DNA of 64,000 bases. Origin: Alphaproteobacteria bacterium. Lineage in GTDB: Bacteria; Pseudomonadota; Alphaproteobacteria; JAAXGF01. The stretch lies in NCBI GenBank assembly GCA_963555825.3, contig CAUVXB020000002.1:2720001-2784000 (forward strand). The letters are read 5' to 3'. Numbering within the stretch: position 1 is the first letter of the stretch; the number at the start of each line of letters is the position of its first letter. Of the stretch, positions 1 to 64,000 are shown in pieces. Under the pieces are notes generated by a model. That model saw only the letters and a list, made by a program, of their open reading frames with translations, ran no database searches and was not told the DNA's origin. Position numbers and translations under genes: made by a program.

Positions 1-717
1 CACCGACGGCCGGGCGTCGAGGTCGTCCTCGGCCGCCGCGCCGAGGCCCAAGAGCACGTCGGCGTCGATCGCGCCGTGGCGCGCGCGCACCGTCTTGACC
101 GCCGGGCGGAGCCGCGCCGCGACGTCGCGGCTGACGCGTTCGAGATCGTCGGCGTCCATCAGATCGGTCTTGTTGAGCACCACCATGTCGGCGCAGGCGA
201 GCTGGTCCTCGTAGAGCTCCTCCAAGGGCGCGTCATGGTCGAGCATCGGGTCGGCGGCGCGCTGGGCGGCGACGGCCGCCGGGTCGTCGGCGAAGCGGCC
301 CTCGGCGACGGCGGCGCAGTCGATCACCGTGATCACCCCGTCGACCGTCAGGCGGGTGCGGATCTCGGGCCAGTTGAAGGCCCGCACCAAGGGTTTCGGC
401 AACGCCAGGCCGGAGGTCTCGATGACGATGTGGTCGGGCTTGTCGTCGCGCGCCAGCAGCGCCTCGATGGTCGGCACGAAGTCGTCGGCGACGGTGCAGC
501 AGATGCAGCCGTTGGCGAGTTCGACGATGTCCTGGCAGCTCTCGTTGCCGCAGGCCTCGAGCACCTCGCCGTCGACGCCGAGGTCGCCGAACTCGTTGAT
601 GATCAGCGCCAGCTTCCTGCCGTTCGCGGTCGCCAACAGATGGCGGATCATGCTGGTCTTGCCGGCGCCGAGGAAGCCGGTGATTACCGTGGTGGGTATT
701 TTCGCGGTCGAGCTCAT
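1..717 (-). CDS. cobW: CobW cobalamin-biosynthesis G3E GTPase (3' end outside window)
   Basis: Manual translation from ATG 717: MSSTAKIPTTVITGFLGAGKT (Walker A), LIINEFG, ELANGCICCTV (CxCC), IVIETSGLALPKPL, VVLNKTDL. Start overlaps the cobU stop. Absent from the ORF track because it runs off the edge. Confidence 0.93.
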   Translation of the reverse strand, partial: MSSTAKIPTTVITGFLGAGKTSMIRHLLATANGRKLALIINEFGDLGVDGEVLEACGNESCQDIVELANGCICCTVADDFVPTIEALLARDDKPDHIVIETSGLALPKPLVRAFNWPEIRTRLTVDGVITVIDCAAVAEGRFADDPAAVAAQRAADPMLDHDAPLEELYEDQLACADMVVLNKTDLMDADDLERVSRDVAARLRPAVKTVRARHGAIDADVLLGLGAAAEDDLDARPSV

Positions 718-1277
718 GGGCGGGCCTCGGGTGACTTGAGGTGAAGCGGCAGGCCGGCCGCGATGAAGACGACCGATTGGGCGGCCACCGCGATGGCTTG
801 GTTGAGCCGCCCGGCGGCGTCGCGGAAGGCGCGCGCCAGCGCGTTGTCGGGCACGATGCCGAGGCCGACTTCGTTGGACACCATGACGACCGGGCCGGTG
901 AGGGTGGGCAGCGCATCGCTCAACGCCGCGGTCTCGGCGTCGACGTCGCGCCCGGCGTCGATCAGGTTGGCGAGCCAGAGCGTCAGACAGTCGACCAGGA
1001 CGGCGCGGTCGGCGGCGGCGTTGTCGCGCAGCCCGGCGACCAGCTCGAGCGGCGCCTCGACGGTGTGCCAGCGGTTGACGCGGCGCGCGCGGTGATCGGC
1101 GATGCGGGCGGCCATCTCGGCGTCGCGCGCCTCGGCCGTCGCCAGATAGACGCAGGCGCCATCGACGCAGGCGCCCGGCTGGCTCTCGACCAGGCGCTCG
1201 GCGAACCGGCTCTTGCCTGAACGGGCGCCGCCCAACACGAGCGTCAGGCGCGGCAGCGCGGCGGTGGTCGCGGACAT
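714..1277 (-). CDS. cobU: Bifunctional adenosylcobinamide kinase / cobinamide-phosphate guanylyltransferase (CobU/CobP)
   Basis: LVLGGARSGKSRFAE, RIADHRARR..W.T.E, VLVDCLTLWL, VSNEVGLGIVP, RAFRDAAGRLNQ. GGAGG RBS before ATG 1277. Confidence 0.95.
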   Translation of the reverse strand: MSATTAALPRLTLVLGGARSGKSRFAERLVESQPGACVDGACVYLATAEARDAEMAARIADHRARRVNRWHTVEAPLELVAGLRDNAAADRAVLVDCLTLWLANLIDAGRDVDAETAALSDALPTLTGPVVMVSNEVGLGIVPDNALARAFRDAAGRLNQAIAVAAQSVVFIAAGLPLHLKSPEARP

Positions 1278-1314
1278 GGGCCGATCCTCCCTCCGAGGAC
1301 ATCGTTGCGTCGGC

Positions 1315-1470
1315 CTGAGGAAGTGTCCTGGCTCGGGGTCGTCGGCTCCGGCGCCTTCCCAACGCTTGCGCATCAGTGGCCGCTGCCGGAGCCTCGCCGC
1401 TTACAGTTGCGGGGGCAGCGCCGGCCTGGCCCCTTTCGGGGCGTCACCGGCTTCCTTCCATTCGGGCGCG
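1315..1470 (-). promoter_or_regulatory. Cobalamin (AdoCbl) riboswitch
   Basis: Minus strand has, in order, GGAAGCCGGTG, CTGCCCCCGCAACTGTAA (1418-1401), GCCACTG (1380-1374), GGGAAGG (1360-1354) and B12-box AGCCAGGA (1333-1326), directly upstream of cobU-cobW. Confidence 0.93.
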
Positions 1471-1525
1471 GCACTCTAGCACGCGGCGTTCCGCCGGCAC
1501 CAGCGCGGCGTTGCGGAATCGGCGG

Positions 1526-1581
1526 GTGTTTCGGCTTGAAAATCGATGCGGCTCGAAAGCACGACGCGGACCCGAATGTCT
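1526..1581. repeat. Left arm of a foldback repeat (inverted relative to the 3' parts of 2999-3080 and 5009-5092)
   Basis: Reverse complement ...GCTTTCGAGCCGCATCGATTTTCAAGCCGAAACAC matches GCTTTCGAGCCGCATCGAATTTCAAACCGAAAC ending at 3080. Confidence 0.85.
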
Positions 1582-1599
1582 TGTGTGGATGGCTCCCGC

Positions 1600-1844
1600 G
1601 TTGCAAGGACTTTTTTCGGCGTAGCGACCTAGTCAGGTACAGTCTTGTGTCCGGCCTGTTGATGCGGTTTTGTTGAACCGCTGGCCCTGATGGTATCCGT
1701 GGATCGGGTCCCTATCTGCTTAGCGGGCTCGAACACCCAGGACGTTCGTCGGGTTGTCCCGATCCCCGGTCTGACCGGTTCGCCATCACGTCTCGTCGTC
1801 CTTGCAATCGTCGAAAGGCGTTGTGCCTTCGAGCGATCAATTCG
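1600..1844 (-). ncRNA. Putative bridge/seekRNA region of the IS1111 element
   Basis: Non-coding region downstream of tnp with segments matching the element's circle junction (1643-1650, 1661-1668) and the target site (1715-1722, 1740-1748). RNA ends are unknown. Confidence 0.65.
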
Positions 1845-2879
1845 TCATGCGGTCCTCTCAGTTGCGGGTCGGTGAGCGCGGTAGGCCTCGCCACGGGTCA
1901 TGATGACCCAGGCGATCCGCGCGGCCTTGTTGGCCATGGCCACGGCGACCAGCTTGTTGGGCTTGCTTACCAGCAAGTTGGTGATCCAGGGGTGAACCTC
2001 GGGCTTGCGCCGTGCCGATTGAAGCTGTGATGTCATGCCGATCACCAGCAGACGGCGAAGATAGCGGTCCGCCATCTTGGAGATGCGTCCCATGCGATCC
2101 TTGCCGGCGCTGGAATCGGCCTTGGGCGTTAGCCCGAGCGAGGCGGCAAACTGGCGAGCCGATGTGAACCGGTGCGGATCGGTGACCGAGGCTGCCAGCG
2201 CCGAGGCGGTGATGTAACCAATCCCCGGAATGGTCGCGAGCCGTTTGGCCAGGTCGTTGCCGCGGAACCAGGTCTTGATCTCGCCCTCGATCATGGCGAC
2301 CCGGGCTTGCAACTCGCGGATCTGCTCGGCCAGGGCAATGACGATCTTGCATGCCAGCGGGGGAATGTCCGGCACCACTCCTTCGACAAGCTGATCGACG
2401 AGCCTCAGCGCGTGATGAATGCCTTTGGCCAGCACGATGCCCAACTCGGCCAGCTGGGACCGGATCATGTTGACCAGCTGGGTGCGCTGGCCGACCAGCA
2501 GATCCCGTGTTCGGTGGAGCGCCAGGACCGATTGCTGCTCGGCCGACTTGATCGCGACGAACCGCATCGTGGGGCGCGTCACCGCCTCGCAGATCGCCTC
2601 CGCATCGGCGGCGTCGGTCTTGCCGCGCTTGACGTATGGTTTGACGTAGATCGGTGGCATCAATTTCACCTCGTGCCCCAATGCCTGGAGCTCGCGGGAC
2701 CAGAAGTGGCTCGTGCCGCACGCCTCGATACCGATCAGACACGGTTCCAGCTTGCCGAAGAACGGCATCATCTGGCGCCGGCGCAACGATCGGCGGACGA
2801 TGACCTTGCCGGTGCTGTCAATGCCGTGGACTTGGAAAACGTTCTTGGCCAGATCGAGGCCGACGGTAGTAACTTTCAT
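1845..2879 (-). CDS. IS110-family (DEDD) transposase/recombinase
   Basis: MKVTTVGLDLAKNVFQVHG, IGIEACG, KTDAADAEAI, TIPGIG..TA, LGLTP..DSSAGK, A.ANK.ARIAW. GAGGAG RBS. Confidence 0.95.
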   Translation of the reverse strand: MKVTTVGLDLAKNVFQVHGIDSTGKVIVRRSLRRRQMMPFFGKLEPCLIGIEACGTSHFWSRELQALGHEVKLMPPIYVKPYVKRGKTDAADAEAICEAVTRPTMRFVAIKSAEQQSVLALHRTRDLLVGQRTQLVNMIRSQLAELGIVLAKGIHHALRLVDQLVEGVVPDIPPLACKIVIALAEQIRELQARVAMIEGEIKTWFRGNDLAKRLATIPGIGYITASALAASVTDPHRFTSARQFAASLGLTPKADSSAGKDRMGRISKMADRYLRRLLVIGMTSQLQSARRKPEVHPWITNLLVSKPNKLVAVAMANKAARIAWVIMTRGEAYRAHRPATERTA

Positions 2880-2998
2880 GGCGGATAGCTCCTCTTGCTC
2901 GTGGTTGATAACAACCACCACTTCGGCACCTCGGTGCCGGGAGCGGGAGCCATCCACCCCATCTGTAATTGGTTAATCCCGGACCCAATGGCCGTACC

Positions 2999-3080
2999 GA
3001 ACGATGACCGCTTGCGGGCGATAAGCCGGCATACGGGCCCGCTTCAGGCTTTCGAGCCGCATCGAATTTCAAACCGAAAC
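2999..3080 (+). repeat. 82-bp repeat, copy 1 (right arm of the foldback element)
   Basis: 70/82 identical, ungapped (counted by hand), to 5009-5090. Its 3' part is the inverted repeat of 1526-1581. Confidence 0.88.
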
Positions 3081-3215
3081 AACGCCGTTAACGTCGGCTT
3101 TTCAGCGGATCATGTCTGCTTTGCGCCCCACAGTAGACCTTGGCGCGCGGTCATCGACACAGTCGCCCCCGACCCGGAGCGGCCTATTGCAGATCCCTGC
3201 TATCGGCCGGCAGTA

Positions 3216-3602
3216 TCATCCCGCATGGCAAACCGCCTCGATATTGTAACCGTCGGGATCAAGCAAGAACGCTGCATAGTAGTGTGGATGATAATGGGTG
3301 CGAAGTTTCGGCGCTCCATTGTCGATTCCGTCGGCGGCCAAACCAGCGGCGAAGAATGCGTCGACATCCGCCCGCGAAGCAGCATTGAAAGCGACGTGGA
3401 CGCGCGGTGTAATGGGAATGCCTTCGGACAGCCAGAAATCACCGCCCGGATCGGCGCTTTTGCCCTGTCCTTCGTGAACGCCAAAGCTGATCGCGTTAGG
3501 ACTGTTCTTACACAGAACATAACCGAGTGCCGCCAAGGTTTTTGAGTAAAATGCCTTACTTTTTTCGATGTCACTGACGGTGATTCCCATATGGTCGATC
3601 AT
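3216..3602 (-). CDS. VOC/glyoxalase family protein
   Basis: MIDHMGITVSDIEKSKAFY, HVAFNA, GIDNGAPKLR.HYHPHYYAAFLLDPDGYNIEAVCH. Confidence 0.92.
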   Translation of the reverse strand: MIDHMGITVSDIEKSKAFYSKTLAALGYVLCKNSPNAISFGVHEGQGKSADPGGDFWLSEGIPITPRVHVAFNAASRADVDAFFAAGLAADGIDNGAPKLRTHYHPHYYAAFLLDPDGYNIEAVCHAG

Positions 3603-3644
3603 CGATTGCCCTCATAAATCGAGAAGTTTCTGTAGCTTGTCGGG

Positions 3645-3756
3645 ATCGTCCTACGGCGCGCGCGCCGTGCAGCACCAGGCCGTTGACCGCATGGGCCAGC
3701 GCGAAGCCCGGGTCGGCCTCGACCGCCCCCTTGAGGCCCGGCATGACCGCCGTCAT
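3645..3756 (-). pseudogene. Short fragment resembling a TPR-protein N-terminus
   Basis: ATG immediately after the ADH stop reads LKGAVEADPGFALAHA, then loses resemblance to any recognisable protein. Confidence 0.3.
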
Positions 3757-3757
3757 C

Positions 3758-4852
3758 TTACGGCACGATGGCGGCGCGCAGCACCGAGCGGTCGGCCGCG
3801 CGGGCAAACGCTTCGTCCATCTGGTCGAGCGAAAACTTCGAATCGACGATCGCCGCGAACGGAAACCGCTCGCGGTTGCTCATCACGAAGTCCAGTGCCT
3901 GGATCAGATGGCGCGGATGATAGTTGTGGACGCCCATGATAGTGATCCAGCCGCGCAGGATGTCGTTGCCGTCGAGCGTGAACCTGGCGCCCGGGTTGAC
4001 GAGACCGCCAATCACGTAGCGGCCGCCGATGCGCAGCATGCGGATGCCGAGCGGCACGGCGTCCGGATGGCCACAGACCTCGATGCCGACGTCCGCGCCG
4101 TCGGGCGGGCACTCGGCGCGGACGGCGGCGACCAGATCGTCTTCGCCCATGGCGCCGATGTCGAAGGTGACGTCGGCGCCGAACTTGCGGGCGATGGCCA
4201 AGCGGTCGGCCACCGCATCCAGACCGATGACACGGCGCGCGCCACGCGCCTTGGCTATGGCGCAGCCGTACAGACCGAGCAACCCGAGTCCCTGCACGAC
4301 GACCGTATCACCGACATCGATGCCGGCCGCCTCGGTGACCGAGATCATGGTGGCGACCCCGCAATTGAGCGGCGTCGCCTCCTCGTCCGAGATTTCGTCG
4401 GGGAGTTTGAGGATACCCGTCCCCGGCAAGATGTAGCAGTAGTCGGCAAAACCGCCGAGGAAATGCGGGTCGTCCTCGACCAGGTCGTGGCCGTACTTGC
4501 GAAGTCCCGGGGATTTCTGCGGCATGTCGTGAACGTCGCGGTAATAGGACGCGCCATGATGGAAAAACTCCGTCCACGTGACCCGGTCACCGACCGCCAG
4601 CCCGTCGCCGCGCATGTCGTGGACGATGTTCTCACCCAACTGATCGATCACGCCGACGATTTCGTGTCCGAGGATCCCTGGACATGGATTGGGGCGGTGT
4701 CCCTGATAGGAATGAATGTCGGAACGGCAGATCGTCGACATGGTGATACGAACGAGCACTTCATCGGGCGTGACGTCACGTACCGGGTATTCGCGGATCA
4801 CGAATGGCGTGTTCGGTGCGTCGTAAACGACGGCACGACCTGTCTTCGTCAT
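3758..4852 (-). CDS. Zinc-dependent medium-chain alcohol dehydrogenase
   Basis: TICRSDIH, GHEIVG, PLNCGVAT (catalytic Zn ligands C/H/C). Rossmann VVQGLGLLG. Confidence 0.92.
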   Translation of the reverse strand: MTKTGRAVVYDAPNTPFVIREYPVRDVTPDEVLVRITMSTICRSDIHSYQGHRPNPCPGILGHEIVGVIDQLGENIVHDMRGDGLAVGDRVTWTEFFHHGASYYRDVHDMPQKSPGLRKYGHDLVEDDPHFLGGFADYCYILPGTGILKLPDEISDEEATPLNCGVATMISVTEAAGIDVGDTVVVQGLGLLGLYGCAIAKARGARRVIGLDAVADRLAIARKFGADVTFDIGAMGEDDLVAAVRAECPPDGADVGIEVCGHPDAVPLGIRMLRIGGRYVIGGLVNPGARFTLDGNDILRGWITIMGVHNYHPRHLIQALDFVMSNRERFPFAAIVDSKFSLDQMDEAFARAADRSVLRAAIVP

Positions 4853-5008
4853 GATGCCGGTATTTCCCTAGTAACCAACGGGCCCACGGTGACAATACCC
4901 AGTCCACACCGTGATTGTAAGATTTCCCCCGCCGGTGCCGTCAGGCGCCCCAGTTTCAATGATCGGTGCATTTGGCAAGCCCATTCACGTTTATCGATGA
5001 CCGCGCGA

Positions 5009-5092
5009 GAACGATGACCGCTTGCCGACGATGAGCCGACATACGGCGCCGCTTCGGGCTTTCGAGCGACGTCGAATTTCAAACCGGGACAC
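5009..5092 (+). repeat. 82-bp repeat, copy 2; outer right end of the foldback-bounded insert
   Basis: Direct repeat of 2999-3080. Ends CGAATTTCAAACCGGGACAC, inverted to GTGTTTCGGCTTGAAAATCG at 1526. Confidence 0.88.
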
Positions 5093-5104
5093 GGTCGGCG
5101 AGGC

Positions 5105-5145
5105 TTGACTCCTGTTTTGTTTTTGTTCTAGAACAAATAACGAAC
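5105..5145 (+). promoter_or_regulatory. imuA promoter with alphaproteobacterial LexA boxes
   Basis: TTGACT (5105-5110). GTTT-N7-GTTC (5114-5128) and a perfect GAAC-N7-GAAC (5131-5145) bracket the -10 region. Confidence 0.85.
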
Positions 5146-5175
5146 ACAAGCCAAGCAGGAGAGGACACGCCGCCG

Positions 5176-5922
5176 ATGACCGCGCCCGCCGCCAGCACCG
5201 CTCTCGATGCCTTGCGGGGCCGCGTGCGCGCGCTCGAGCTCGGCGCGCCCGGCGCGGCGGGTGTGATCGAGGCGGTGTCGCTGGGGGTCGCCGCGCTCGA
5301 CGGCGCGCTGCCCTGGGGCGGCCTGCCGCGCGGCGCGTTGCACGAGGTCGCCGGTGGCGGTGTTGTGGGCGGCGATGCCGCGGAGGGCTTCTCGGCCGCC
5401 CTGGCCGCGCGGCTGATCGACGGCCGCGGGCCGGCGCTCTGGTGCCTCGCGCGCGGCGATCTCCACGGCCCCGGCCTCGGCGTCTTCGGGCTCGATCCCG
5501 ACCGGCTGATCGTCGTGCGTGCGCGCAAATCCCACGACGTCCTGTGGGCGATGGAGGAGGGGCTGCGCTCGGGCCGCCCGGGCGCCGTGTTGGGCGAGCC
5601 GCGCGCGCTCGATCTGACCGCCGGGCGCCGGCTGCAGCTCGCCGCGCGCGCCGGCGGCGTCGCCTGCCTGGTGCTGCACGCGGTGCCGAACGAGACGAGC
5701 GTCGCGGTGACCCGTTGGCGCGTCGCCGCCGCGCCGAGCCGGCCGCCGGACGGCCTGCCCGGCCTTGGTGCTGCGCGCTGGCGGGTCGCGTTGGAGCGTT
5801 GCCGCGGCGGTGTGCCGCAGGAGTGGTTGTTGGAGTGGAGCGATGAAGCGCGTCATCTCACTGTGGTTCCCCTACTGGCCGAGCGAACGGCTGGCCCGAC
5901 GGCGGCGCAAGCCGTCGGCTGA
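5176..5922 (+). CDS. imuA: ImuA (RecA-like) mutagenesis protein
   Basis: LGVAALDGALPWGGLPRGALHEV, GLDPDRL, VLWAMEEGLRSG, RRLQLAA, SVAVTRWRV. First gene of the imu cassette. Confidence 0.92.
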   Translation: MTAPAASTALDALRGRVRALELGAPGAAGVIEAVSLGVAALDGALPWGGLPRGALHEVAGGGVVGGDAAEGFSAALAARLIDGRGPALWCLARGDLHGPGLGVFGLDPDRLIVVRARKSHDVLWAMEEGLRSGRPGAVLGEPRALDLTAGRRLQLAARAGGVACLVLHAVPNETSVAVTRWRVAAAPSRPPDGLPGLGAARWRVALERCRGGVPQEWLLEWSDEARHLTVVPLLAERTAGPTAAQAVG

Positions 5923-7474
5923 AGCGCGGCCAGCGGCCCAGGCGGGATCGGCTGCCCAGGCGGGGCCCGCAGCCCGTGCGGCCGAGCCAGGGCCTGAGGC
6001 CCCGCTCGTCTTCGTCGGCGCCGAGCAGGGCGGCCTGCGCCTCGCCGCGGTAAGCGCGGCGGCGGGCGTCGAGGGCCTGGCGCCCGGCATGACGCTGGCC
6101 GACGCCCGCGCGCTGGTCCCCGGTCTCGTCGTCGAGGCGGCCGATCCGCAAGGCGACGCCCGCGCGTTGGCCGCGTTGGCCGACTGGTGCATCCGCTTCA
6201 CCCCCTGGGTCGCGCTCGACGGCGCCGACGGCCTCGTGCTCGACGTCAGCGGCTGCGCCCGGCTGTTCGGCGGCGAGGCCGCGCTGCTCGGCCGCGTCGT
6301 GGCGCTAGTGACCCGGCTCGGCTTCACGGTGCGCGCCGCGCTCGCCGACACCCCGGCGGCGGCCTGGGCGGTGGCGCGTTTCGCCCATTCGGCGGATCCG
6401 TCGGACCGCGGCCTGCCCGCGGGCGCGACGATCGTGCCGACGGGCGGCGCCGAGGCGCTGCTCGGCCCGCTGCCGATCGCCGCGCTGCGCATGCCTGCCG
6501 ATACCGTCGCCGCCCTCGAGCGGCTCGGCCTGCGCCACGTCGCCGCGCTCGCCGCGCTGCCCCGCGCGCCGCTTACCGCCCGCTTCGGCGCGGCGGTCGG
6601 CCGGCGCCTCGACCGGGCGCTGGGGCGCGAAGCCGAGGCGGTCTCGCCGCGCCGTCCGGTGCCGGCCTATCTGGCGCGCCGCGTCTTCACCGAGCCGCTG
6701 ATCGACCACGCCGGCATTGCTACTGCGACCGACGGACTGATCGCCGAACTCACCGGCCGGCTCGAGGCCGAGGGCCGCGGCCTGCGCCGGCTCGAGCTCG
6801 CGCTCTACCGGGTCGACGGCGGGCGCCGCACGGCGGCCGTCGGCACCGCACGGGCGACGCGCGACGCGGCGCATCTGACGCGCCTGCTCGCGGTCAAGCT
6901 CGAGGCGCTCGAGCTCGGCTTCGGCGTCGAGGCGCTGACGCTCGCCGCCCCCGTCACCGAGCCTCTGGCGCCGGCCCAGGCGTCGTTCGCGCCCGACGCG
7001 ATACCGGCCGATGCCGGCGGGCTCGGCGCTCTGGTCGACCGCCTGGCGCAGCGCCTCGGGCCGGCCAATGTGGTGCGCCTCGCGCCGTGCCCGAGCCACA
7101 CGCCGGAGCGCGCCGTCGCCGCCGTGCCGGCCATGGCGCCGGCCACCGCCGACGGCTGGCGCGCCGACGTCCACCGCCCGCTGCGCCTGTTGCCGCGGCC
7201 CGAGCCGATCGAGGCGGTCGCCATGGTGCCCGACGCGCCGCCCGTCCAGTTCCGCTGGCGCGGCCGGGCCCATCGCGTGGCGCGCGCCGCCGGCCCCGAG
7301 CGGCTCGCCGCCGAATGGTGGCGCGCGCCCAACGCCGAGACCTATGACCCCGACGATTGGCGCGACTACTACCGCGTCGAGGACGCGGCCGGCGTACGCT
7401 TCTGGCTCTACCGCCACGGCCCCTACGGCCCGGACGGTATGGCCCGCTGGTACCTGCACGGGATGTTTGCATGA
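5843..7474 (+). CDS. imuB: ImuB, catalytically inactive Y-family polymerase
   Basis: MKRVISLWFP, GMTLADARA, RFTPWVA.DG.DGL.LD.SGCA.LFGGE, GPERLAAEWW, RDYYRVED, WYLHGMFA. ATG 5843 overlaps the imuA 3' end. Confidence 0.93.
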   Translation: MKRVISLWFPYWPSERLARRRRKPSAEARPAAQAGSAAQAGPAARAAEPGPEAPLVFVGAEQGGLRLAAVSAAAGVEGLAPGMTLADARALVPGLVVEAADPQGDARALAALADWCIRFTPWVALDGADGLVLDVSGCARLFGGEAALLGRVVALVTRLGFTVRAALADTPAAAWAVARFAHSADPSDRGLPAGATIVPTGGAEALLGPLPIAALRMPADTVAALERLGLRHVAALAALPRAPLTARFGAAVGRRLDRALGREAEAVSPRRPVPAYLARRVFTEPLIDHAGIATATDGLIAELTGRLEAEGRGLRRLELALYRVDGGRRTAAVGTARATRDAAHLTRLLAVKLEALELGFGVEALTLAAPVTEPLAPAQASFAPDAIPADAGGLGALVDRLAQRLGPANVVRLAPCPSHTPERAVAAVPAMAPATADGWRADVHRPLRLLPRPEPIEAVAMVPDAPPVQFRWRGRAHRVARAAGPERLAAEWWRAPNAETYDPDDWRDYYRVEDAAGVRFWLYRHGPYGPDGMARWYLHGMFA

Positions 7475-8108
7475 CGGTAAATCGACCCGTAGGGGCGGGT
7501 TTCAAACCCGCCCCTACGCCAAACAGGGGCGCCACGCGAGTGGGATCGAGTCAAACCCGGAGGCCTCGTCGCCAGCCTTTGCGGCTGCGCGATTACGACT
7601 ACACACGTCCCGGCGCCTATTTCATAACGATCTGTACTCACCGCCGCCGCTGTCTGTTCGGACGGGTTGCAGACGGCGCGATGCACCCGAACGCATTCGG
7701 AGCGATCGTCGGCTCATGCTGGCGCGCGTTGCCGCGACATTATCCCCATGTCGAACTGGACGGCTTCGTGGTCATGCCCAATCACGTCCACGGCATCCTT
7801 CTCCTGACCGATGCCGGTGTCGTCGACCGGCCGAAGGCGAGACGTCATGACCTGTCCGAGGTCGTTCGGGCCTTCAAGACCTTTTCCGCCCAGCGCATCA
7901 ATGAACTTCGCGGTGCCAAGGGAAACCGGCTATGGCAGCGGGGGTTTTACGAACACATCATTCGTCGTGGGGATCCGCTGAACGGGATCCGCAGCTACAT
8001 CGAAACCAACCCGCTGCGCTGGCATCTCGATAGAGAAAATCCGAACCACGTCCGCAAGGGCGGGTTTCAAACCCGCCCCTACACCCGGGACGGCCAGGAG
8101 CAATCGCC

Positions 8109-8112
<4 letters not shown>
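7471..8112 (+). CDS. REP-associated tyrosine transposase (RAYT, HUH Y1 family)
   Basis: RLRDYDYTRPGAYFITICT, FVVMPNHVHGIL (HUH), VRAFKTFSA, WQRGFYEHIIR, YIETNP. A GTAG palindrome lies at each end. True start may be GTG 7540. Confidence 0.9.
7489..7517. repeat. GTAG-type REP palindrome
   Basis: GTAGGGGCGGGTTTCAAACCCGCCCCTAC. Confidence 0.92.
8054..8082. repeat. GTAG-type REP palindrome (degenerate 5' end)
   Basis: GCAAGGGCGGGTTTCAAACCCGCCCCTAC. Confidence 0.9.
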
Positions 8113-11279
<3,167 letters not shown>

Positions 11280-11300
11280 GCGGGCGGCGCACCCCAAAAT

Positions 11301-11329
11301 TTGACGCCGCGCTCGTGCTTCGCCATACT
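11301..11329 (+). promoter_or_regulatory. Putative sigma70 promoter of the mutase gene
   Basis: TTGACG-N17-CATACT, about 30 bp upstream of ATG 11359. Confidence 0.5.
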
Positions 11330-11358
11330 TTATGCTGCGGGTGCGAAGGAATGGGGCG

Positions 11359-13502
<2,144 letters not shown>

Positions 13503-13506
<4 letters not shown>

Positions 13507-13531
13507 GGGCGGGTTTCAAACCCGCCCCTAC
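13503..13531. repeat. GTAG-type REP palindrome; its TAG is the mutase stop codon
   Basis: GTAGGGGCGGGTTTCAAACCCGCCCCTAC followed by AAACACCGTGCCTCTGTGGTTC. Confidence 0.92.
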
Positions 13532-13562
13532 AAACACCGTGCCTCTGTGGTTCAGATTTCGG

Positions 13563-14390
13563 CTATTCGTTCAGCCGGCTGCGCATGGTGTCGAGCAGCG
13601 CGGTCAGCGCCGCGACATCCTCGGCGAGCGCCGCGGCCACGCCGTCGAGCCGGCCGCGTTCGGCCTCGAGCGCGGCGATGCCGCCGCTAAGCTCGTCGGT
13701 CTTTTGCTGCAGGCCCGCCAGCTCCGCCTTTGCCGCCTCGGCTGCGGCGCGCAGCGCCTCGGCGTCGGCTAGCTCGGCCTCAATTGCCTCGAGCGCGGCG
13801 ACCGCGTTCGGATAGTCCCCGATCGCCTGACGCTCGGCGCCGAGCTGCGCACGCAGGCTCGAGACCTGGTTGGCGAGCGCGCTGCGCTCGGCATCGAGCG
13901 AGGCGGTCTCGTCACTCAACGACGAATAGCCGATCACCACGACGACGGCGAGCACGGCGGCGGTCAGCCAACCCAGCCGCCCGGCGCTCATCCCGCCGCC
14001 CGGCTTGGCCGCCGACGTGGCCAGCGGAGCGCCGCCGCCCACGCCGGTCGTGCCGCCTGTGCCGGCCGGCGACGATGTCGTGTCGGCCGCCGCACCCTCG
14101 GCGCGTGTCGCCGGTGTCTCGTCGAACTTCGCCGCGACCGTCGCCGCGACCGAGGGCGCGGCATCGTCGGCGGGCGCCGCGCCGCCGGGCACCGCCGGCG
14201 CGTTCTCGTCGGCTGCCGGCTTTACCGGGCGGGGCTTCGCGGCCTTGCTCGTGCGACCCTTGGGTCGTCGGCCGGCGGCGTCTTCACCGCTCGCCGCGGT
14301 CGCGTCATCTTTCCCGGTCGCGGGCGGGGCATCCGGCTTCGGCGGTCCCGACTCTTCGGGTTTTTCGTCTGGTTGTTTCTCGTCGGCCAT
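13563..14390 (-). CDS. Hypothetical membrane-anchored coiled-coil protein
   Basis: Pro/Ala-rich N-terminus, one hydrophobic helix (LGWLTAAVLAVVVVIGY), C-terminal coiled coil. Confidence 0.7.
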   Translation of the reverse strand: MADEKQPDEKPEESGPPKPDAPPATGKDDATAASGEDAAGRRPKGRTSKAAKPRPVKPAADENAPAVPGGAAPADDAAPSVAATVAAKFDETPATRAEGAAADTTSSPAGTGGTTGVGGGAPLATSAAKPGGGMSAGRLGWLTAAVLAVVVVIGYSSLSDETASLDAERSALANQVSSLRAQLGAERQAIGDYPNAVAALEAIEAELADAEALRAAAEAAKAELAGLQQKTDELSGGIAALEAERGRLDGVAAALAEDVAALTALLDTMRSRLNE

Positions 14391-14510
14391 TTCCACACCT
14401 CGTTTACGTGCCGCGGCCGGACGGGCCCGACGCGACGCTATAGTCTATCTCATCATAGCCGAGCGGTGGCCGAACGGGCAGAACTCAGTTCGGTGCCTCG
14501 TCGGAGTGTG

Positions 14511-14810
14511 ATACCAAGGGTCAGTGATAAAGGCCCCTAGAGATCGCGTCCGCTTTTCGCCGGTGAGGCAAGGCAGCCGCGGGCGATGCAGTGCATCGGC
14601 TAGGCAACCTGGCGCCCTCCGGCGATAAGCAGCCGCGACCCGAAGAGCGGCTTGCCGAGGCTCTCGCCCGCTATCAGACTGGCGGACGTCGTTCCACCCG
14701 TCTCGCGATGCCCCTCCTATTGCCATACATGGGCATCGCGGCGACGGGCGCGCCTAGCCGAGAACCACGGCAAGCCGTCTCTACGGGTCTTTATCACTGA
14801 CCCTTGGTAT
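14511..14810. mobile_element. 300-bp MITE-like element
   Basis: 26-bp terminal IRs, 25/26 identical (ATACCAAGGGTCAGTGATAAAGGCCC / GGGTCTTTATCACTGACCCTTGGTAT). Nested internal hairpins, no credible ORF. Confidence 0.82.
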
Positions 14811-15943
14811 TAAGCGAGCCGGTCGAGCGCCTCGAACAACCGGTCGACATCGTCGGCCGTGTTGAACAGATGCGGGCTGACGCGCAGCGTGCCCGAACGG
14901 ATACTGATGTAGACCCGCTCGGCGGCGAGTGCCGGGCCCAGGCTGGCGGGGAAGCCGCCCGGCCGGCGCAGGCCGATGTAGTGACCGACGCGGTGGTCGG
15001 CGGGTGGCGTGGTGAAGTCGCGCTCGGCGCCCTTCTCGGCGATGCGGTCGGTCAGCGGCCGCAGCGTCTCGCCGATCGCGGCCGGCGTCCAGGCGGTAAT
15101 CTGGTCCATCGAGGCTGCCGCCATCGGCAGGTGGATGGCATTGAACACCTGGCCCATGTCGTAGCGCCGTGCGCCGGGCGCGCCTTCTTCCGGATAGAGC
15201 GTCGGCCCGTCGACCGCCGTGGCGTCGAGGCGGTTGTACATATGGCCTTCCAGAGCGCGGCCGTCCTGGCGCTCGGGCGCGGCGTAGAGGAAGGCGAGTG
15301 TGTAAGGGCAGAACAGCCACTTGTAGCCCGAGGCGATCAGGAAATCGGGCCGGATGCGGCCGACGTCGAGCGCCATGGCGCCGACCGACTGGGTCGCGTC
15401 GAGCACCAACGCGGCGCCGGTCTCGCGGCAGCGCGCGCCGACCGCCTCGGCGTCGATCGCCGCGCCGTTGGTCCAGCGGCAGGCCGCCATGGCGGCGACG
15501 GCCGTCTCAGGCCCGATGCGCTCGATCACGGCGGTCGTCCAGTCGCCGTCGGCCGGCTCGGCCACGGTCTCGATGCGCGCGCCGGTGTCGCGCGCGAGAT
15601 CCCGCCAAGTGAAGAAGTTCGACGGGAACGGCTCCTCGGGCACCACGATGGCCTGGCCCGCCGCGACCGGCAGGTTGAGCGCCGCGGTCGCGACGCCGTA
15701 GCTCGCCGCCGGCACGATGGCGACGTCGTCGGCCTCGGCGCCGATCATGCCGGCGAACAGGCCGCGCACCCGCTCCGCGGTTTGCATCGCCTCGTCCGCA
15801 TCGCGCTCCCAGGGGCGCAGCCGGCGCGTCACCGCAGCCTCGCCGGCGGCGATCGCCGCCGTCGTCAGCGGCGAGCGCGAGGCGCAGTTGAGAAAGGTGA
15901 TTTCGTCGGGGATGTCGAACAGGTGACGCTGGTCGTCGATCAT
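14810..15943 (-). CDS. Class V PLP-dependent aminotransferase / cysteine desulfurase-like enzyme
   Basis: FLNCASRSPL, LVLDATQSVGA, ASGYKWLFCPY (PLP Lys), LRVSPHLFNT..DVDRL. Confidence 0.9.
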   Translation of the reverse strand: MIDDQRHLFDIPDEITFLNCASRSPLTTAAIAAGEAAVTRRLRPWERDADEAMQTAERVRGLFAGMIGAEADDVAIVPAASYGVATAALNLPVAAGQAIVVPEEPFPSNFFTWRDLARDTGARIETVAEPADGDWTTAVIERIGPETAVAAMAACRWTNGAAIDAEAVGARCRETGAALVLDATQSVGAMALDVGRIRPDFLIASGYKWLFCPYTLAFLYAAPERQDGRALEGHMYNRLDATAVDGPTLYPEEGAPGARRYDMGQVFNAIHLPMAAASMDQITAWTPAAIGETLRPLTDRIAEKGAERDFTTPPADHRVGHYIGLRRPGGFPASLGPALAAERVYISIRSGTLRVSPHLFNTADDVDRLFEALDRLA

Positions 15944-16093
15944 GGATGTCGATCCGGAAATGATTGGTCCGTCGACGCGAAGGACGACTTGTACGCCATT
16001 CGCCGCCGTCGGGTACACGATCTTTCTCGACCAAGCGTCGGTCGCCGCCGGCCAGCGAGGCAGGTTAGCTCGCGCCGCGATACGGCAGCCGGC

Positions 16094-17863
16094 TCAGTCC
16101 GGCAATCCAGCCTTGCGCAGACCCTCGCCGTGGTGGGCCAGATCGCCGGGCTCACCGTAAGTCAGGCGCTCGAGGTAATCGGCAATCGAGAAATCGGGCT
16201 TCAGCTGCAGCACTTGCGCCTTTTGCAGCTCGGCGTCGGCGTCGTCGCCCATGTATGCGTGGCACGCCGCCATGTCGGCGTGGTGCTGCCAGCGCGGTGT
16301 CGGTATCTGTTTATAGGCCTCGATTGCCTCGGCATAGCGGTGCTCGCCGAGGCGCGCGCGGCCCAGCAGGTGCGCGAAGCTTCCCGCCCCAAGGGGATCG
16401 AGACGCATCGCCTTCTCGACCCACTCGGCACCCTCGGCGTGGCGGCCCATCCAGGTCATCAGCTCGCCGCGTTGCGCGGCCATGCGCGGGTCGTTCGGAT
16501 TCATCGCGAAGGCGCGGTTGTGGTACTGCTCTGCCTGATCGAGCTGGCAGAGCTCCATGTTGATCTCGCACAGGATGCGCAGGCACTCCATGTCGTTCTC
16601 GTCGAGCGCCAGCGCCTTCTCGGCGTTGGCGACGCGCTGCGCCGACCACGATTCCGGCACGTCCGCGTAGCCGCGCAGGACACCCTGGCGCAAGGTGCAG
16701 GCCTTCCAGGCATAGGCCGGGGCGTATTCCGGGTCGAGATCGATCGCCTTGTTGAGGACGTCGATCGCCTCGGCGTTGGCCTCCTTGGTGCCGCGGTGAT
16801 GGAGGACCTTGCTGCGCAGCACATAATCATAGGCGGCCAGGTCCTGCGGCGGCTTGCGCTTGACGCGCTCGATGTCGGCCGCCTCGAGGCGCGCCGGCAG
16901 CGCGCCGACGATCGCCTGGGTCAGCTCGTCCTGGATCTCGAAGATGTCGGTCAGCTCGCGGTCGTAGCGCTCGGCCCAGACGTGGTTCTCGGTCGCCGCC
17001 TCGACGAGCTGGACGGTGACGCGCACTCGATTGCCGGCCTTGCGGATGCTGCCCTCGACGACGTAATGGACGCCCAGCTCGCGGCCGACGTCCTCGACGC
17101 GCACCGATTTGCCCTTGTAAGTGAATGTCGAGTTGCGGGCGATCACGAACAGACTCGGAAAACGCGCCAGCTCGGTGATGATGTCCTCGGTGATGCCGTC
17201 GGCGAAGAACTCCTGCTCGGCATCGCCCGACATGTTGACGAAGGGCAGCACGGCGATCGACGGCTTGTCGGGCAGGGCGGGTCCTGGCTTGGGCGCGTCG
17301 TCCGGGGCGGCCTTCCCGGCGTCGGTCGGCACACCGTCGATCAGCACCTTGAAGACGTGGATCGGGCGCGGGATGTTCTTGACCGCGATCTCGCCCATGT
17401 CTTCGAAGACGTAGGGCAGCTTGTCCCGGACCTGGTTGTACACCTCACGCCTGACGGAGATGCCGTCGGGATCGGCGATCTCCTGCAGCCGCGCCGCGAT
17501 GTTGACGCCGTCGCCGTAAATATCGTCGCCGTCGATTATGATGTCGCCAAGGTTGATGCCGATGCGGAAGCAAATGGACTCATCGTCGGGCCGCCCAGCG
17601 TTTTGTTCGATCACCGAGCGCTGAACTTCGACGGAGGATTCGACGGCGTCGACGACGCTCGCGTATTCGATCAGCGCGCCGTCGCCCATCAGCTTGACAA
17701 TGCGCCCGTGATATTTGGCGATGATCGGGTCGATGAGATCGCGGCGCAGCACCTTCAAGGCGTTCAGCGTGCCCGTCTCGTCGTTCGCCATCATGCGGCT
17801 GTAACCGCAGACGTCCGCGCTCACGATCGCGGCGAGCCTGCGCTCGATGTCCTGGCGCGCCAC
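16094..17863 (-). CDS. Class III adenylate cyclase with TolB-like and TPR domains
   Basis: RRLAAIVSADVCGYSRMM, KLMGDG, DIYGDGVNIAARLQ, KPSIAVLPFVNMSGD, C-terminal TPRs. Confidence 0.93.
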   Translation of the reverse strand: MARQDIERRLAAIVSADVCGYSRMMANDETGTLNALKVLRRDLIDPIIAKYHGRIVKLMGDGALIEYASVVDAVESSVEVQRSVIEQNAGRPDDESICFRIGINLGDIIIDGDDIYGDGVNIAARLQEIADPDGISVRREVYNQVRDKLPYVFEDMGEIAVKNIPRPIHVFKVLIDGVPTDAGKAAPDDAPKPGPALPDKPSIAVLPFVNMSGDAEQEFFADGITEDIITELARFPSLFVIARNSTFTYKGKSVRVEDVGRELGVHYVVEGSIRKAGNRVRVTVQLVEAATENHVWAERYDRELTDIFEIQDELTQAIVGALPARLEAADIERVKRKPPQDLAAYDYVLRSKVLHHRGTKEANAEAIDVLNKAIDLDPEYAPAYAWKACTLRQGVLRGYADVPESWSAQRVANAEKALALDENDMECLRILCEINMELCQLDQAEQYHNRAFAMNPNDPRMAAQRGELMTWMGRHAEGAEWVEKAMRLDPLGAGSFAHLLGRARLGEHRYAEAIEAYKQIPTPRWQHHADMAACHAYMGDDADAELQKAQVLQLKPDFSIADYLERLTYGEPGDLAHHGEGLRKAGLPD

Positions 17864-18101
17864 GCCACCCTCCGTTTGCTCCGTTCGACTTTTGCAGGGC
17901 AGTCTAGGCGACGGCGGGCCTTGTGTCTAACGGTCGGAATGCCGCGCGCTAGCTTCGGTTTCGAGCGCCGCGGCGGCGAGGATGTCGGCGCGTCGTCCGA
18001 TTGGCGGCGCGATGCGCTCGGCCTTGGGGTGCGCGTCGAGATCGAATGCGTCGCCCTCGCCAAACACGACTGACCGCGTCACTGTTGGATAAACGGTAGA
18101 G

Positions 18102-18198
18102 GAACCACAGAGACACAGAGACACAGTGTTTGTTGGGGCGGGTTTGAAACCCGCCCCTACGGTGTGAATTCCTCTGTGTCTCTGTGTCTTTGTGGTTC
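18102..18198. repeat. Composite hairpin: REP (18132-18160) inside inverted ACACAGAG octamer arrays
   Basis: GAACCACAGAGACACAGAGACACAG ... GTTGGGGCGGGTTTGAAACCCGCCCCTAC ... CTCTGTGTCTCTGTGTCTTTGTGGTTC. Confidence 0.88.
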
Positions 18199-18214
18199 GC
18201 CCGTCAACTGAACC

Positions 18215-21200
18215 TTAGGATCCGTCGTCAACCGCTTGGCGCGCGGTCTCGATCGGGCCGAGCACGAGCAGCAGATCCTTGGTCTCGACCTCGGCGCCGG
18301 GCTCGACGAGCAGTTCGGTGACGGTGCCGGCCTCGTCGGCGAACACCGTGCTCTCCATCTTCATCGCCTCGATGGCGACCAGCGGGTCGCCGCGTTCGAC
18401 GCGTTGGCCGGCGTCGACCGAGACCGAGACGATACGCCCCGGCATCGGCGCGCCGATCTGGCCCGCCTCGCCGTCCTTGATCTTGCGACGCGTCGGCCGC
18501 GCCAGGCTCAGCGCACGGTCGTCGATGGTCACCGTGCGCGGCTGGCCGTTGAGCTCGAAGAAGATCGTTCGCCGGCCCTTGTCGTCGGCCTCGCCGGTCG
18601 CGAGATAGCGGATCACCAGCCGCTTGCCGGGGCCGATGTCGATGTCGAACTCCTCGCCCGGCCGCGGGCCATAGAAGAACTGCGGCGTCGCCAGCAGGCC
18701 GACGTCCGAATAGGCGCGGCGGTGCTCGGCGTAATCGAGGAAGACCTTGGGATAGAGCAGATAGGCGGCAAGCTCGTGGTCGCTCGCCGCGCGCCGGAGT
18801 TTGTGCTCGAGCTCCTCGCGCGCCGCGTCGAGGTCGACCGGGTCCATCAGCGAGCCGGGGCGCACGGTGATCGGGGTGGCGCCGCGCAGCACCTTGCGCT
18901 GCAGCGCCTCGGGGAAGCCGCCCGGCGGCTGGCCGAGCTCGCCGCGGAAGTACGCGACCACCGAATCGGGGAACGACACCTCGCGTTCGGGGTCGGTGAC
19001 GTCGGCGGCCGTGAGGCCGTGCGAGACCATGAACAGCGCCATGTCGCCGACCACCTTCGAGGTCGGCGTCACCTTGATGATGTCGCCGAACATGCGGTTG
19101 ACCTCGGCGTAAGCCGCGAGCACCTCGGGCCAGTGATGCTCGAGGCCCAGCGCGCGCGCCTGCTGGCGCAGGTTGGTGTACTGCCCGCCGGGGATCTCGT
19201 TTTGATAGATCTCCGACGTCGAGGCGCGCATGTCGCTCTCGAAGGCGGCATAGAGCGGGCGCACGCCTTCCCAGTATCGCGCGACTTCGGCGATCGCCCG
19301 GCGCGGCAAGCCGGTATCGCGTGGGCCGCCGCGCAGCGCCTCGGCGATGGCGCCGAGGCTCGGCTGCGAGGTCAGCCCGCTGAGCGCGTCCATGGCGGCG
19401 TCGGCGGCGTCGACGCCGGCCTCGGCCGCCGCCAGCACGCTGGCCGACGAGGTGCCCGCGGTGTCGTGGGTGTGGAAGTGGATCGGCAGGCCGATTTCCT
19501 GGCGCAGTGTCGAGACCAGGATACGCGCGGCCTCGGGCTTGCAGACGCCGGCCATGTCCTTGATGCCCAGGATATGCGCGCCCGCGGCCTCGAGCTCCTT
19601 GGCCAGGCCGACGTAGTATTTCAGGTCGTATTTGTCGCGCGCCGGGTCGGTCAGGTCGCCGGTGTAGCAGATCGCCGCCTCGCACAGCTGGCCGCTTTCG
19701 AGCACTGCGTCCATCGCGACGCGCATGTTTTCGATCCAATTCAGCGCGTCGAACACCCGGAACAGGTCGATGCCGGCATCGGCGGCTTGGCCGATGAAGA
19801 AGCGGACGACGTTGTCCGGGTAGTTGGTGTAGCCGACCGCGTTGGAGCCGCGCAGGAGCATCTGCAGCATCTGGCTGGGCATCGCCTCGCGCATCGCCGC
19901 GAGCCGCGCCCAGGGGTCTTCGTTGAGGAAGCGCATGGCGACGTCGAAGGTCGCGCCGCCCCAGACCTCGAGCGAGAACAGGCCTTTCAGGCCGGTCTCG
20001 TAGGCGGCGGCCGGTCGGGTCAGGTCGTAGCCGCGCAGGCGTGTGGCGAGCAGCGACTGGTGGGCGTCGCGGAACGTCGTGTCGGTCATCAAAAGGCGCG
20101 TCTCGTCGCGCATCCACTGGGCGAAGCCCTCGGCGCCGCGTTGCTTGAAGATATCGCGTGTGCCGGTCGCGTCGTCGGGCTCGACCGCGGGCCGCGGCGG
20201 CACCGTGCGCACGGTGGCGGGCGGCCGGCCGGCGACCTCGGGGTTGCCGTTGACCAGCGTCTCGCCGATGAAGGTGAGGAGCCGCGTCGCCCGGTCGCGG
20301 CGCAGCGGGAAGTGGAACAGCTCGGGCGTCTCGTCGATGAAGCGCGTCGTCAGATCGCCGGTCACGAAGGACGGGTGCCCGATGACCGCCTCGAGGAAGG
20401 CGAGGTTGGTCTTGACGCCGCGGATGCGGAACTCGCGCAGCGCGCGGTCCATGCGCTGGACCGCTTCCTCGCGTGTCGGCGCCCAGGCGATGACCTTCTC
20501 CAAGAGCGAATCGAAATGCGGCGTGATCAGCGCGCCCGAGAACGCCGTGCCGCCGTCGAGCCGGATGCCGAAGCCGGCGGCGCCGCGATAGGCCGAGATG
20601 CGCCCGTAATCGGGGATGAACTGGTTCTCGGGGTCCTCGGTGGTGATCCGGCACTGGATCGCGCAGCCGTTGAGCCGCAGCGCGTCCTGGGCCGGCACGC
20701 CCGAGCCGGCGTCGCCGATGCGCGCGCCCTGGGCGATGCGGATCTGCGCCTTGACGAGGTCGACGCCGGTGACCACCTCGGTGACGGTATGCTCGACCTG
20801 GATACGCGGGTTGACCTCGATGAAGTAGAAACGCGCGCCGTCGACGTCGTAGAGGAACTCGACGGTGCCAGCGTTGAGATAATTCGCCGCCTTGGCGAGC
20901 CGCACGCCGGCGTCGCACAGCGCCGCGCGCTCGGCATCGTCGAGCGTCACGGCCGGCGCGACCTCGATGATCTTCTGGTGGCGCCGCTGGACCGTGCAGT
21001 CGCGCTCGAACAGGTGGCAGACGGTGCCGTGGGCGTCGCCCAGCACCTGGACCTCGATATGGCGGGCGCGCTCGACCAGGCGCTCGAAGAAGACCTCGTC
21101 GCGGCCGAAGGCGGCGCGCGCCTCGCGCCTGGCGGCGTCGACCTCGGTGGCCAGTTCGGCGGCGGCGCGCACGACGCGCATGCCGCGCCCGCCGCCGCCC

Positions 21201-21700
21201 CAGCTCGCCTTGATCATCAGCGGATAGCCGACCTCGCCGGCCAGGCGCGCCTCCTCGCCCGGCGGCACCACGCCGGTCGCCGGCAGCACCGGCACCCCGG
21301 CGCCCTCGGCCAGCGCGCGCGCCTCGACCTTGTCGCCCAGGCTGCGCAGCAAATCGGGCGGCGGGCCGATGAAGACCAGCCCGGCCGCGATGCAGGCCTC
21401 GGCGAAGTCGGGGTTCTCGGCAAGGAAGCCATAGCCCGGATGGATCGCGTCGGCGCCCGCCTCGCGGGCGACGCGCAGCACGTCGTCGATGTCGAGGTAG
21501 GCGCTGATCGGGTCGCGGCCGGCGCCAATCGGATAGCTCTCGTCGGCCTTGAAACGGTGCAGCGCGAAGCGGTCCTCATGGGCGTAGACCGCGACCGTCT
21601 TGAGACCCAGCTCGGTCGCCGCGCGCAGCACGCGTATGGCGATCTCGCTGCGGTTGGCGACCAGCAGCTTGCGGATCGCATGAAAGGACGGCTTCGTCAT
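18215..21700 (-). CDS. pyc: Pyruvate carboxylase
   Basis: Biotin carboxylase (LLVANRSEIAIR, HPGYGFLAEN), carboxyltransferase (DTTFRDAHQSLLATR, HFHTHDT), biotin carrier IEAMKME. Confidence 0.97.
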   Translation of the reverse strand: MTKPSFHAIRKLLVANRSEIAIRVLRAATELGLKTVAVYAHEDRFALHRFKADESYPIGAGRDPISAYLDIDDVLRVAREAGADAIHPGYGFLAENPDFAEACIAAGLVFIGPPPDLLRSLGDKVEARALAEGAGVPVLPATGVVPPGEEARLAGEVGYPLMIKASWGGGGRGMRVVRAAAELATEVDAARREARAAFGRDEVFFERLVERARHIEVQVLGDAHGTVCHLFERDCTVQRRHQKIIEVAPAVTLDDAERAALCDAGVRLAKAANYLNAGTVEFLYDVDGARFYFIEVNPRIQVEHTVTEVVTGVDLVKAQIRIAQGARIGDAGSGVPAQDALRLNGCAIQCRITTEDPENQFIPDYGRISAYRGAAGFGIRLDGGTAFSGALITPHFDSLLEKVIAWAPTREEAVQRMDRALREFRIRGVKTNLAFLEAVIGHPSFVTGDLTTRFIDETPELFHFPLRRDRATRLLTFIGETLVNGNPEVAGRPPATVRTVPPRPAVEPDDATGTRDIFKQRGAEGFAQWMRDETRLLMTDTTFRDAHQSLLATRLRGYDLTRPAAAYETGLKGLFSLEVWGGATFDVAMRFLNEDPWARLAAMREAMPSQMLQMLLRGSNAVGYTNYPDNVVRFFIGQAADAGIDLFRVFDALNWIENMRVAMDAVLESGQLCEAAICYTGDLTDPARDKYDLKYYVGLAKELEAAGAHILGIKDMAGVCKPEAARILVSTLRQEIGLPIHFHTHDTAGTSSASVLAAAEAGVDAADAAMDALSGLTSQPSLGAIAEALRGGPRDTGLPRRAIAEVARYWEGVRPLYAAFESDMRASTSEIYQNEIPGGQYTNLRQQARALGLEHHWPEVLAAYAEVNRMFGDIIKVTPTSKVVGDMALFMVSHGLTAADVTDPEREVSFPDSVVAYFRGELGQPPGGFPEALQRKVLRGATPITVRPGSLMDPVDLDAAREELEHKLRRAASDHELAAYLLYPKVFLDYAEHRRAYSDVGLLATPQFFYGPRPGEEFDIDIGPGKRLVIRYLATGEADDKGRRTIFFELNGQPRTVTIDDRALSLARPTRRKIKDGEAGQIGAPMPGRIVSVSVDAGQRVERGDPLVAIEAMKMESTVFADEAGTVTELLVEPGAEVETKDLLLVLGPIETARQAVDDGS

Positions 21701-21816
21701 GGTGCCATGCCCTGAATGCCCCGAGGCGCTCCGGTTACGCGACTCTCGCGCCGAAAGCAATCTTCCAGATGAACCGCCGGTCCGACAAAACAGATTTCAC
21801 CGCAGAGACATCTGCC

Positions 21817-21845
21817 GTAGGGGCGGGTTTCAAACCCGCCTCTAC
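21817..21845. repeat. GTAG-type REP palindrome with partial octamer flanks
   Basis: GTAGGGGCGGGTTTCAAACCCGCCTCTAC, with CACCGCAGAGAC upstream and CTCCGTGTCTCTGTGGTTC downstream. Confidence 0.88.
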
Positions 21846-21939
21846 AATAGCCTTCCCTCCGTGACCCTTCTCCGTGTCTCTGTGGTTCTGCCGCCTGAAA
21901 AGCGGTTGTCTCTGGATCGCCGCCGGGTAGTGTAGCGCG

Positions 21940-22932
21940 ATGAGCGATATCGACGACCTTGCCGGGGCCGTGCTGGGCGGCGAGCGGCGCGCGCTGGCGC
22001 GCGCGATCACGCTGATCGAATCGACCCGCGCCGATCATCAGGCCCGAGCGCAGGCGCTGCTCGCCGCGCTCTTGCCAAAGACCGGCGGGGCGCTGCGCAT
22101 CGGCATTTCGGGCGCGCCCGGCGTCGGCAAGTCGAGCTTCATCGAGACCTTCGGGCTCTATCTCATCGAGGCCGGCCACCGGATCGCTGTGCTCGCGGTC
22201 GATCCGTCGAGCAAGCGTTCGGGCGGCGCGCTGTTGGGCGACAAGACGCGCATGGCGGAGCTGGCGCGCGACCCGGCCGCCTTCATCCGGCCGTCGCCAG
22301 CGGGCGAGACGCTGGGCGGCGTCGCACGCCGCACGCGCGAGGCGATGTTGGTCTGCGAGGCGGCCGGCTTCGACGTCGTGATCGTCGAGACGGTCGGCGT
22401 CGGTCAATCCGAGACCGCCGTCGCCGACATGGTCGACGCCTTCGTCCTGCTGCTCGCGCCGGGCGGCGGCGACGAGCTGCAGGGGCTCAAGAAGGGCGTC
22501 GTCGAGCTGGCCGACGTGATCGTCGTCAACAAGGCCGACGGTGGGCTCGCCGAGGCGGCCAAGCGGGTCCAGGCCGACTATCGTGGCGCGCTCGGCCTGT
22601 TGCGCCCGGCGAGCGCGCACTGGTCACCCCGGGTGCTCGCCTGCTCGGCGCTCGACGGCAGCGGCATCGCCGAGGTCTGGGCGGCGCTCGGCGACTATCG
22701 CGCGTCGCTCGAGCCGGCCGGCGAGATCGCCCGGCGCCGGGCCGCGCAGTCGGGCGCCTGGATGTGGACCGAGCTGCGCGCCGGGCTGTTGGCCGACTTC
22801 ACCGGCCAGTCGGGCGTCGCCGAGGCGATCGCGTCGCTCGAGGCGCGCGTCGTTGCCGGCGCGATGACGCCCCATGCGGCGGCGCGCGAGCTGCTCGCGC
22901 TGGCCCGCGGCACGGCTGGTGAAACGACTTGA
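21940..22932 (+). CDS. meaB: Methylmalonyl-CoA mutase-associated GTPase MeaB
   Basis: RRALARAITLIEST, GISGAPGVGKSS, LAVDPSS, GDKTRM, ETVGVGQSE, GDELQGLKKG, VVNKAD. Confidence 0.96.
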   Translation: MSDIDDLAGAVLGGERRALARAITLIESTRADHQARAQALLAALLPKTGGALRIGISGAPGVGKSSFIETFGLYLIEAGHRIAVLAVDPSSKRSGGALLGDKTRMAELARDPAAFIRPSPAGETLGGVARRTREAMLVCEAAGFDVVIVETVGVGQSETAVADMVDAFVLLLAPGGGDELQGLKKGVVELADVIVVNKADGGLAEAAKRVQADYRGALGLLRPASAHWSPRVLACSALDGSGIAEVWAALGDYRASLEPAGEIARRRAAQSGAWMWTELRAGLLADFTGQSGVAEAIASLEARVVAGAMTPHAAARELLALARGTAGETT

Positions 22933-22956
22933 CGGCGACGGTCCGCTGGCCTAAAT
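22928..22956 (+). promoter_or_regulatory. Putative housekeeping promoter of rpmB
   Basis: CTTGAC-N17-CTAAAT, close to the alphaproteobacterial RpoD consensus. Confidence 0.55.
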
Positions 22957-23022
22957 CTCGCGGCCTATCGCGCGCGGCGCTTTCGGGTGGCCGCGCTTTC
23001 CAACGTCACGAGGACTGGTCAG

Positions 23023-23313
23023 ATGACCCGACGCTGCGAGCTGACGGGGAAGGCCGTAATCACCGGCAACAACGTGAGCCACGCGCATAACAAGACGCGG
23101 CGGCGCTTCTTGCCCAACCTGCAGCGGACCTCGCTGCAGAGCGAGACGCTCGGCCAGATGGTGCGCCTGCGCATCACGCCGCACGCCATGCGCACGGTCG
23201 ACCGGCACGGTGGTCTCGACGCCTTTCTCCTGAAGGCCAAGGACGACAAGCTGTCGCTCAACGCCCGCCGCCTCAAACGGCGCATCGCCAAGGTGGCCGC
23301 CGCCGCTGACTGA
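23023..23313 (+). CDS. rpmB: 50S ribosomal protein L28
   Basis: [10 protein letters not shown]...[20 protein letters not shown]...GGLDAFLL. Confidence 0.97.
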
Positions 23314-23374
23314 ACGCCGCCCCGCGCGGTCCCCGCGCCCCGGTTATGTTTCCGCTCCAAATCGTGACGCCCAT

Positions 23375-24408
23375 CTAGTGTCCCGATTCCGAAGTTCGCA
23401 TGATTTTCGCCTGCTGTTCAGCGATTTCGATTGTTCGGAGGCAGAAGCGCTGGATGGCGCCGAGGATGTCATCGGCGGATTTGGTCCATTTGAAGGGTTT
23501 GGGGTTCTGGTTTGTCGTGTCGATGTAGTCGAGGATGGTGCGCTCCAACTCCTTGGTGGAGCGATGGACGCCGCGCCTGATCTGCTTGTCGGTCAGCAGC
23601 CCGAACCAGCGCTCGACCTGGTTCAGCCAGGAGGCGCTGGTGGGTGTGAAATGGGCCTGCCAGCGCGGCCGTTTGGCGAACCAGTCGCGGATCGCCTTGG
23701 TCTTGTGGGTCCCGTAGTTGTCCATGACGATGTGGATGTCGAGATCAGCAGGGACGTTCGCCTCGACGAGGTCGAGGAATTTGCGGAACTCTCGGGCCCG
23801 ATGGCGCGGGAAACATTTGCCGATGATCTCTCCCGTGGCGATGTCGAGGGCCGCGAAGAGAGAGGTCGTGCCGTGGCGCTTGTAGTCGTGGCTGCGCCGC
23901 TCCGCCTGCCCGGGGCGCATCGGCAAGAGGGGCTGGGAACGGTCCAGGGCCTGGATCTGGCTCTTTTCGTCGACACAGAGAACCAGGGCACGATCCGGCG
24001 GCGCCAAATACAGACCGACGATGTCGCGGACCTTCTCCACGAAGAAGGGATCGCTCGACAGCTTGAAGGTCTCCGAGCGATGCGGCTGCAAGCCGAAGGC
24101 CCGCCAGATGCGATGAATGGTCGAGGGCGCGTGGCCGCTCGCCCGCGCCATCGAGCGAAGGCTCCAATGGGTCGCGTCCGGCGGCGTCTCTTCCAGCGTC
24201 AGCCGGACCGCTTCCGCGATGGCGTCATCGCCGATTTGACGCGGCGCGCCGGGGCGGGGTTCGTCGTACAGACCGTCGAGGCCCTCCGCCGCATAGCGGC
24301 GACGCCACTTGCCCACGGTGTCCGCGCTCGCCTCGAGACGAACGGCGATCTCCTTGTTCTCCAACCCTTCCGCCGCCGCCAAGACGATCCGAGCCCGCCG
24401 CGCAAGCC
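23375..24408 (-). pseudogene. IS630-family transposase, 5'-truncated, one IR intact
   Basis: [50 protein letters not shown]. End TA-GTGTCCCGATTCCGAAGTTCG at 23376. Cut at about 24408. Confidence 0.9.
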
Positions 24409-25746
24409 TGTGCCTCCCATTTATCTCATCCGGGGTGCATCAAGAACGCCGACCGGTCCGCCGGCACTGGTGATGGCACCATCTTCGCTGTGAGGCGGGC
24501 ATAGTCATCTTCGGAAACGACGCCCACATCGATCGGCAACCGGCTTGGGGGGCCTTGCCATAGTAAGACGGATTGCTGAGGTTACGGCGACCCCGACGGC
24601 GTCAGAATCATCGCCGCAAGCCGATTATACGATAGCCGGTGCCAGTCAGGCCGCCAACCGCTGGTACCGATGATGCAGCCCGCCGACCTGTGGAAACGCC
24701 ACGATCTTCCCGGCGCCAGCCGGCTGAACCGATCGCCGTTCAGGGGTATCCTTGCCTAGCGCCAGGTGCGTGCGGGATCGCTGGTAGTAGTCGATGTACG
24801 ACAAGAGTATCGCCCGCAGATGCCGTTCGTTTAGAACGATCACGTGATCCAGACACTCTCGCCTGATGGACCCGATCACGCGCTCAACGTACGGCGACTG
24901 CCACGGCGATCGCGGCGCCGTCACGACCTCTTCGATGCCCATCGCCTTTATCCGCGAACGAAAGGCAATACCGTACACACGATCCCGATCTCGGATCATA
25001 TACCGTGGTGCTGTCTCCCACGGAAAGGCCTCCCGGATCTGTTGCGCGACCCACGCCGCAGTCGGGTGTGCCGTGGTGCCGATGTGAACAATCCGCCGAC
25101 GCTCGTGCCGCAGCACAACGAGCACGAATAGAAGACTGAACGTCGCGGTGGGTACGACGAAGAAGTCGGTCGACGCTAGGCACCCGACGTGGTTCTCGAG
25201 GAACGTCCGCCATGTCTGCGAAGGTGGCTTTGGATGGCGCGGCATGTACTTGGACACGGCCGCCTCGGAGACCTCGAAGCCGAGCATCCTGAGCTCACCG
25301 TGGATTCGGGGAGCGCCCCACAACGGATTCTCCCGAGACATCCGGCGGATAAGCCCTCGGAATTCGCTCGACACGGGCGGTCGTCCCGGCTTCCCCCGTC
25401 GCGACTTCCGGGTCCAGAAACGTCGGAAGCCCTTTCGATGCCAGCCGATAACCGTCTCCGGCTTGACGATCACCAGGATCTCCCTCCAACCCGACCACAG
25501 CCGAGACAGGACGACCCAGAAAAGGCGATCGGCCATCCGAAGCGATGGCCTGGCTCCTTTCCGATCTAAGGCGGCAAGCTGCTGTCGCAGGGCAAGGTTC
25601 TCAAGATGCAACGCCGCGCGGCTGAGGAAAGCCTCACGGACCATGGCAAGGACAATTCGAATGGTCGTGCACATGTCGGAGACGCTATCCGGCACAAGCC
25701 GGGAATACTAGGATTTCTGCGGCAGATAGGATTTATGGGAGCCACA
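24409..25746 (-). mobile_element. IS481-like (rve integrase core) element
   Basis: TGT...ACA ends within the inverted repeat AGCCTGTGCCTCCCAT (24405-24420) / ATGGGAGCCACAGGCT (25735-25750). Confidence 0.75.
24646..25695 (-). CDS. Integrase-core (DDE) transposase
   Basis: LENLALRQQL, ENPLWGAPRIHGEL, TDFFVVPT, IRDRD, SPWQSPYVERVIGSIRRECLDH, GGLHHRY. Confidence 0.9.
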   Translation of the reverse strand: MPDSVSDMCTTIRIVLAMVREAFLSRAALHLENLALRQQLAALDRKGARPSLRMADRLFWVVLSRLWSGWREILVIVKPETVIGWHRKGFRRFWTRKSRRGKPGRPPVSSEFRGLIRRMSRENPLWGAPRIHGELRMLGFEVSEAAVSKYMPRHPKPPSQTWRTFLENHVGCLASTDFFVVPTATFSLLFVLVVLRHERRRIVHIGTTAHPTAAWVAQQIREAFPWETAPRYMIRDRDRVYGIAFRSRIKAMGIEEVVTAPRSPWQSPYVERVIGSIRRECLDHVIVLNERHLRAILLSYIDYYQRSRTHLALGKDTPERRSVQPAGAGKIVAFPQVGGLHHRYQRLAA

Positions 25747-25748
25747 GG

Positions 25749-25851
25749 CTGTCCAAACGCGAGATCATGCGCTGCCTGAAGCGTTACGTGGCCCGCGAGA
25801 TCTACCGCGTACTCACCGCCCCATCGAGTGCTTGACAAACATGAGAGCGTC
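25749..25851 (+). pseudogene. IS110 transposase C-terminal remnant and end
   Basis: Reads [22 protein letters not shown], a typical IS110 C-terminus. Stop at 25833-25835. Confidence 0.7.
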
Positions 25852-26182
25852 CGGGACTCGCAGTACGCCGCGACGGACTATCGCAAGCTGCTCGCCCAAC
25901 ACGGGCTGGTCGGCTCGATGGGGCGGCGTGGCAACCCATACGACAACGCCAAAGCGGAGAGCTTTATCAAAACGCTCAAGGTCGAGGCGGTGTACCTGAT
26001 GGACTACCAAACCTTCGAGGACGTCTCCACCGATCTTCCCAGGTTCATCGACGAGGTCTACAACACCCGTAGGCTCCATTCCGCGTTAGGATATCTGAGC
26101 CCGAAACAGTACGAGGATCAACACGCCCGGCAACCGGTCAAAACCGCAGCCTGATCTTGTCCACCCTCAGGGGCGCACTCCA
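25852..26182 (+). pseudogene. IS3-family OrfB 3' remnant with right end
   Basis: SQYA...[24 protein letters not shown]...[15 protein letters not shown]. End ...GGGGCGCACTCCA. Confidence 0.85.
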
Positions 26183-26445
26183 GATCGGCGTGCAAAATTG
26201 ACCCACCGGGGCAACCGGGCCGCAGGCACGGCCGGCGGCGGCTCAGGAGCGGTTCTTGAAGCGCCAGCTCTCGTTGCCGGTCTCGATGATCTCGCAGTGG
26301 TGGGTCAGGCGGTCGAGCAGCGCGGTGGTCATCTTGGGGTCGCCGAAGACGGATGGCCATTCGCCGAAGGCGAGGTTGGTGGTGATGACGATAGAGGTGC
26401 GCTCGTAGAGCCGGCTCATGAGGTGGAAGAGCAGCTGCCCGCCGG
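26183..26445 (-). pseudogene. IS21 istB 3' remnant
   Basis: [66 protein letters not shown]. Confidence 0.88.
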
Positions 26446-26584
26446 CGCGCGAGGGCAAGGCGCTGCGCTCGCTGCTGAACCATCGCGAAGGGCTGAGCGT
26501 GTTCACTCTGCGGGCTGCTTTTCTAAAGACCCGAAATTTGATATTATCAAGTTTCCATGCGCCACTGCGCGCACAATTTGCTAA

Positions 26585-27449
26585 GGGCTTCTTTGCCATC
26601 TCGGAGGTCTTCACCCAGGCCGAGAAGATCGTCGCGGGAACCCGCGAGCGCCCCAAGGCGAACCTCGAGTTTCCCAGCCTGAGGGAGTTCTGGGACTTGC
26701 GCTACACGGTGTCTCGCTCCATGGGCCTCGGCTTCTTCGCCGGCATCCTGCCGGGCATCGGTGCGACGCTGGCCGCCTTTCTCGGCTACAACGAGGCGGT
26801 GCGCTGGTCGAAGACGCCGGAAAAGTTCGGCAAGGGCGAGCTCGCCGGCGTTGTCGCCTCGGAGACGGCAAACAATGCGGCGACGGGCGCGGCCATGATC
26901 CCGCTGCTCGCGCTCGGCCTGCCGGGCGGCGCACTGACCGCCATGATGCTGGGCATATTCCAGATCCACAGCATGGAGCCCGGGCCGCTCATCTTCATCA
27001 ACAGCAAGGAGCTGGTTTGGATCACCTTCTCGGCCATGTTCTTTGCCAACCTGGCGATCCTCGGCCTGGGCTGGATACAAACCAAGACCGTGGTCCACCT
27101 GCTGCGCGTGCCGTTCCGCTGGCTGGCGCCGGGCATTCTGCTGTTGGCCACGGTGGGGGCGTTCGCGCTCAGGAACCTGCTGGTCGACGTCTGGATCATG
27201 TATCTGGCCGGAATCGTCGCCTATTTCCTGCGCAAGACCGGCTATTCGGCGGCCGGCATCGTGCTCGGGCTGATTCTCGGCAAGATCGGGGAATCCATGT
27301 TCATCAAGTCCATGCAGATCATGGACTACGACTTCCTGGGATTCGCGGAACGGCCGATCGCCGCCGTGCTGATTCTGGCCGGCGTTGCCACCATGGTGGC
27401 GAGCGCGGTGCGGCATTTTCGGCGTTCCAGGGTGGCGACGGGCGGCTGA
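26585..27449 (+). pseudogene. Tripartite tricarboxylate transporter TctA, 5'-truncated
   Basis: FAISEV, GILPGIGATLAAF, GVVASETANNAA.G.AMIPLLALGLPG, PGPLIF, LGLILG. N-terminal part replaced by IS debris. Confidence 0.88.
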
Positions 27450-27500
27450 GCGTCGCGCGAGCGAGGACAAGGCATGGTTCAAGCAAGAGATCTCGACCGG

Positions 27501-28910
27501 ATGGCGGAACCCAGCCATCAGGACATCGTCGCCGGTCTTGTGGCGCGGTCCCGCGCCGCCATGGCGGCCTTCCGCAACGACGACCAGGCGGCCGTCGACG
27601 AGGCGGTCACCGCGCTCGCCTGGTCGATCTACCAGCCCGATCGCGCCCGCGAGCTGGCCGAGCTGGCGGTGGCCGACACCGGGCTGGGCAACGTGCCGGA
27701 CAAGGTCGCCAAGAATACCCGCAAGACTTTCGGGACGCTGCGCGATCTGCTGCGCGTGAAATCGGTCGGCGTGATCGAGGAATTACCTGACCGGGGCCTC
27801 GTCAAATACGCCAAGCCGGTGGGCGTGGTGGGTGCCGTCGTGCCCTCGACCAATCCCTCGGCGACCCCCGTCAACAAGGCGATGATGGCGGTGAAGGGCG
27901 GCAACGCGGTGATCATCGCCCCCTCGCCGGCTGGGCAGGAGACCACCACCCGGACCGTCGCGCTGATGTGCGCGGAGCTCGCCCGCACCGGCCACCCGGA
28001 GGATCTGGTTCAGGTCTTGCCGGCCCCGGTGTCCAAGGCGCTCACCCAGGCCCTGATGGAGGCGGTCGATCTCGTCGTGGTGACCGGCTCCCAGAACAAC
28101 GTCCACCGGGCCTATTCCAGCGGCACCCCGGCGATCGGGGTCGGCGCCGGCAACGTGCCCGTGATCGTGATCGTGGACGCGAGCGCTGATCTCGAAGACG
28201 CCGCGCGTAAGATCCGGGCCTCGAAAATATTCGACAACGCGACCTCCTGCTCCTCGGAGAACGCGCTGGTCATCCTCGACGAGGTTTATGAAGAGACCAT
28301 GCGGTCACTCGAAGCCGTGGGCGGCTACCGGGCGGACGCGGCGGACAAAGCCCGCATCGCCGAGGCACTGTGGGTCGACGGCAAGCTGAACCGGCATCTG
28401 ATCGCCAAGGACGCCGCGGTCTTCGCCGAGACCGTCGTGCTGCCGGCCGCCGCGGCAGAGGCGGATTTCTTTCTGGTCGAGGAGGCGGAGATCGGCGGAC
28501 CGCGGTCGTTCGCCGATGAGAAGCTGTCGCTCGTCCTGACGGTCTACCGGGCGGCCGACTTCGAGGAGGCCTTCGAGACCGTCCGGCGCCTGCTTTGCGT
28601 CCAGGGCCGGGGTCATTCCTGCGGTATCCACACGAAGGACGCAAACCACGCCCGAGCGCTGGCGGAGCGGATGGACGTGGTCCGCGTCCTGGTGAACCAG
28701 CCCCACACCTTCGGCAACGGCGGCGGGTTCGACAACGGGCTCAACTTCACCCTCTCCATGGGTTGCGGCACCTGGGCCGGCAACTCCATCAGCGAGAACC
28801 TGAACTACCGCCACTTCATCAACGTGACCCACCTGGTGACCGTGATTCCCGAGGACCGGCCGAGCGAAGACACGCTGTTCGGCGCCTACTGGGCGAAACA
28901 CGGGCGATAA
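27501..28910 (+). CDS. Acylating aldehyde dehydrogenase, SauS (sulfoacetaldehyde dehydrogenase)-like
   Basis: KPVGVVGAVVPSTNP, AYSSGTPAIGVGAGNVP, SKIFDNATSCSSEN (catalytic Cys), EKLS.VL, SMGCGTWAGNSISENLNYRHFIN. Substrate is inferred. Confidence 0.85.
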   Translation: MAEPSHQDIVAGLVARSRAAMAAFRNDDQAAVDEAVTALAWSIYQPDRARELAELAVADTGLGNVPDKVAKNTRKTFGTLRDLLRVKSVGVIEELPDRGLVKYAKPVGVVGAVVPSTNPSATPVNKAMMAVKGGNAVIIAPSPAGQETTTRTVALMCAELARTGHPEDLVQVLPAPVSKALTQALMEAVDLVVVTGSQNNVHRAYSSGTPAIGVGAGNVPVIVIVDASADLEDAARKIRASKIFDNATSCSSENALVILDEVYEETMRSLEAVGGYRADAADKARIAEALWVDGKLNRHLIAKDAAVFAETVVLPAAAAEADFFLVEEAEIGGPRSFADEKLSLVLTVYRAADFEEAFETVRRLLCVQGRGHSCGIHTKDANHARALAERMDVVRVLVNQPHTFGNGGGFDNGLNFTLSMGCGTWAGNSISENLNYRHFINVTHLVTVIPEDRPSEDTLFGAYWAKHGR

Positions 28911-28924
28911 CGGGGCGGCGTGTC

Positions 28925-30085
28925 ATGAATTTCGAAGAGCAGGCGGCAAAACCGCTCCTGGCCGCGGCCGGGATCAGGGTCCCCGAGGGCCGGCTGGTCG
29001 CCACCGCCGAGGAAGCCGCCCAAGCGGCGGGGGACCTGGGCCCAGTCGTCGTCAAGGCCCAGGCGCCGACCGGCAAGCGGGGCAAGGCGGGCGGCGTGCG
29101 TCCGGCCGACAGCCCGGCGGAAGCCCGAGCCGCTGCCGCTGCCATTCTCGGCATGGAGATCGGCGGCCACCGGATCGAGCGGCTGTTGGTCGAGCGCCGC
29201 GCCGAGATCGCGAAGGAGTACTATGCCGCGATCCTCAACGACCCGGAGAGCCGCGGCCCGCTGGTGCTGTTCTCGGCCATGGGGGGCATGGATGTCGAAG
29301 ACGTGGCAAGCGCGGCGCCGGATGCCATGCGCCGCCTGCCGTTCGATATTCGCAGCGGCCTAACCGCCGAGCAAGCGGGCGCCCTGGTGGCCGATCTGCT
29401 GCCCGAGACCGAGACCCAGGCGGTCGCCGGGCTGCTGGTCAATCTCGCGCGCGTCTACCAGGAGAACGACGCCGAACTGCTCGAGATCAATCCCCTGGCG
29501 GTCACCCGGAACGGGGGCTTGGTCGCGCTCGACTGCAAGCTGGTGCTCGACGATTCGGCGGTGAAGCGCCGCGAACAGCTGGCCGCGACCGGAAGCCCGG
29601 AACGCTTGAGCGGTTTGGAGGCGCGCGGCCAGGACCTGGGCATCAAGTATATCGAGCTGGACGGCGAGGTGGGCATCATGGCCAACGGCGCCGGGCTCAC
29701 CATGACGACGATGGACGTGGTCAGCCACTACGGCGGCCGGCCGGCCAATTTCATGGAGATCGGCGGCGAGGCCTACACCAAGGCGACCGAGGCCCTGGAA
29801 CTGGTGCTCGCCAATCCCAGGGTGAAAAGCCTGGTGGTCAACTTCTGCGGCGCCTTCGCGCGCACCGAGGTCATGACCGAGGGTGTGGTCCGCGCCTGGG
29901 AGGCCCTACAGCCGAAGGTCCCGGTCTTCTTCTCGGTCAACGGGACGGGCGACGTGGAAGCGCGCGCCTTGCTGCGCGAGCGCCTCGGCATCGAGCCCTT
30001 TGCCACCATGGACGAAGCCTGCCGGGCGGCGGTGGACGCCGCCCGGGATGCCGTGGTGGATGCCGGGGGGGAGGCCGCCGGATGA
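28925..30085 (+). CDS. ADP-forming acyl-CoA ligase beta subunit (SucC-like)
   Basis: VVKAQAPTGKRGKAGGV, LLEINPL, LDCKLVLDD, ANGAGLTMTTMD, PANFMEIGG. Divergent substrate loop NFCGAFART. Confidence 0.9.
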   Translation: MNFEEQAAKPLLAAAGIRVPEGRLVATAEEAAQAAGDLGPVVVKAQAPTGKRGKAGGVRPADSPAEARAAAAAILGMEIGGHRIERLLVERRAEIAKEYYAAILNDPESRGPLVLFSAMGGMDVEDVASAAPDAMRRLPFDIRSGLTAEQAGALVADLLPETETQAVAGLLVNLARVYQENDAELLEINPLAVTRNGGLVALDCKLVLDDSAVKRREQLAATGSPERLSGLEARGQDLGIKYIELDGEVGIMANGAGLTMTTMDVVSHYGGRPANFMEIGGEAYTKATEALELVLANPRVKSLVVNFCGAFARTEVMTEGVVRAWEALQPKVPVFFSVNGTGDVEARALLRERLGIEPFATMDEACRAAVDAARDAVVDAGGEAAG

Positions 30086-30951
30086 TCCTCCGCAAGCACG
30101 ACCGGGTGCTGGTTCAGGGCATCACCGGCAAGCAGGGCACCTTCTGGACCGAGAAGATGCAGGCCTACGGCACCTCTATCGTCGGCGGCGTCAACCCGAA
30201 GAAGGCCGGGACGGTCCATTGCGGCGTGCCGGTCCATGGCTCGGCCCGCGAAGCCATGGCGGCAGACGGTTTCGACCATTCGGTGCTGTTCATTCCGCCG
30301 CTGGGCGTGAAGGCGGCGGCGCTCGACGCCATCGAGGCCGGCGCCAAGGGCCTCTCGATCCTGACCGAGCACATTCCCGTTCAGGACGTCATGTACGTCC
30401 TTGCCGCCGCGCGCGACAACGGCACCCGCATCCTCGGCCCCAACACGGCCGGCCAGGTGACCCCCGGCGAGTGCTTCGTCGGTTTCATGCCGGCTTTCAA
30501 CCAGGCGGTCTTCCGGACCGGCCGGGTCGGCGTCGTCTCGCGCAGCGGCAGTCTCGGGGTCCTGGTCTGCCTCGGCCTGGTTCAGGCGGGTCTCGGCATC
30601 TCCGCTTTCATCGGCATCGGCGGCGATCCGGTGATCGGCACCCACACGGCCGAGGCCGTCGAGATGCTGGACCGCTTCGAGACCACCGACGCGGTGGTGA
30701 TCGTCGGCGAGATCGGCGGCACCATGGAGGAGGCCGCGGCGGACTATGTGGCCGGCATGGAAAAGCCGGTCGCGGCCTTCATCGCCGGCGCGGCGGCCCC
30801 GGCGGGCAAGAAGATGGGTCACGCCGGCGCCATCGTCTCCGGCGGCAAGGGAACCTACGACGCCAAGCGCCGTGCCCTGGAAGAAGCCGGCGCCGTGGTG
30901 CTCGACACCCCGGCGGATATCGGCGCCGTCGTGCGAACTCGGCTCGGATAA
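30082..30951 (+). CDS. ADP-forming acyl-CoA ligase alpha subunit (SucD-like)
   Basis: [43 protein letters not shown] (phospho-His). Confidence 0.92.
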
Positions 30952-31105
30952 CCAACCCCTCCAGGCCCGCCGGCATGGCATCGATTTTTCGGTTTGCCAG
31001 AACGGTTGCGCGCACCCAAGTTATCTGTGATATCGAGGACGATCCGCACCAGCAGGCGGGTGGCGGACGGGTGGCGAATAGGTATGGGGTTTGGGGACCA
31101 AATGA

Positions 31106-31843
31106 ATGCGATTTGAGGCGCCGGAAACACTCGATGCGGCCGTGACTCTGCTGCGCGGCGAAACGGGTTTGGCGCGGCCGCTCGCAGGCGGGACCGACCA
31201 ACTGGTCCAGTTGCGTGCGGGGTTCGTCGAGCCGGATCTGGTCGTCGATTTGAAGCGGATCCCGGAGATGCGCCACATTACGGCCGAGAACGGCGGATTC
31301 CGGATCGGCGCCGCGGTGTCGGGCGCGGAGCTCGGCGAGCATCCCGAGCTCAAGAGATCCTGGCCCGGCGTGGTCGAAGCGACCGAGCTGATCGGGTCGA
31401 CGCAGATCCAGGGGCGCGCGTCGCTCGGCGGAAATCTCTGCAACGCCTCGCCGGCGGCCGACAGCGTGCCGGCGATGATGGCGGCAGAAGCGACCATTAC
31501 GGTAGCCGGGCCGGATGGCCGGCGCGACGTTCCGGTCGAGGAAATCATAACCGGTCCGGGCAAAACGTGCCTGGCCAGGGACGAAATCGTCGTTGCCGTA
31601 AACCTGCCGCCGCGGCCGGCCCATTCGGGCGATGCCTATCTCAGGTTCATTCCCCGCACCGAGATGGATATCGCCGTGGTCGGCGTGGGGGTCAGCCTGA
31701 CGCTGGACGACGCCGGTCTCTGCACCCACGCCCGTGTCGCGCTGGGAGCCGTCGCGGCCACGCCGATCCTGGTGCCCGACGCCGCAGCCGCCTTGATCGG
31801 GACGGCCGTCGGCGAGGATGCCTTGACGCGGATGGCGGCGGCC
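31106..31843 (+). pseudogene. Xanthine/CO dehydrogenase family FAD subunit (CoxM-like), 3'-truncated by IS6
   Basis: LAGGTDQLV, IGSTQIQGRASLGGNLCNASPAAD, RTEMDIAVV. Sequence switches to the IS6 IR at 31844. Confidence 0.88.
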
Positions 31844-32649
31844 GGCGTTGTCACGTTAACCGCCATTTGGCCAGCTTGTGGGCGCCGACGCCGGAGATTA
31901 TGCAACGGTCGTCACTTGCCGCCACTGTCTCATCGCGTCGCCGCGGAATTGGCGGAGTGTTCGGCGGGAGACCAGATGGCGTTGGACGTTGAAGAGGTTG
32001 TAGACGGTCGCATGGACGGCGAGGAACCGCTGCGCGGACGCGGGCGATTTGAACCGCTGCATCTTTCGCTCTCGTCGTCGCACCGGCTGATGTGAATTTT
32101 CTGCCCGATTGTTCTTTCGCAGGCCTTGCTCATGCTGAGCCGAGAGGGCAAGCAAACGGATCGCGGTGCCGTAGGAGCGGAGTTTATCGGTTACAATCGT
32201 CGCCGGCGCGAAGCCCTGCTTCTTCAAGAGTTTCCGCATCAGCCGAATTGCCGCCCGAGCGTTCCTGCGGGATTGAACCAGGGAATCCAGGACTTCGCCC
32301 TCACTGTCCACGGCACGCCAGAGATAGAACTGCCTCCCTCGAATTACGACGACCATCTCGTCCAGGTGCCAGCGTTCGGTCGGTCGTGGCCGCCGACGTT
32401 GAATCCGCCGCGCATAGGCCCGACCGAATTTCAAGACCCATCTTCGAACTGTCTCATACGAGATGTCGAGACCACGCTCGGCAAGCAGGTCCTCAACGTC
32501 CCGATAGCTCAGCGTGAAACGGCAATAGAGCCAGACGGCATGCTGGATGATGACCGGTGGAAAGCGGTGACGACGGTAGGATATCTTGCACATCCAGAGA
32601 CGCTAAAGCACCGGCCGTGCCGAAGCCACGCTGTTAACGTGACAATGCC
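31844..32649 (-). mobile_element. IS6-family insertion sequence
   Basis: IRs GGCGTTGTCACGTTAAC / GTTAACGTGACAATGCC, 806 bp, no target duplication. Confidence 0.92.
31898..32593 (-). CDS. IS6-family transposase
   Basis: RHRFPP.II..AVWLY.RF.LSYRDVEDLLAERG, WHLDEM, LWRAVD, VTDKL.SY, NNRAENSH. Confidence 0.95.
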   Translation of the reverse strand: MCKISYRRHRFPPVIIQHAVWLYCRFTLSYRDVEDLLAERGLDISYETVRRWVLKFGRAYARRIQRRRPRPTERWHLDEMVVVIRGRQFYLWRAVDSEGEVLDSLVQSRRNARAAIRLMRKLLKKQGFAPATIVTDKLRSYGTAIRLLALSAQHEQGLRKNNRAENSHQPVRRRERKMQRFKSPASAQRFLAVHATVYNLFNVQRHLVSRRTLRQFRGDAMRQWRQVTTVA

Positions 32650-33387
32650 CATCGCGCCATTCATGGGCGCTGTGCACGTTGCCCGGACGCAGGGCGCAAC
32701 GCTCCAGATCGCCGAACTGGTTGAACACGAACAGCGGGTGATAGCACGTGCAGCCGAAGTGACCGTTGTAGGCCGTGCCCTCCTGGTCACCGTAGGTCGG
32801 GCTGACGGAGCTGTCCATGTCGAGCACGATAATCTTCGGCGGCTTGCGCTCGTTAACCTGGTCGATCCAGATGCCCAAAAGGTCAGCGAGCGCGGCGAGG
32901 TTGTCATTGGTGGCGAGTAACTCCGTCTCGAACCGGCCCATCTGGCTGGTCGATGCGCCGCCGCGCTCGACAGCCCTGCCGCCGACGATCCACCGCATCG
33001 CAGGATCGCGCCCCAGCCGGTCGGCGTCGTTCACGTCCTCGTACCCGGCGAGACGACCATAGACGGATTGGCGAAGGAGACCGATGATGCCGTGCCAACC
33101 GTTCTTGCCGGTCCGGCTGTCAGCAATAACGTCACCGGCCAGCGTGGTCAGGCCGAGGGCTTCGTCCAGTTCACGATAGGCGAGCAGACCAGCGTCTGAC
33201 GTGATCCGCGAACCGTGGAACTCGAACTTCAGTCTTCGGTCGAAAAACGCCCGCAGAAGCCCCCGATCCGACTCACCCTCCAGGTTCCGCATTCGACCCA
33301 CCCTCCGTCTGATCTAATCCACTGATTCTTATACAGGAATCAGACGGAAACCGCATCAGATGGATCGGTCACTTGGGGAATGCGGGA
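32650..33387 (-). pseudogene. IS1380-family element, left end plus N-terminal transposase (33301 to 32650), truncated by IS6
   Basis: FEFHGSRITSDAGLL, RLAGYEDVNDADRL..DP, VLDMDSS.SPTYG.QEG.AYNGHF...CYHPL, LRPGNVHSA. Confidence 0.88.
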
Positions 33388-33606
33388 TTAAGGTTGTCAT
33401 TTAATTCGGAGCGGGCGGGAGCGCCCACGATTAGGGGAATGCCGCGTTCCGCAGAGCGGTACAGAAGAAGTTTTGCAGCGCGTTCGCCCAGCGCGCCCGG
33501 TATGGAGGTTTTTCCTGGACTCGAAGAGGACTACATAAAAAATGGCCGGTCCCACGCCAACTTGGCGGGAACCGGCCCTGAGTTATGCGGGAGGGAGGAA
33601 GCCCGA

Positions 33607-34044
33607 TTAGAACGGAATTTCGCTGTCATCCACCGTCCCGGCGGTTTCGGCGGAAGGTACGGTGTTGCCGGTCATCGCTGGTGCGCCGTTACCGTTCGGC
33701 TTATCCAGGAACTGGACTCTGCCGCCGGGGACTAGCAGGATCTCGGTCGAGAACCGGTCGCTGTCCTCGCCGTCCTTGCGCCACTTGCGGGTCTGCAGCT
33801 TGCCCGAGACGTAGACCAGGCGGCCCTTCTTGGCGTGCTTCTCCAGCATCTCCACCAGGCCGTCCTGGAAGGTGACGATGCGGTGCCACTCGGTGCGGTC
33901 CACCTTGTCGCCGGAGTTCTTGTCGAGGTAGCTTTCGTCGGTCGCGATCGAGACGTTGGCGACACGGCCGCCGTTGGTGAGATGGCTGATGGTAGCGTCG
34001 GCGCCGAGGCGTCCGATCAGCTGCGCGTTATTCAGTCCGAACAT
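33607..34044 (-). CDS. ssb: Single-stranded DNA-binding protein (mobile-element type)
   Basis: NNAQLIGRLGAD, SIAT, TEWHRIV.F, KGRLVYVSGKLQTRKW, acidic tail DDSEIPF. Confidence 0.95.
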   Translation of the reverse strand: MFGLNNAQLIGRLGADATISHLTNGGRVANVSIATDESYLDKNSGDKVDRTEWHRIVTFQDGLVEMLEKHAKKGRLVYVSGKLQTRKWRKDGEDSDRFSTEILLVPGGRVQFLDKPNGNGAPAMTGNTVPSAETAGTVDDSEIPF

Positions 34045-34150
34045 GATCAATCTTCTATGAGCCGGGTTATGACATCGGGTTAGCGAACGGGGTCCGGTCT
34101 CTCTCGATCCCTTCTCCGTTCACTCTCTGAAAGCCCCCCTCTTTCTCTAT

Positions 34151-34342
34151 TCAGGCGTCCGCGCCGGATCGGTCCTGTGAGGCGAGAACTTCGCGGATCG
34201 CGTGGGCCGGCATTCCCACCGCAGCCAGCAGCGCGCCGGCGTCGGGAGGCGGTGCGGCGAAGTCGGCATCGGCATCGTTTGTGTTGCCGGGATTGAAAAG
34301 GGTGTCGTTGGAGTCGGTCGAACTATTAATGCGATCGAACAT
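34151..34342 (-). CDS. Small acidic hypothetical protein
   Basis: GGAG RBS before ATG 34342, co-oriented with ssb. Confidence 0.5.
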   Translation of the reverse strand: MFDRINSSTDSNDTLFNPGNTNDADADFAAPPPDAGALLAAVGMPAHAIREVLASQDRSGADA

Positions 34343-34531
34343 TTTGCATCTCCGCTTGATAGGGTTGAGACACCGCCCGGTGGGAACTCTCTTGTCCCTT
34401 GGGCGCGTCGCCCTTCTCTTTGCCTTCCTCAAACTCTCGTGGACGCGGGTCGAGGCAGGCCGGAGTGTTCGGTGGCATGGCACGGTTTTGCCCGGAAAGA
34501 TTCTGAGCGCGGGCAGACGCCCCGCGGGTCG

Positions 34532-34846
34532 TCAGGTAGCTGCGTCGTTCGCGTCCATGATGACGATGACGGTGTCGTCGAGGCTGCCCCTCGCGCTCAT
34601 GAGCATGTTCTCCAAATGGAGAAGCCGATGGCGGAGCCCGGCGCGTTCGCCGCGGGACGGATTGCCGGGCAGGCGCATGATGGCGTTCCGCAGCTCGGCG
34701 AAGCGTTCCGCCAGATCCTTCATGCGTGCGGCGGCCTCGCGGGCGCCGGTCCGGGCTTCCGGCAGGAAACCGCCAGGATCTGGCCAAGCGCCGGGCACAG
34801 TGTTGAAATCGTCGGCGCCACGGTGCGATGTGAGGGTATCGAGCAT
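34532..34846 (-). CDS. Small helical hypothetical protein
   Basis: GGAG RBS before ATG 34846. Amphipathic helical C-terminal half. Confidence 0.6.
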   Translation of the reverse strand: MLDTLTSHRGADDFNTVPGAWPDPGGFLPEARTGAREAAARMKDLAERFAELRNAIMRLPGNPSRGERAGLRHRLLHLENMLMSARGSLDDTVIVIMDANDAAT

Positions 34847-35210
34847 CTGGGTCTCCGTGGATTGTAAAACAGGGTGGCGGCGATACCGGGGGAAGTGGCT
34901 CCCCCGCGCACCGCCCGGATCGCCCCTGCCGTGCTGCTCCCGGCCTCTCCGTGCCGCGTCGTGCGGTTGGCCAGGGTCGTGCGGAAACGGTGCCCACGTT
35001 TCCCGTCTGCTGCTGTCATGCAGCCCGCGGTGATGGTGGACCGGGCACCGGTCGAATCCAAGCCGCGCGCCGGGCGGCCGCAATTCTCAACATGGCGGGT
35101 TGGATTGTTCGAGCCGGCCGGCGGCGCAAAGGCGCAAATTCGCCGAGGCCGGGCGGGGGACGGCAACAACCGTTCGGACGCCCCGTGGCGGATACAGGGG
35201 AACGTGTGAT

Positions 35211-35489
35211 TTACGCTGAGTGCGTTGCTGCCGCTGGCCGGCGTTCGAGGATGCGGCCGGGGCCGATGTATTCGGGCACGAACCCACCCGGGCGCCAGGA
35301 AACGGCCCCGAGGCTGCAGCCCATGCGGTTGAACGCCGCGAGGCCGCCGCCGGCCGGTCCCTCGATCCCGATCCGCCCGGCCCACCCCGGTTGCCGCCTT
35401 GCGAGGCGCCAGCCATCAGCGGTATCGCTTCGTGTATTCCGGCCGGCCGCCTCGGTGCCTGTCGAGCGATCCCGCCGAACGCCGATCAA
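35211..35489 (-). CDS. Hypothetical protein
   Basis: TTG start overlaps the stop of the upstream zinc-finger gene. No motif recognised. Confidence 0.35.
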   Translation of the reverse strand: MIGVRRDRSTGTEAAGRNTRSDTADGWRLARRQPGWAGRIGIEGPAGGGLAAFNRMGCSLGAVSWRPGGFVPEYIGPGRILERRPAAATHSA

Positions 35490-36301
35490 TACCCGATCAG
35501 GGCCGCCATGGGTGAAACGTCGGAAATCACTTCCACATCTTCACGGGACAACCGGGCGTACGCCAGGCTCATCGCCACTTCGGCCATGGAGTCCCATGTC
35601 CCGTGATCAGCGCCCGTCGCGATCTCGATGACCGTGTAGCGAGGCGGCAGGATCGGCAGGCCGCGATGCTCGTCCGAGCGCAGGTACGAGCGGCGGGCGC
35701 ACTCCGGGCACCGGGCCGCGCCCTGGGCCGGTGCGGCGCAATCTATGCAAAGCCCTCGCACCCGGCGCCGGACGTAACGCCGGCGGCCTCGGGCGTTCTT
35801 CGCCTTCTTCCTTGAGGGTTTGGCCGCGCTCCTGGCGCACCGTTCGCAACGCGCGCTGCCGTCGGGGGCGGGCGCACCGCATCTGCCGCACTCGCCAGCT
35901 GCACGCCGCGCGGCATATTGTTCCCGCTCGCTTTCACCCCTCACCTCGCGGCAGGGTTCGCACACCGTGCCGCCTTCCACGGGCTGTTGCTTTGCGCAAC
36001 GCGTGCACAGGCCAGCCTCCCGCCGTGCCCGGTCGCGCCGCTTGCTCCTGTCACTCGCGCTCCTGCGGCACCGTTCGGCATCTCTGCCGGCGTAAAGTAT
36101 GCCGGCTGCCCTGGCCTTCGCGCACCTTGCGCGCTCGGCCTGGCGCCGCTTCTCGCCGCAACACTGGCACAAGCTGTGATCCGCCACGGGCCGGGCCTCT
36201 CCGCATCTTGGACACATGCCGCGGGAGAGGCGTTCGGCGGTAATGCGTTCATAACGCCGCCGCCCGCCCGCACGTTCTTTATCGGGGTCTTTGTATGGCA
36301 T
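35486..36301 (-). CDS. Basic protein with four CxxC-x(9-11)-CxxC zinc-finger repeats
   Basis: GGAGG RBS, MPYKDP start. Repeats GMCPRC..CQCC, GLCTRC..CEPC, GECGRC..CERC, GLCIDC..CPEC. Confidence 0.8.
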   Translation of the reverse strand: MPYKDPDKERAGGRRRYERITAERLSRGMCPRCGEARPVADHSLCQCCGEKRRQAERARCAKARAAGILYAGRDAERCRRSASDRSKRRDRARREAGLCTRCAKQQPVEGGTVCEPCREVRGESEREQYAARRAAGECGRCGAPAPDGSARCERCARSAAKPSRKKAKNARGRRRYVRRRVRGLCIDCAAPAQGAARCPECARRSYLRSDEHRGLPILPPRYTVIEIATGADHGTWDSMAEVAMSLAYARLSREDVEVISDVSPMAALIGY

Positions 36302-36393
36302 GTTCCTCCCTTCCGCGGTTGTAGTCCTGACGAAGGACGTCCGGCCCGCCTGCGGCGCCTTCGGCCGGCGGAGCATCTCCGGGGGCAAGCCGC

Positions 36394-36717
36394 TTAGCGC
36401 CCCTTGCGCTGGCGCTCCGCGAACAGGCCCGTTGCCGCCGATCCCCAATACTGGATGCCGGAGCCGGCGATCTTCAAGCCGGTGCACACGATGATCTCGT
36501 CCCGCTCCGGCCGCATGCGCTGGACGGCGCTGAGCGACATCACCTGGCGCGGTTGCTTGCCGGTCTTCGACTTGCCCTTGCAGGGCCAACGGACGATCTC
36601 GCCGTCGAACGTCGACTTGTACCGCTCGACGACATAGCGGTTATCGTCGAGACCGAGCTTGAACATATGGATGAGAAAGGTGCGCGCGCTGGCGCCGGGC
36701 GCCGTGACTGTCTGCAT
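36394..36717 (-). CDS. Hypothetical protein
   Basis: GGAG RBS before ATG 36717, protein-like composition, co-oriented with the cluster. Confidence 0.6.
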   Translation of the reverse strand: MQTVTAPGASARTFLIHMFKLGLDDNRYVVERYKSTFDGEIVRWPCKGKSKTGKQPRQVMSLSAVQRMRPERDEIIVCTGLKIAGSGIQYWGSAATGLFAERQRKGR

Positions 36718-36915
36718 GATGCCGTCTCCCCTGGGATCGGTGGTTGCGAGCGGCGGGGACGCCCTCCCGGACATCCATCCGCCGCCCTGCTCCCGGCCAG
36801 GCTCGACCTCTCGGAGCTGCGGCGGCGCAACCACGGCTGGATGACGGGGACATGGCGCAAGCCGTCGCCCCATGGCAACGATGGGTAGCGGACTAAAGCG
36901 CAATCAAGGTCGCGG

Positions 36916-37104
36916 ATGATGGAGGCGGCGATGGCGAGCATGAAGAATGTGCTAACGCCGGAGATCGCGGCCGAGATCAAGAAGCTGGCGGCGAGCACCG
37001 ATCTCTACCAGCACGAGATCGCTGTCTTGGTGAAATTGAACCAGGGGCGCGTGAGCGAAGTGCTCGCTGGGAAGCGGTTCCAAGAAGTCCTGCCGGCAAC
37101 GTGA
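36916..37104 (+). CDS. Small helix-turn-helix protein
   Basis: LYQHEIAVLVKLNQGRVSEVLAGK is an HTH pattern. A terminator follows. Confidence 0.75.
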   Translation: MMEAAMASMKNVLTPEIAAEIKKLAASTDLYQHEIAVLVKLNQGRVSEVLAGKRFQEVLPAT

Positions 37105-37129
37105 CCAGGACCACGCCGGGTAACAAGAC

Positions 37130-37160
37130 GGGGAGCGGCGAACGCCGCTTCCCCTTTTTT
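37130..37160 (+). terminator. Intrinsic terminator
   Basis: GGGGAGCGGC-GAAC-GCCGCTTCCCC followed by TTTTTT. Confidence 0.75.
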
Positions 37161-37253
37161 GGTGCCGTCGAATAGTGTGGGTGACGATACCCCAGGCCTC
37201 GAGCACCTGGAGCGTTTACTAACTAAATGGCGGCCAGTTGCAGAGCACCGAGC

Positions 37254-37694
37254 CTAACGATTTTCTAGCGACCACCCGGTAGGCGCGACCGGAAAGTCGC
37301 CAGTCATTGTACCGACGTGGTAGACTGTCATGTTTTGTAGACAGCCCTTCGCGCGATTCGGATTGCGCGATTTGGACTTCGTGAACAACGTACCACTGAG
37401 CAACCGCTTCCGCTTCTTCTTTCCGTTAAGCTCGTAATTCGTTATGCAATACTGAAGTTGCGTCATGGCAGGTGGGAGTTGTTCATCTTCGAATTGTGAA
37501 CGCATCGCCTCCAAGAATTTCCCAGATGTCTTCTTAATCTCTAGTTCGAAATCCGCATCGTGTGGGTAGCTGTTCTTGTAGTATCCACAAATCTGGCTGC
37601 AAACCTGACCGAGGGAATCGCCAGACACCATATGGATTTTGACTGCGCTCACCACACACATGTCGAACACATCCTGCGGCATATAGCTAGCCAT
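37254..37694 (-). CDS. Hypothetical protein (lower GC)
   Basis: 146-aa ORF in a visibly AT-richer segment. No motif recognised. Confidence 0.55.
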   Translation of the reverse strand: MASYMPQDVFDMCVVSAVKIHMVSGDSLGQVCSQICGYYKNSYPHDADFELEIKKTSGKFLEAMRSQFEDEQLPPAMTQLQYCITNYELNGKKKRKRLLSGTLFTKSKSRNPNRAKGCLQNMTVYHVGTMTGDFPVAPTGWSLENR

Positions 37695-38051
37695 TGGATC
37701 GGGTCCAGTTCGTTGACATGGGCGGGTCCCCTCCCGGTTGGAGGGAGGGCGCACTTGACGGCGCGAGGGCGGTAGATAGCTTGCCCACGGCTCTGTGCGG
37801 TTCGGTGCGCTCTCCCAAAGGTGACACCGGACCCCTTGCTAGGCCGGGACCGGCCTCATCCGATTTTGGGTAGTGTATTCATTTGACTTTCACGGCAAGC
37901 CGTAAAATATTGACGGACGCTGTAGCTTACAGCAAGCTACAGTACTAACCAGGATATGATGAGGCTGATTATGCCAGTAGGACCAAACGGAGAAAAGAGA
38001 CCAGTTAGCTCGGTTTCCAGTGTGGTTAAAGCCATGAGAGTGGCTACCTTT

Positions 38052-38489
38052 CTAAAAATCCGAAACTGACTTCACTTTCTTCTTAGATTTCTTAACGCGC
38101 CGTACAGGCACTTGTTTGTCAATCCGAGGCTTTCCGTCCACGTATTCCTCTTTTTTAATTTCAAGCGTACCCGAGAATTTCCAGATTTCGGTCTCATAAC
38201 CTTTGGCCTTTTGGTACCAAAACCCTTCGGTGGCACATTCCTCTAGGGAGCACTTAGGTTTGAGTATGTAGATGATTGTTTGAAGGTCATCATCGTCTAT
38301 ATGGTCCACTTTGTAATGCCCTTCGGGTTGTATTCTAGCCGTTTTTCTAAATTCCCACGGGATACCGGTCTCATAGTTACGACCATGAAAATCAAACGAT
38401 ACCTCATCATGTCTGACAATCATTCTCTCAACCTCGAGAGAAAATGCATTAGGTTCAACGTCTAGCATTCCTGTGTACTTAATATTCAT
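38052..38489 (-). CDS. Hypothetical protein (low GC); upstream region replaced by IS256
   Basis: 145-aa AT-rich ORF with a Lys-rich tail. IS256 IR begins 4 bp upstream of the ATG. Confidence 0.55.
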   Translation of the reverse strand: MNIKYTGMLDVEPNAFSLEVERMIVRHDEVSFDFHGRNYETGIPWEFRKTARIQPEGHYKVDHIDDDDLQTIIYILKPKCSLEECATEGFWYQKAKGYETEIWKFSGTLEIKKEEYVDGKPRIDKQVPVRRVKKSKKKVKSVSDF

Positions 38490-38492
38490 GAT

Positions 38493-39930
38493 GGGGATGT
38501 CCCGGTATTTGTTGAAACTTTGAATTAGGGTGGCGTTGCTTCCCCTGAGCCGTAGGCTCGGGGTGCTTAAACCAAGAAAGGAAGCAACACCATGAAGACG
38601 ACTACCACATCCGCGACCGCGCTGGCCAGTGCGGCGAATGTTCACGCCCTTGTTAAAGAGGCCTTTGACGCGGTCGGGGCGAGCTTTGAGCGGTTCTGCC
38701 TGATGGCTGGCATTGAAAGCCTGACACAGATGCTGGGAGAAGACGTGGACACGCTTGCGGGTGGGCGATATGAGCACCGTCCAGACAAGCCTGGCTACCG
38801 ATGGGGTCAGGCCAAGGCGCAGGTTGGGTTCCATGGGGGCAAGATCGAAGTTGATCGCCCGCGTGTCCGCAACAAGGCGACGGGTAAAGAGATGACGCTG
38901 CCGAGTTGGGAAGAGATTGCCGCTGGCGGCTTTCTCGATCAGTGGGCCGTGAACCTGATGGTGATGAACGTCGCGACCCGACAATTTGGCCGGGCGGTGC
39001 GCCTGCCGGAAGCCCGGGTTCCGGCACAAGTTGGCAGCGGGCTTTCAAAGTCTGCGGTCTCACGTCGCTTCAAGGCCCTGACGCAGGCGCATTTCAATGA
39101 TTGGATGGGGTCCGATCTGTCCGAGCACGACATCATTGCGATCCAGATCGACGGACTGCATCTGGACGATCGCCTATTGATGATCGGAGCCGTCGGCATT
39201 GACGTTTTGGGGGAAAAGCACCCTCTGGGCGTCATTGAGGGGGCCACAGAGAACACCGCTACCGTGCAGGCCCTGCTCGATAACCTGATTGAGCGCGGCC
39301 TTGATCCGGAGGGCTGTTACCTCTTCATCGTGGACGGTGCCAAAGCGCTCACCAAGGCCATCCGGCGTACCTTCGGCGCAGACATCCCCATTCAGCGTTG
39401 CCAGATCCACAAGGCTCGCAACATTACCGACAGGCTCGACCCGAAGCATCACGCAGCTGTGCGACGTGCTCTGAAGCAGGCATGGGAACTGGATGACGCC
39501 GACAAGGCTGAGCGCTTGATGCGCAATCTGGCGCGGAGGCTGGAGATGGAAGCGCCGGATGTGTCGAAATCGATCCTCGAAGGCATCGATGAAATCCTGA
39601 CTGTCGTCAGACTTGGCCTTCCGTTGGAATTGCGGCGCTCACTGGCCAGTACCAACATCATTGAATCCATGAACAGCGTTATCCGCCGCGTCTGCCGAAA
39701 TGTGAAGCGCTGGCGGGATGCAAAAATGGCCTTGCGCTGGACTTCCGCCGGGATGTTCGAAGCGCAGAAAGGCTTTCGCCGCATCAAAGCATACAAGCAA
39801 CTGCCCATTCTCAAGCAAGCTCTCATCGATCACCGCGAAAAAGCCAAACTTGACCAGTTGAAGGACGCAGCATAACCTCCCATCAAGCAGCGCCGCTCAG
39901 GCGAGTTTCAACACAGACTGGGACATTCCC
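38493..39930 (+). mobile_element. IS256-family element (copy A)
   Basis: IRs GGGGATGTCCCGGTATTTGTTGAAACT / AGTTTCAACACAGACTGGGACATTCCC, no target duplication. Confidence 0.88.
38592..39875 (+). CDS. IS256-family (mutator) transposase
   Basis: RPRVR, SKSAVSRRF, IQIDG, FIVDGAKAL, QRCQIHK.RNI, STNIIES.NS. Confidence 0.93.
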   Translation: MKTTTTSATALASAANVHALVKEAFDAVGASFERFCLMAGIESLTQMLGEDVDTLAGGRYEHRPDKPGYRWGQAKAQVGFHGGKIEVDRPRVRNKATGKEMTLPSWEEIAAGGFLDQWAVNLMVMNVATRQFGRAVRLPEARVPAQVGSGLSKSAVSRRFKALTQAHFNDWMGSDLSEHDIIAIQIDGLHLDDRLLMIGAVGIDVLGEKHPLGVIEGATENTATVQALLDNLIERGLDPEGCYLFIVDGAKALTKAIRRTFGADIPIQRCQIHKARNITDRLDPKHHAAVRRALKQAWELDDADKAERLMRNLARRLEMEAPDVSKSILEGIDEILTVVRLGLPLELRRSLASTNIIESMNSVIRRVCRNVKRWRDAKMALRWTSAGMFEAQKGFRRIKAYKQLPILKQALIDHREKAKLDQLKDAA

Positions 39931-40063
39931 CAAGCTCGGCATGGCCCAGTGCAACATCGTCCAACTGCTGCAAGGACAGCTCGAGGCAGCACACCTGGTG
40001 ACCCGCTTCCTTGAGCCACGCTGCCGGCTGCGCGAGGGCGAAGGGTTGGCGGCCCAGCTCATA
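39931..40063 (-). pseudogene. Fragment of a B12-binding radical SAM protein N-terminus (CUAEP/CCAEP-tail type)
   Basis: Manual translation: YELGRQPFALAQPAAWLKEAGHQVCCLELSLQQL. Family assigned from memory of the motif. Confidence 0.55.
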
Positions 40064-40670
40064 CGGAACCTGTCAACGACTTTGAGACAGTGACGATTAC
40101 GATTTACTGAGCAGTTTCTCCTGTTGTGGGTGTCACAGGTGGGTTGATCCAGACGGCTTGGGGAAGGGGATCCGGTTGTGGGATCCCTCGAACGAAGCGT
40201 TCGGGATGACGGGTCCAGGCGGCTTGCAGGGTCCGCCCGCGCTGCTCCAACACGCTCTGGGTTCGATTGTGATGCACGTCGTCCGGGGTGAGCATCGCGA
40301 TCCCGCCATGGCGATGTTCGGTGTTGTACCAAGGGAAGAACGTTCGGCAGAAGGCGATCGCGGCGGTGATGTCGTGGAAGCGGCCAGGGAAGCCGGGGTG
40401 GTACTTCAGGGTCTTGAACTGCGCCTCGGAGAAGGGGTTGTCGTCGGACACCTGAGGGCGGCTCAGTGAACGGGTCACGCCGAGGTCGGCGAGCAGTTGT
40501 GCGGTGCACTTGCTCGTCATCGGCGCGCCGCGGTCGGAGTGCAGGGTGAGCACCTGGGGCTGGACGCCCTGTTTGTGGCAGGTCTCTTCGATGAGACGAC
40601 CGGCCAGCGCCGAGTTCTCCCGGTCTGCGACCATCCAGCCGACCGCGTAGCGGCTGAAGATGTCGAGCAC
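40064..40670 (-). pseudogene. IS3-family OrfB 3' remnant with right end
   Basis: LDIFSRY.VGW, LHSDRG, SDDNPFSEAQFKTLKY, WYNTEHRH. End TGTCTCAAAGTCGTTGACAGGTTCCG. Confidence 0.88.
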
Positions 40671-40689
40671 GGAGCTATAGCTGAATCTT

Positions 40690-42490
40690 GACGGGGCGGT
40701 AAAAAGTTGTTGGCCGATGGCGTGCTTGTACAGGTCTTTGCGGTTCGGTGAAGAATATTTGCCTGTCTCCGCGTTGCTGGTGGATAAAACCTGATATTAC
40801 CTACCCTTGGCTTCTCCTTGGCTTCGTTTTTTATGGTGCGATTGCCGCGCAGCGTCGGATATTGAGGCCGAGGGCACGCAGATTGACCACGTAGCGCATG
40901 GCCGGCATGCCGCGAATGCGTAGGTGAGCCAGGTTCATCTGGTACTTTAATCGCGACATGGTCGCTTCTATGCCGGCCCGCCATCTGTAGACGTCGCGGA
41001 AGGCATCGCTTTGTTCATAAAGCCGGCGCTTTTGGTTGGCAGCCCTGGCCGGGGTATATTGAAAGCGGGAAAATTGGCCGTCACGCTTGGCCGCCTGCAC
41101 GGGACATCGCAGTATATCGGGACATTTTTGGCAGATGGAGAGGTCGAAACGGGCCTGCAGCTTGGCTTTGGCGAGCGAGGCTGAAACCGGTTCGACGTTA
41201 TTGGGACAGCGCAAGACCAAGCCTTCTTCGTTGAGAGTGAAATCCTCCAACGTCAACCGTCCCGAGACGGCGCCTTTCGGCGGTCGTGCGGGCGCCACGA
41301 GATTGATGTTCTGTTCGCGCGTCAGAGCCATGTTGTCACTGGAACCGTAATGTGAATCACCCAGCATCACCGCCGGCGTCAGCGCGCGCTCGCTCAGATC
41401 ATCCAGCGCATCGGCTAAGCGATGGCCGTCATGCACCGTCATCTTGTGGACCTCCACGTGGGTGATGAGGTCCGGTGTCGCGGCAACCGCCTCGTTACTG
41501 ACATCTTCACAATAGGTTTCGACGATCTGCGCCATGTATCCTTGACCCTTGTGCGCGTTGTAGCTCGCGTCCGGGTCGGCCGGATTGCCGACGGTATCGC
41601 ACGGCACATCCTTTGGATCTCGAATCGCGGCGCGCGTTGCGTCACGATCGCCATACTCATCATCAACGATCTCGAACTGATCGCGCAGAACCCTCTCCAG
41701 GATCGCAAAACTGAAAAGCTTTGCCGCCGCCGTGTCACGGAATTGCAGCACCAGGGCTAGGAGATACTGACCCGCTTCGCCGAGGCGCCGTTTTGAAACA
41801 CTCGGCGCCGTATTCGCGAACGCGCCATTACCCTCGCGATCGACATAGCGGCGGATCACCTCCTTGCTGATCTGCTCGTGCAGACCGGGATGATATCGCT
41901 CAAGCTCACGGGCAAACTTCGAGATGCTCTCAACAACGATACCAAGTCGTGTCAGCGCCCGCATTGCCGAACGAAGGGCCGTCGAATCCATGCGTTGGTG
42001 GCTGGTATCGACAGAGAACCCCTGCACCAGCCGATCCGTCAAACACCGGAACAGCAATTCATCGAGACCTTGTTCGATAAACAGACGGCGATAGTTGCGC
42101 AGGGTTTTCTCACAGAAATAGCTGTCCGCTTCGCTGCGCACGTCCAAGGCATAGTGCCACGCCATATTGAAGGCCAGGGCCTCGACGGTCTCTGCATCGC
42201 TCAGATCGTGCAGCTGCTGCAAAAGCAAGACCCCGATGACAACGTGTAGATCCTTCGATGGTCGGCCCATGCGTTCATCAAGGTGACGGCAAAGATCGTC
42301 AACCGGAAGTTCGACAAGCAGATGGTTCCGAAAAACCCCGGCCCAGGATTGCTCCATCAGGCGCCGACGTTTGTCCCCGAAATCGGACCAGCGATCAAAC
42401 AATTCCCCAGTCCGTCGGTCGCGTAAAGTAAACATGCACAATTATAATCCAGCCGACTCTCATGAGGAATCGACTTTTTACCGCCCCGTC
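40690..42490 (-). mobile_element. IS1182/IS5-like insertion sequence
   Basis: Perfect 18-bp IRs GACGGGGCGGTAAAAAGT. 7-bp target duplication GAATCTT (40683-40689, 42491-42497). Confidence 0.9.
40831..42435 (-). CDS. IS1182-like DDE transposase
   Basis: GRPS..LLLQQLHDLSD, RMDST, NPADPDASY, GDSHYGS, Cys-rich insert, YRWRAGIEATMS. Confidence 0.88.
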   Translation of the reverse strand: MFTLRDRRTGELFDRWSDFGDKRRRLMEQSWAGVFRNHLLVELPVDDLCRHLDERMGRPSKDLHVVIGVLLLQQLHDLSDAETVEALAFNMAWHYALDVRSEADSYFCEKTLRNYRRLFIEQGLDELLFRCLTDRLVQGFSVDTSHQRMDSTALRSAMRALTRLGIVVESISKFARELERYHPGLHEQISKEVIRRYVDREGNGAFANTAPSVSKRRLGEAGQYLLALVLQFRDTAAAKLFSFAILERVLRDQFEIVDDEYGDRDATRAAIRDPKDVPCDTVGNPADPDASYNAHKGQGYMAQIVETYCEDVSNEAVAATPDLITHVEVHKMTVHDGHRLADALDDLSERALTPAVMLGDSHYGSSDNMALTREQNINLVAPARPPKGAVSGRLTLEDFTLNEEGLVLRCPNNVEPVSASLAKAKLQARFDLSICQKCPDILRCPVQAAKRDGQFSRFQYTPARAANQKRRLYEQSDAFRDVYRWRAGIEATMSRLKYQMNLAHLRIRGMPAMRYVVNLRALGLNIRRCAAIAP

Positions 42491-42569
42491 GAATCTTGGT
42501 GATGGAGAATGAAGGCGGCGTATCCTGGCGTTGATGAAGACGCCAATTTTCCGAAGAAAGGGATACGCC

Positions 42570-43826
42570 ATGAAAGACGATACAGTTGTTGCGTTGCGCC
42601 AGCCAGAGTCATTTTCCGACGATCCGCTGACGGAGATATTGCGCGCCGGCGCCCGGCAGTTGCTTGGCCAGGCGATTGAAGCGGAAGTTGCCGCCCATAT
42701 TGAAGCCCATGCCGATTTGACCGACGCTTCGGGCCGGCGCCGTATTGTCCGTCACGGGCACATGCCGGAACGCGAGGTTCAGACCGGGATCGGAGCTGTG
42801 ACGGTGAAGCGGCCAAGAGTGCGAGACCGAGATCCACAGGCCACGGGCGGGCGCATCCGTTTCACGTCATCGATCCTGCCGCCTTATCTCAGGCGCGCCA
42901 AGTCGGTCGAGGCGCTTCTGCCCTGGCTTTATCTGAAGGGCATCTCCAGCGGCGACTTTTCGGAGGCCCTGGCGGCGCTGCTGGGACCGGACGCGCCGGG
43001 CCTGACGGCCAGCACCATTGGCCGGCTGAAAGCGGTCTGGTGGGACGAATACGAAGCCTGGCAAAAGCGCGACCTTTCGGCTCGGCGCTACGTCTATTTT
43101 TGGGCCGACGGGGTCTACTTCTCGCCTCGCATGGACCATGACAAACAGTGTGTTCTGGTGATCATCGGCGCCGACGCCATGGGCAACAAGGACATCGTCG
43201 GCATGGTCGACGGTTATCGAGAGAGCGCGCAAAGCTGGAAGGAACTGCTGCTTGATCTCAAGCGCCGGGGCTTGGAGACCGGCCCCGAGTTGGCCGTCGG
43301 CGACGGCGCCTTGGGCTTCTGGAAGGCGCTACGCGAGGTTTACGGAGAGACCAGGGTGCAGCGTTGCTGGGTCCACAAGACCGCCAACGTGCTCAACCAG
43401 ATGCCCAAATCCCTGCAGGCCAAAGCCAAGGGCCATCTGCACGACATCTGGATGGCCGAGACTAGGGCCGACGCCGAAGCCGCCTTCGACTTCTTCATCG
43501 CAGCCTACGGCGCAAAATACCACAAGGCCGCAGAGCGCCTGGTCAAGGACCGTGAACGCCTGCTGAGCTTCTACGACTTCCCGGCCGAGCACTGGAAGCA
43601 CATCCGCACCACCAACCCCATCGAAAGCACCTTCGCCACGGTGCGCCTGAGGACCGTGAAGACCAAGGGGTGCCTGAGCCGCAAGACGGCGCTCGCCATG
43701 GCCTTCAAACTGATCTTGAGTGCCAGGCGGAAATGGCGGAAGCTGGACGGATCAAATCAACTCGCCGAACTCGTCGAAGGAGTGCCGTTCAAGGACGGAA
43801 TCAAGATAACCAAACACGCCGCCTGA
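42570..43826 (+). CDS. IS256-family transposase
   Basis: RPRVRDR, LYLKGISSGDF, YFWADGVY, GYRESAQSW, VGDGALGFW, QRCWVHK, RTTNPIESTF. Confidence 0.95.
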   Translation: MKDDTVVALRQPESFSDDPLTEILRAGARQLLGQAIEAEVAAHIEAHADLTDASGRRRIVRHGHMPEREVQTGIGAVTVKRPRVRDRDPQATGGRIRFTSSILPPYLRRAKSVEALLPWLYLKGISSGDFSEALAALLGPDAPGLTASTIGRLKAVWWDEYEAWQKRDLSARRYVYFWADGVYFSPRMDHDKQCVLVIIGADAMGNKDIVGMVDGYRESAQSWKELLLDLKRRGLETGPELAVGDGALGFWKALREVYGETRVQRCWVHKTANVLNQMPKSLQAKAKGHLHDIWMAETRADAEAAFDFFIAAYGAKYHKAAERLVKDRERLLSFYDFPAEHWKHIRTTNPIESTFATVRLRTVKTKGCLSRKTALAMAFKLILSARRKWRKLDGSNQLAELVEGVPFKDGIKITKHAA

Positions 43827-43858
43827 TAGCTCCGTCACCAACTTTCGGACATAGCTCC

Positions 43859-44805
43859 GCCGCCTGGCGCCGGCGGCACTGTCCCGCGAGAGCATCGTTG
43901 AGGGCCTCGAAGCTCTCGGCCCGCGGGACGGGGACCAGGAAGTTCCGCCGGATGAAGCCGACCAGTCCCTCGACCTTGCCTTTGTCGTTGCCCTTGCCCG
44001 GCCGGCCGAACCTGTCCTCGAACAGATAGTGGGATTGAAGTTCCGTGAAGACGCGCGTTCGCTGCCGCTTCCCATCGCCCAGGATGCGGGCGACTGCCAG
44101 CTTGGTGTTGTCGTACAGGATGGAGCGGGGGACGCCGCCGAAGAACGCAACCGCCGCGTTGTGGCCATCGCAGAACGCCTCGGTCGTCTCCGCCGGGTAG
44201 GCCTTCACGAAGCAGGCATCACTGTGGGGAAGATCGAAGGCAAGGAAGTGGACCTTGCGCGCCACGCCGCCGATCACCGCCATCGCCTCGCCGAAGTCCG
44301 CCTGGGCGTGGCCGGGGGAATGGACGAGCGGCACGAACATCTCGCGCGACCGAAGCCGCCGCTCACGGACATAGTCCTTCACGATGGTGTAGCCGCCGGT
44401 GAACCCGTACTCGTCCCGGAGACGGTCGAAGATCCGCTTCGCCGTGTGCCGTTGCTTGTGGTGGCTGGTCCGATCGTCTTCCAGAATCCGATCGATGATC
44501 CCCGTGAACGGACCCAGCTTCGGCCGCCGTGGCGGCTTGCCGCGGCGATACCCCGGCGGCACCGAGAACGACAGCATCTTGCGTACCGTCTTGCGGTCCA
44601 GCCCGAACACCCGCGAGGCCTCGCGGGTGCTCATTCCCTCGACACGACACGCCCGCCGGACCCGCGCGTACATCTCCACCCGATACATCCCCCCGCCTTC
44701 CAGTCAGAGCAACCCTGACAGAAGGCTATACGCGGTCCCATTTTGGTCCGCCACAGCCGGATCAACCGGCCGCTTCAGTGGGGGATTATTGCGCCGCCGT
44801 TCTCA
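43859..44805 (-). pseudogene. IS21 left end and istA (44688 to 43859), 3'-truncated by IS256
   Basis: KQRHTAKRIFDRL..E.GF.GGYT.VK.YV, PGHAQADFGE, ILYDN, KGKVEGLV. Repeat-containing IS21 end at about 44738-44805. Confidence 0.9.
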
Positions 44806-44806
44806 C

Positions 44807-45263
44807 CCTGGCCCAGGCGCCGCCGCCCGCCGCACTTGAAGCGGGCTGCGATCCCGGGATCCGCGAGGCGCTGGCGGCGAGCGCCGCGCGGGGCGTCGAG
44901 CAGGATCTCGCCGTTATCCGCAATCCCGATCAGGGTATTCGCGATCCGGACTCGATCCTCGACTTCTCCTGCCTGGAGGACCTCTTCAACTACCGGGCCT
45001 TCGACGTGCTGTTCGATCCCGGCCGCGCGCTCGAGGAAATCCTCGGTCTCGCGCAGCGCCGGGTCTGTGAGATCGCGCGGAACACCTACCGCGGCTATGT
45101 CGGGCGCACGCTGGACGCCTCGGTCTATACCTCCCGGCTGCCCCGGTTGCCGGGTCTGCACCGCCTGCCGGGGCTCGATACCGACGCCCGGAACGGCAAC
45201 ATCCTGCAAGACAGTGGGGTCAACGCCGAACGCTTCCGCAGCATCCTGGGAGGTGGGCAATGA
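44807..45263 (+). pseudogene. Cys-containing conjugation-region gene, 5' end removed by IS21
   Basis: Open frame AQAPPPAALEAGCDP...FSCLEDLF...VCEIA. Its stop overlaps the next ATG. Confidence 0.55.
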
Positions 45264-46411
45264 GTACCCCCGTTCGTTGCCGCACGGTCTTCCATGCCGT
45301 GATCCTTGCCACGGCGCTGACCGCAAGGTTGGCGGTTCCGCCCGCGCACGCCCATTCGCCGTGCGATCCGACCGACAACGACCGGGCCGAGGCGAGCCGC
45401 GTGCTCGCCGGTCTCACCCGTGAAATCGACGTCATGGAAGCCACAATCGTCGAGGCTCTTCGCCTGCAAACGGGCCAGCTCTCGGGTTATGCGGCGCAAA
45501 GCGCCAAGGCGGTGACCGGCGCGCTCGACGCCCAGACCAAGCTTCAGGCGCAGATCGCCCGCGAGGTCGAGGAAACCAGGGCCATGCGCGCCCGCCGGCC
45601 GACGGACAGCGGCTGCGCCGCGATCACCGGCCTGGCCGGGCTTGCCGCGGCACGGCAAGCAGCCGAAAGCGCCTATGGGCGAGCCGCGGACGCTGAGACG
45701 GGGCGTATCGCGGGCGACCGCGCCGCCGTTCCCGATGCCGGCGCCGCCGCCGGCAACGCGGCCCGCTTCGAGAGCCTGACGAGTACCTATTGCAACGGCG
45801 CGCGGGCCGGGGAGGATGCCGCGCTCTGCCGGGGCGGGGATGCGCTCCACGCCGCCGATCTCAAAGCCGGAAACCTGTTCGACCGGCGCACCTTCGCGAA
45901 CGAAGCGGAACTGCGCACGGCGGTCGAGCTGTCGCGCAATCTCGCCGTCCCCGTGGTGCACGACCCGCCGGCGCTGGCCTCCGCCGAGACCGATCAGGAG
46001 CGCCGCCGCATCCTGCTCGCCCGCTCCGCCGACGCCCGCGCCGCGCTGGCCGGCGACTACTTCGCCCATGCCCGCGCATTGCGCGCACCGGGCGCCGCGC
46101 TCGGAGCCTGGGCCGCTCTGGCCGCGCCGGGACGCAATGCGGCAACCCCGGTCAGCCGCTATGAGCTTCTGGAGCTGCTCGCCAGCCGCCGGTTCGAGAA
46201 CCCCGGCTGGTTCGTCGGTCTGCAAGCGATGAGCCAGGAGAACCTGCTGCGCGAGCTGGTCACCCTGCAAGCGGTCTCGCTGATGCTCGACTGGCGCCGC
46301 TACCGGCTCGATGAACGGCGTGGCGCCATCGGCGCCACTGGGCTGGCGTTGGCTGCCGAAGGCATGCGCCTTCTGCCCGGCCTCGCCAACCCGGCTGCCG
46401 GAGCGAACTGA
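45260..46411 (+). CDS. TraW/IcmX-like exported conjugation protein
   Basis: Signal peptide. C-terminal RRFENPGW..LQAMSQENLLRELV.LQ resembles IncI TraW/IcmX. Lies upstream of the DotA/TraY gene. Confidence 0.6.
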   Translation: MSTPVRCRTVFHAVILATALTARLAVPPAHAHSPCDPTDNDRAEASRVLAGLTREIDVMEATIVEALRLQTGQLSGYAAQSAKAVTGALDAQTKLQAQIAREVEETRAMRARRPTDSGCAAITGLAGLAAARQAAESAYGRAADAETGRIAGDRAAVPDAGAAAGNAARFESLTSTYCNGARAGEDAALCRGGDALHAADLKAGNLFDRRTFANEAELRTAVELSRNLAVPVVHDPPALASAETDQERRRILLARSADARAALAGDYFAHARALRAPGAALGAWAALAAPGRNAATPVSRYELLELLASRRFENPGWFVGLQAMSQENLLRELVTLQAVSLMLDWRRYRLDERRGAIGATGLALAAEGMRLLPGLANPAAGAN

Positions 46412-46416
46412 CCGCC

Positions 46417-48753
46417 ATGAGCGCGCTCCGCTTCCTGTTCGCCCCGGAGTTGACCCGCTCCTTCACGGACGCGGTGCGGTCTTCTGCCGAACTGATCCAG
46501 CGGATGGGAGTGCGCCGTGACGGGCCAATCGACGGCGCGCCGGCGAACAGGCGCTTGGCAATATCAGCGAACGTTGCAAATGAGGAAGCGAAGGAAAATA
46601 AAGCCACAAATGCCAGAACCGAAAAAGGGCCAAGTCTGCTGCGGAAGACGCGCCTGCTTTCCTGTATCGGCATTCTGGTCCTGCTCGCCGGTGCCGCATT
46701 TATCGGTATAGGTATCGCGGGCCTGCTGCTGGCCGAACCGGCGGCGGCACAGACCATCGGCCGGGGCCTGTTCGCCGATGCCGACCAAGCTACGCGGGAC
46801 GTGCTGGCCTTTCTCGGCGATATCGGCGCGGGCCGCAGCTCCGTGCTCGGCGGCATGCTGTTCGTCTTCAACGGCGGTGTGCTGGCGCTGGCGGGGTTCC
46901 TGCTGGTCTGGCACACGGTGGCCGGCACCCTCGATACCGCCCGCGAGGGCCGCTTCGGCTTCGGCGCCTGGGAGATCGTGCGCATCGTTGCCGCCGTTGC
47001 CCTGATGGCGCCGCTGCCGGGCGGCATGAACGGCGCCCAGCACGCTGTCGTGGGCCTCGCCCATCTCGGAGGGGATTTCGCCAACGCCGTCTGGGAGCCG
47101 TTCTCGGAAGAGGCGCTCGGCGAAGGCGAGCCCATCGCGCCCCGGCCCCGTGAAACGGTCTGGCGCGCCGCCATCGCCCGAACCCTGATCCTGGAGACCT
47201 GCCGGTATGCGGCCAACGGCAGCGCCGCCCGCGCAGGGGATGCACCCTATATAGAACTCCGAGAGTCCGACGAGGCCTACAAAAGCCCTGGAACCGTCCG
47301 GGTCCGGCGCATCGGGGCGAGGATCCTGCATTACGACGGCGCCGGGCGCAGCATGCCGGGCGATCTGTGCGGCGCGATCCGCTTCGCCGGGCTCGCGGCG
47401 GAAGGCGCACGCGGCATCGCCGCCGAGGGGCACCGTAACGCGCTGGCCGGGCTGCTGCCGGAGATCCGCGCCGTCGCCACCGATCTCGCCGGCCATTATG
47501 TGACCGGATCGCCCGTCTACGGCCGGCCCTTGCCCGATCTCGATGCCCTGCTTGAGGGCCGGGGCCTGGCCGAGCGTTATGCGGGCGTGCTCGATACGGC
47601 GCTTGCCCGCGCCGCTTCCGAGGAACGCGCGGAGCTTGCCCGTGTGGTGGCCGAGGATGCCAAGGCGGCAAGCTGGATGTCGGCCGCGAGCTTCTTCAAC
47701 ACCATCGCCCACCGCACCGGCCTGTTTCAGGCCGCCGCCCACAATATTCCGGGCGTCAGCCTGCCGCCGCCGAGCCTGGGGCAATGGGCGCCCGCCGCCG
47801 ATGCCGCCGTCAAGGGACTGACGACTGCCCTGGTCCAGTCGCGCGGCTACCAGCCCATGCTGTTTTCCGCCGCTGCCAGTGGAGCCGCCGCGTTGCCCGC
47901 GCCGGGCGGTGGCGGCGCCATGGCGGCGGGTCTCATGGAGTTCATCGACCTCGACAGCGTGATCGTCGCCGACAGCGGCAATCCCATTGCCGATCTCGCT
48001 TCCCTCGGACACGGCCTGATGAACGCGGCGCTGGCCGCCACGGCCGCGCTGATGGGTGCGGCGGCAGGATCGGGGCTGCTCGAATCCGTGCCCTTCGTCG
48101 GCAAGGGCCTCGATATGTTCGAATCCGTCTGGCAGGTCGCCGACGGCTTCGTCTCCACCGTGCTCGGGCTCCTGCTGATGGCCGGCGCGGTGCTCGCCTA
48201 CCTGCTGCCGGCACTGCCCTTCATCCGTTTCCTGTTTGCCATCCTCGGCTGGATCGTGACCGTCGCCGTGGCGGTACTGGCCGTCACCGTGTTCGCCGCC
48301 GCCCATGTGACGCGCGGCGACGGCAACCGGCTCGCGACACAGGCCACCCGCCTGGGCTGGCTGTTCCTGCCCGGGCTGATCCTGCGCCCGCCGCTGATGC
48401 TGTTCGGCCTGATTGCGGGCTATTTCGTGTTCCTGGCCGGGATCGGGCTGTTCAACGAGGTCTGGCTGCCGCAGATGCGCGACGCGGGCGCGTCGGGCGG
48501 CCTCGGTCCCATCGGCTTCCTCGCCATGCTCACCCTCTACGTGATGATCGCCTACGGGCTGATGAACGCCTCGTTCAAGCTCATCGACCTGCTGCCCTCG
48601 GCCGTCCTCGACTGGATCGGCGGCAGAGGCAGTACGGGCGAGGACGGCGGCGAGCGGGTCGGAGGTGCTGCCGCCGGCGCCATCTCGCGGGTGGGCGGTT
48701 TGCGGATCGGCGCGGGGCCGCGGCGCGGCGGCGGCATTGCCGGGAGCCGGTAA
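46417..48753 (+). CDS. DotA/TraY family type IVB secretion membrane protein
   Basis: FNGGVL...GTLDTAREG, SWMSAASFFNTIA, NPIADLASLGH, AYLLPALPFIRF, LRPPLMLFGL, IDLLPSAVLDWIG. Confidence 0.85.
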   Translation: MSALRFLFAPELTRSFTDAVRSSAELIQRMGVRRDGPIDGAPANRRLAISANVANEEAKENKATNARTEKGPSLLRKTRLLSCIGILVLLAGAAFIGIGIAGLLLAEPAAAQTIGRGLFADADQATRDVLAFLGDIGAGRSSVLGGMLFVFNGGVLALAGFLLVWHTVAGTLDTAREGRFGFGAWEIVRIVAAVALMAPLPGGMNGAQHAVVGLAHLGGDFANAVWEPFSEEALGEGEPIAPRPRETVWRAAIARTLILETCRYAANGSAARAGDAPYIELRESDEAYKSPGTVRVRRIGARILHYDGAGRSMPGDLCGAIRFAGLAAEGARGIAAEGHRNALAGLLPEIRAVATDLAGHYVTGSPVYGRPLPDLDALLEGRGLAERYAGVLDTALARAASEERAELARVVAEDAKAASWMSAASFFNTIAHRTGLFQAAAHNIPGVSLPPPSLGQWAPAADAAVKGLTTALVQSRGYQPMLFSAAASGAAALPAPGGGGAMAAGLMEFIDLDSVIVADSGNPIADLASLGHGLMNAALAATAALMGAAAGSGLLESVPFVGKGLDMFESVWQVADGFVSTVLGLLLMAGAVLAYLLPALPFIRFLFAILGWIVTVAVAVLAVTVFAAAHVTRGDGNRLATQATRLGWLFLPGLILRPPLMLFGLIAGYFVFLAGIGLFNEVWLPQMRDAGASGGLGPIGFLAMLTLYVMIAYGLMNASFKLIDLLPSAVLDWIGGRGSTGEDGGERVGGAAAGAISRVGGLRIGAGPRRGGGIAGSR

Positions 48754-48871
48754 TGATTCACACAGATCGAAATATCCATACCGCAACACACGGCGGGCGA
48801 TGCCGGATCGGAGGCGTCGACGAACGCCCTCCGGATCGGTCTGGAATTACGCCTGCAACCAATGAAGGAGT

Positions 48872-50860
48872 TTGAAACCTGTGCGTTTCCTGCCGATCTG
48901 CATCTCTGTCCTGCTGCTTGCCGCGGGCGCCGGCTGTTCAGCCTACCTGCTGGAGCGTCTCCGCTCCTCCCATATCAGCCTCGCCATTCTCGGCGCCGTT
49001 CTTACCCTGGTACTGCTGGCCTACTTTGCCACCGGCCGCCAGGAGAAGGGCGCCTGGGTCCGTTTCGGGCTCTACGGGGCCGCAATGATGATCTGCGCCG
49101 CGTCGGTCTGGATGGAGATCGTCCGTCCCGTGCTCGAGGCCTCATCCTTCCCGGGCTTCGTCGACCGGCTCACGCGTCTGAGCGGCTATGAACTGGCCTT
49201 GATCGCCGTGCCGCCACCGGGTTTCGCGATTACCTTCATGCTGTGGTTCGAGGTCCTGATCGACAGCCTCAAATATCTCTCGAGCAATAACCGGCGGCAG
49301 CGGGCCGAGTCCGATCTTTATGGCAAGTCGAAGCTGCTCGGCCGAAGGTTTCTGCGCCGCCTGGCCAAACGCCGGGGCATCCTGCTCGGCCAGTGGGGCG
49401 CGGGCCGCAACGCCAAGCTGATCGGCTGGTCCCTGGAAGGCTCCGCCATCACCGTGGCCCCGCCCCGCGTCGGCAAGGGCGCTCTCATCGCCCTTAACCT
49501 GCTGTCGCCCGGCGACCGGGGGTTCCAGGGATCGACCGTCACCATCGACCCGCGCGGCGAACTTTGGTGCATCGCTGCCCGTCGCAGGCGCGAGCTGGGC
49601 CGCCGGGCATTGTTGATCGATCCTTTCGGTGTGGTGGCCAAGCACAAGGAACAGTTCGAGGAAAAAACCCACCTGCCGAATGTCAGAAGCGCGTTCTACA
49701 ACCCGCTCGACTTCATTCGAGACGATGAAAGTCTCGCCGTGCGTGACATCAATGTCCTGCTCGACGCCCTGCTCACGCCGCCGCGCCCGGGTTCGCACGA
49801 AAGCAGCCGCCATTTCTACGAATCCGCCCGCGCCATCGTCGCCGGTTACATGGCCTGGGTGCGTTTTCGCGAACCGAAACGGAAACGCACCCTCGCCACC
49901 CTTTATCAAATGCTATCGATGCTGCCGAAGCAAAGGGAGGCCTTTGCGAAACATGTCAGGTCCAAGAAGCCTTTTGCCGGCGGGCTCACCCATATCGCGG
50001 TCCAGCGGCAGGCCCAGGTCGGCAAGGAAGAGGGTGGGAGCAACTTCACCACCATCGCCAACCAGCTCGCCTTCCTGAATTACCCCGAATTGCTCGCCCA
50101 CACCCAAGAGTCCAGTTTCAATCCCCTGATCCTGGCAGGCGGCAAGACCGACCTCTTCGTGGTCGCCCCGGAGGAGACCATCGAGCACGTCAAGGGCTGG
50201 CTGCGCCTGTGGGTCGCCATCCCGAACGCCGTCGCTGGTATCAAACCGCTCGAACGCGACCTGCTGATCGTTATCGACGAGATGCCGCGGCTTGGCTACC
50301 TCAAGCCGGTCATGGACGGCTACACCATGGCCGCCGGCAAGGGCGTCCACTTCTGGTGCTTCGCCCAGTCGATCTCGGCGCTCGATTCGACCTGGGGCAA
50401 GGAGCACCGCAAGACCCTCCTGCATCTCGCCGAACTGGTCCAGATTCTGGGCTTCCCGCGCACCGACGCCGAGGGCGCGGAGGAACTCTCCAGGGCCATC
50501 GGCACCGCCACCTTCGAGGCCCGGACCGAAAACCGTTCCGGCACCATTGCCGAGAACCGCATCGTCACCGCCAACACGCAATGGCAGGCCGGCGATTCCC
50601 GCGCCCTGGTGCGCGAGCGCCTGATCACCCCCGACGAACTCATGACGCTTGGGCCCGACCGCCAATACGTCATCGCCTCGCCCAAGGACATGCCGCGCGA
50701 TGCGCTGCATCTCCATCACGCGCGCTACTGGCGCCGCTGGGACTCCCGCGATCTTGCCGATCCCAACCCGTTCGTCATCCGCAAGGACAGCGCCGCGGAT
50801 TCCGGTGAAACGTGGGCGTGGCCACGATTCAAACTACCGTTTGGAGGAAAAACATCATGA
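48872..50860 (+). CDS. VirD4/TraG-like type IV coupling protein
   Basis: N-terminal TM helices, Walker A APPRVGKG, IDPRGEL, YNPLD, Walker B LIVIDEMPRLG, FAQSISAL, R.LITPDEL. AAGGAG RBS with TTG start. Confidence 0.9.
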   Translation: MKPVRFLPICISVLLLAAGAGCSAYLLERLRSSHISLAILGAVLTLVLLAYFATGRQEKGAWVRFGLYGAAMMICAASVWMEIVRPVLEASSFPGFVDRLTRLSGYELALIAVPPPGFAITFMLWFEVLIDSLKYLSSNNRRQRAESDLYGKSKLLGRRFLRRLAKRRGILLGQWGAGRNAKLIGWSLEGSAITVAPPRVGKGALIALNLLSPGDRGFQGSTVTIDPRGELWCIAARRRRELGRRALLIDPFGVVAKHKEQFEEKTHLPNVRSAFYNPLDFIRDDESLAVRDINVLLDALLTPPRPGSHESSRHFYESARAIVAGYMAWVRFREPKRKRTLATLYQMLSMLPKQREAFAKHVRSKKPFAGGLTHIAVQRQAQVGKEEGGSNFTTIANQLAFLNYPELLAHTQESSFNPLILAGGKTDLFVVAPEETIEHVKGWLRLWVAIPNAVAGIKPLERDLLIVIDEMPRLGYLKPVMDGYTMAAGKGVHFWCFAQSISALDSTWGKEHRKTLLHLAELVQILGFPRTDAEGAEELSRAIGTATFEARTENRSGTIAENRIVTANTQWQAGDSRALVRERLITPDELMTLGPDRQYVIASPKDMPRDALHLHHARYWRRWDSRDLADPNPFVIRKDSAADSGETWAWPRFKLPFGGKTS

Positions 50861-51570
50861 CGGAACAACACGAGTTATTGGAAAACACCGCGAGCCGAGT
50901 GGACGAGGCGCCCGGGACGGCAGCGCCCGCGGACCCGCCGGGGTTCGATATTCCGCCAATCGAAGAGGATCGCGGCGAGCCGGATAAAACTGTCCCGCTG
51001 GAACGGAGCGTTGAAACGGCGCCGGAGACCGGCGGTAGACCGGAAACAGATGCAGCCGTGGAAAACCCAACACTCAAGGATGTGTTCGGTCTGGTGCAGC
51101 GCCTTTCTACGCAGAATGTACGAGAGGAGAAGGAAGACGGAGCCCGGTTGAACGCCGGCACCCGCAAACTCCTGGAGATCACGCGGAAACTGACGGCGCA
51201 CGCCGATGAGACCCGATCACTCCTCGACGGACTCTCGGCTGCAGGTGCGCGGCAGCAGGAAGCCCAGGCGGTGGCGGACCGCCTTGAGGAGGCAATCGTG
51301 GACTACGCGGCTGATTTGCGCCGCGCGGCCAGCCATGGCCGCCGCCGCTGGACGTGGCCGGGGCTCGCGCTGGCCGTGGCCGTGCCGGCCTTCTTCCTGC
51401 TCGGCGTACTGGTCGAACAACAGTTCGCGATCATCCCCCTCGACGATCCGACCGGAGGGTGGCGCGGCTATATCTGGGATAACTACGGCAACCAGGTAGC
51501 TGATTGTGCCAGGCAAGCGACGAAAACGAACCGGGGGGTGAAGTGTTCGTTCGACGTTCACAGGCTTTGA
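50857..51570 (+). CDS. Hypothetical membrane protein (acidic N-terminus, coiled coil, TM, Cys pair)
   Basis: GGAGG RBS, ATGA overlap with the coupling-protein stop. Confidence 0.7.
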   Translation: MTEQHELLENTASRVDEAPGTAAPADPPGFDIPPIEEDRGEPDKTVPLERSVETAPETGGRPETDAAVENPTLKDVFGLVQRLSTQNVREEKEDGARLNAGTRKLLEITRKLTAHADETRSLLDGLSAAGARQQEAQAVADRLEEAIVDYAADLRRAASHGRRRWTWPGLALAVAVPAFFLLGVLVEQQFAIIPLDDPTGGWRGYIWDNYGNQVADCARQATKTNRGVKCSFDVHRL

Positions 51571-51946
51571 CGGCGAGACACCGGCGACGCATCGAACAAT
51601 GCCACCGGGCAGAGCTGGGCCAATGCGGTAGTTCTTCAGGCGGGGCACCGCCCTGAAGCAGCGACATTTACCACGACTCGCCTCGGGTAGCCATTTGCGG
51701 AGTCGCTTGCGTGGATTTCCAGCAGCAGCCCGGCCAGCGCGTTGCAGCGCCAGGTTTGAGTTTCAGGGTGGGAGCCGACCCCAGATGCGCCACCAACTTT
51801 TTCAACAGGCTGCTAAGCGGTAGACACTTATTTCGATGTGGCAGGCCGAGTGCAGGTGTAGAAGAAGGCGCGGCCTTCAGATGGTCAGCGTTTGGCTGCC
51901 TCACGCGCGGAGTCGACGAGAATGGGCGACGAGAGGAGAAGATGAA

Positions 51947-53218
51947 ATGAACCGTACATTCACCACGGCCACCGACGACAAGCTGATCGAATTGATCCAG
52001 TCCGCGGTACACCGCCTGATCATCGTCGCCCCCGGCTTGACCACTCCGGTCGCCGAGGCGCTTGGACACTGTATTGGAACCCTCTCGGCACAATCGTTGA
52101 CGGTTATTCTCGACACCGATCCGGAAGTCTATCGCATGGGTTATGGTGATATGCAGGCCCTGGAAAACATCCGCCGAGCCAGCTCCCAGGAGCTGTTCGA
52201 GCTCCGCGAGCAACCAGGCGTTCGCATCGGTGTCATCGTTTCTGACCATCGGGCCATGGTTTACTCACCCGTACCACGCAATGTCGAGGCCGGCTCAACG
52301 AGCGTCGAGAAGCCGAACGCACTTGTGATCGAGGGTGAAGCCGCGGACACATTGGCCCTTGCAACTGCGCTCGCGGGAGCCCAGACGGAAGTCGGGCAGA
52401 CCGCACTGACATCCGAGCGGGTCGATCAAATGGTCGCGAACCTGAACGCGGATCCACCGCAGCCCTTCGATCTGAGCAGAAAACTGAGAGTCTTCAGGAG
52501 CGAAGTACAATTCGTTGAGCTGAAGATGACGAATGCCACATTTCGTTCGCGCAAGATCCAGCTGCCTGCCCAGTTTCAAAAGCTTAAGGACATGGACTTG
52601 CGATCCCGTATTTCCTCGACACTCAAGATGCCCATCGATCTTGAGACCGAGTTGGAAATATCGATTGGTTTCGGCGCAGGTCGCGAGACGTTGATGGTGA
52701 ACGAGAAGTACATCGTACGTGAGCGCCAACAGCTTGAGCGCGTGTTTTTCCATGACTGGAAGGCGCGTGGAAAGGTGATTCTGCGAAAAGACAAGGAACA
52801 AGCGGGCAAGCAGTTGGATCGTCTGATTGGAATCATCAAGGCATATCACTGCGTTCTTCAAGGGACAATCCATGAGAGTAGGAAGACTTTTTGCGAACAA
52901 TTCGTCACCGAATTTGTCGATCTTTGGAAGGAACAGCCACCAGCGCATTTGCGCATGCGTGATGACATGGACGAACAGTCATACAAAACCGACTTGGAAC
53001 GCGAGGCCGATCAGCTGTTCGACAAAGCCGTGGCCTTTGGCGATCCTCACCACACCGTCGTATACAAGGACGTGGCAATCGAGGATCTTGCCGATCCCGC
53101 ACTGATGGAAGAGTTGAAGCAGTTGATGCGAAGGGCACGAGTCGGTGAAAAAACGCTCACAAAGCTCTTTGAAGTTGTAGACGCTGCAGCGGCCAAGGAC
53201 TCGACGCAGAATGCGTGA
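51947..53218 (+). CDS. Hypothetical protein with PLD-like N-terminal fold and helical C-terminus
   Basis: LIELIQSAVHRLIIVAPG...LTVILD...VRIGVIVSD pattern without HxK. AGGAG RBS. Confidence 0.7.
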   Translation: MNRTFTTATDDKLIELIQSAVHRLIIVAPGLTTPVAEALGHCIGTLSAQSLTVILDTDPEVYRMGYGDMQALENIRRASSQELFELREQPGVRIGVIVSDHRAMVYSPVPRNVEAGSTSVEKPNALVIEGEAADTLALATALAGAQTEVGQTALTSERVDQMVANLNADPPQPFDLSRKLRVFRSEVQFVELKMTNATFRSRKIQLPAQFQKLKDMDLRSRISSTLKMPIDLETELEISIGFGAGRETLMVNEKYIVRERQQLERVFFHDWKARGKVILRKDKEQAGKQLDRLIGIIKAYHCVLQGTIHESRKTFCEQFVTEFVDLWKEQPPAHLRMRDDMDEQSYKTDLEREADQLFDKAVAFGDPHHTVVYKDVAIEDLADPALMEELKQLMRRARVGEKTLTKLFEVVDAAAAKDSTQNA

Positions 53219-53249
53219 CCGTGGTCGCTTGCAACTACCCGTCGCCATC

Positions 53250-53445
53250 CGAGCGGCCAGAATTGGAACCAGCCAGGAAAGTCAAGGAACGCGAGCGCCA
53301 AGTCCGTGGCCGCTCGGCGAAGGCGCCGCCCACACTGGACGCCGACGTCCACCAGGAACTTGAAGCCACGGACGCCTTGCTCGGCGACCCCGACGCTGTC
53401 CGCGCCTTCGTGTTCGATGCGGCGCAGAGACTGGCCATTTCCGTT
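53250..53445 (+). pseudogene. Possible fragment of an SNF2/DrmD-like helicase C-terminal region
   Basis: VHQELEATDALLGDPDAVRAFVFDAAQRL, followed by IS-end-like sequence. Weak recognition. Confidence 0.3.
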
Positions 53446-54022
53446 ACCTCACCACTGTTGTCCGAGAGATTTGTAAAGCGCGCAATAAACGATCGCCCTG
53501 AACATAACCACCGCGTCCCAGGGCTTCGCCCGGCGCGTGACTTCCGTTCCTCGGCCGGTCTGCTCCATGCCGCATTAAGACGCGGACTGAGGTGGCCCCG
53601 GAAAATCAGACAGGTGTTTAAGCGGTGATTCGACACCCTCGCGATGGTGCCGACGCGAAGCAGCCGAGGCATGGCCTCTGTGGGTGGTCCCGATCGGCGA
53701 CATGCCGGCGGGACTGCACGGATCGGCGCGCACCGTGAGCTTCAGGAACGAACGAGTCGTGTCCGGCATCGCGTACAGCGGCGCAGGCACAACCGCGGGC
53801 CGTCTCGTGCCGGCCATGCCGCCGGCAGTCTCCGCGGCAGCCCGTGCACTCGCGTCCGCACCGGTGGGGACGCGAGTGCGGCGAGCGCTGCCCGGGGAGA
53901 GCGCCACTGGTTTCGGACGGGACATCGCATCGCCGCTGGCCTTGGCGCCGACATCACGCCGACCGTTCGATTAATGTCAAACTGCCAGCCATGGCCGGCT
54001 GAGCGTCTTGGCTAGAACTGCC

Positions 54023-55472
54023 GGCGATGTCCCTATCTCTGTTGAAATTCGTGGGGCAGGCGTCGCTGGTTGATGATGCTATGCTGCCTTCATGATGGTT
54101 TCAATGGCACTGTCGGCCTGAGCCTTTCTCAAGTGTTCCTGGAGAGCATTTCGGAGGATGGGCAGCTGGCGATAGGCCTTGAGGCGACGGAAGGTTTTCT
54201 GGGCCTCCAGCAGGCCGGCGGCGGTCCATCTGAGCGCCATCTCGGCGTGTCTCCAGCGTTTGACGTTGCGGGTGACCTGGCGCACCGTGCCGAGCGCGTT
54301 CTCGACGATGTTGGTGCAGGCGAGCGAGCGCCGGAGTTCGTGCGGCAGGCCGAGGCGGATGACGGTGAGGATCTCGTCCAGCCCCTCCAGGATGCTGCCC
54401 GAGACGCCCGGTTCCTCATGCTCCAGACGCCGGACCAGGTTGCGCAAGAGCCGCTCGGCCTTGTTTGCGTCGTCCTGGTCCCAGGCCTGACGGAGCGCCT
54501 TCTTGACGCTCGCGTGCAAATGTTGGGGCAGGCGCTCGATGATGTTACGGCCCTTGTGGACCTGGCAGCGCTGGATGGCGGCGGCCACACCGAAGGTGTT
54601 TCGGATCGCTTTGCTGAGTGCCTTCGCGCCATCGACGATGAACAGCCGCGGCAGTGTCGGATCGAGCCCCCTGGCGAGGAGATTGTCGATCAAGGCCTGG
54701 ACGACGACCGTGTTCTCCGTCGCCCCCTCGACCACGGCCAGGACATGCTTGTCGCCGTTGCCATCGACGCCGATCGCCGCCATCAGGACATGGTCGCCGA
54801 CATGCAGACCGTCGATCTGGATGACTAGCAGGTCGAGTTCCGAGAGATCCGAGGCGAGCCAGGCCTTCATCTTCTTGCGTGACAGCGCCACAAAGCGCCG
54901 GGAAACGGCCGACTTCGAGGTGCCGTCGCCACGCGCTTTCGCCAGGTCGCCCTCGGGCAGACGGACCGCGCGGTGGTACTTGCGGGTCGACACGTTCAGC
55001 ACCATCAGGTTGAGCGCCCACTCGAGCAGCAGGTTGCCATCGCGTAGCGCCTGCCAACTCTCCAAGCTCACCTCTTTGCCCGCCCGGTCACGAACCCGTG
55101 GCCGGGCCACCTTCACTTTGCCGCCGTGGTAGCCGATCTCGCTATGTGTCCTGCCCCAGCGATAACCTCGACGGTCCCCATGGCGGCGATGTCGGGCCCC
55201 GCACACGGTCGTGGCGTCCTCCTCCATCATCTCGGCCAAGGCCTCGACCCCGGCCAGAAGACAAAACCGATCCACGCTGAGACGGACTGCGTCCATCGCG
55301 TCTGCCAGCGGCGGCATAGGAAACGAGGTGGCAAGGGCTTTCGGGCTACTGGAACTACGGATATTCTTTCCCATGGTGTCGTTCTCCCTCTTGGGTTTGC
55401 AGCACCCGGAGCCTAACGGCTCCAGGAGAGCGACACCTACCTCAACTTTTCAACATCGACCGGGACATCTCC
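54023..55472 (-). mobile_element. IS256-family element (copy C, related to copy A)
   Basis: IRs GGCGATGTCCCTATCTCTGTTGAAA / TTTCAACATCGACCGGGACATCTCC, no target duplication. Confidence 0.88.
54079..55374 (-). CDS. IS256-family transposase
   Basis: SKSAVSRRF, IQIDGLH, EGATEN, FIVDGAKAL, QRCQVHK.RNI, CTNIVEN. Confidence 0.93.
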   Translation of the reverse strand: MGKNIRSSSSPKALATSFPMPPLADAMDAVRLSVDRFCLLAGVEALAEMMEEDATTVCGARHRRHGDRRGYRWGRTHSEIGYHGGKVKVARPRVRDRAGKEVSLESWQALRDGNLLLEWALNLMVLNVSTRKYHRAVRLPEGDLAKARGDGTSKSAVSRRFVALSRKKMKAWLASDLSELDLLVIQIDGLHVGDHVLMAAIGVDGNGDKHVLAVVEGATENTVVVQALIDNLLARGLDPTLPRLFIVDGAKALSKAIRNTFGVAAAIQRCQVHKGRNIIERLPQHLHASVKKALRQAWDQDDANKAERLLRNLVRRLEHEEPGVSGSILEGLDEILTVIRLGLPHELRRSLACTNIVENALGTVRQVTRNVKRWRHAEMALRWTAAGLLEAQKTFRRLKAYRQLPILRNALQEHLRKAQADSAIETIMKAA

Positions 55473-55478
55473 AGGCTC

Positions 55479-56228
55479 TCAAGGTAGTGCGGTGCAGCCG
55501 CCGTCGACGATAAGCTCGGTGCCAGTGATGAAGGACGCCTTGTCGGACAGCAGAAACAAGCAGGCGTCGGAAATGTCCTGGGTCGCGCCGATGCGGCCGA
55601 TCGGCACAGACGCGGCAATTTCCGCCAACACGTCGTCCTTGCCTTGCCAGCGTTCCTGCAGGGGCGACATCACCGGCCCGGGCAGGATGCTGTTGGAGCG
55701 GATACCGTCGCCGGCGAACTGGATGGCCAGGGATTTCGAGAGTCGGATCACCGCCGCCTTGGACGCGCCGTAGGCGTCCTGGGGTTTGCCGTCGCCGCGC
55801 AGGCCATCGACCGAGGCGATATGGACCATGGCGCCGCCGCCCGACGCCGCCATCGCGGGGATGGCGTGTCGCGCGGTCAGGGCGTGGGATTTGAGGTTGA
55901 TGGCCATCACCCGGTCGAAGACATCCATGTCCATGTCGACCACCGACTTGTCGCGATCGAACCACAGCACCCCGGTGGTGTTGACCAGATAGTCAAGCCC
56001 GCCATGGGCCTCGACGGCGGAGCCGATGACCGACTTGACGAAAGCCTCATCGGTCGCGTCGCCCTGGTGATAGGCCGCACTGCCCGGCCGGTCGGCGATA
56101 ACCTCCGGGCGGTCTTTCAGATCGAGCAGGGTGACATGGGCGCCAGCGGCGATCAGATCATTGGCGATGTTCAGTCCCATACCGCCGCCCGCGCCGGCAA
56201 CCACGGCTATTTTTCCCTTAAAATTCAC
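55479..56228 (-). CDS. Short-chain dehydrogenase/reductase
   Basis: GAGGGMG, LVNTTG, YGASK (YxxxK), ASFITGTELIVDGG. Confidence 0.93.
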   Translation of the reverse strand: MNFKGKIAVVAGAGGGMGLNIANDLIAAGAHVTLLDLKDRPEVIADRPGSAAYHQGDATDEAFVKSVIGSAVEAHGGLDYLVNTTGVLWFDRDKSVVDMDMDVFDRVMAINLKSHALTARHAIPAMAASGGGAMVHIASVDGLRGDGKPQDAYGASKAAVIRLSKSLAIQFAGDGIRSNSILPGPVMSPLQERWQGKDDVLAEIAASVPIGRIGATQDISDACLFLLSDKASFITGTELIVDGGCTALP

Positions 56229-56281
56229 TACCTTAACCTCTTATGAAGCCGAAACAATCGGCGACGGATCCGGACGCGGGA

Positions 56282-56986
56282 TCAGCCGACCCAGAAGGCC
56301 TTTTCGAGGTCGTCGAAGTCCGACGGCGCGCCCTCGAACTTGTTCTTGCCGAGTTCCAGCACATAGACGTAATCGGCGATTTTCAGGGCCTGGCGTATTT
56401 CCTGATCGACGATCAGGATGGTCAGCCCCTCCTTGTCGCGGAGGTCGACGAGCATCTGATAGACCTCCTCGGCGAGCATCTTGGAGAGCCCCGCCGTGGG
56501 CTCGTCGACCAACAGAACCTTCGGCTCCGACATCAGGGTGCGGCCGATTTCGACCATCCGCTGCTGGCCGCCCGAAAGCTCGCCGGTGATTTGATTGCGC
56601 TTGTAGCGCAACACCGGGAAGCGTTCGTAATTCTGCTCGATCTTTTCGCGCACTTGCTTCATGTCGCGACGGAAGGTCCAGCCGCCGAGTTCGAGATTCT
56701 CCTGGACCGACATGTCCTTGAACACGCCGGGCTGCTGGGGAATATAGGCCAGCCCCTTGAGAATCCGCTTGTACGCGGGGATGTCTATGATGCTTTCGCC
56801 GGCCAGCAGAACATCGCCTTCATTGGGGCGCAGGAAGCCGAACATTGCCTTCAAGGCGGTCGATTTACCGACCCCGTTGGCGCCCAGCACCGCCGTGATC
56901 TGGTTCGCCCTGGCCTTGATGGACAGGTCCTGAATGATGTTCAGGTCCTTGTAATAGCCGACATAGAGGTTCTTTACTTCGAGCAT
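56282..56986 (-). CDS. Branched-chain amino acid-type ABC transporter ATPase (LivF-like)
   Basis: GANGVGKST, LSGGQQRM, LLVDEPTAGL. Confidence 0.92.
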   Translation of the reverse strand: MLEVKNLYVGYYKDLNIIQDLSIKARANQITAVLGANGVGKSTALKAMFGFLRPNEGDVLLAGESIIDIPAYKRILKGLAYIPQQPGVFKDMSVQENLELGGWTFRRDMKQVREKIEQNYERFPVLRYKRNQITGELSGGQQRMVEIGRTLMSEPKVLLVDEPTAGLSKMLAEEVYQMLVDLRDKEGLTILIVDQEIRQALKIADYVYVLELGKNKFEGAPSDFDDLEKAFWVG

Positions 56987-56990
56987 GACA

Positions 56991-57764
56991 TCACGGCTCC
57001 GGCTGCTCCGCGGCGGCGGCGGGCGGGGGACCTTCATGATCGTCGTCATCGACGCCGAGATAGGCCTCGATGACGGTCGGGTCGCGTTTCACATCATCGG
57101 GCAGTCCGTCGGCGATAAGATCGCCGTAGTTGAGCACCAGCAGGCGCCGACACAGGGTGAAGATCGAATCCATCTGATGGCTGATCAGGATGATCGCCGT
57201 GCCCTCGTCATTCACCCGCTCGATATATTTGTAGATGATGCCCATGAGCCGGGGATGAACCCCCGCGAAGGGCTCATCGAGGATGATGACTTCGGGGTCG
57301 AGCATCAAAAGCCGGCCCAGCTCGAGCAGCTTCTGCTGGCCGCCCGACAGGGCCTGGGCGTATTCATTGCGCAGGTGATCCATGGTCAGAAACTCGAGGA
57401 CTTCCATGGATTTTTCATGGAGCTCCGCCTTGTTGGCGGCGTTATCCAGGGCCAGAGACGGCACATAGAGGTTTTCCAGCACGGTCATGCGGCGGAACGA
57501 CCGGGTGACCTGAAAGGTGCGCCCGAGACCGGCCCGCGCCACTTCGTAGGGCTGCAACTGGTCGATGCGCTCGCCGTTGAGATAGACCGTGCCGCTGTTG
57601 GGCTTGATCGCGCCGTCCAGGATATTGGTCAGGGTCGTCTTGCCGGCGCCGTTGGGCCCGATCAGACCGATCAGCTCGGGCCCGTTGATCTCGAAGGTGA
57701 CGTCCTTGAGAACATGGTTGCCACCGAAGCGCTTGTTCAGGTCATGGACCACGAGGTTGGTCAT
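56991..57764 (-). CDS. Branched-chain amino acid-type ABC transporter ATPase (LivG-like)
   Basis: GPNGAGKTT, GLGRTFQ, LSGGQQKLLELGR, LDEPFAGV, VIEAYLG. Confidence 0.92.
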   Translation of the reverse strand: MTNLVVHDLNKRFGGNHVLKDVTFEINGPELIGLIGPNGAGKTTLTNILDGAIKPNSGTVYLNGERIDQLQPYEVARAGLGRTFQVTRSFRRMTVLENLYVPSLALDNAANKAELHEKSMEVLEFLTMDHLRNEYAQALSGGQQKLLELGRLLMLDPEVIILDEPFAGVHPRLMGIIYKYIERVNDEGTAIILISHQMDSIFTLCRRLLVLNYGDLIADGLPDDVKRDPTVIEAYLGVDDDDHEGPPPAAAAEQPEP

Positions 57765-58984
57765 GTCGGGCTCTCCGCCTTGCCCGTCTCGCCCGCGGCC
57801 GTCGTCCGCTTGGCCACGGTCTCGGCGGCGACATGGCCGCGGGTGAAATAATCGATGAGCGGCGCGATCAGCCCGTTGCGGAAGAACCGCAGGGTGATCA
57901 TCAGCAGTGCGCCGAAGACCACCAGACGCCACACCGTCATGTCGAGGGTGAAGGGGCCGATCTCGAAGGAATTGCGCAGCAGCTCGAGCACGAAATTGAT
58001 GGCGATCGCGCCGATCGCCGCGGCGACGACATTCTCGACCCCGCCGATGACCGCCATGGCGACCACCAGGCTCATCTGCAGGATCATCAGATTGTTGGGC
58101 GTGATGATGCGGATGTAATGGGCCATCACGGCGCCGGCCGCCGCCGCCATCATCGAGGTGAGCACGAACACCATGAGCTTGTACCGCGTCGTGTTGACGC
58201 CGAGCGCCGCCGCCGCGTCCTGGTCCTCGCGCAGGGCGCGTACGAACAGGCCGAATTTTGACTTCGTCAACCACAGCATGACGGCGAGGCAGAACAGAAG
58301 CAGGAAGAGCATGATGAAATAGGGCGGCAGCTTGTCGGTCTTATCGTAATGGGTGCCGAACAGGGTTATGCCGGCGTCGAACAGATAGGGCAGCTCGATG
58401 CCCGCCTGGCCGCGCGTGATGGAAATTTCGGCGCTGATCGCGGCGCGCAGGATCTCCGAAAAACCCAAGGTGAACAGGGCCAGATAAGCGGCCCGCAAGG
58501 GCAGCACGAGAAGCCCGATCAGCAGGCCGAATAGGCCGCCCATGAGGGTGCCCAGTATGATGCCGAGCCACACCGGCATGGGGGTGATCTGCACAGAGCC
58601 GTCCCACACGGCGAGCGCCTTGCGCAGGCAATCCTGGGTCAGGGTCGACGAGGTGACGCCGATGGGGTCGACGATGACCAGATACTGGGAGCCCACGAGA
58701 AATTCGGTGCAAAACCCGGTCGGCACCGGGGACAGATAGAAATAATGGCTGAACAGCGCCGCGGTATAAGCGCCGACGCCCATGAACCCCATGTGACCGA
58801 ACGAGAACTGTCCGGCGTAACCCGACAGCATCGACCAACTCGACGCGAGGATCGCGTAGAAGAAGCCGGCGATGAGCAGATGCATGATGTAGGGATAGTC
58901 ATTCGCCGTATAGATAAACGGAAAGACCGCGAAAAACAGGACCAGGACCAAGCCTGCCGCTTGAGGTATGCGTGTTCTGGTCAA
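57761..58984 (-). CDS. ABC transporter permease (LivM-like)
   Basis: GYAGQFSFGHMGFMGVGAY, LRAAYLALFTLGFSE, ALREDQDAAAALGVN. Confidence 0.92.
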   Translation of the reverse strand: MTRTRIPQAAGLVLVLFFAVFPFIYTANDYPYIMHLLIAGFFYAILASSWSMLSGYAGQFSFGHMGFMGVGAYTAALFSHYFYLSPVPTGFCTEFLVGSQYLVIVDPIGVTSSTLTQDCLRKALAVWDGSVQITPMPVWLGIILGTLMGGLFGLLIGLLVLPLRAAYLALFTLGFSEILRAAISAEISITRGQAGIELPYLFDAGITLFGTHYDKTDKLPPYFIMLFLLLFCLAVMLWLTKSKFGLFVRALREDQDAAAALGVNTTRYKLMVFVLTSMMAAAAGAVMAHYIRIITPNNLMILQMSLVVAMAVIGGVENVVAAAIGAIAINFVLELLRNSFEIGPFTLDMTVWRLVVFGALLMITLRFFRNGLIAPLIDYFTRGHVAAETVAKRTTAAGETGKAESPT

Positions 58985-60249
58985 AACTTACCGTGCGCCC
59001 CGCTGGCGAACCGGCGGCCGAACAGCCCGGTGGGCCGCAGCAAGAGGGTGAGCGTCAGGATGATCATGCCGTAGGCCGGGATATAGGAGGCCGCTTTCTG
59101 GGCGTCCGGCAGGCAGCCGGTGCCCGCCGCCTCGAAGAGGCCGACGATGACCCCGCCGACAAACGCGCCGGGTATGGAGCCCAAGCCGCCGAGGACCAAA
59201 ATCACGAAGGACCGCATGGCGGGAATTGCGCCGACCTGGGGCAGCCAGGAAAATGCCTGGACCAGCATGGCGCCGGCGAGAGCGGCGATCATGCCGCCCA
59301 GGGCAAAGGCCAGCATGTTCATGCGGTCGGGGTTGATGCCGGCGATGGCCGCCGCCTCGCGGTCCTGGCTGACCGCGCGCAAGGCCTTGCCCTGCCAGGT
59401 CCGGTGAAGGAACAGGAGCAGCAGGCCGAAGACGATGATGCACATCACCGCCGCCGTGAAGCGCGGATTGGATATGGAAACGGTGTCGAACAGTTCCATG
59501 TTGCCGCGGCTGGTCTTGATCAGCCAGGGGTCTTCGGCCGACGGCAGGCGGATGCGGGGGAAATCGAAATATCGGGCCGCCTTGAACGGATTGGCGCCGG
59601 CAGTGGCCTGGACGAAATACTGAATGGTGAAGGCCAGCCCGAAGGTCACCAGGATGCCGTATTCGACCGGCCTGTCGACCTTGCCCTCATACATCGGGGT
59701 CAGGAACATCCGTTCGAACAGCGCGCCGAGAATGAAGGCGGACATGCAGGCGATCGAGATGGCGACAACCGGGTTCATGCCGGGGAACCAGACACTGGTC
59801 AGGAAATAGGTGATCATCCCGCCGATCATGTAGAACTCGCCGTGGGCGAAGCTGACCACGCCCAGGATGGAAAAGATCAACGTCAGCCCGAGCGCCATGA
59901 AGCCGTAGATGATACCGATAATCAGTCCGTTGACAATCTGCGAGGCAACGAAAGAGCCGTTCGAGACGCAAAAGTTATCCGGGTCGGCGAAACCGAAGGC
60001 GATCATCAGAACGGCGACCGAGGCGAGTGCCGGGGCGACCATCAAACGGGTGGTTATGGTCGGCGTATTCAAATACAGCGGAACCAGGCCGAAGGGGCCC
60101 GTCGCGGCCCCCAGCATGGCGCCAACGAAAGGCGCGTTCGAGGTATCCAGGTCCCGGCGCAGATAGGCGTGGCGGATGGCGAAACTCCCGGTCACGGCCC
60201 AGAAGACCATCCAGGCAAGCGTCAACCAGAAAATATATGGAAATTCCAC
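58981..60249 (-). CDS. ABC transporter permease (LivH-like) with N-terminal extension
   Basis: NGLIIG..YG.MALGLTLIF..LGVVSFAHGE, GKALRAVSQD..AA...GI, LGGLGSIPGA. Confidence 0.92.
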   Translation of the reverse strand: MEFPYIFWLTLAWMVFWAVTGSFAIRHAYLRRDLDTSNAPFVGAMLGAATGPFGLVPLYLNTPTITTRLMVAPALASVAVLMIAFGFADPDNFCVSNGSFVASQIVNGLIIGIIYGFMALGLTLIFSILGVVSFAHGEFYMIGGMITYFLTSVWFPGMNPVVAISIACMSAFILGALFERMFLTPMYEGKVDRPVEYGILVTFGLAFTIQYFVQATAGANPFKAARYFDFPRIRLPSAEDPWLIKTSRGNMELFDTVSISNPRFTAAVMCIIVFGLLLLFLHRTWQGKALRAVSQDREAAAIAGINPDRMNMLAFALGGMIAALAGAMLVQAFSWLPQVGAIPAMRSFVILVLGGLGSIPGAFVGGVIVGLFEAAGTGCLPDAQKAASYIPAYGMIILTLTLLLRPTGLFGRRFASGAHGKF

Positions 60250-60331
60250 GCTCTACCTCGCCCCTGTCTTGATCCTAGGAGTACGTTCCAGGTCATGGGA
60301 ATAAGATGATTATCATAAAGAAAAAGATTCA

Positions 60332-60381
60332 AGAAAACCTCCGGCGGCATTCCGCGAAGAGCGGGCGCCGCCGGCGGGGTC
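60332..60381 (-). terminator. Stem-loop plus U-tract between the binding-protein and permease genes
   Basis: Minus strand: CCGCCGGCGGCG...TGCCGCCGGAGG followed by TTTTCTT. Confidence 0.55.
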
Positions 60382-60407
60382 TCAACAATAACTACTTACG
60401 CGTCCGC

Positions 60408-61649
60408 CTACTGACCGACGTAGATCGCGGGACCGGTCTTATAGGCATCCGGCCAGACGATGGTCGCCTCGAGGGAGCTTTGTCCCTCTGTCTGATACTG
60501 GATCATGGTCATGGCGGGATCGGGCCACTGGTGCCACCACTCGTCGCCCTTGCCGTCCGCGCCCGGGTCCTTCTTGGTCCCGTATGGGAAGTAGATGCGG
60601 CCCAGGGTGCCTTCGTGGCTGATGCCCTCAAGCGCATCGACAATGGCGGGACCGTCGGTGGAGCCCGCCTCGTTCATGGCCTGGGCGAGTATGGCGATCG
60701 AGTCATAGGCTTCCATCGAATAGCTCTCGATGACGCCCCGGTTGGTCATTTTTTTATATTTTTCGTTCAGGGCCAGCGCCTTCTCGCTCCACAAATTCGC
60801 CGGCGTGCCAATACGCTGCACAAAAGCGTAGTTGCCGTCGGGGACGTTCTCCCAATAGGCCTTGCTCTCGAGCGACACCTGACCGGCCTGGAACGGAATG
60901 TCCTGAGGCCCCATGCCGGCGTCGGCCGCCTGCTGGGTGAAGTTGTAGCCCGCTTCGCCGGTCGCCAACACGATGATGTAGTCGGGCTTTTCGGCCTTCA
61001 TGCGCTCGACGATGCCGGCGTAGTCCTGGGTGCCGATATCGACGCTGAAGGTCACCGCCTCGATGCCGCCGCTCATCAGACCCTTGGAAGTCTCCTGGGC
61101 GGCCGGAATGCCGTAGTCGGTATTCTCGGTGAGGATCGCCACCTTCTTGATATTGGGCACCAGAAGCGCCGCTCTCCACAAAGTAGCTGACGCCCACGAA
61201 CTCAAGGGCGCGATGCGGAAGATGTACTTCTGCTTGTCGCCGGTGATGGTGTCGTTCCAGGTCTCGGCGAAGACCACGGGGATCTTACGGTTGTTGGCAA
61301 CATCCTTAGAGGCGACGCCGACCGAGCTGTGATAACCACCGCCGACCGCGACCACGCCGTCCTGGGTGATCAGCTTCTCCATGATGGCCGAGGCCTTTTC
61401 AGGCAGGCCTTCGGTATCGGCGATGACCACCTTGAGGTCGCAACCGAGAATGCCGCCGGCGTCGTTGATATCTTCTTCGGCAATCAACATCGCCGCGCGC
61501 ATGCCCTCGCCGCCGCCGACGGCGCCCGGCGCCGACAGAGGCGCAAGCCCGCCGATCTTGATGGTGCAGGCCGCCAGGGCAGTTCCGCTCGACAGCGCCA
61601 GAGCCATCGCCGCGACAAGGCCGACAGCGCCAATTTTAATTGGTTTCAT
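60408..61649 (-). CDS. ABC transporter periplasmic binding protein (LivJ/K-like)
   Basis: Signal peptide, IKIGGLAPLS, IN..GGILG, DTEGLPE, GGYHSSV, FRIAP, ENTDYG. Confidence 0.92.
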   Translation of the reverse strand: MKPIKIGAVGLVAAMALALSSGTALAACTIKIGGLAPLSAPGAVGGGEGMRAAMLIAEEDINDAGGILGCDLKVVIADTEGLPEKASAIMEKLITQDGVVAVGGGYHSSVGVASKDVANNRKIPVVFAETWNDTITGDKQKYIFRIAPLSSWASATLWRAALLVPNIKKVAILTENTDYGIPAAQETSKGLMSGGIEAVTFSVDIGTQDYAGIVERMKAEKPDYIIVLATGEAGYNFTQQAADAGMGPQDIPFQAGQVSLESKAYWENVPDGNYAFVQRIGTPANLWSEKALALNEKYKKMTNRGVIESYSMEAYDSIAILAQAMNEAGSTDGPAIVDALEGISHEGTLGRIYFPYGTKKDPGADGKGDEWWHQWPDPAMTMIQYQTEGQSSLEATIVWPDAYKTGPAIYVGQ

Positions 61650-61841
61650 GATATTTCTCCCTTAGGTTTTGAAAATTTAGATTCGTTGTATCGGCGTCTT
61701 TGACATTTGATTATTGAGCTTATGTTTAGACGCAGTACAGCTGGTAGGTTGACATGAGCGTAACCATAGATCAGACGATCATCAACCAAAAATAATGGTT
61801 AACCCCGCCGTGCAAGCCGATTGGATCGCTTTCACCAATAC

Positions 61842-62441
61842 TCAATCCATGTCGATCAGGCCCGCACCGGCGCCGTGCACGCGGGAGAAATCGGATTCGG
61901 GGGTAAGAATTTTGGCCGCCAGGATTTGCAGCCGACGCCAGGACTCCGGCTCGACATCGACACCCCGGTCGGGGGCGTTGTCCCAGGCATCGATGAAAAC
62001 CCGGGACGGGTTCGGCGGGTCGATGAATTCCGCAACCACTTCCACCGGCTCGCGGTATCCTTGCGCCGCCTCGACCTGACAAATACGTCCGCCGGCCATC
62101 GAATAAGCCGAGCCGTCCCAACTGACGCGGACCGGGCGCATCACCGACGAGAGATAGCCGGGGAGCAACCCCGGCGCCATCACGCAGGCCAGAGTGATCG
62201 AACGCTGCGTTCCCAGGAGAAGTCTGTCGCCGAGGGAAGGGCCGATGATCAGCGAGCTGGAGGGTGACTCCGCCAAGCCAGCCTGTTCCAGTAGATCGGT
62301 CAATAGGGGAATGGCGGCGAGACCGCTTCGGCTTAAGGTACGGACTGCTATGCCGGCCTCCTCCGCCAGGCCATAGGCCAATCCGCTACCCTGAACCGCC
62401 TTGCGCGTGGTCAGTTGGATTTCGTTCAGCGAGACGATCAT
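61842..62441 (-). CDS. DUF3726-like protein
   Basis: SLNEI....RKA..G.GL.YGLAEEAG.A N-terminus and PES..SR..GAGAG..D.D C-terminus. Confidence 0.7.
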   Translation of the reverse strand: MIVSLNEIQLTTRKAVQGSGLAYGLAEEAGIAVRTLSRSGLAAIPLLTDLLEQAGLAESPSSSLIIGPSLGDRLLLGTQRSITLACVMAPGLLPGYLSSVMRPVRVSWDGSAYSMAGGRICQVEAAQGYREPVEVVAEFIDPPNPSRVFIDAWDNAPDRGVDVEPESWRRLQILAAKILTPESDFSRVHGAGAGLIDMD

Positions 62442-62448
62442 AATGGCA

Positions 62449-64000
62449 TCACCGGCATGACGGCATCACCGGAAACAGCCAGTCATCGGCGTCCGGCGCA
62501 TGGAGTTCATCGGCCAGCGGCGCGCCCTGGTACATGGTGATCCGCGTCCAGCGGTCGGAACGGGGATCGAACTTGGCCGCGCCGAAGAAGGATAGCTTGC
62601 AGCGCAAGAGGTCGAGGGGCAGGCAATCCGCGCCGATCAGGTTCGAGCGTATCTCCGCGTAAGGCAGACGCGCCGTGGTCTGCACCCGACGCAGTGTATA
62701 GCGGTAGTCCGGCCGCGCCATGAGGAAGTCGGCGACCGTGTCAGCGGCGGGCTCAGCGGCCAGCAAGTCGTCCAGGGCCTGCACGTCGCGGGCGATGGCG
62801 AAGGGCATTTCATGCTCGATAGCCGGCTCGTCATGACGGTCGCCGAGCCTGGGCTCGAGTTTTTCCTCGGAGACATACCAGATCCGCCGCACCTGCTCAG
62901 CGTCTGAAAAGTCAATGTCGAGCGCCCAGGCGTAGTGTTCGGCGATCGCCGCGCGTAAGTCGGCCAGGATCATGGCGGGGTCGATGGGTGCTGCCTCGTC
63001 GGCGGACATCCGGTCGGCCAACTCGTCGATCAGGTCGCCATGAGGCTCGAGCATCAGACTGACCAGCAACTCCTGGCCTTCGAGGGACAGCGCGCCCTCG
63101 GCCCAGCCATAGAGCGCATTCCAGGGCCGCGGCCCGGCAAGGCTTCGCGCGCGCAAGGCGGATATGTCTTCACGCAAGGAGAAGATGCGCGCCATCTGGC
63201 GTTGATCGGCGACATTCCATTCGGCGACATGCTGTTGCGCCCTCTGGAGAAGTTCGGCGAAGCGCGCGACGACGCCGGGCGCAGCGGACTCGACCGAGCG
63301 GACGCGGGCAAGCGCGGTCTCGCGGGCCAGGAACCAATTGTTGATCAGCATCGGATGGCTCATCAGGAAGGGCGCCATGCCCAGGCCCGTGGCGTTGCCG
63401 ATGCCGATGAAGCGCTTCATGGCCGGCGCCAGAGGGACGAAGCGCGCCGGGTCGCGGCGGCGGGCGACATGCTCGACAAGATCGAGGGTGAAGCAGCGGG
63501 TCAGATAGACCGACAACATCTCCACGGCGAAGGGGCCCTGAAGCTCCGGGCGATGAAGATATTTGTCGCGGTCGGCCATGCCGAACTTGCCGTTGCCGTA
63601 GACCGCCGTGGTGCGCATGAGATAGCCGACCTCATTGACCATCTCCATGTCCGGCTGCGCGCCGCCGGACAAGCGCTGAACGATATGCTCGAACAGGCGC
63701 AGGCTCTTGTTGGCCCGCAACAGAGTGAGCTCGGACACCGAGCACCGCCCGGCCTCCTGTTTCGGCACATTGTCCGCGAGACGGCGGATGTCGTCGTCAC
63801 TCGGGCTGCCGTCGAACAGCGCGAAGGTCGCATCCCATTGCTCGGCAATCACCCGGTCGGTGCGCCGCGCCGCATCCAGGGCCTGGGAGAAGACGACCAG
63901 GCTATAGACCCGCTTGCCCGTATCGGCCGCATAGACCGCGACCCCGTAGCCGTCATCGTCGAGGTCGAAACGCGCGGCTTTGATCATCCACCGGTTGGCG
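62449..64000 (-). CDS. Conserved hypothetical protein (5' end outside window)
   Basis: Long open frame with conserved-looking blocks RTDRVIA..WD, RANKS.RLF, GYLMRTTAVYGNGKFG, GIGNATGLGMAPFL, KLEPRLG, KFDPRSDRWTRITMYQGAP. Confidence 0.85.
   Translation of the reverse strand, partial: ANRWMIKAARFDLDDDGYGVAVYAADTGKRVYSLVVFSQALDAARRTDRVIAEQWDATFALFDGSPSDDDIRRLADNVPKQEAGRCSVSELTLLRANKSLRLFEHIVQRLSGGAQPDMEMVNEVGYLMRTTAVYGNGKFGMADRDKYLHRPELQGPFAVEMLSVYLTRCFTLDLVEHVARRRDPARFVPLAPAMKRFIGIGNATGLGMAPFLMSHPMLINNWFLARETALARVRSVESAAPGVVARFAELLQRAQQHVAEWNVADQRQMARIFSLREDISALRARSLAGPRPWNALYGWAEGALSLEGQELLVSLMLEPHGDLIDELADRMSADEAAPIDPAMILADLRAAIAEHYAWALDIDFSDAEQVRRIWYVSEEKLEPRLGDRHDEPAIEHEMPFAIARDVQALDDLLAAEPAADTVADFLMARPDYRYTLRRVQTTARLPYAEIRSNLIGADCLPLDLLRCKLSFFGAAKFDPRSDRWTRITMYQGAPLADELHAPDADDWLFPVMPSCR

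Follow-up and report, generated by a model that had tools for sequence, protein, structure and literature searches.

Insertion sequences of the IS1111 group carry subterminal inverted repeats (sTIRs) that measure 7-17 bp and lie inward of both ends, and a longer non-coding region (NCR) downstream of the transposase gene. Their transposases, of about 330-350 amino acids, combine an N-terminal DEDD (RuvC-like) domain with a C-terminal Transposase_20 domain. Insertion is sequence-specific and leaves no target-site duplication, and it involves a circular double-stranded intermediate in which the two ends are abutted.

In ISEc11, an 82-nt seekRNA co-purifies with the transposase and is reprogrammable (Siddiquee et al. 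2024, PMC11187229). The element analysed here, in a 64,000-nucleotide stretch of an alphaproteobacterial contig (the window), resembles ISEc11 in the type of its transposase (41% identity), its sTIRs and the long NCR downstream of tnp. In both RNAs the match to the top strand lies 5' of the match to the bottom strand and overlaps it at the point of insertion, as described for ISEc11 (PMC11187229). ISEc11 differs in its AA core, its sTIR (ATGAACGCATCCC), its target and its host, and the window element is known from sequence alone. The ISEc11 paper stresses target matches (PMC11187229), whereas the window RNA also has a second loop matching both ends of the IS.

The bridge RNA of IS621 (Durrant et al. 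2024, PMC11208160) also has two internal loops, in each of which a hairpin is flanked by two guides, one for either DNA strand. According to the same source, its crossover is CT on one strand, equivalent to AG here, a repeated extragenic motif is targeted, and the pairing of the right-donor guide is discontiguous there too (PMC11208160). However, the IS621 RNA is encoded upstream of the gene, in the left end, its guide order is reversed and its sTIRs are only 2-3 bp long (PMC11208160). The match between the two transposases is limited to the C-terminal half, which in the window protein resembles the ISCro4 and IS621 transposase structures.

Two further systems invite comparison. IS4321 has the same extensions outside its sTIRs (7 nt and 3 nt) and likewise no target duplication, and it inserts at the tip of a terminal repeat belonging to another element, as do two of the genome copies described below (c3 and c4). 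Its guides match its own flanks at the same RNA positions as in the window lineage, but its transposase is only 35% identical, its target is different and it resides on enterobacterial plasmids. ISPpu9/ssr9 of Pseudomonas putida is described as having an AG crossover contributed once by the target and once by the IS, insertion in repeated extragenic sequences, and extra 3' RNA modules bounded by end-like boxes (PMC12288879). Here, in contrast, the extra modules take the form of tandem arrays (94-296 nt) found in a sister lineage (B) and absent from the window lineage. The element is an ordinary member of an already described system, and for the genome itself the finding is ordinary.

An intact IS1111-group element

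We consider it very likely that the window element is an intact, recently mobile IS1111-group insertion sequence whose 3' NCR encodes a seek/bridge RNA in the sense of the transposase, with a core at 1772-1633. The element (1582..2964, minus strand, 1383 bp) is delimited by five genome copies, 99-100% identical and with different flanks, which represent four independent sites and show no duplication beyond the dinucleotide. In element sense it starts with 7 nt (AG+ATGGG) followed by the left sTIR (2943..2957, minus strand, GTGGATGGCTCCCGC), and it ends with the right sTIR (1585..1599, minus strand) followed by 3 nt (ACA); both sTIRs are 15 bp long. The same layout recurs in 78 homologous elements. 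An earlier note on this DNA had placed the ends at 1579 and 2964, 1-3 nt at most from the real ones.

The transposase gene (1845..2879, minus strand, 344 amino acids) encodes the DEDD and Transposase_20 domains (Pfam PF01548, 1.1e-16; PF02371, 7.5e-23). Its product matches the NCBIfam model NF033542, 'IS110 family RNA-guided transposase', over nearly its full length, with 325 bits against a cut-off of 140. The NCR extends over 263 nt downstream of the gene (1582-1844), compared with 85 nt upstream (2880-2964). Insertion is sequence-specific, AAGC-(A/G)G-ACAT being common to the four independent genome sites and to 52 distinct external sites. Together with the structured RNA described next, the domains, the sTIRs and the long downstream NCR bear out the earlier assignment to the IS1111 group with a 3' guide RNA.

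The IS lies about 125 nt upstream of a cobalamin riboswitch. This riboswitch and chance-level matches were all that an Rfam scan of 1200-3400 returned at E-values up to 10, with no family in the NCR. In one public run from a metatranscriptome library (X15), the IS is covered far deeper than its flanks, which is no proof of transcription.

A structured RNA on the transposase strand

Within the NCR, the covariance model R1, built from the window lineage, delimits the RNA core at 1633..1772 (minus strand, 151.6 bits), with a target-binding loop followed by a donor-binding loop. The structured RNA comprises 33 pairs, 12 of them compensatory. The RNAalifold structure, derived from 62 sequences, reaches 98.3% pairing, and 12 pairs are altered on both sides; none of 500 shuffles was as good, and slid controls reached only 28-41% pairing. 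Folding, a check suggested by the earlier note, gives an MFE z-score of -3.3 in addition to this covarying consensus.

The basal stem of the target-binding loop has its 5' strand at 1759..1768 (minus strand), which pairs with 1698-1707 (helices 1-2, 5/8 pairs changed on both sides). It encloses an apical hairpin (1725..1738, minus strand; helix 4), fully paired in all sequences, with three of four pairs compensatory. The donor-binding loop contains a composite hairpin (1651..1687, minus strand; helices 5-6). A possible helix 7, which would join the region 3' of the left-donor guide to the right sTIR, shows 98.6% pairing without double-sided change. For the donor loop, a basal stem pairing (A/G)CGG with CUG(U/C) was considered by eye; its covariation is inconsistent and RNAalifold assigns these bases to the target-loop stem.

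G-U pairs are abundant (40 at one pair, for instance) and fit only the transposase-sense strand, hence our placement of the RNA on that strand. A reading from the plus strand, under which two mismatches of 1740-1748 would become G-T wobbles, is ruled out because the covarying helices with their G-U pairs exist only on the transposase-sense strand. The R1 model also matches the 3' NCR of ISEc11 (58.5 bits, E = 2.6e-17), as well as those of IS4321 (E = 4.5e-8) and a Klebsiella IS.

Guides of the target-binding loop

The earlier note had read GGACGTTCG at 1740-1748 and TCTGCTTA at 1715-1722 as target guides around a small hairpin. Both strings are present, and the hairpin between them is the covarying helix at 1725..1738. 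The right-target guide (1740..1748, minus strand, RNA CGAACGUCC) is complementary to the top strand of G+ACATTCG, while the left-target guide (1715..1722, minus strand, RNA UAAGCAGA) has the sense of the left flank followed by AG and the first base of the IS.

How much can be read from a single sequence? We estimated chance levels from 5000 random 261-nt genomic windows. A match of 8/8 to the 8-mer of the right IS end occurs in 0.1% of them, whereas 7/8 matches such as those of the right-donor and right-target guides occur in about 9-10% each; the best NCR match to the other flank of the window site is only 5/8, which is chance level. Given these levels, 1643-1650 is the only match beyond chance in the sequence taken alone. 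The segments at 1740-1748 and 1715-1722 are rescued by comparison with other copies and homologues: TCTGCTTA, for instance, matches the flank junction of copy c4 at 8/8 positions and that of c3 at 7/8.

For this comparison, we retained 80 of 527 confirmed relatives. One sTIR was missed by regular expression in 13 of 94 elements, and three elements (L035, L077 and B_2) were dropped before counting as mis-parsed. Lineages D and E were inspected but not counted, since D has no left end and E has different sTIRs. In the alphaproteobacterial clade, this provided 62 distinct RNAs and 63 distinct sites. Across these sites, the left-target guide agrees with the left flank at 300 of 378 positions (205 under permutation) and the right-target guide with the right flank at 328 of 441 (242 under permutation), a level attained in 0 of 10,000 permutations in either case; related sequences are among those counted, and the counts do not stand for independent events. 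The covariation persists when each guide pair is represented by a single element (n = 33) and when the loci are restricted to external ones. At guide positions where the flanks themselves vary, the match per position is mostly 0.82-0.95, with 0.69 at right-flank position +4. Collecting the insertion sites of homologues, as the earlier note had advised, thus confirms both target guides.

Crossover dinucleotide and target motif

The core had been taken to be TC; the dinucleotide shared by both junctions is instead AG in element sense (CT on the plus strand), one base off. At the right junction (1580..1581, minus strand; left counterpart at 2963-2964), it is AG in the window copy and GG in copies c3 and c5. 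Among 62 sites, the right dinucleotide is GG in 37 and AG in 18, and the left one is AG in all AG-lineage elements except one. A simple model with identical cores does not explain this asymmetry.

The target consensus of the lineage is AAAGC-(A/G)G-ACAT(T)(C), or (GA)ATGT-C(T/C)-GCTTT on the plus strand. It coincides with the A(C/T)GTCNGCTT motif to which the element was earlier said to home. The accompanying claim, that the guides are programmed against a local palindromic repeat family, was overstated, since the 10-mer GCNGACATTC is not clearly enriched (78 genome matches, against 9-349 for five composition-matched controls) and the motif also occurs in unrelated repeats and unique DNA. The target is best described as a short motif common to these sequences, and several repeat families of the genome carry it at their tips or edges. 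The two nearby sites listed in the earlier note, AACGTCGGCTT at 3090-3100 and ATGTCTGCTT at 3112-3121, are both present. The latter is an unoccupied near-consensus site (minus strand, AAAGC-AG-ACAT in element sense). One contig of a public run (X8) contains a joint 3111->1576, which puts the right end of the IS exactly at the ATGTCT of 3112-3117 or of a paralogue, a weak hint of insertion there.

An off-consensus site and a changed guide

The window copy itself does not sit at a consensus site. The right half of its target (1573..1579, minus strand, ACATTCG in element sense) matches the guide of its siblings at 7/7 positions, and the left half (2965..2969, minus strand, ATTAC) matches the left-target guide at only 1/5. 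Its own right-target guide matches its site at 6/7, the exception being a C:A mismatch: at 1744 the window copy has C where copies c3-c5 have U, and U would restore the perfect 7/7 match to ACATTCG. None of the four independent copies occupies the site that its own right-target guide would match best; in each case, the guide of a sibling matches better. The window copy may have been placed by a sibling RNA acting in trans, or its guide may have mutated after insertion.

Is the window copy a dead end, an off-target or rearranged arrival whose mutated guide directs nowhere useful? The poor left half and the 6/7 right guide would fit this reading, as would the contigs of all four public runs, where the other base stands at position 1744 with 86-100% of the depth, and the scarcity of sites in the genome (one within one mismatch of the 14-mer consensus, none within one mismatch of the C-variant prediction). 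On the other side, the ORF is intact, the ends are identical and few positions of the transposase distinguish it from its siblings. In a paralogous repeat that is empty (C1:381968), the sequence on either side of the insertion point is arranged in the same way, which marks the two flanks as belonging with each other, and a sibling RNA can still mobilise the window copy since the RNA works in trans in experiments. A dead end is possible, if on balance unlikely. An empty site was not found in the public-run contigs, whose uncovered parts say nothing in this respect.

Guides of the donor-binding loop

The left-donor guide (1643..1650, minus strand, RNA ACACAAGA) has the sense of the right IS end, ACACA + AG + A, at 8/8 positions. 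The string TCTTGTGT had been singled out at these coordinates, and its role as a guide is corroborated by homologues, as it follows the right end, ACA/AGA, in 78 of 78 elements.

For the right-donor guide, we propose 1688..1696 (minus strand, RNA AUACCAUCA), whose complement at the left IS end is G+ATGG, as a better candidate than the segment at 1661-1668 put forward previously. The CCAUC of this segment is invariant in every AG-ATG lineage, and in lineages B and C it changes together with the left end. The segment reads CUCCAUC in 21 of 21 elements with the left end ATGAG, and (U/A)ACCAU in 45 of 45 with AG-ATGGG. Homologous segments aligned by eye are complementary to ATGTAAT in ISEc11 (7/7), to ATGGAAT in L113 (7/7) and to ATGAG in IS4321 (5/5). 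In lineage A, which includes the window copy, the pairing is short (five contiguous pairs) and interrupted.

The string GATGCGGT does occur at 1661-1668, but it mainly forms one side of a covarying hairpin: of its eight bases, five (1664-1668) are paired with 1677-1681, and compensatory changes are seen there (one pair is GC in 32, AU in 21 and GU in 9 sequences). Could this strand open to pair with the left IS end, and be the guide in place of 1688-1696? Its RNA, ACCGCAUC, is 7/8 complementary to GATGGGGT in the window element, the lineage B equivalent is 7/8 complementary to its own left end TGATGCGG (by eye), and a C-to-U change seen in many homologues retains a G-U pair with the DNA. A 7/8 match for this segment is nonetheless expected by chance in about 9.5% of random windows, and its three unpaired bases take at least ten forms (AUC, GUC, ACC, GCA, AGC, GCG and others) while the left end remains a constant AGATG. 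In ISEc11, the homologue of 1661-1668 has no complementarity to the left end, whereas that of 1688-1696 matches at 7/7. We regard 1661-1668 as an improbable guide and retain 1688-1696. Of the four guides proposed in the earlier note, the other three hold.

That the guide-like segments work as DNA, as copies of ends or targets bound directly by the transposase with an incidental RNA structure, would suit the left-target and left-donor segments, which share the sense of the DNA they resemble and are readable as duplicated end or target DNA, and the lineage B arrays, which start exactly at such a segment, but is very improbable in view of the flanking helices, whose pairing is preserved by double changes and by G-U pairs that only one of the strands can form, of the right-target and right-donor segments, which are reverse complements, and of the homologous ISEc11 region, described as an RNA co-purifying with the transposase and active in trans (PMC11187229).

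A predicted pathway

By analogy with ISEc11 and IS621, the element would be excised as a circle joining ...CCACACA to AGATGGGG... The transposase-RNA complex would then hold the circle junction on loop 2 (donor) and a chromosomal AAAGC-(A/G)G-ACAT(TC) site on loop 1 (target). In loop 1, the 5' side (1748-1740) is complementary to (G)ACATTCG, the right half of the target, as read on the top strand, and the 3' side (1722-1715) has the sense of TAAGC-AG-A (left target half plus dinucleotide) and would pair with the bottom strand. Loop 2 follows the same layout, with a 5' side (1696-1688) complementary to the left IS end, (G)ATGG, and a 3' side (1650-1643) in the sense of the right end, ACACA-AG-A. 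Strand exchange would take place at the AG dinucleotide and would leave no target duplication. A joint between right and left ends was not seen in the contigs of the four public runs; contigs drop rare forms, so this carries little weight.

A conserved TTGCAA (1601..1606, minus strand) lies 17 nt ahead of the last bases of the IS, in nearly invariant alignment columns. Viewed by eye, TTGCAA and the CA-AG-AT spanning the circle junction could form the -35 and -10 boxes of a promoter. A promoter and terminator scan of 1400-3150 found no sigma-70-like site, no promoter for the RNA in that interval, and a single terminator-like site, outside the IS and at the number expected.

Possible exchange among lineages and wider meaning

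Beyond lineage A, lineage-C copies sit at each other's guide-matched sites, and one lineage-B copy occupies a lineage-D-type site. A more speculative reading, which we put forward tentatively and think unlikely as a whole, is that in this genome IS1111 lineages A-D and their guide alleles form one shared pool of trans-acting seekRNAs, all aimed at nearby positions within one short motif that occurs at the tips of other mobile repeats. The DNA of the left-target guide would itself be a half-target, and recombination there would spawn tandem arrays of RNA modules able to spread without a transposase gene.

RNA-guided IS110/IS1111 recombinases are under development as programmable tools for genome insertion, and the IS1111 branch is less mapped than IS621. 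The relatives of the window element amount to a natural experiment in which all four guides are placed, an unusually clear read-out of how the letters of an RNA choose an insertion site. This experiment also exposes the asymmetry of the crossover dinucleotide, and positions that tolerate mismatches can be read from natural sites, such as rU opposite dG at +3 of the right half. For the genome, the element is the sign of an active IS family whose insertions lie at the tips of other repeats.

Element, ends and copies

The insertion sequence (IS) occupies 1383 bp on the minus strand (window positions 1582-2964) and carries a single gene (2879 to 1845), encoding a 344-residue transposase with DEDD_Tnp_IS110 and Transposase_20 domains that scores 325 bits against the NCBIfam model NF033542, 'IS110 family RNA-guided transposase' (cut-off 140). 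Subterminal inverted repeats (sTIRs) of 15 bp are set in 7 nt from the left end (2943-2957) and 3 nt from the right end (1585-1599), and a long non-coding region (NCR) of 263 nt (1582-1844) lies 3' of the gene. In the relevant sections of two studies, the gene type, the sTIRs and the long downstream NCR define the IS1111 group (PMC11187229; PMC11208160).

The source genome holds five full copies with 99-100% identity. An inverted duplicate of window 1-3914 lies near the end of contig C2, so that the copy at C2:3616754 and the window copy have the same flanks; this leaves four independent insertions: the window copy, c3, c4 and c5. The duplicated segment, IS included, equals G000:C2:3619717-3615804 at 100% identity, about 10 kb from the contig end, and a further pair of matches suggests that the inverted repeat continues leftwards beyond the window start; it is either a genuine inverted duplication or an assembly effect.

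Read in element sense (the minus strand), the four insertions have the junctions (left flank)-AG-ATGGGGTGG... and ...CCACACA-(A/G)G-ACATT.... For comparison, 527 relatives were confirmed and the best 80 of these (61-92% protein identity) were kept. Together with 14 elements from the source genome they made 94, of which 13 lacked one repeat by our search pattern and 3 were mis-parsed and dropped, leaving 78. The junction layout recurs in homologues of other Alphaproteobacteria, with ACA or AGA after the right sTIR and AG plus ATGGG or ATGAG before the left one. In two sister lineages of the source genome, B (crossover TG) and C (crossover TA), the extensions are likewise 5+3. This makes AG (CT on the plus strand) the shared dinucleotide, one base off the TC of the earlier note.

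Fragments of the window lineage (lineage A) also occur. Three 3' pieces with the transposase end and RNA region (G000:C1:946282-946463, C1:1263168-1263349 and C1:1714309-1714490) are about 94-98% identical as far as window position ~1718 and more diverged past it; this break falls at the left-target guide, with a ~42-nt insertion relative to our covariance model of the RNA core (R1). The fourth is a left-end piece of 443 bp (C1:941228-941669).

Guide segments and their targets

Two minus-strand segments correspond to the target. The right-target guide (1748-1740, RNA CGAACGUCC) is the reverse complement of the right flank, and the left-target guide (1722-1715, RNA UAAGCAGA) has the same sense as the left flank, AG and the first IS base. 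Over 63 distinct sites, guide and own flank agree at 300 of 378 positions for the left-target guide (permuted guides, 205, sd 8) and at 328 of 441 for the right-target guide (242, sd 7). Neither count was reached in 10000 permutations, in agreement with the guide/target covariation that the earlier note had put forward as a check, and the signal persists when only external loci are used and when each guide pair is represented by a single element (n = 33). Flank TCAAC, for example, goes with guide UCAAC (L054-L057), TTAGC with UUAGC (L070, L081, L093), and ACCTTC with its complement in the guide (L069, L080, L092).

On the donor side, the left-donor guide (1650-1643, minus strand, RNA ACACAAGA) has the same sense as the right IS end, AG and A, and tracks that end, whether ACA or AGA, in all 78 elements. 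These three guides lie where the earlier note placed them; its right-donor guide, at 1661-1668, was misplaced. There, positions 1664-1668 form a hairpin stem with 1677-1681 that shows compensatory changes, and the three other bases vary freely despite a constant left end. We propose instead 1696-1688 (minus strand, RNA AUACCAUCA), which is complementary to (G)ATGG at the left IS end and has the position in the donor loop that the right guide has in the target loop. Within it, CCAUC is invariant where the left end starts AG-ATG; the segment reads CUCCAUC in 21/21 elements with ATGAG, (U/A)ACCAU in 45/45 with AG-ATGGG, and CGCAUU in lineages B and C. Read by eye, each homologous segment is complementary to the left end of its own element, over 7 contiguous bases in ISEc11, 7 in a Klebsiella plasmid IS (L113) and 5 in IS4321. 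For the IS621 right-donor guide, too, discontiguous pairing is reported in the pertinent part of Durrant et al. (PMC11208160).

How much could be read from one element? Among 5000 equally long windows drawn at random from the genome, an 8/8 match arose by chance in 0.1-0.2% and a 7/8 match in 9-10%; the best match to the window site's own left half is 5/8, at chance level. The original case thus stood on one strong match, and the remainder is shown only by comparison.

RNA structure and homology

As the earlier note had suggested checking, the minus-strand NCR was folded, and it proved more stable than all 200 shuffles (z = -3.3). When the final 200 nt of 62 distinct elements were aligned (A1), RNAalifold gave a structure of 33 pairs, with 98.3% of cells paired and both-sided changes at 12 pairs. 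Of 500 column shuffles, none matched the observed percentage paired, both-side-changed pairs and cells, or covariation score, and 2 attained the number of additional pair types; when the partners are slid by 1-3 columns, pairing falls to 28-41%. The many G-U pairs settle that the RNA strand is the transposase strand. The structure has two units on the minus strand: a target loop, with a basal stem (1759-1768 with 1698-1707) and a hairpin (1725-1738) between the two sides of the internal loop, and a donor loop, with a composite hairpin (1651-1687) between two single-stranded segments.

R1 matches the 3' NCRs of three distant elements, always on the strand of the gene: L113 (66.6 bits), ISEc11 (58.5 bits, E 2.6e-17) and IS4321 (28.2 bits, E 4.5e-8). 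The ISEc11 seekRNA is experimentally established, according to the section concerned of PMC11187229. An Rfam search of the NCR returned zero matches.

The stretch at window 1611-1632, which directly follows the left-donor guide on its 3' side, can form 8 pairs with the right sTIR (1585-1599; 98.6% paired; A1 columns 151-161 with 202-212), with only one-sided changes, and is also similar to the left sTIR. TTGCAA is conserved in A1, 17 nt ahead of the last bases of the IS; from the alignment and reports on related IS, we infer that it would form a junction promoter with CA-AG-AT across the abutted ends.

The occupied site and crossover asymmetry

Does the window copy fit its own site, ATTAC-AG-ACATTCG in element sense? 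The right half matches the guide allele of c3 at 7/7 positions and its own at 6/7 (a C:A mismatch). Position 1744 is C in the window copy and its duplicate and U in c3, c4 and c5, and the U allele makes up 86-100% of depth in public-run contigs. The left half matches at 1/5 positions; across the 62-site set, the match rate at positions -1 to -4 is 90-95%. In an unoccupied paralogous repeat (C1:381968) the parts follow one another in the same order across the point of insertion, and the two flanks hence belong together. None of the four copies occupies the site that its own right guide matches best; at each, a sibling allele matches equally well or better. Trans action of the RNA, as seen in published assays, would account for this pattern; subsequent mutation or gene conversion would do so too, and four copies cannot decide.

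Guide alleles and occupied sites stand crosswise in c3 (C2:2558326), c4 (C2:2178963), c5 (C2:1573108) and lineage-C copies, the sites fitting the guide of a sibling better than that of the copy they hold, and the site of a lineage-B copy, B_6 (C2:1505028), CTTG-TG-ACCCAGG, fits the guides of a further lineage, D.

At the left junction, every AG-lineage element but one has the dinucleotide AG; at the right junction, 37 of 62 sites have GG and 18 have AG. Where a C of the right-target guide faces that base, there are 32 GG and 11 AG sites, against 5 and 7 otherwise. Such asymmetry is not predicted by a model in which donor and target have identical two-base cores. Possibly the right junction retains the target base and the left one the donor base. 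IS4321 (TA left, TT right) and L113 (TA left, TG right) are similarly asymmetric.

Target family

The target motif of the earlier note equals the consensus AAAGC-(A/G)G-ACAT(T)(C) read on the plus strand, and the two similar sites that it saw nearby are real. Its link to a local palindromic family was overstated: the motif occurs in several settings, and the bare 10-mer is without clear enrichment in the source genome, where the 14-mer consensus has only one site at <=1 mismatch. The consensus adjoins the end of a ~105-nt repeat (...GAGTCCGGGTGTA), one member of which lies inside the window; in 3 of the 10 copies examined, a lineage-C IS occupies TA-GCC, eleven bases away from the position of lineage A. 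It also sits at the tip of 71 terminal-repeat-like ends (TYACACAGNCTG...AGC-RG-AC), one of them occupied by c3 (c4 lies at a degenerate relative), and within short palindromes. The arrangement at the terminal-repeat-like ends recalls IS4321/IS5075 at Tn21-type terminal repeats. The terminal-repeat-like family, (CAGCAAACGTTC or CCATCGACGTTT)TYACACAGNCTGG..., is high-copy genome-wide (for example G000:C1:339669 and C2:139001), and its ends mostly continue with AGC-(A/G)G-AC, which corresponds to the left half of the lineage-A target plus its crossover.

A near-consensus site, AAAGC-AG-ACAT, lies at 3112-3121 (minus strand). In one public run (X8), a contig joins 3111 to 1576 over a shared ATGTCT (depth 14; shorter side 37 letters), a weak hint of an IS right end at this site or a close paralogue. 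Public-run contigs showed no RNA end, circle junction or empty site.

Sister lineages

Tandem arrays of right-end RNA modules, resembling the ISPpu9-ssr9 modules, lie downstream of lineage-B copies (L024 1802-3593, that is G000:C2:2097664-2099455; L030 1043-1634; G000:C1:2233731-2234734), with periods of 296 (3.3 copies), 138, 134 and 94 nt plus 24-28-nt end fragments. One unit type has its start exactly behind the TG crossover within the left-target guide; other types begin at TG sites close by. Across the source genome R1 has 38 matches, 23 near full score. Three of five lineage-C copies (C2:527849, C2:1067099, C2:2452902) carry a 1177-bp insert directly past the transposase stop, with inverted ATACCAGTGAGC ends, two being 100% identical in opposite orientation; this is probably another small IS, inserted at TTA.

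Genomic surroundings

Two inverted copies of a 33-nt sequence (GCTTTCGAGCCGCATCGAWTTTCAARCCGAAAC; 1529-1560 and 3049-3081) flank the IS. They lie, with the IS between them, inside a composite made up of short repeats, of which the genome contains ~10-15 partial relatives; another member sits 2 kb rightwards, at about 4849-5082. A cobalamin riboswitch (1321-1457, minus strand; RF00174, 78.6 bits, E 3.7e-19) leads into cobalamin-synthesis-like ORFs (1-1275), and the IS lies ~125 nt upstream in the same orientation. The insertion may have cut the riboswitch off from its promoter or may feed transcription into it. The element itself is a typical, active member of the IS1111 group with an already known kind of guide RNA.
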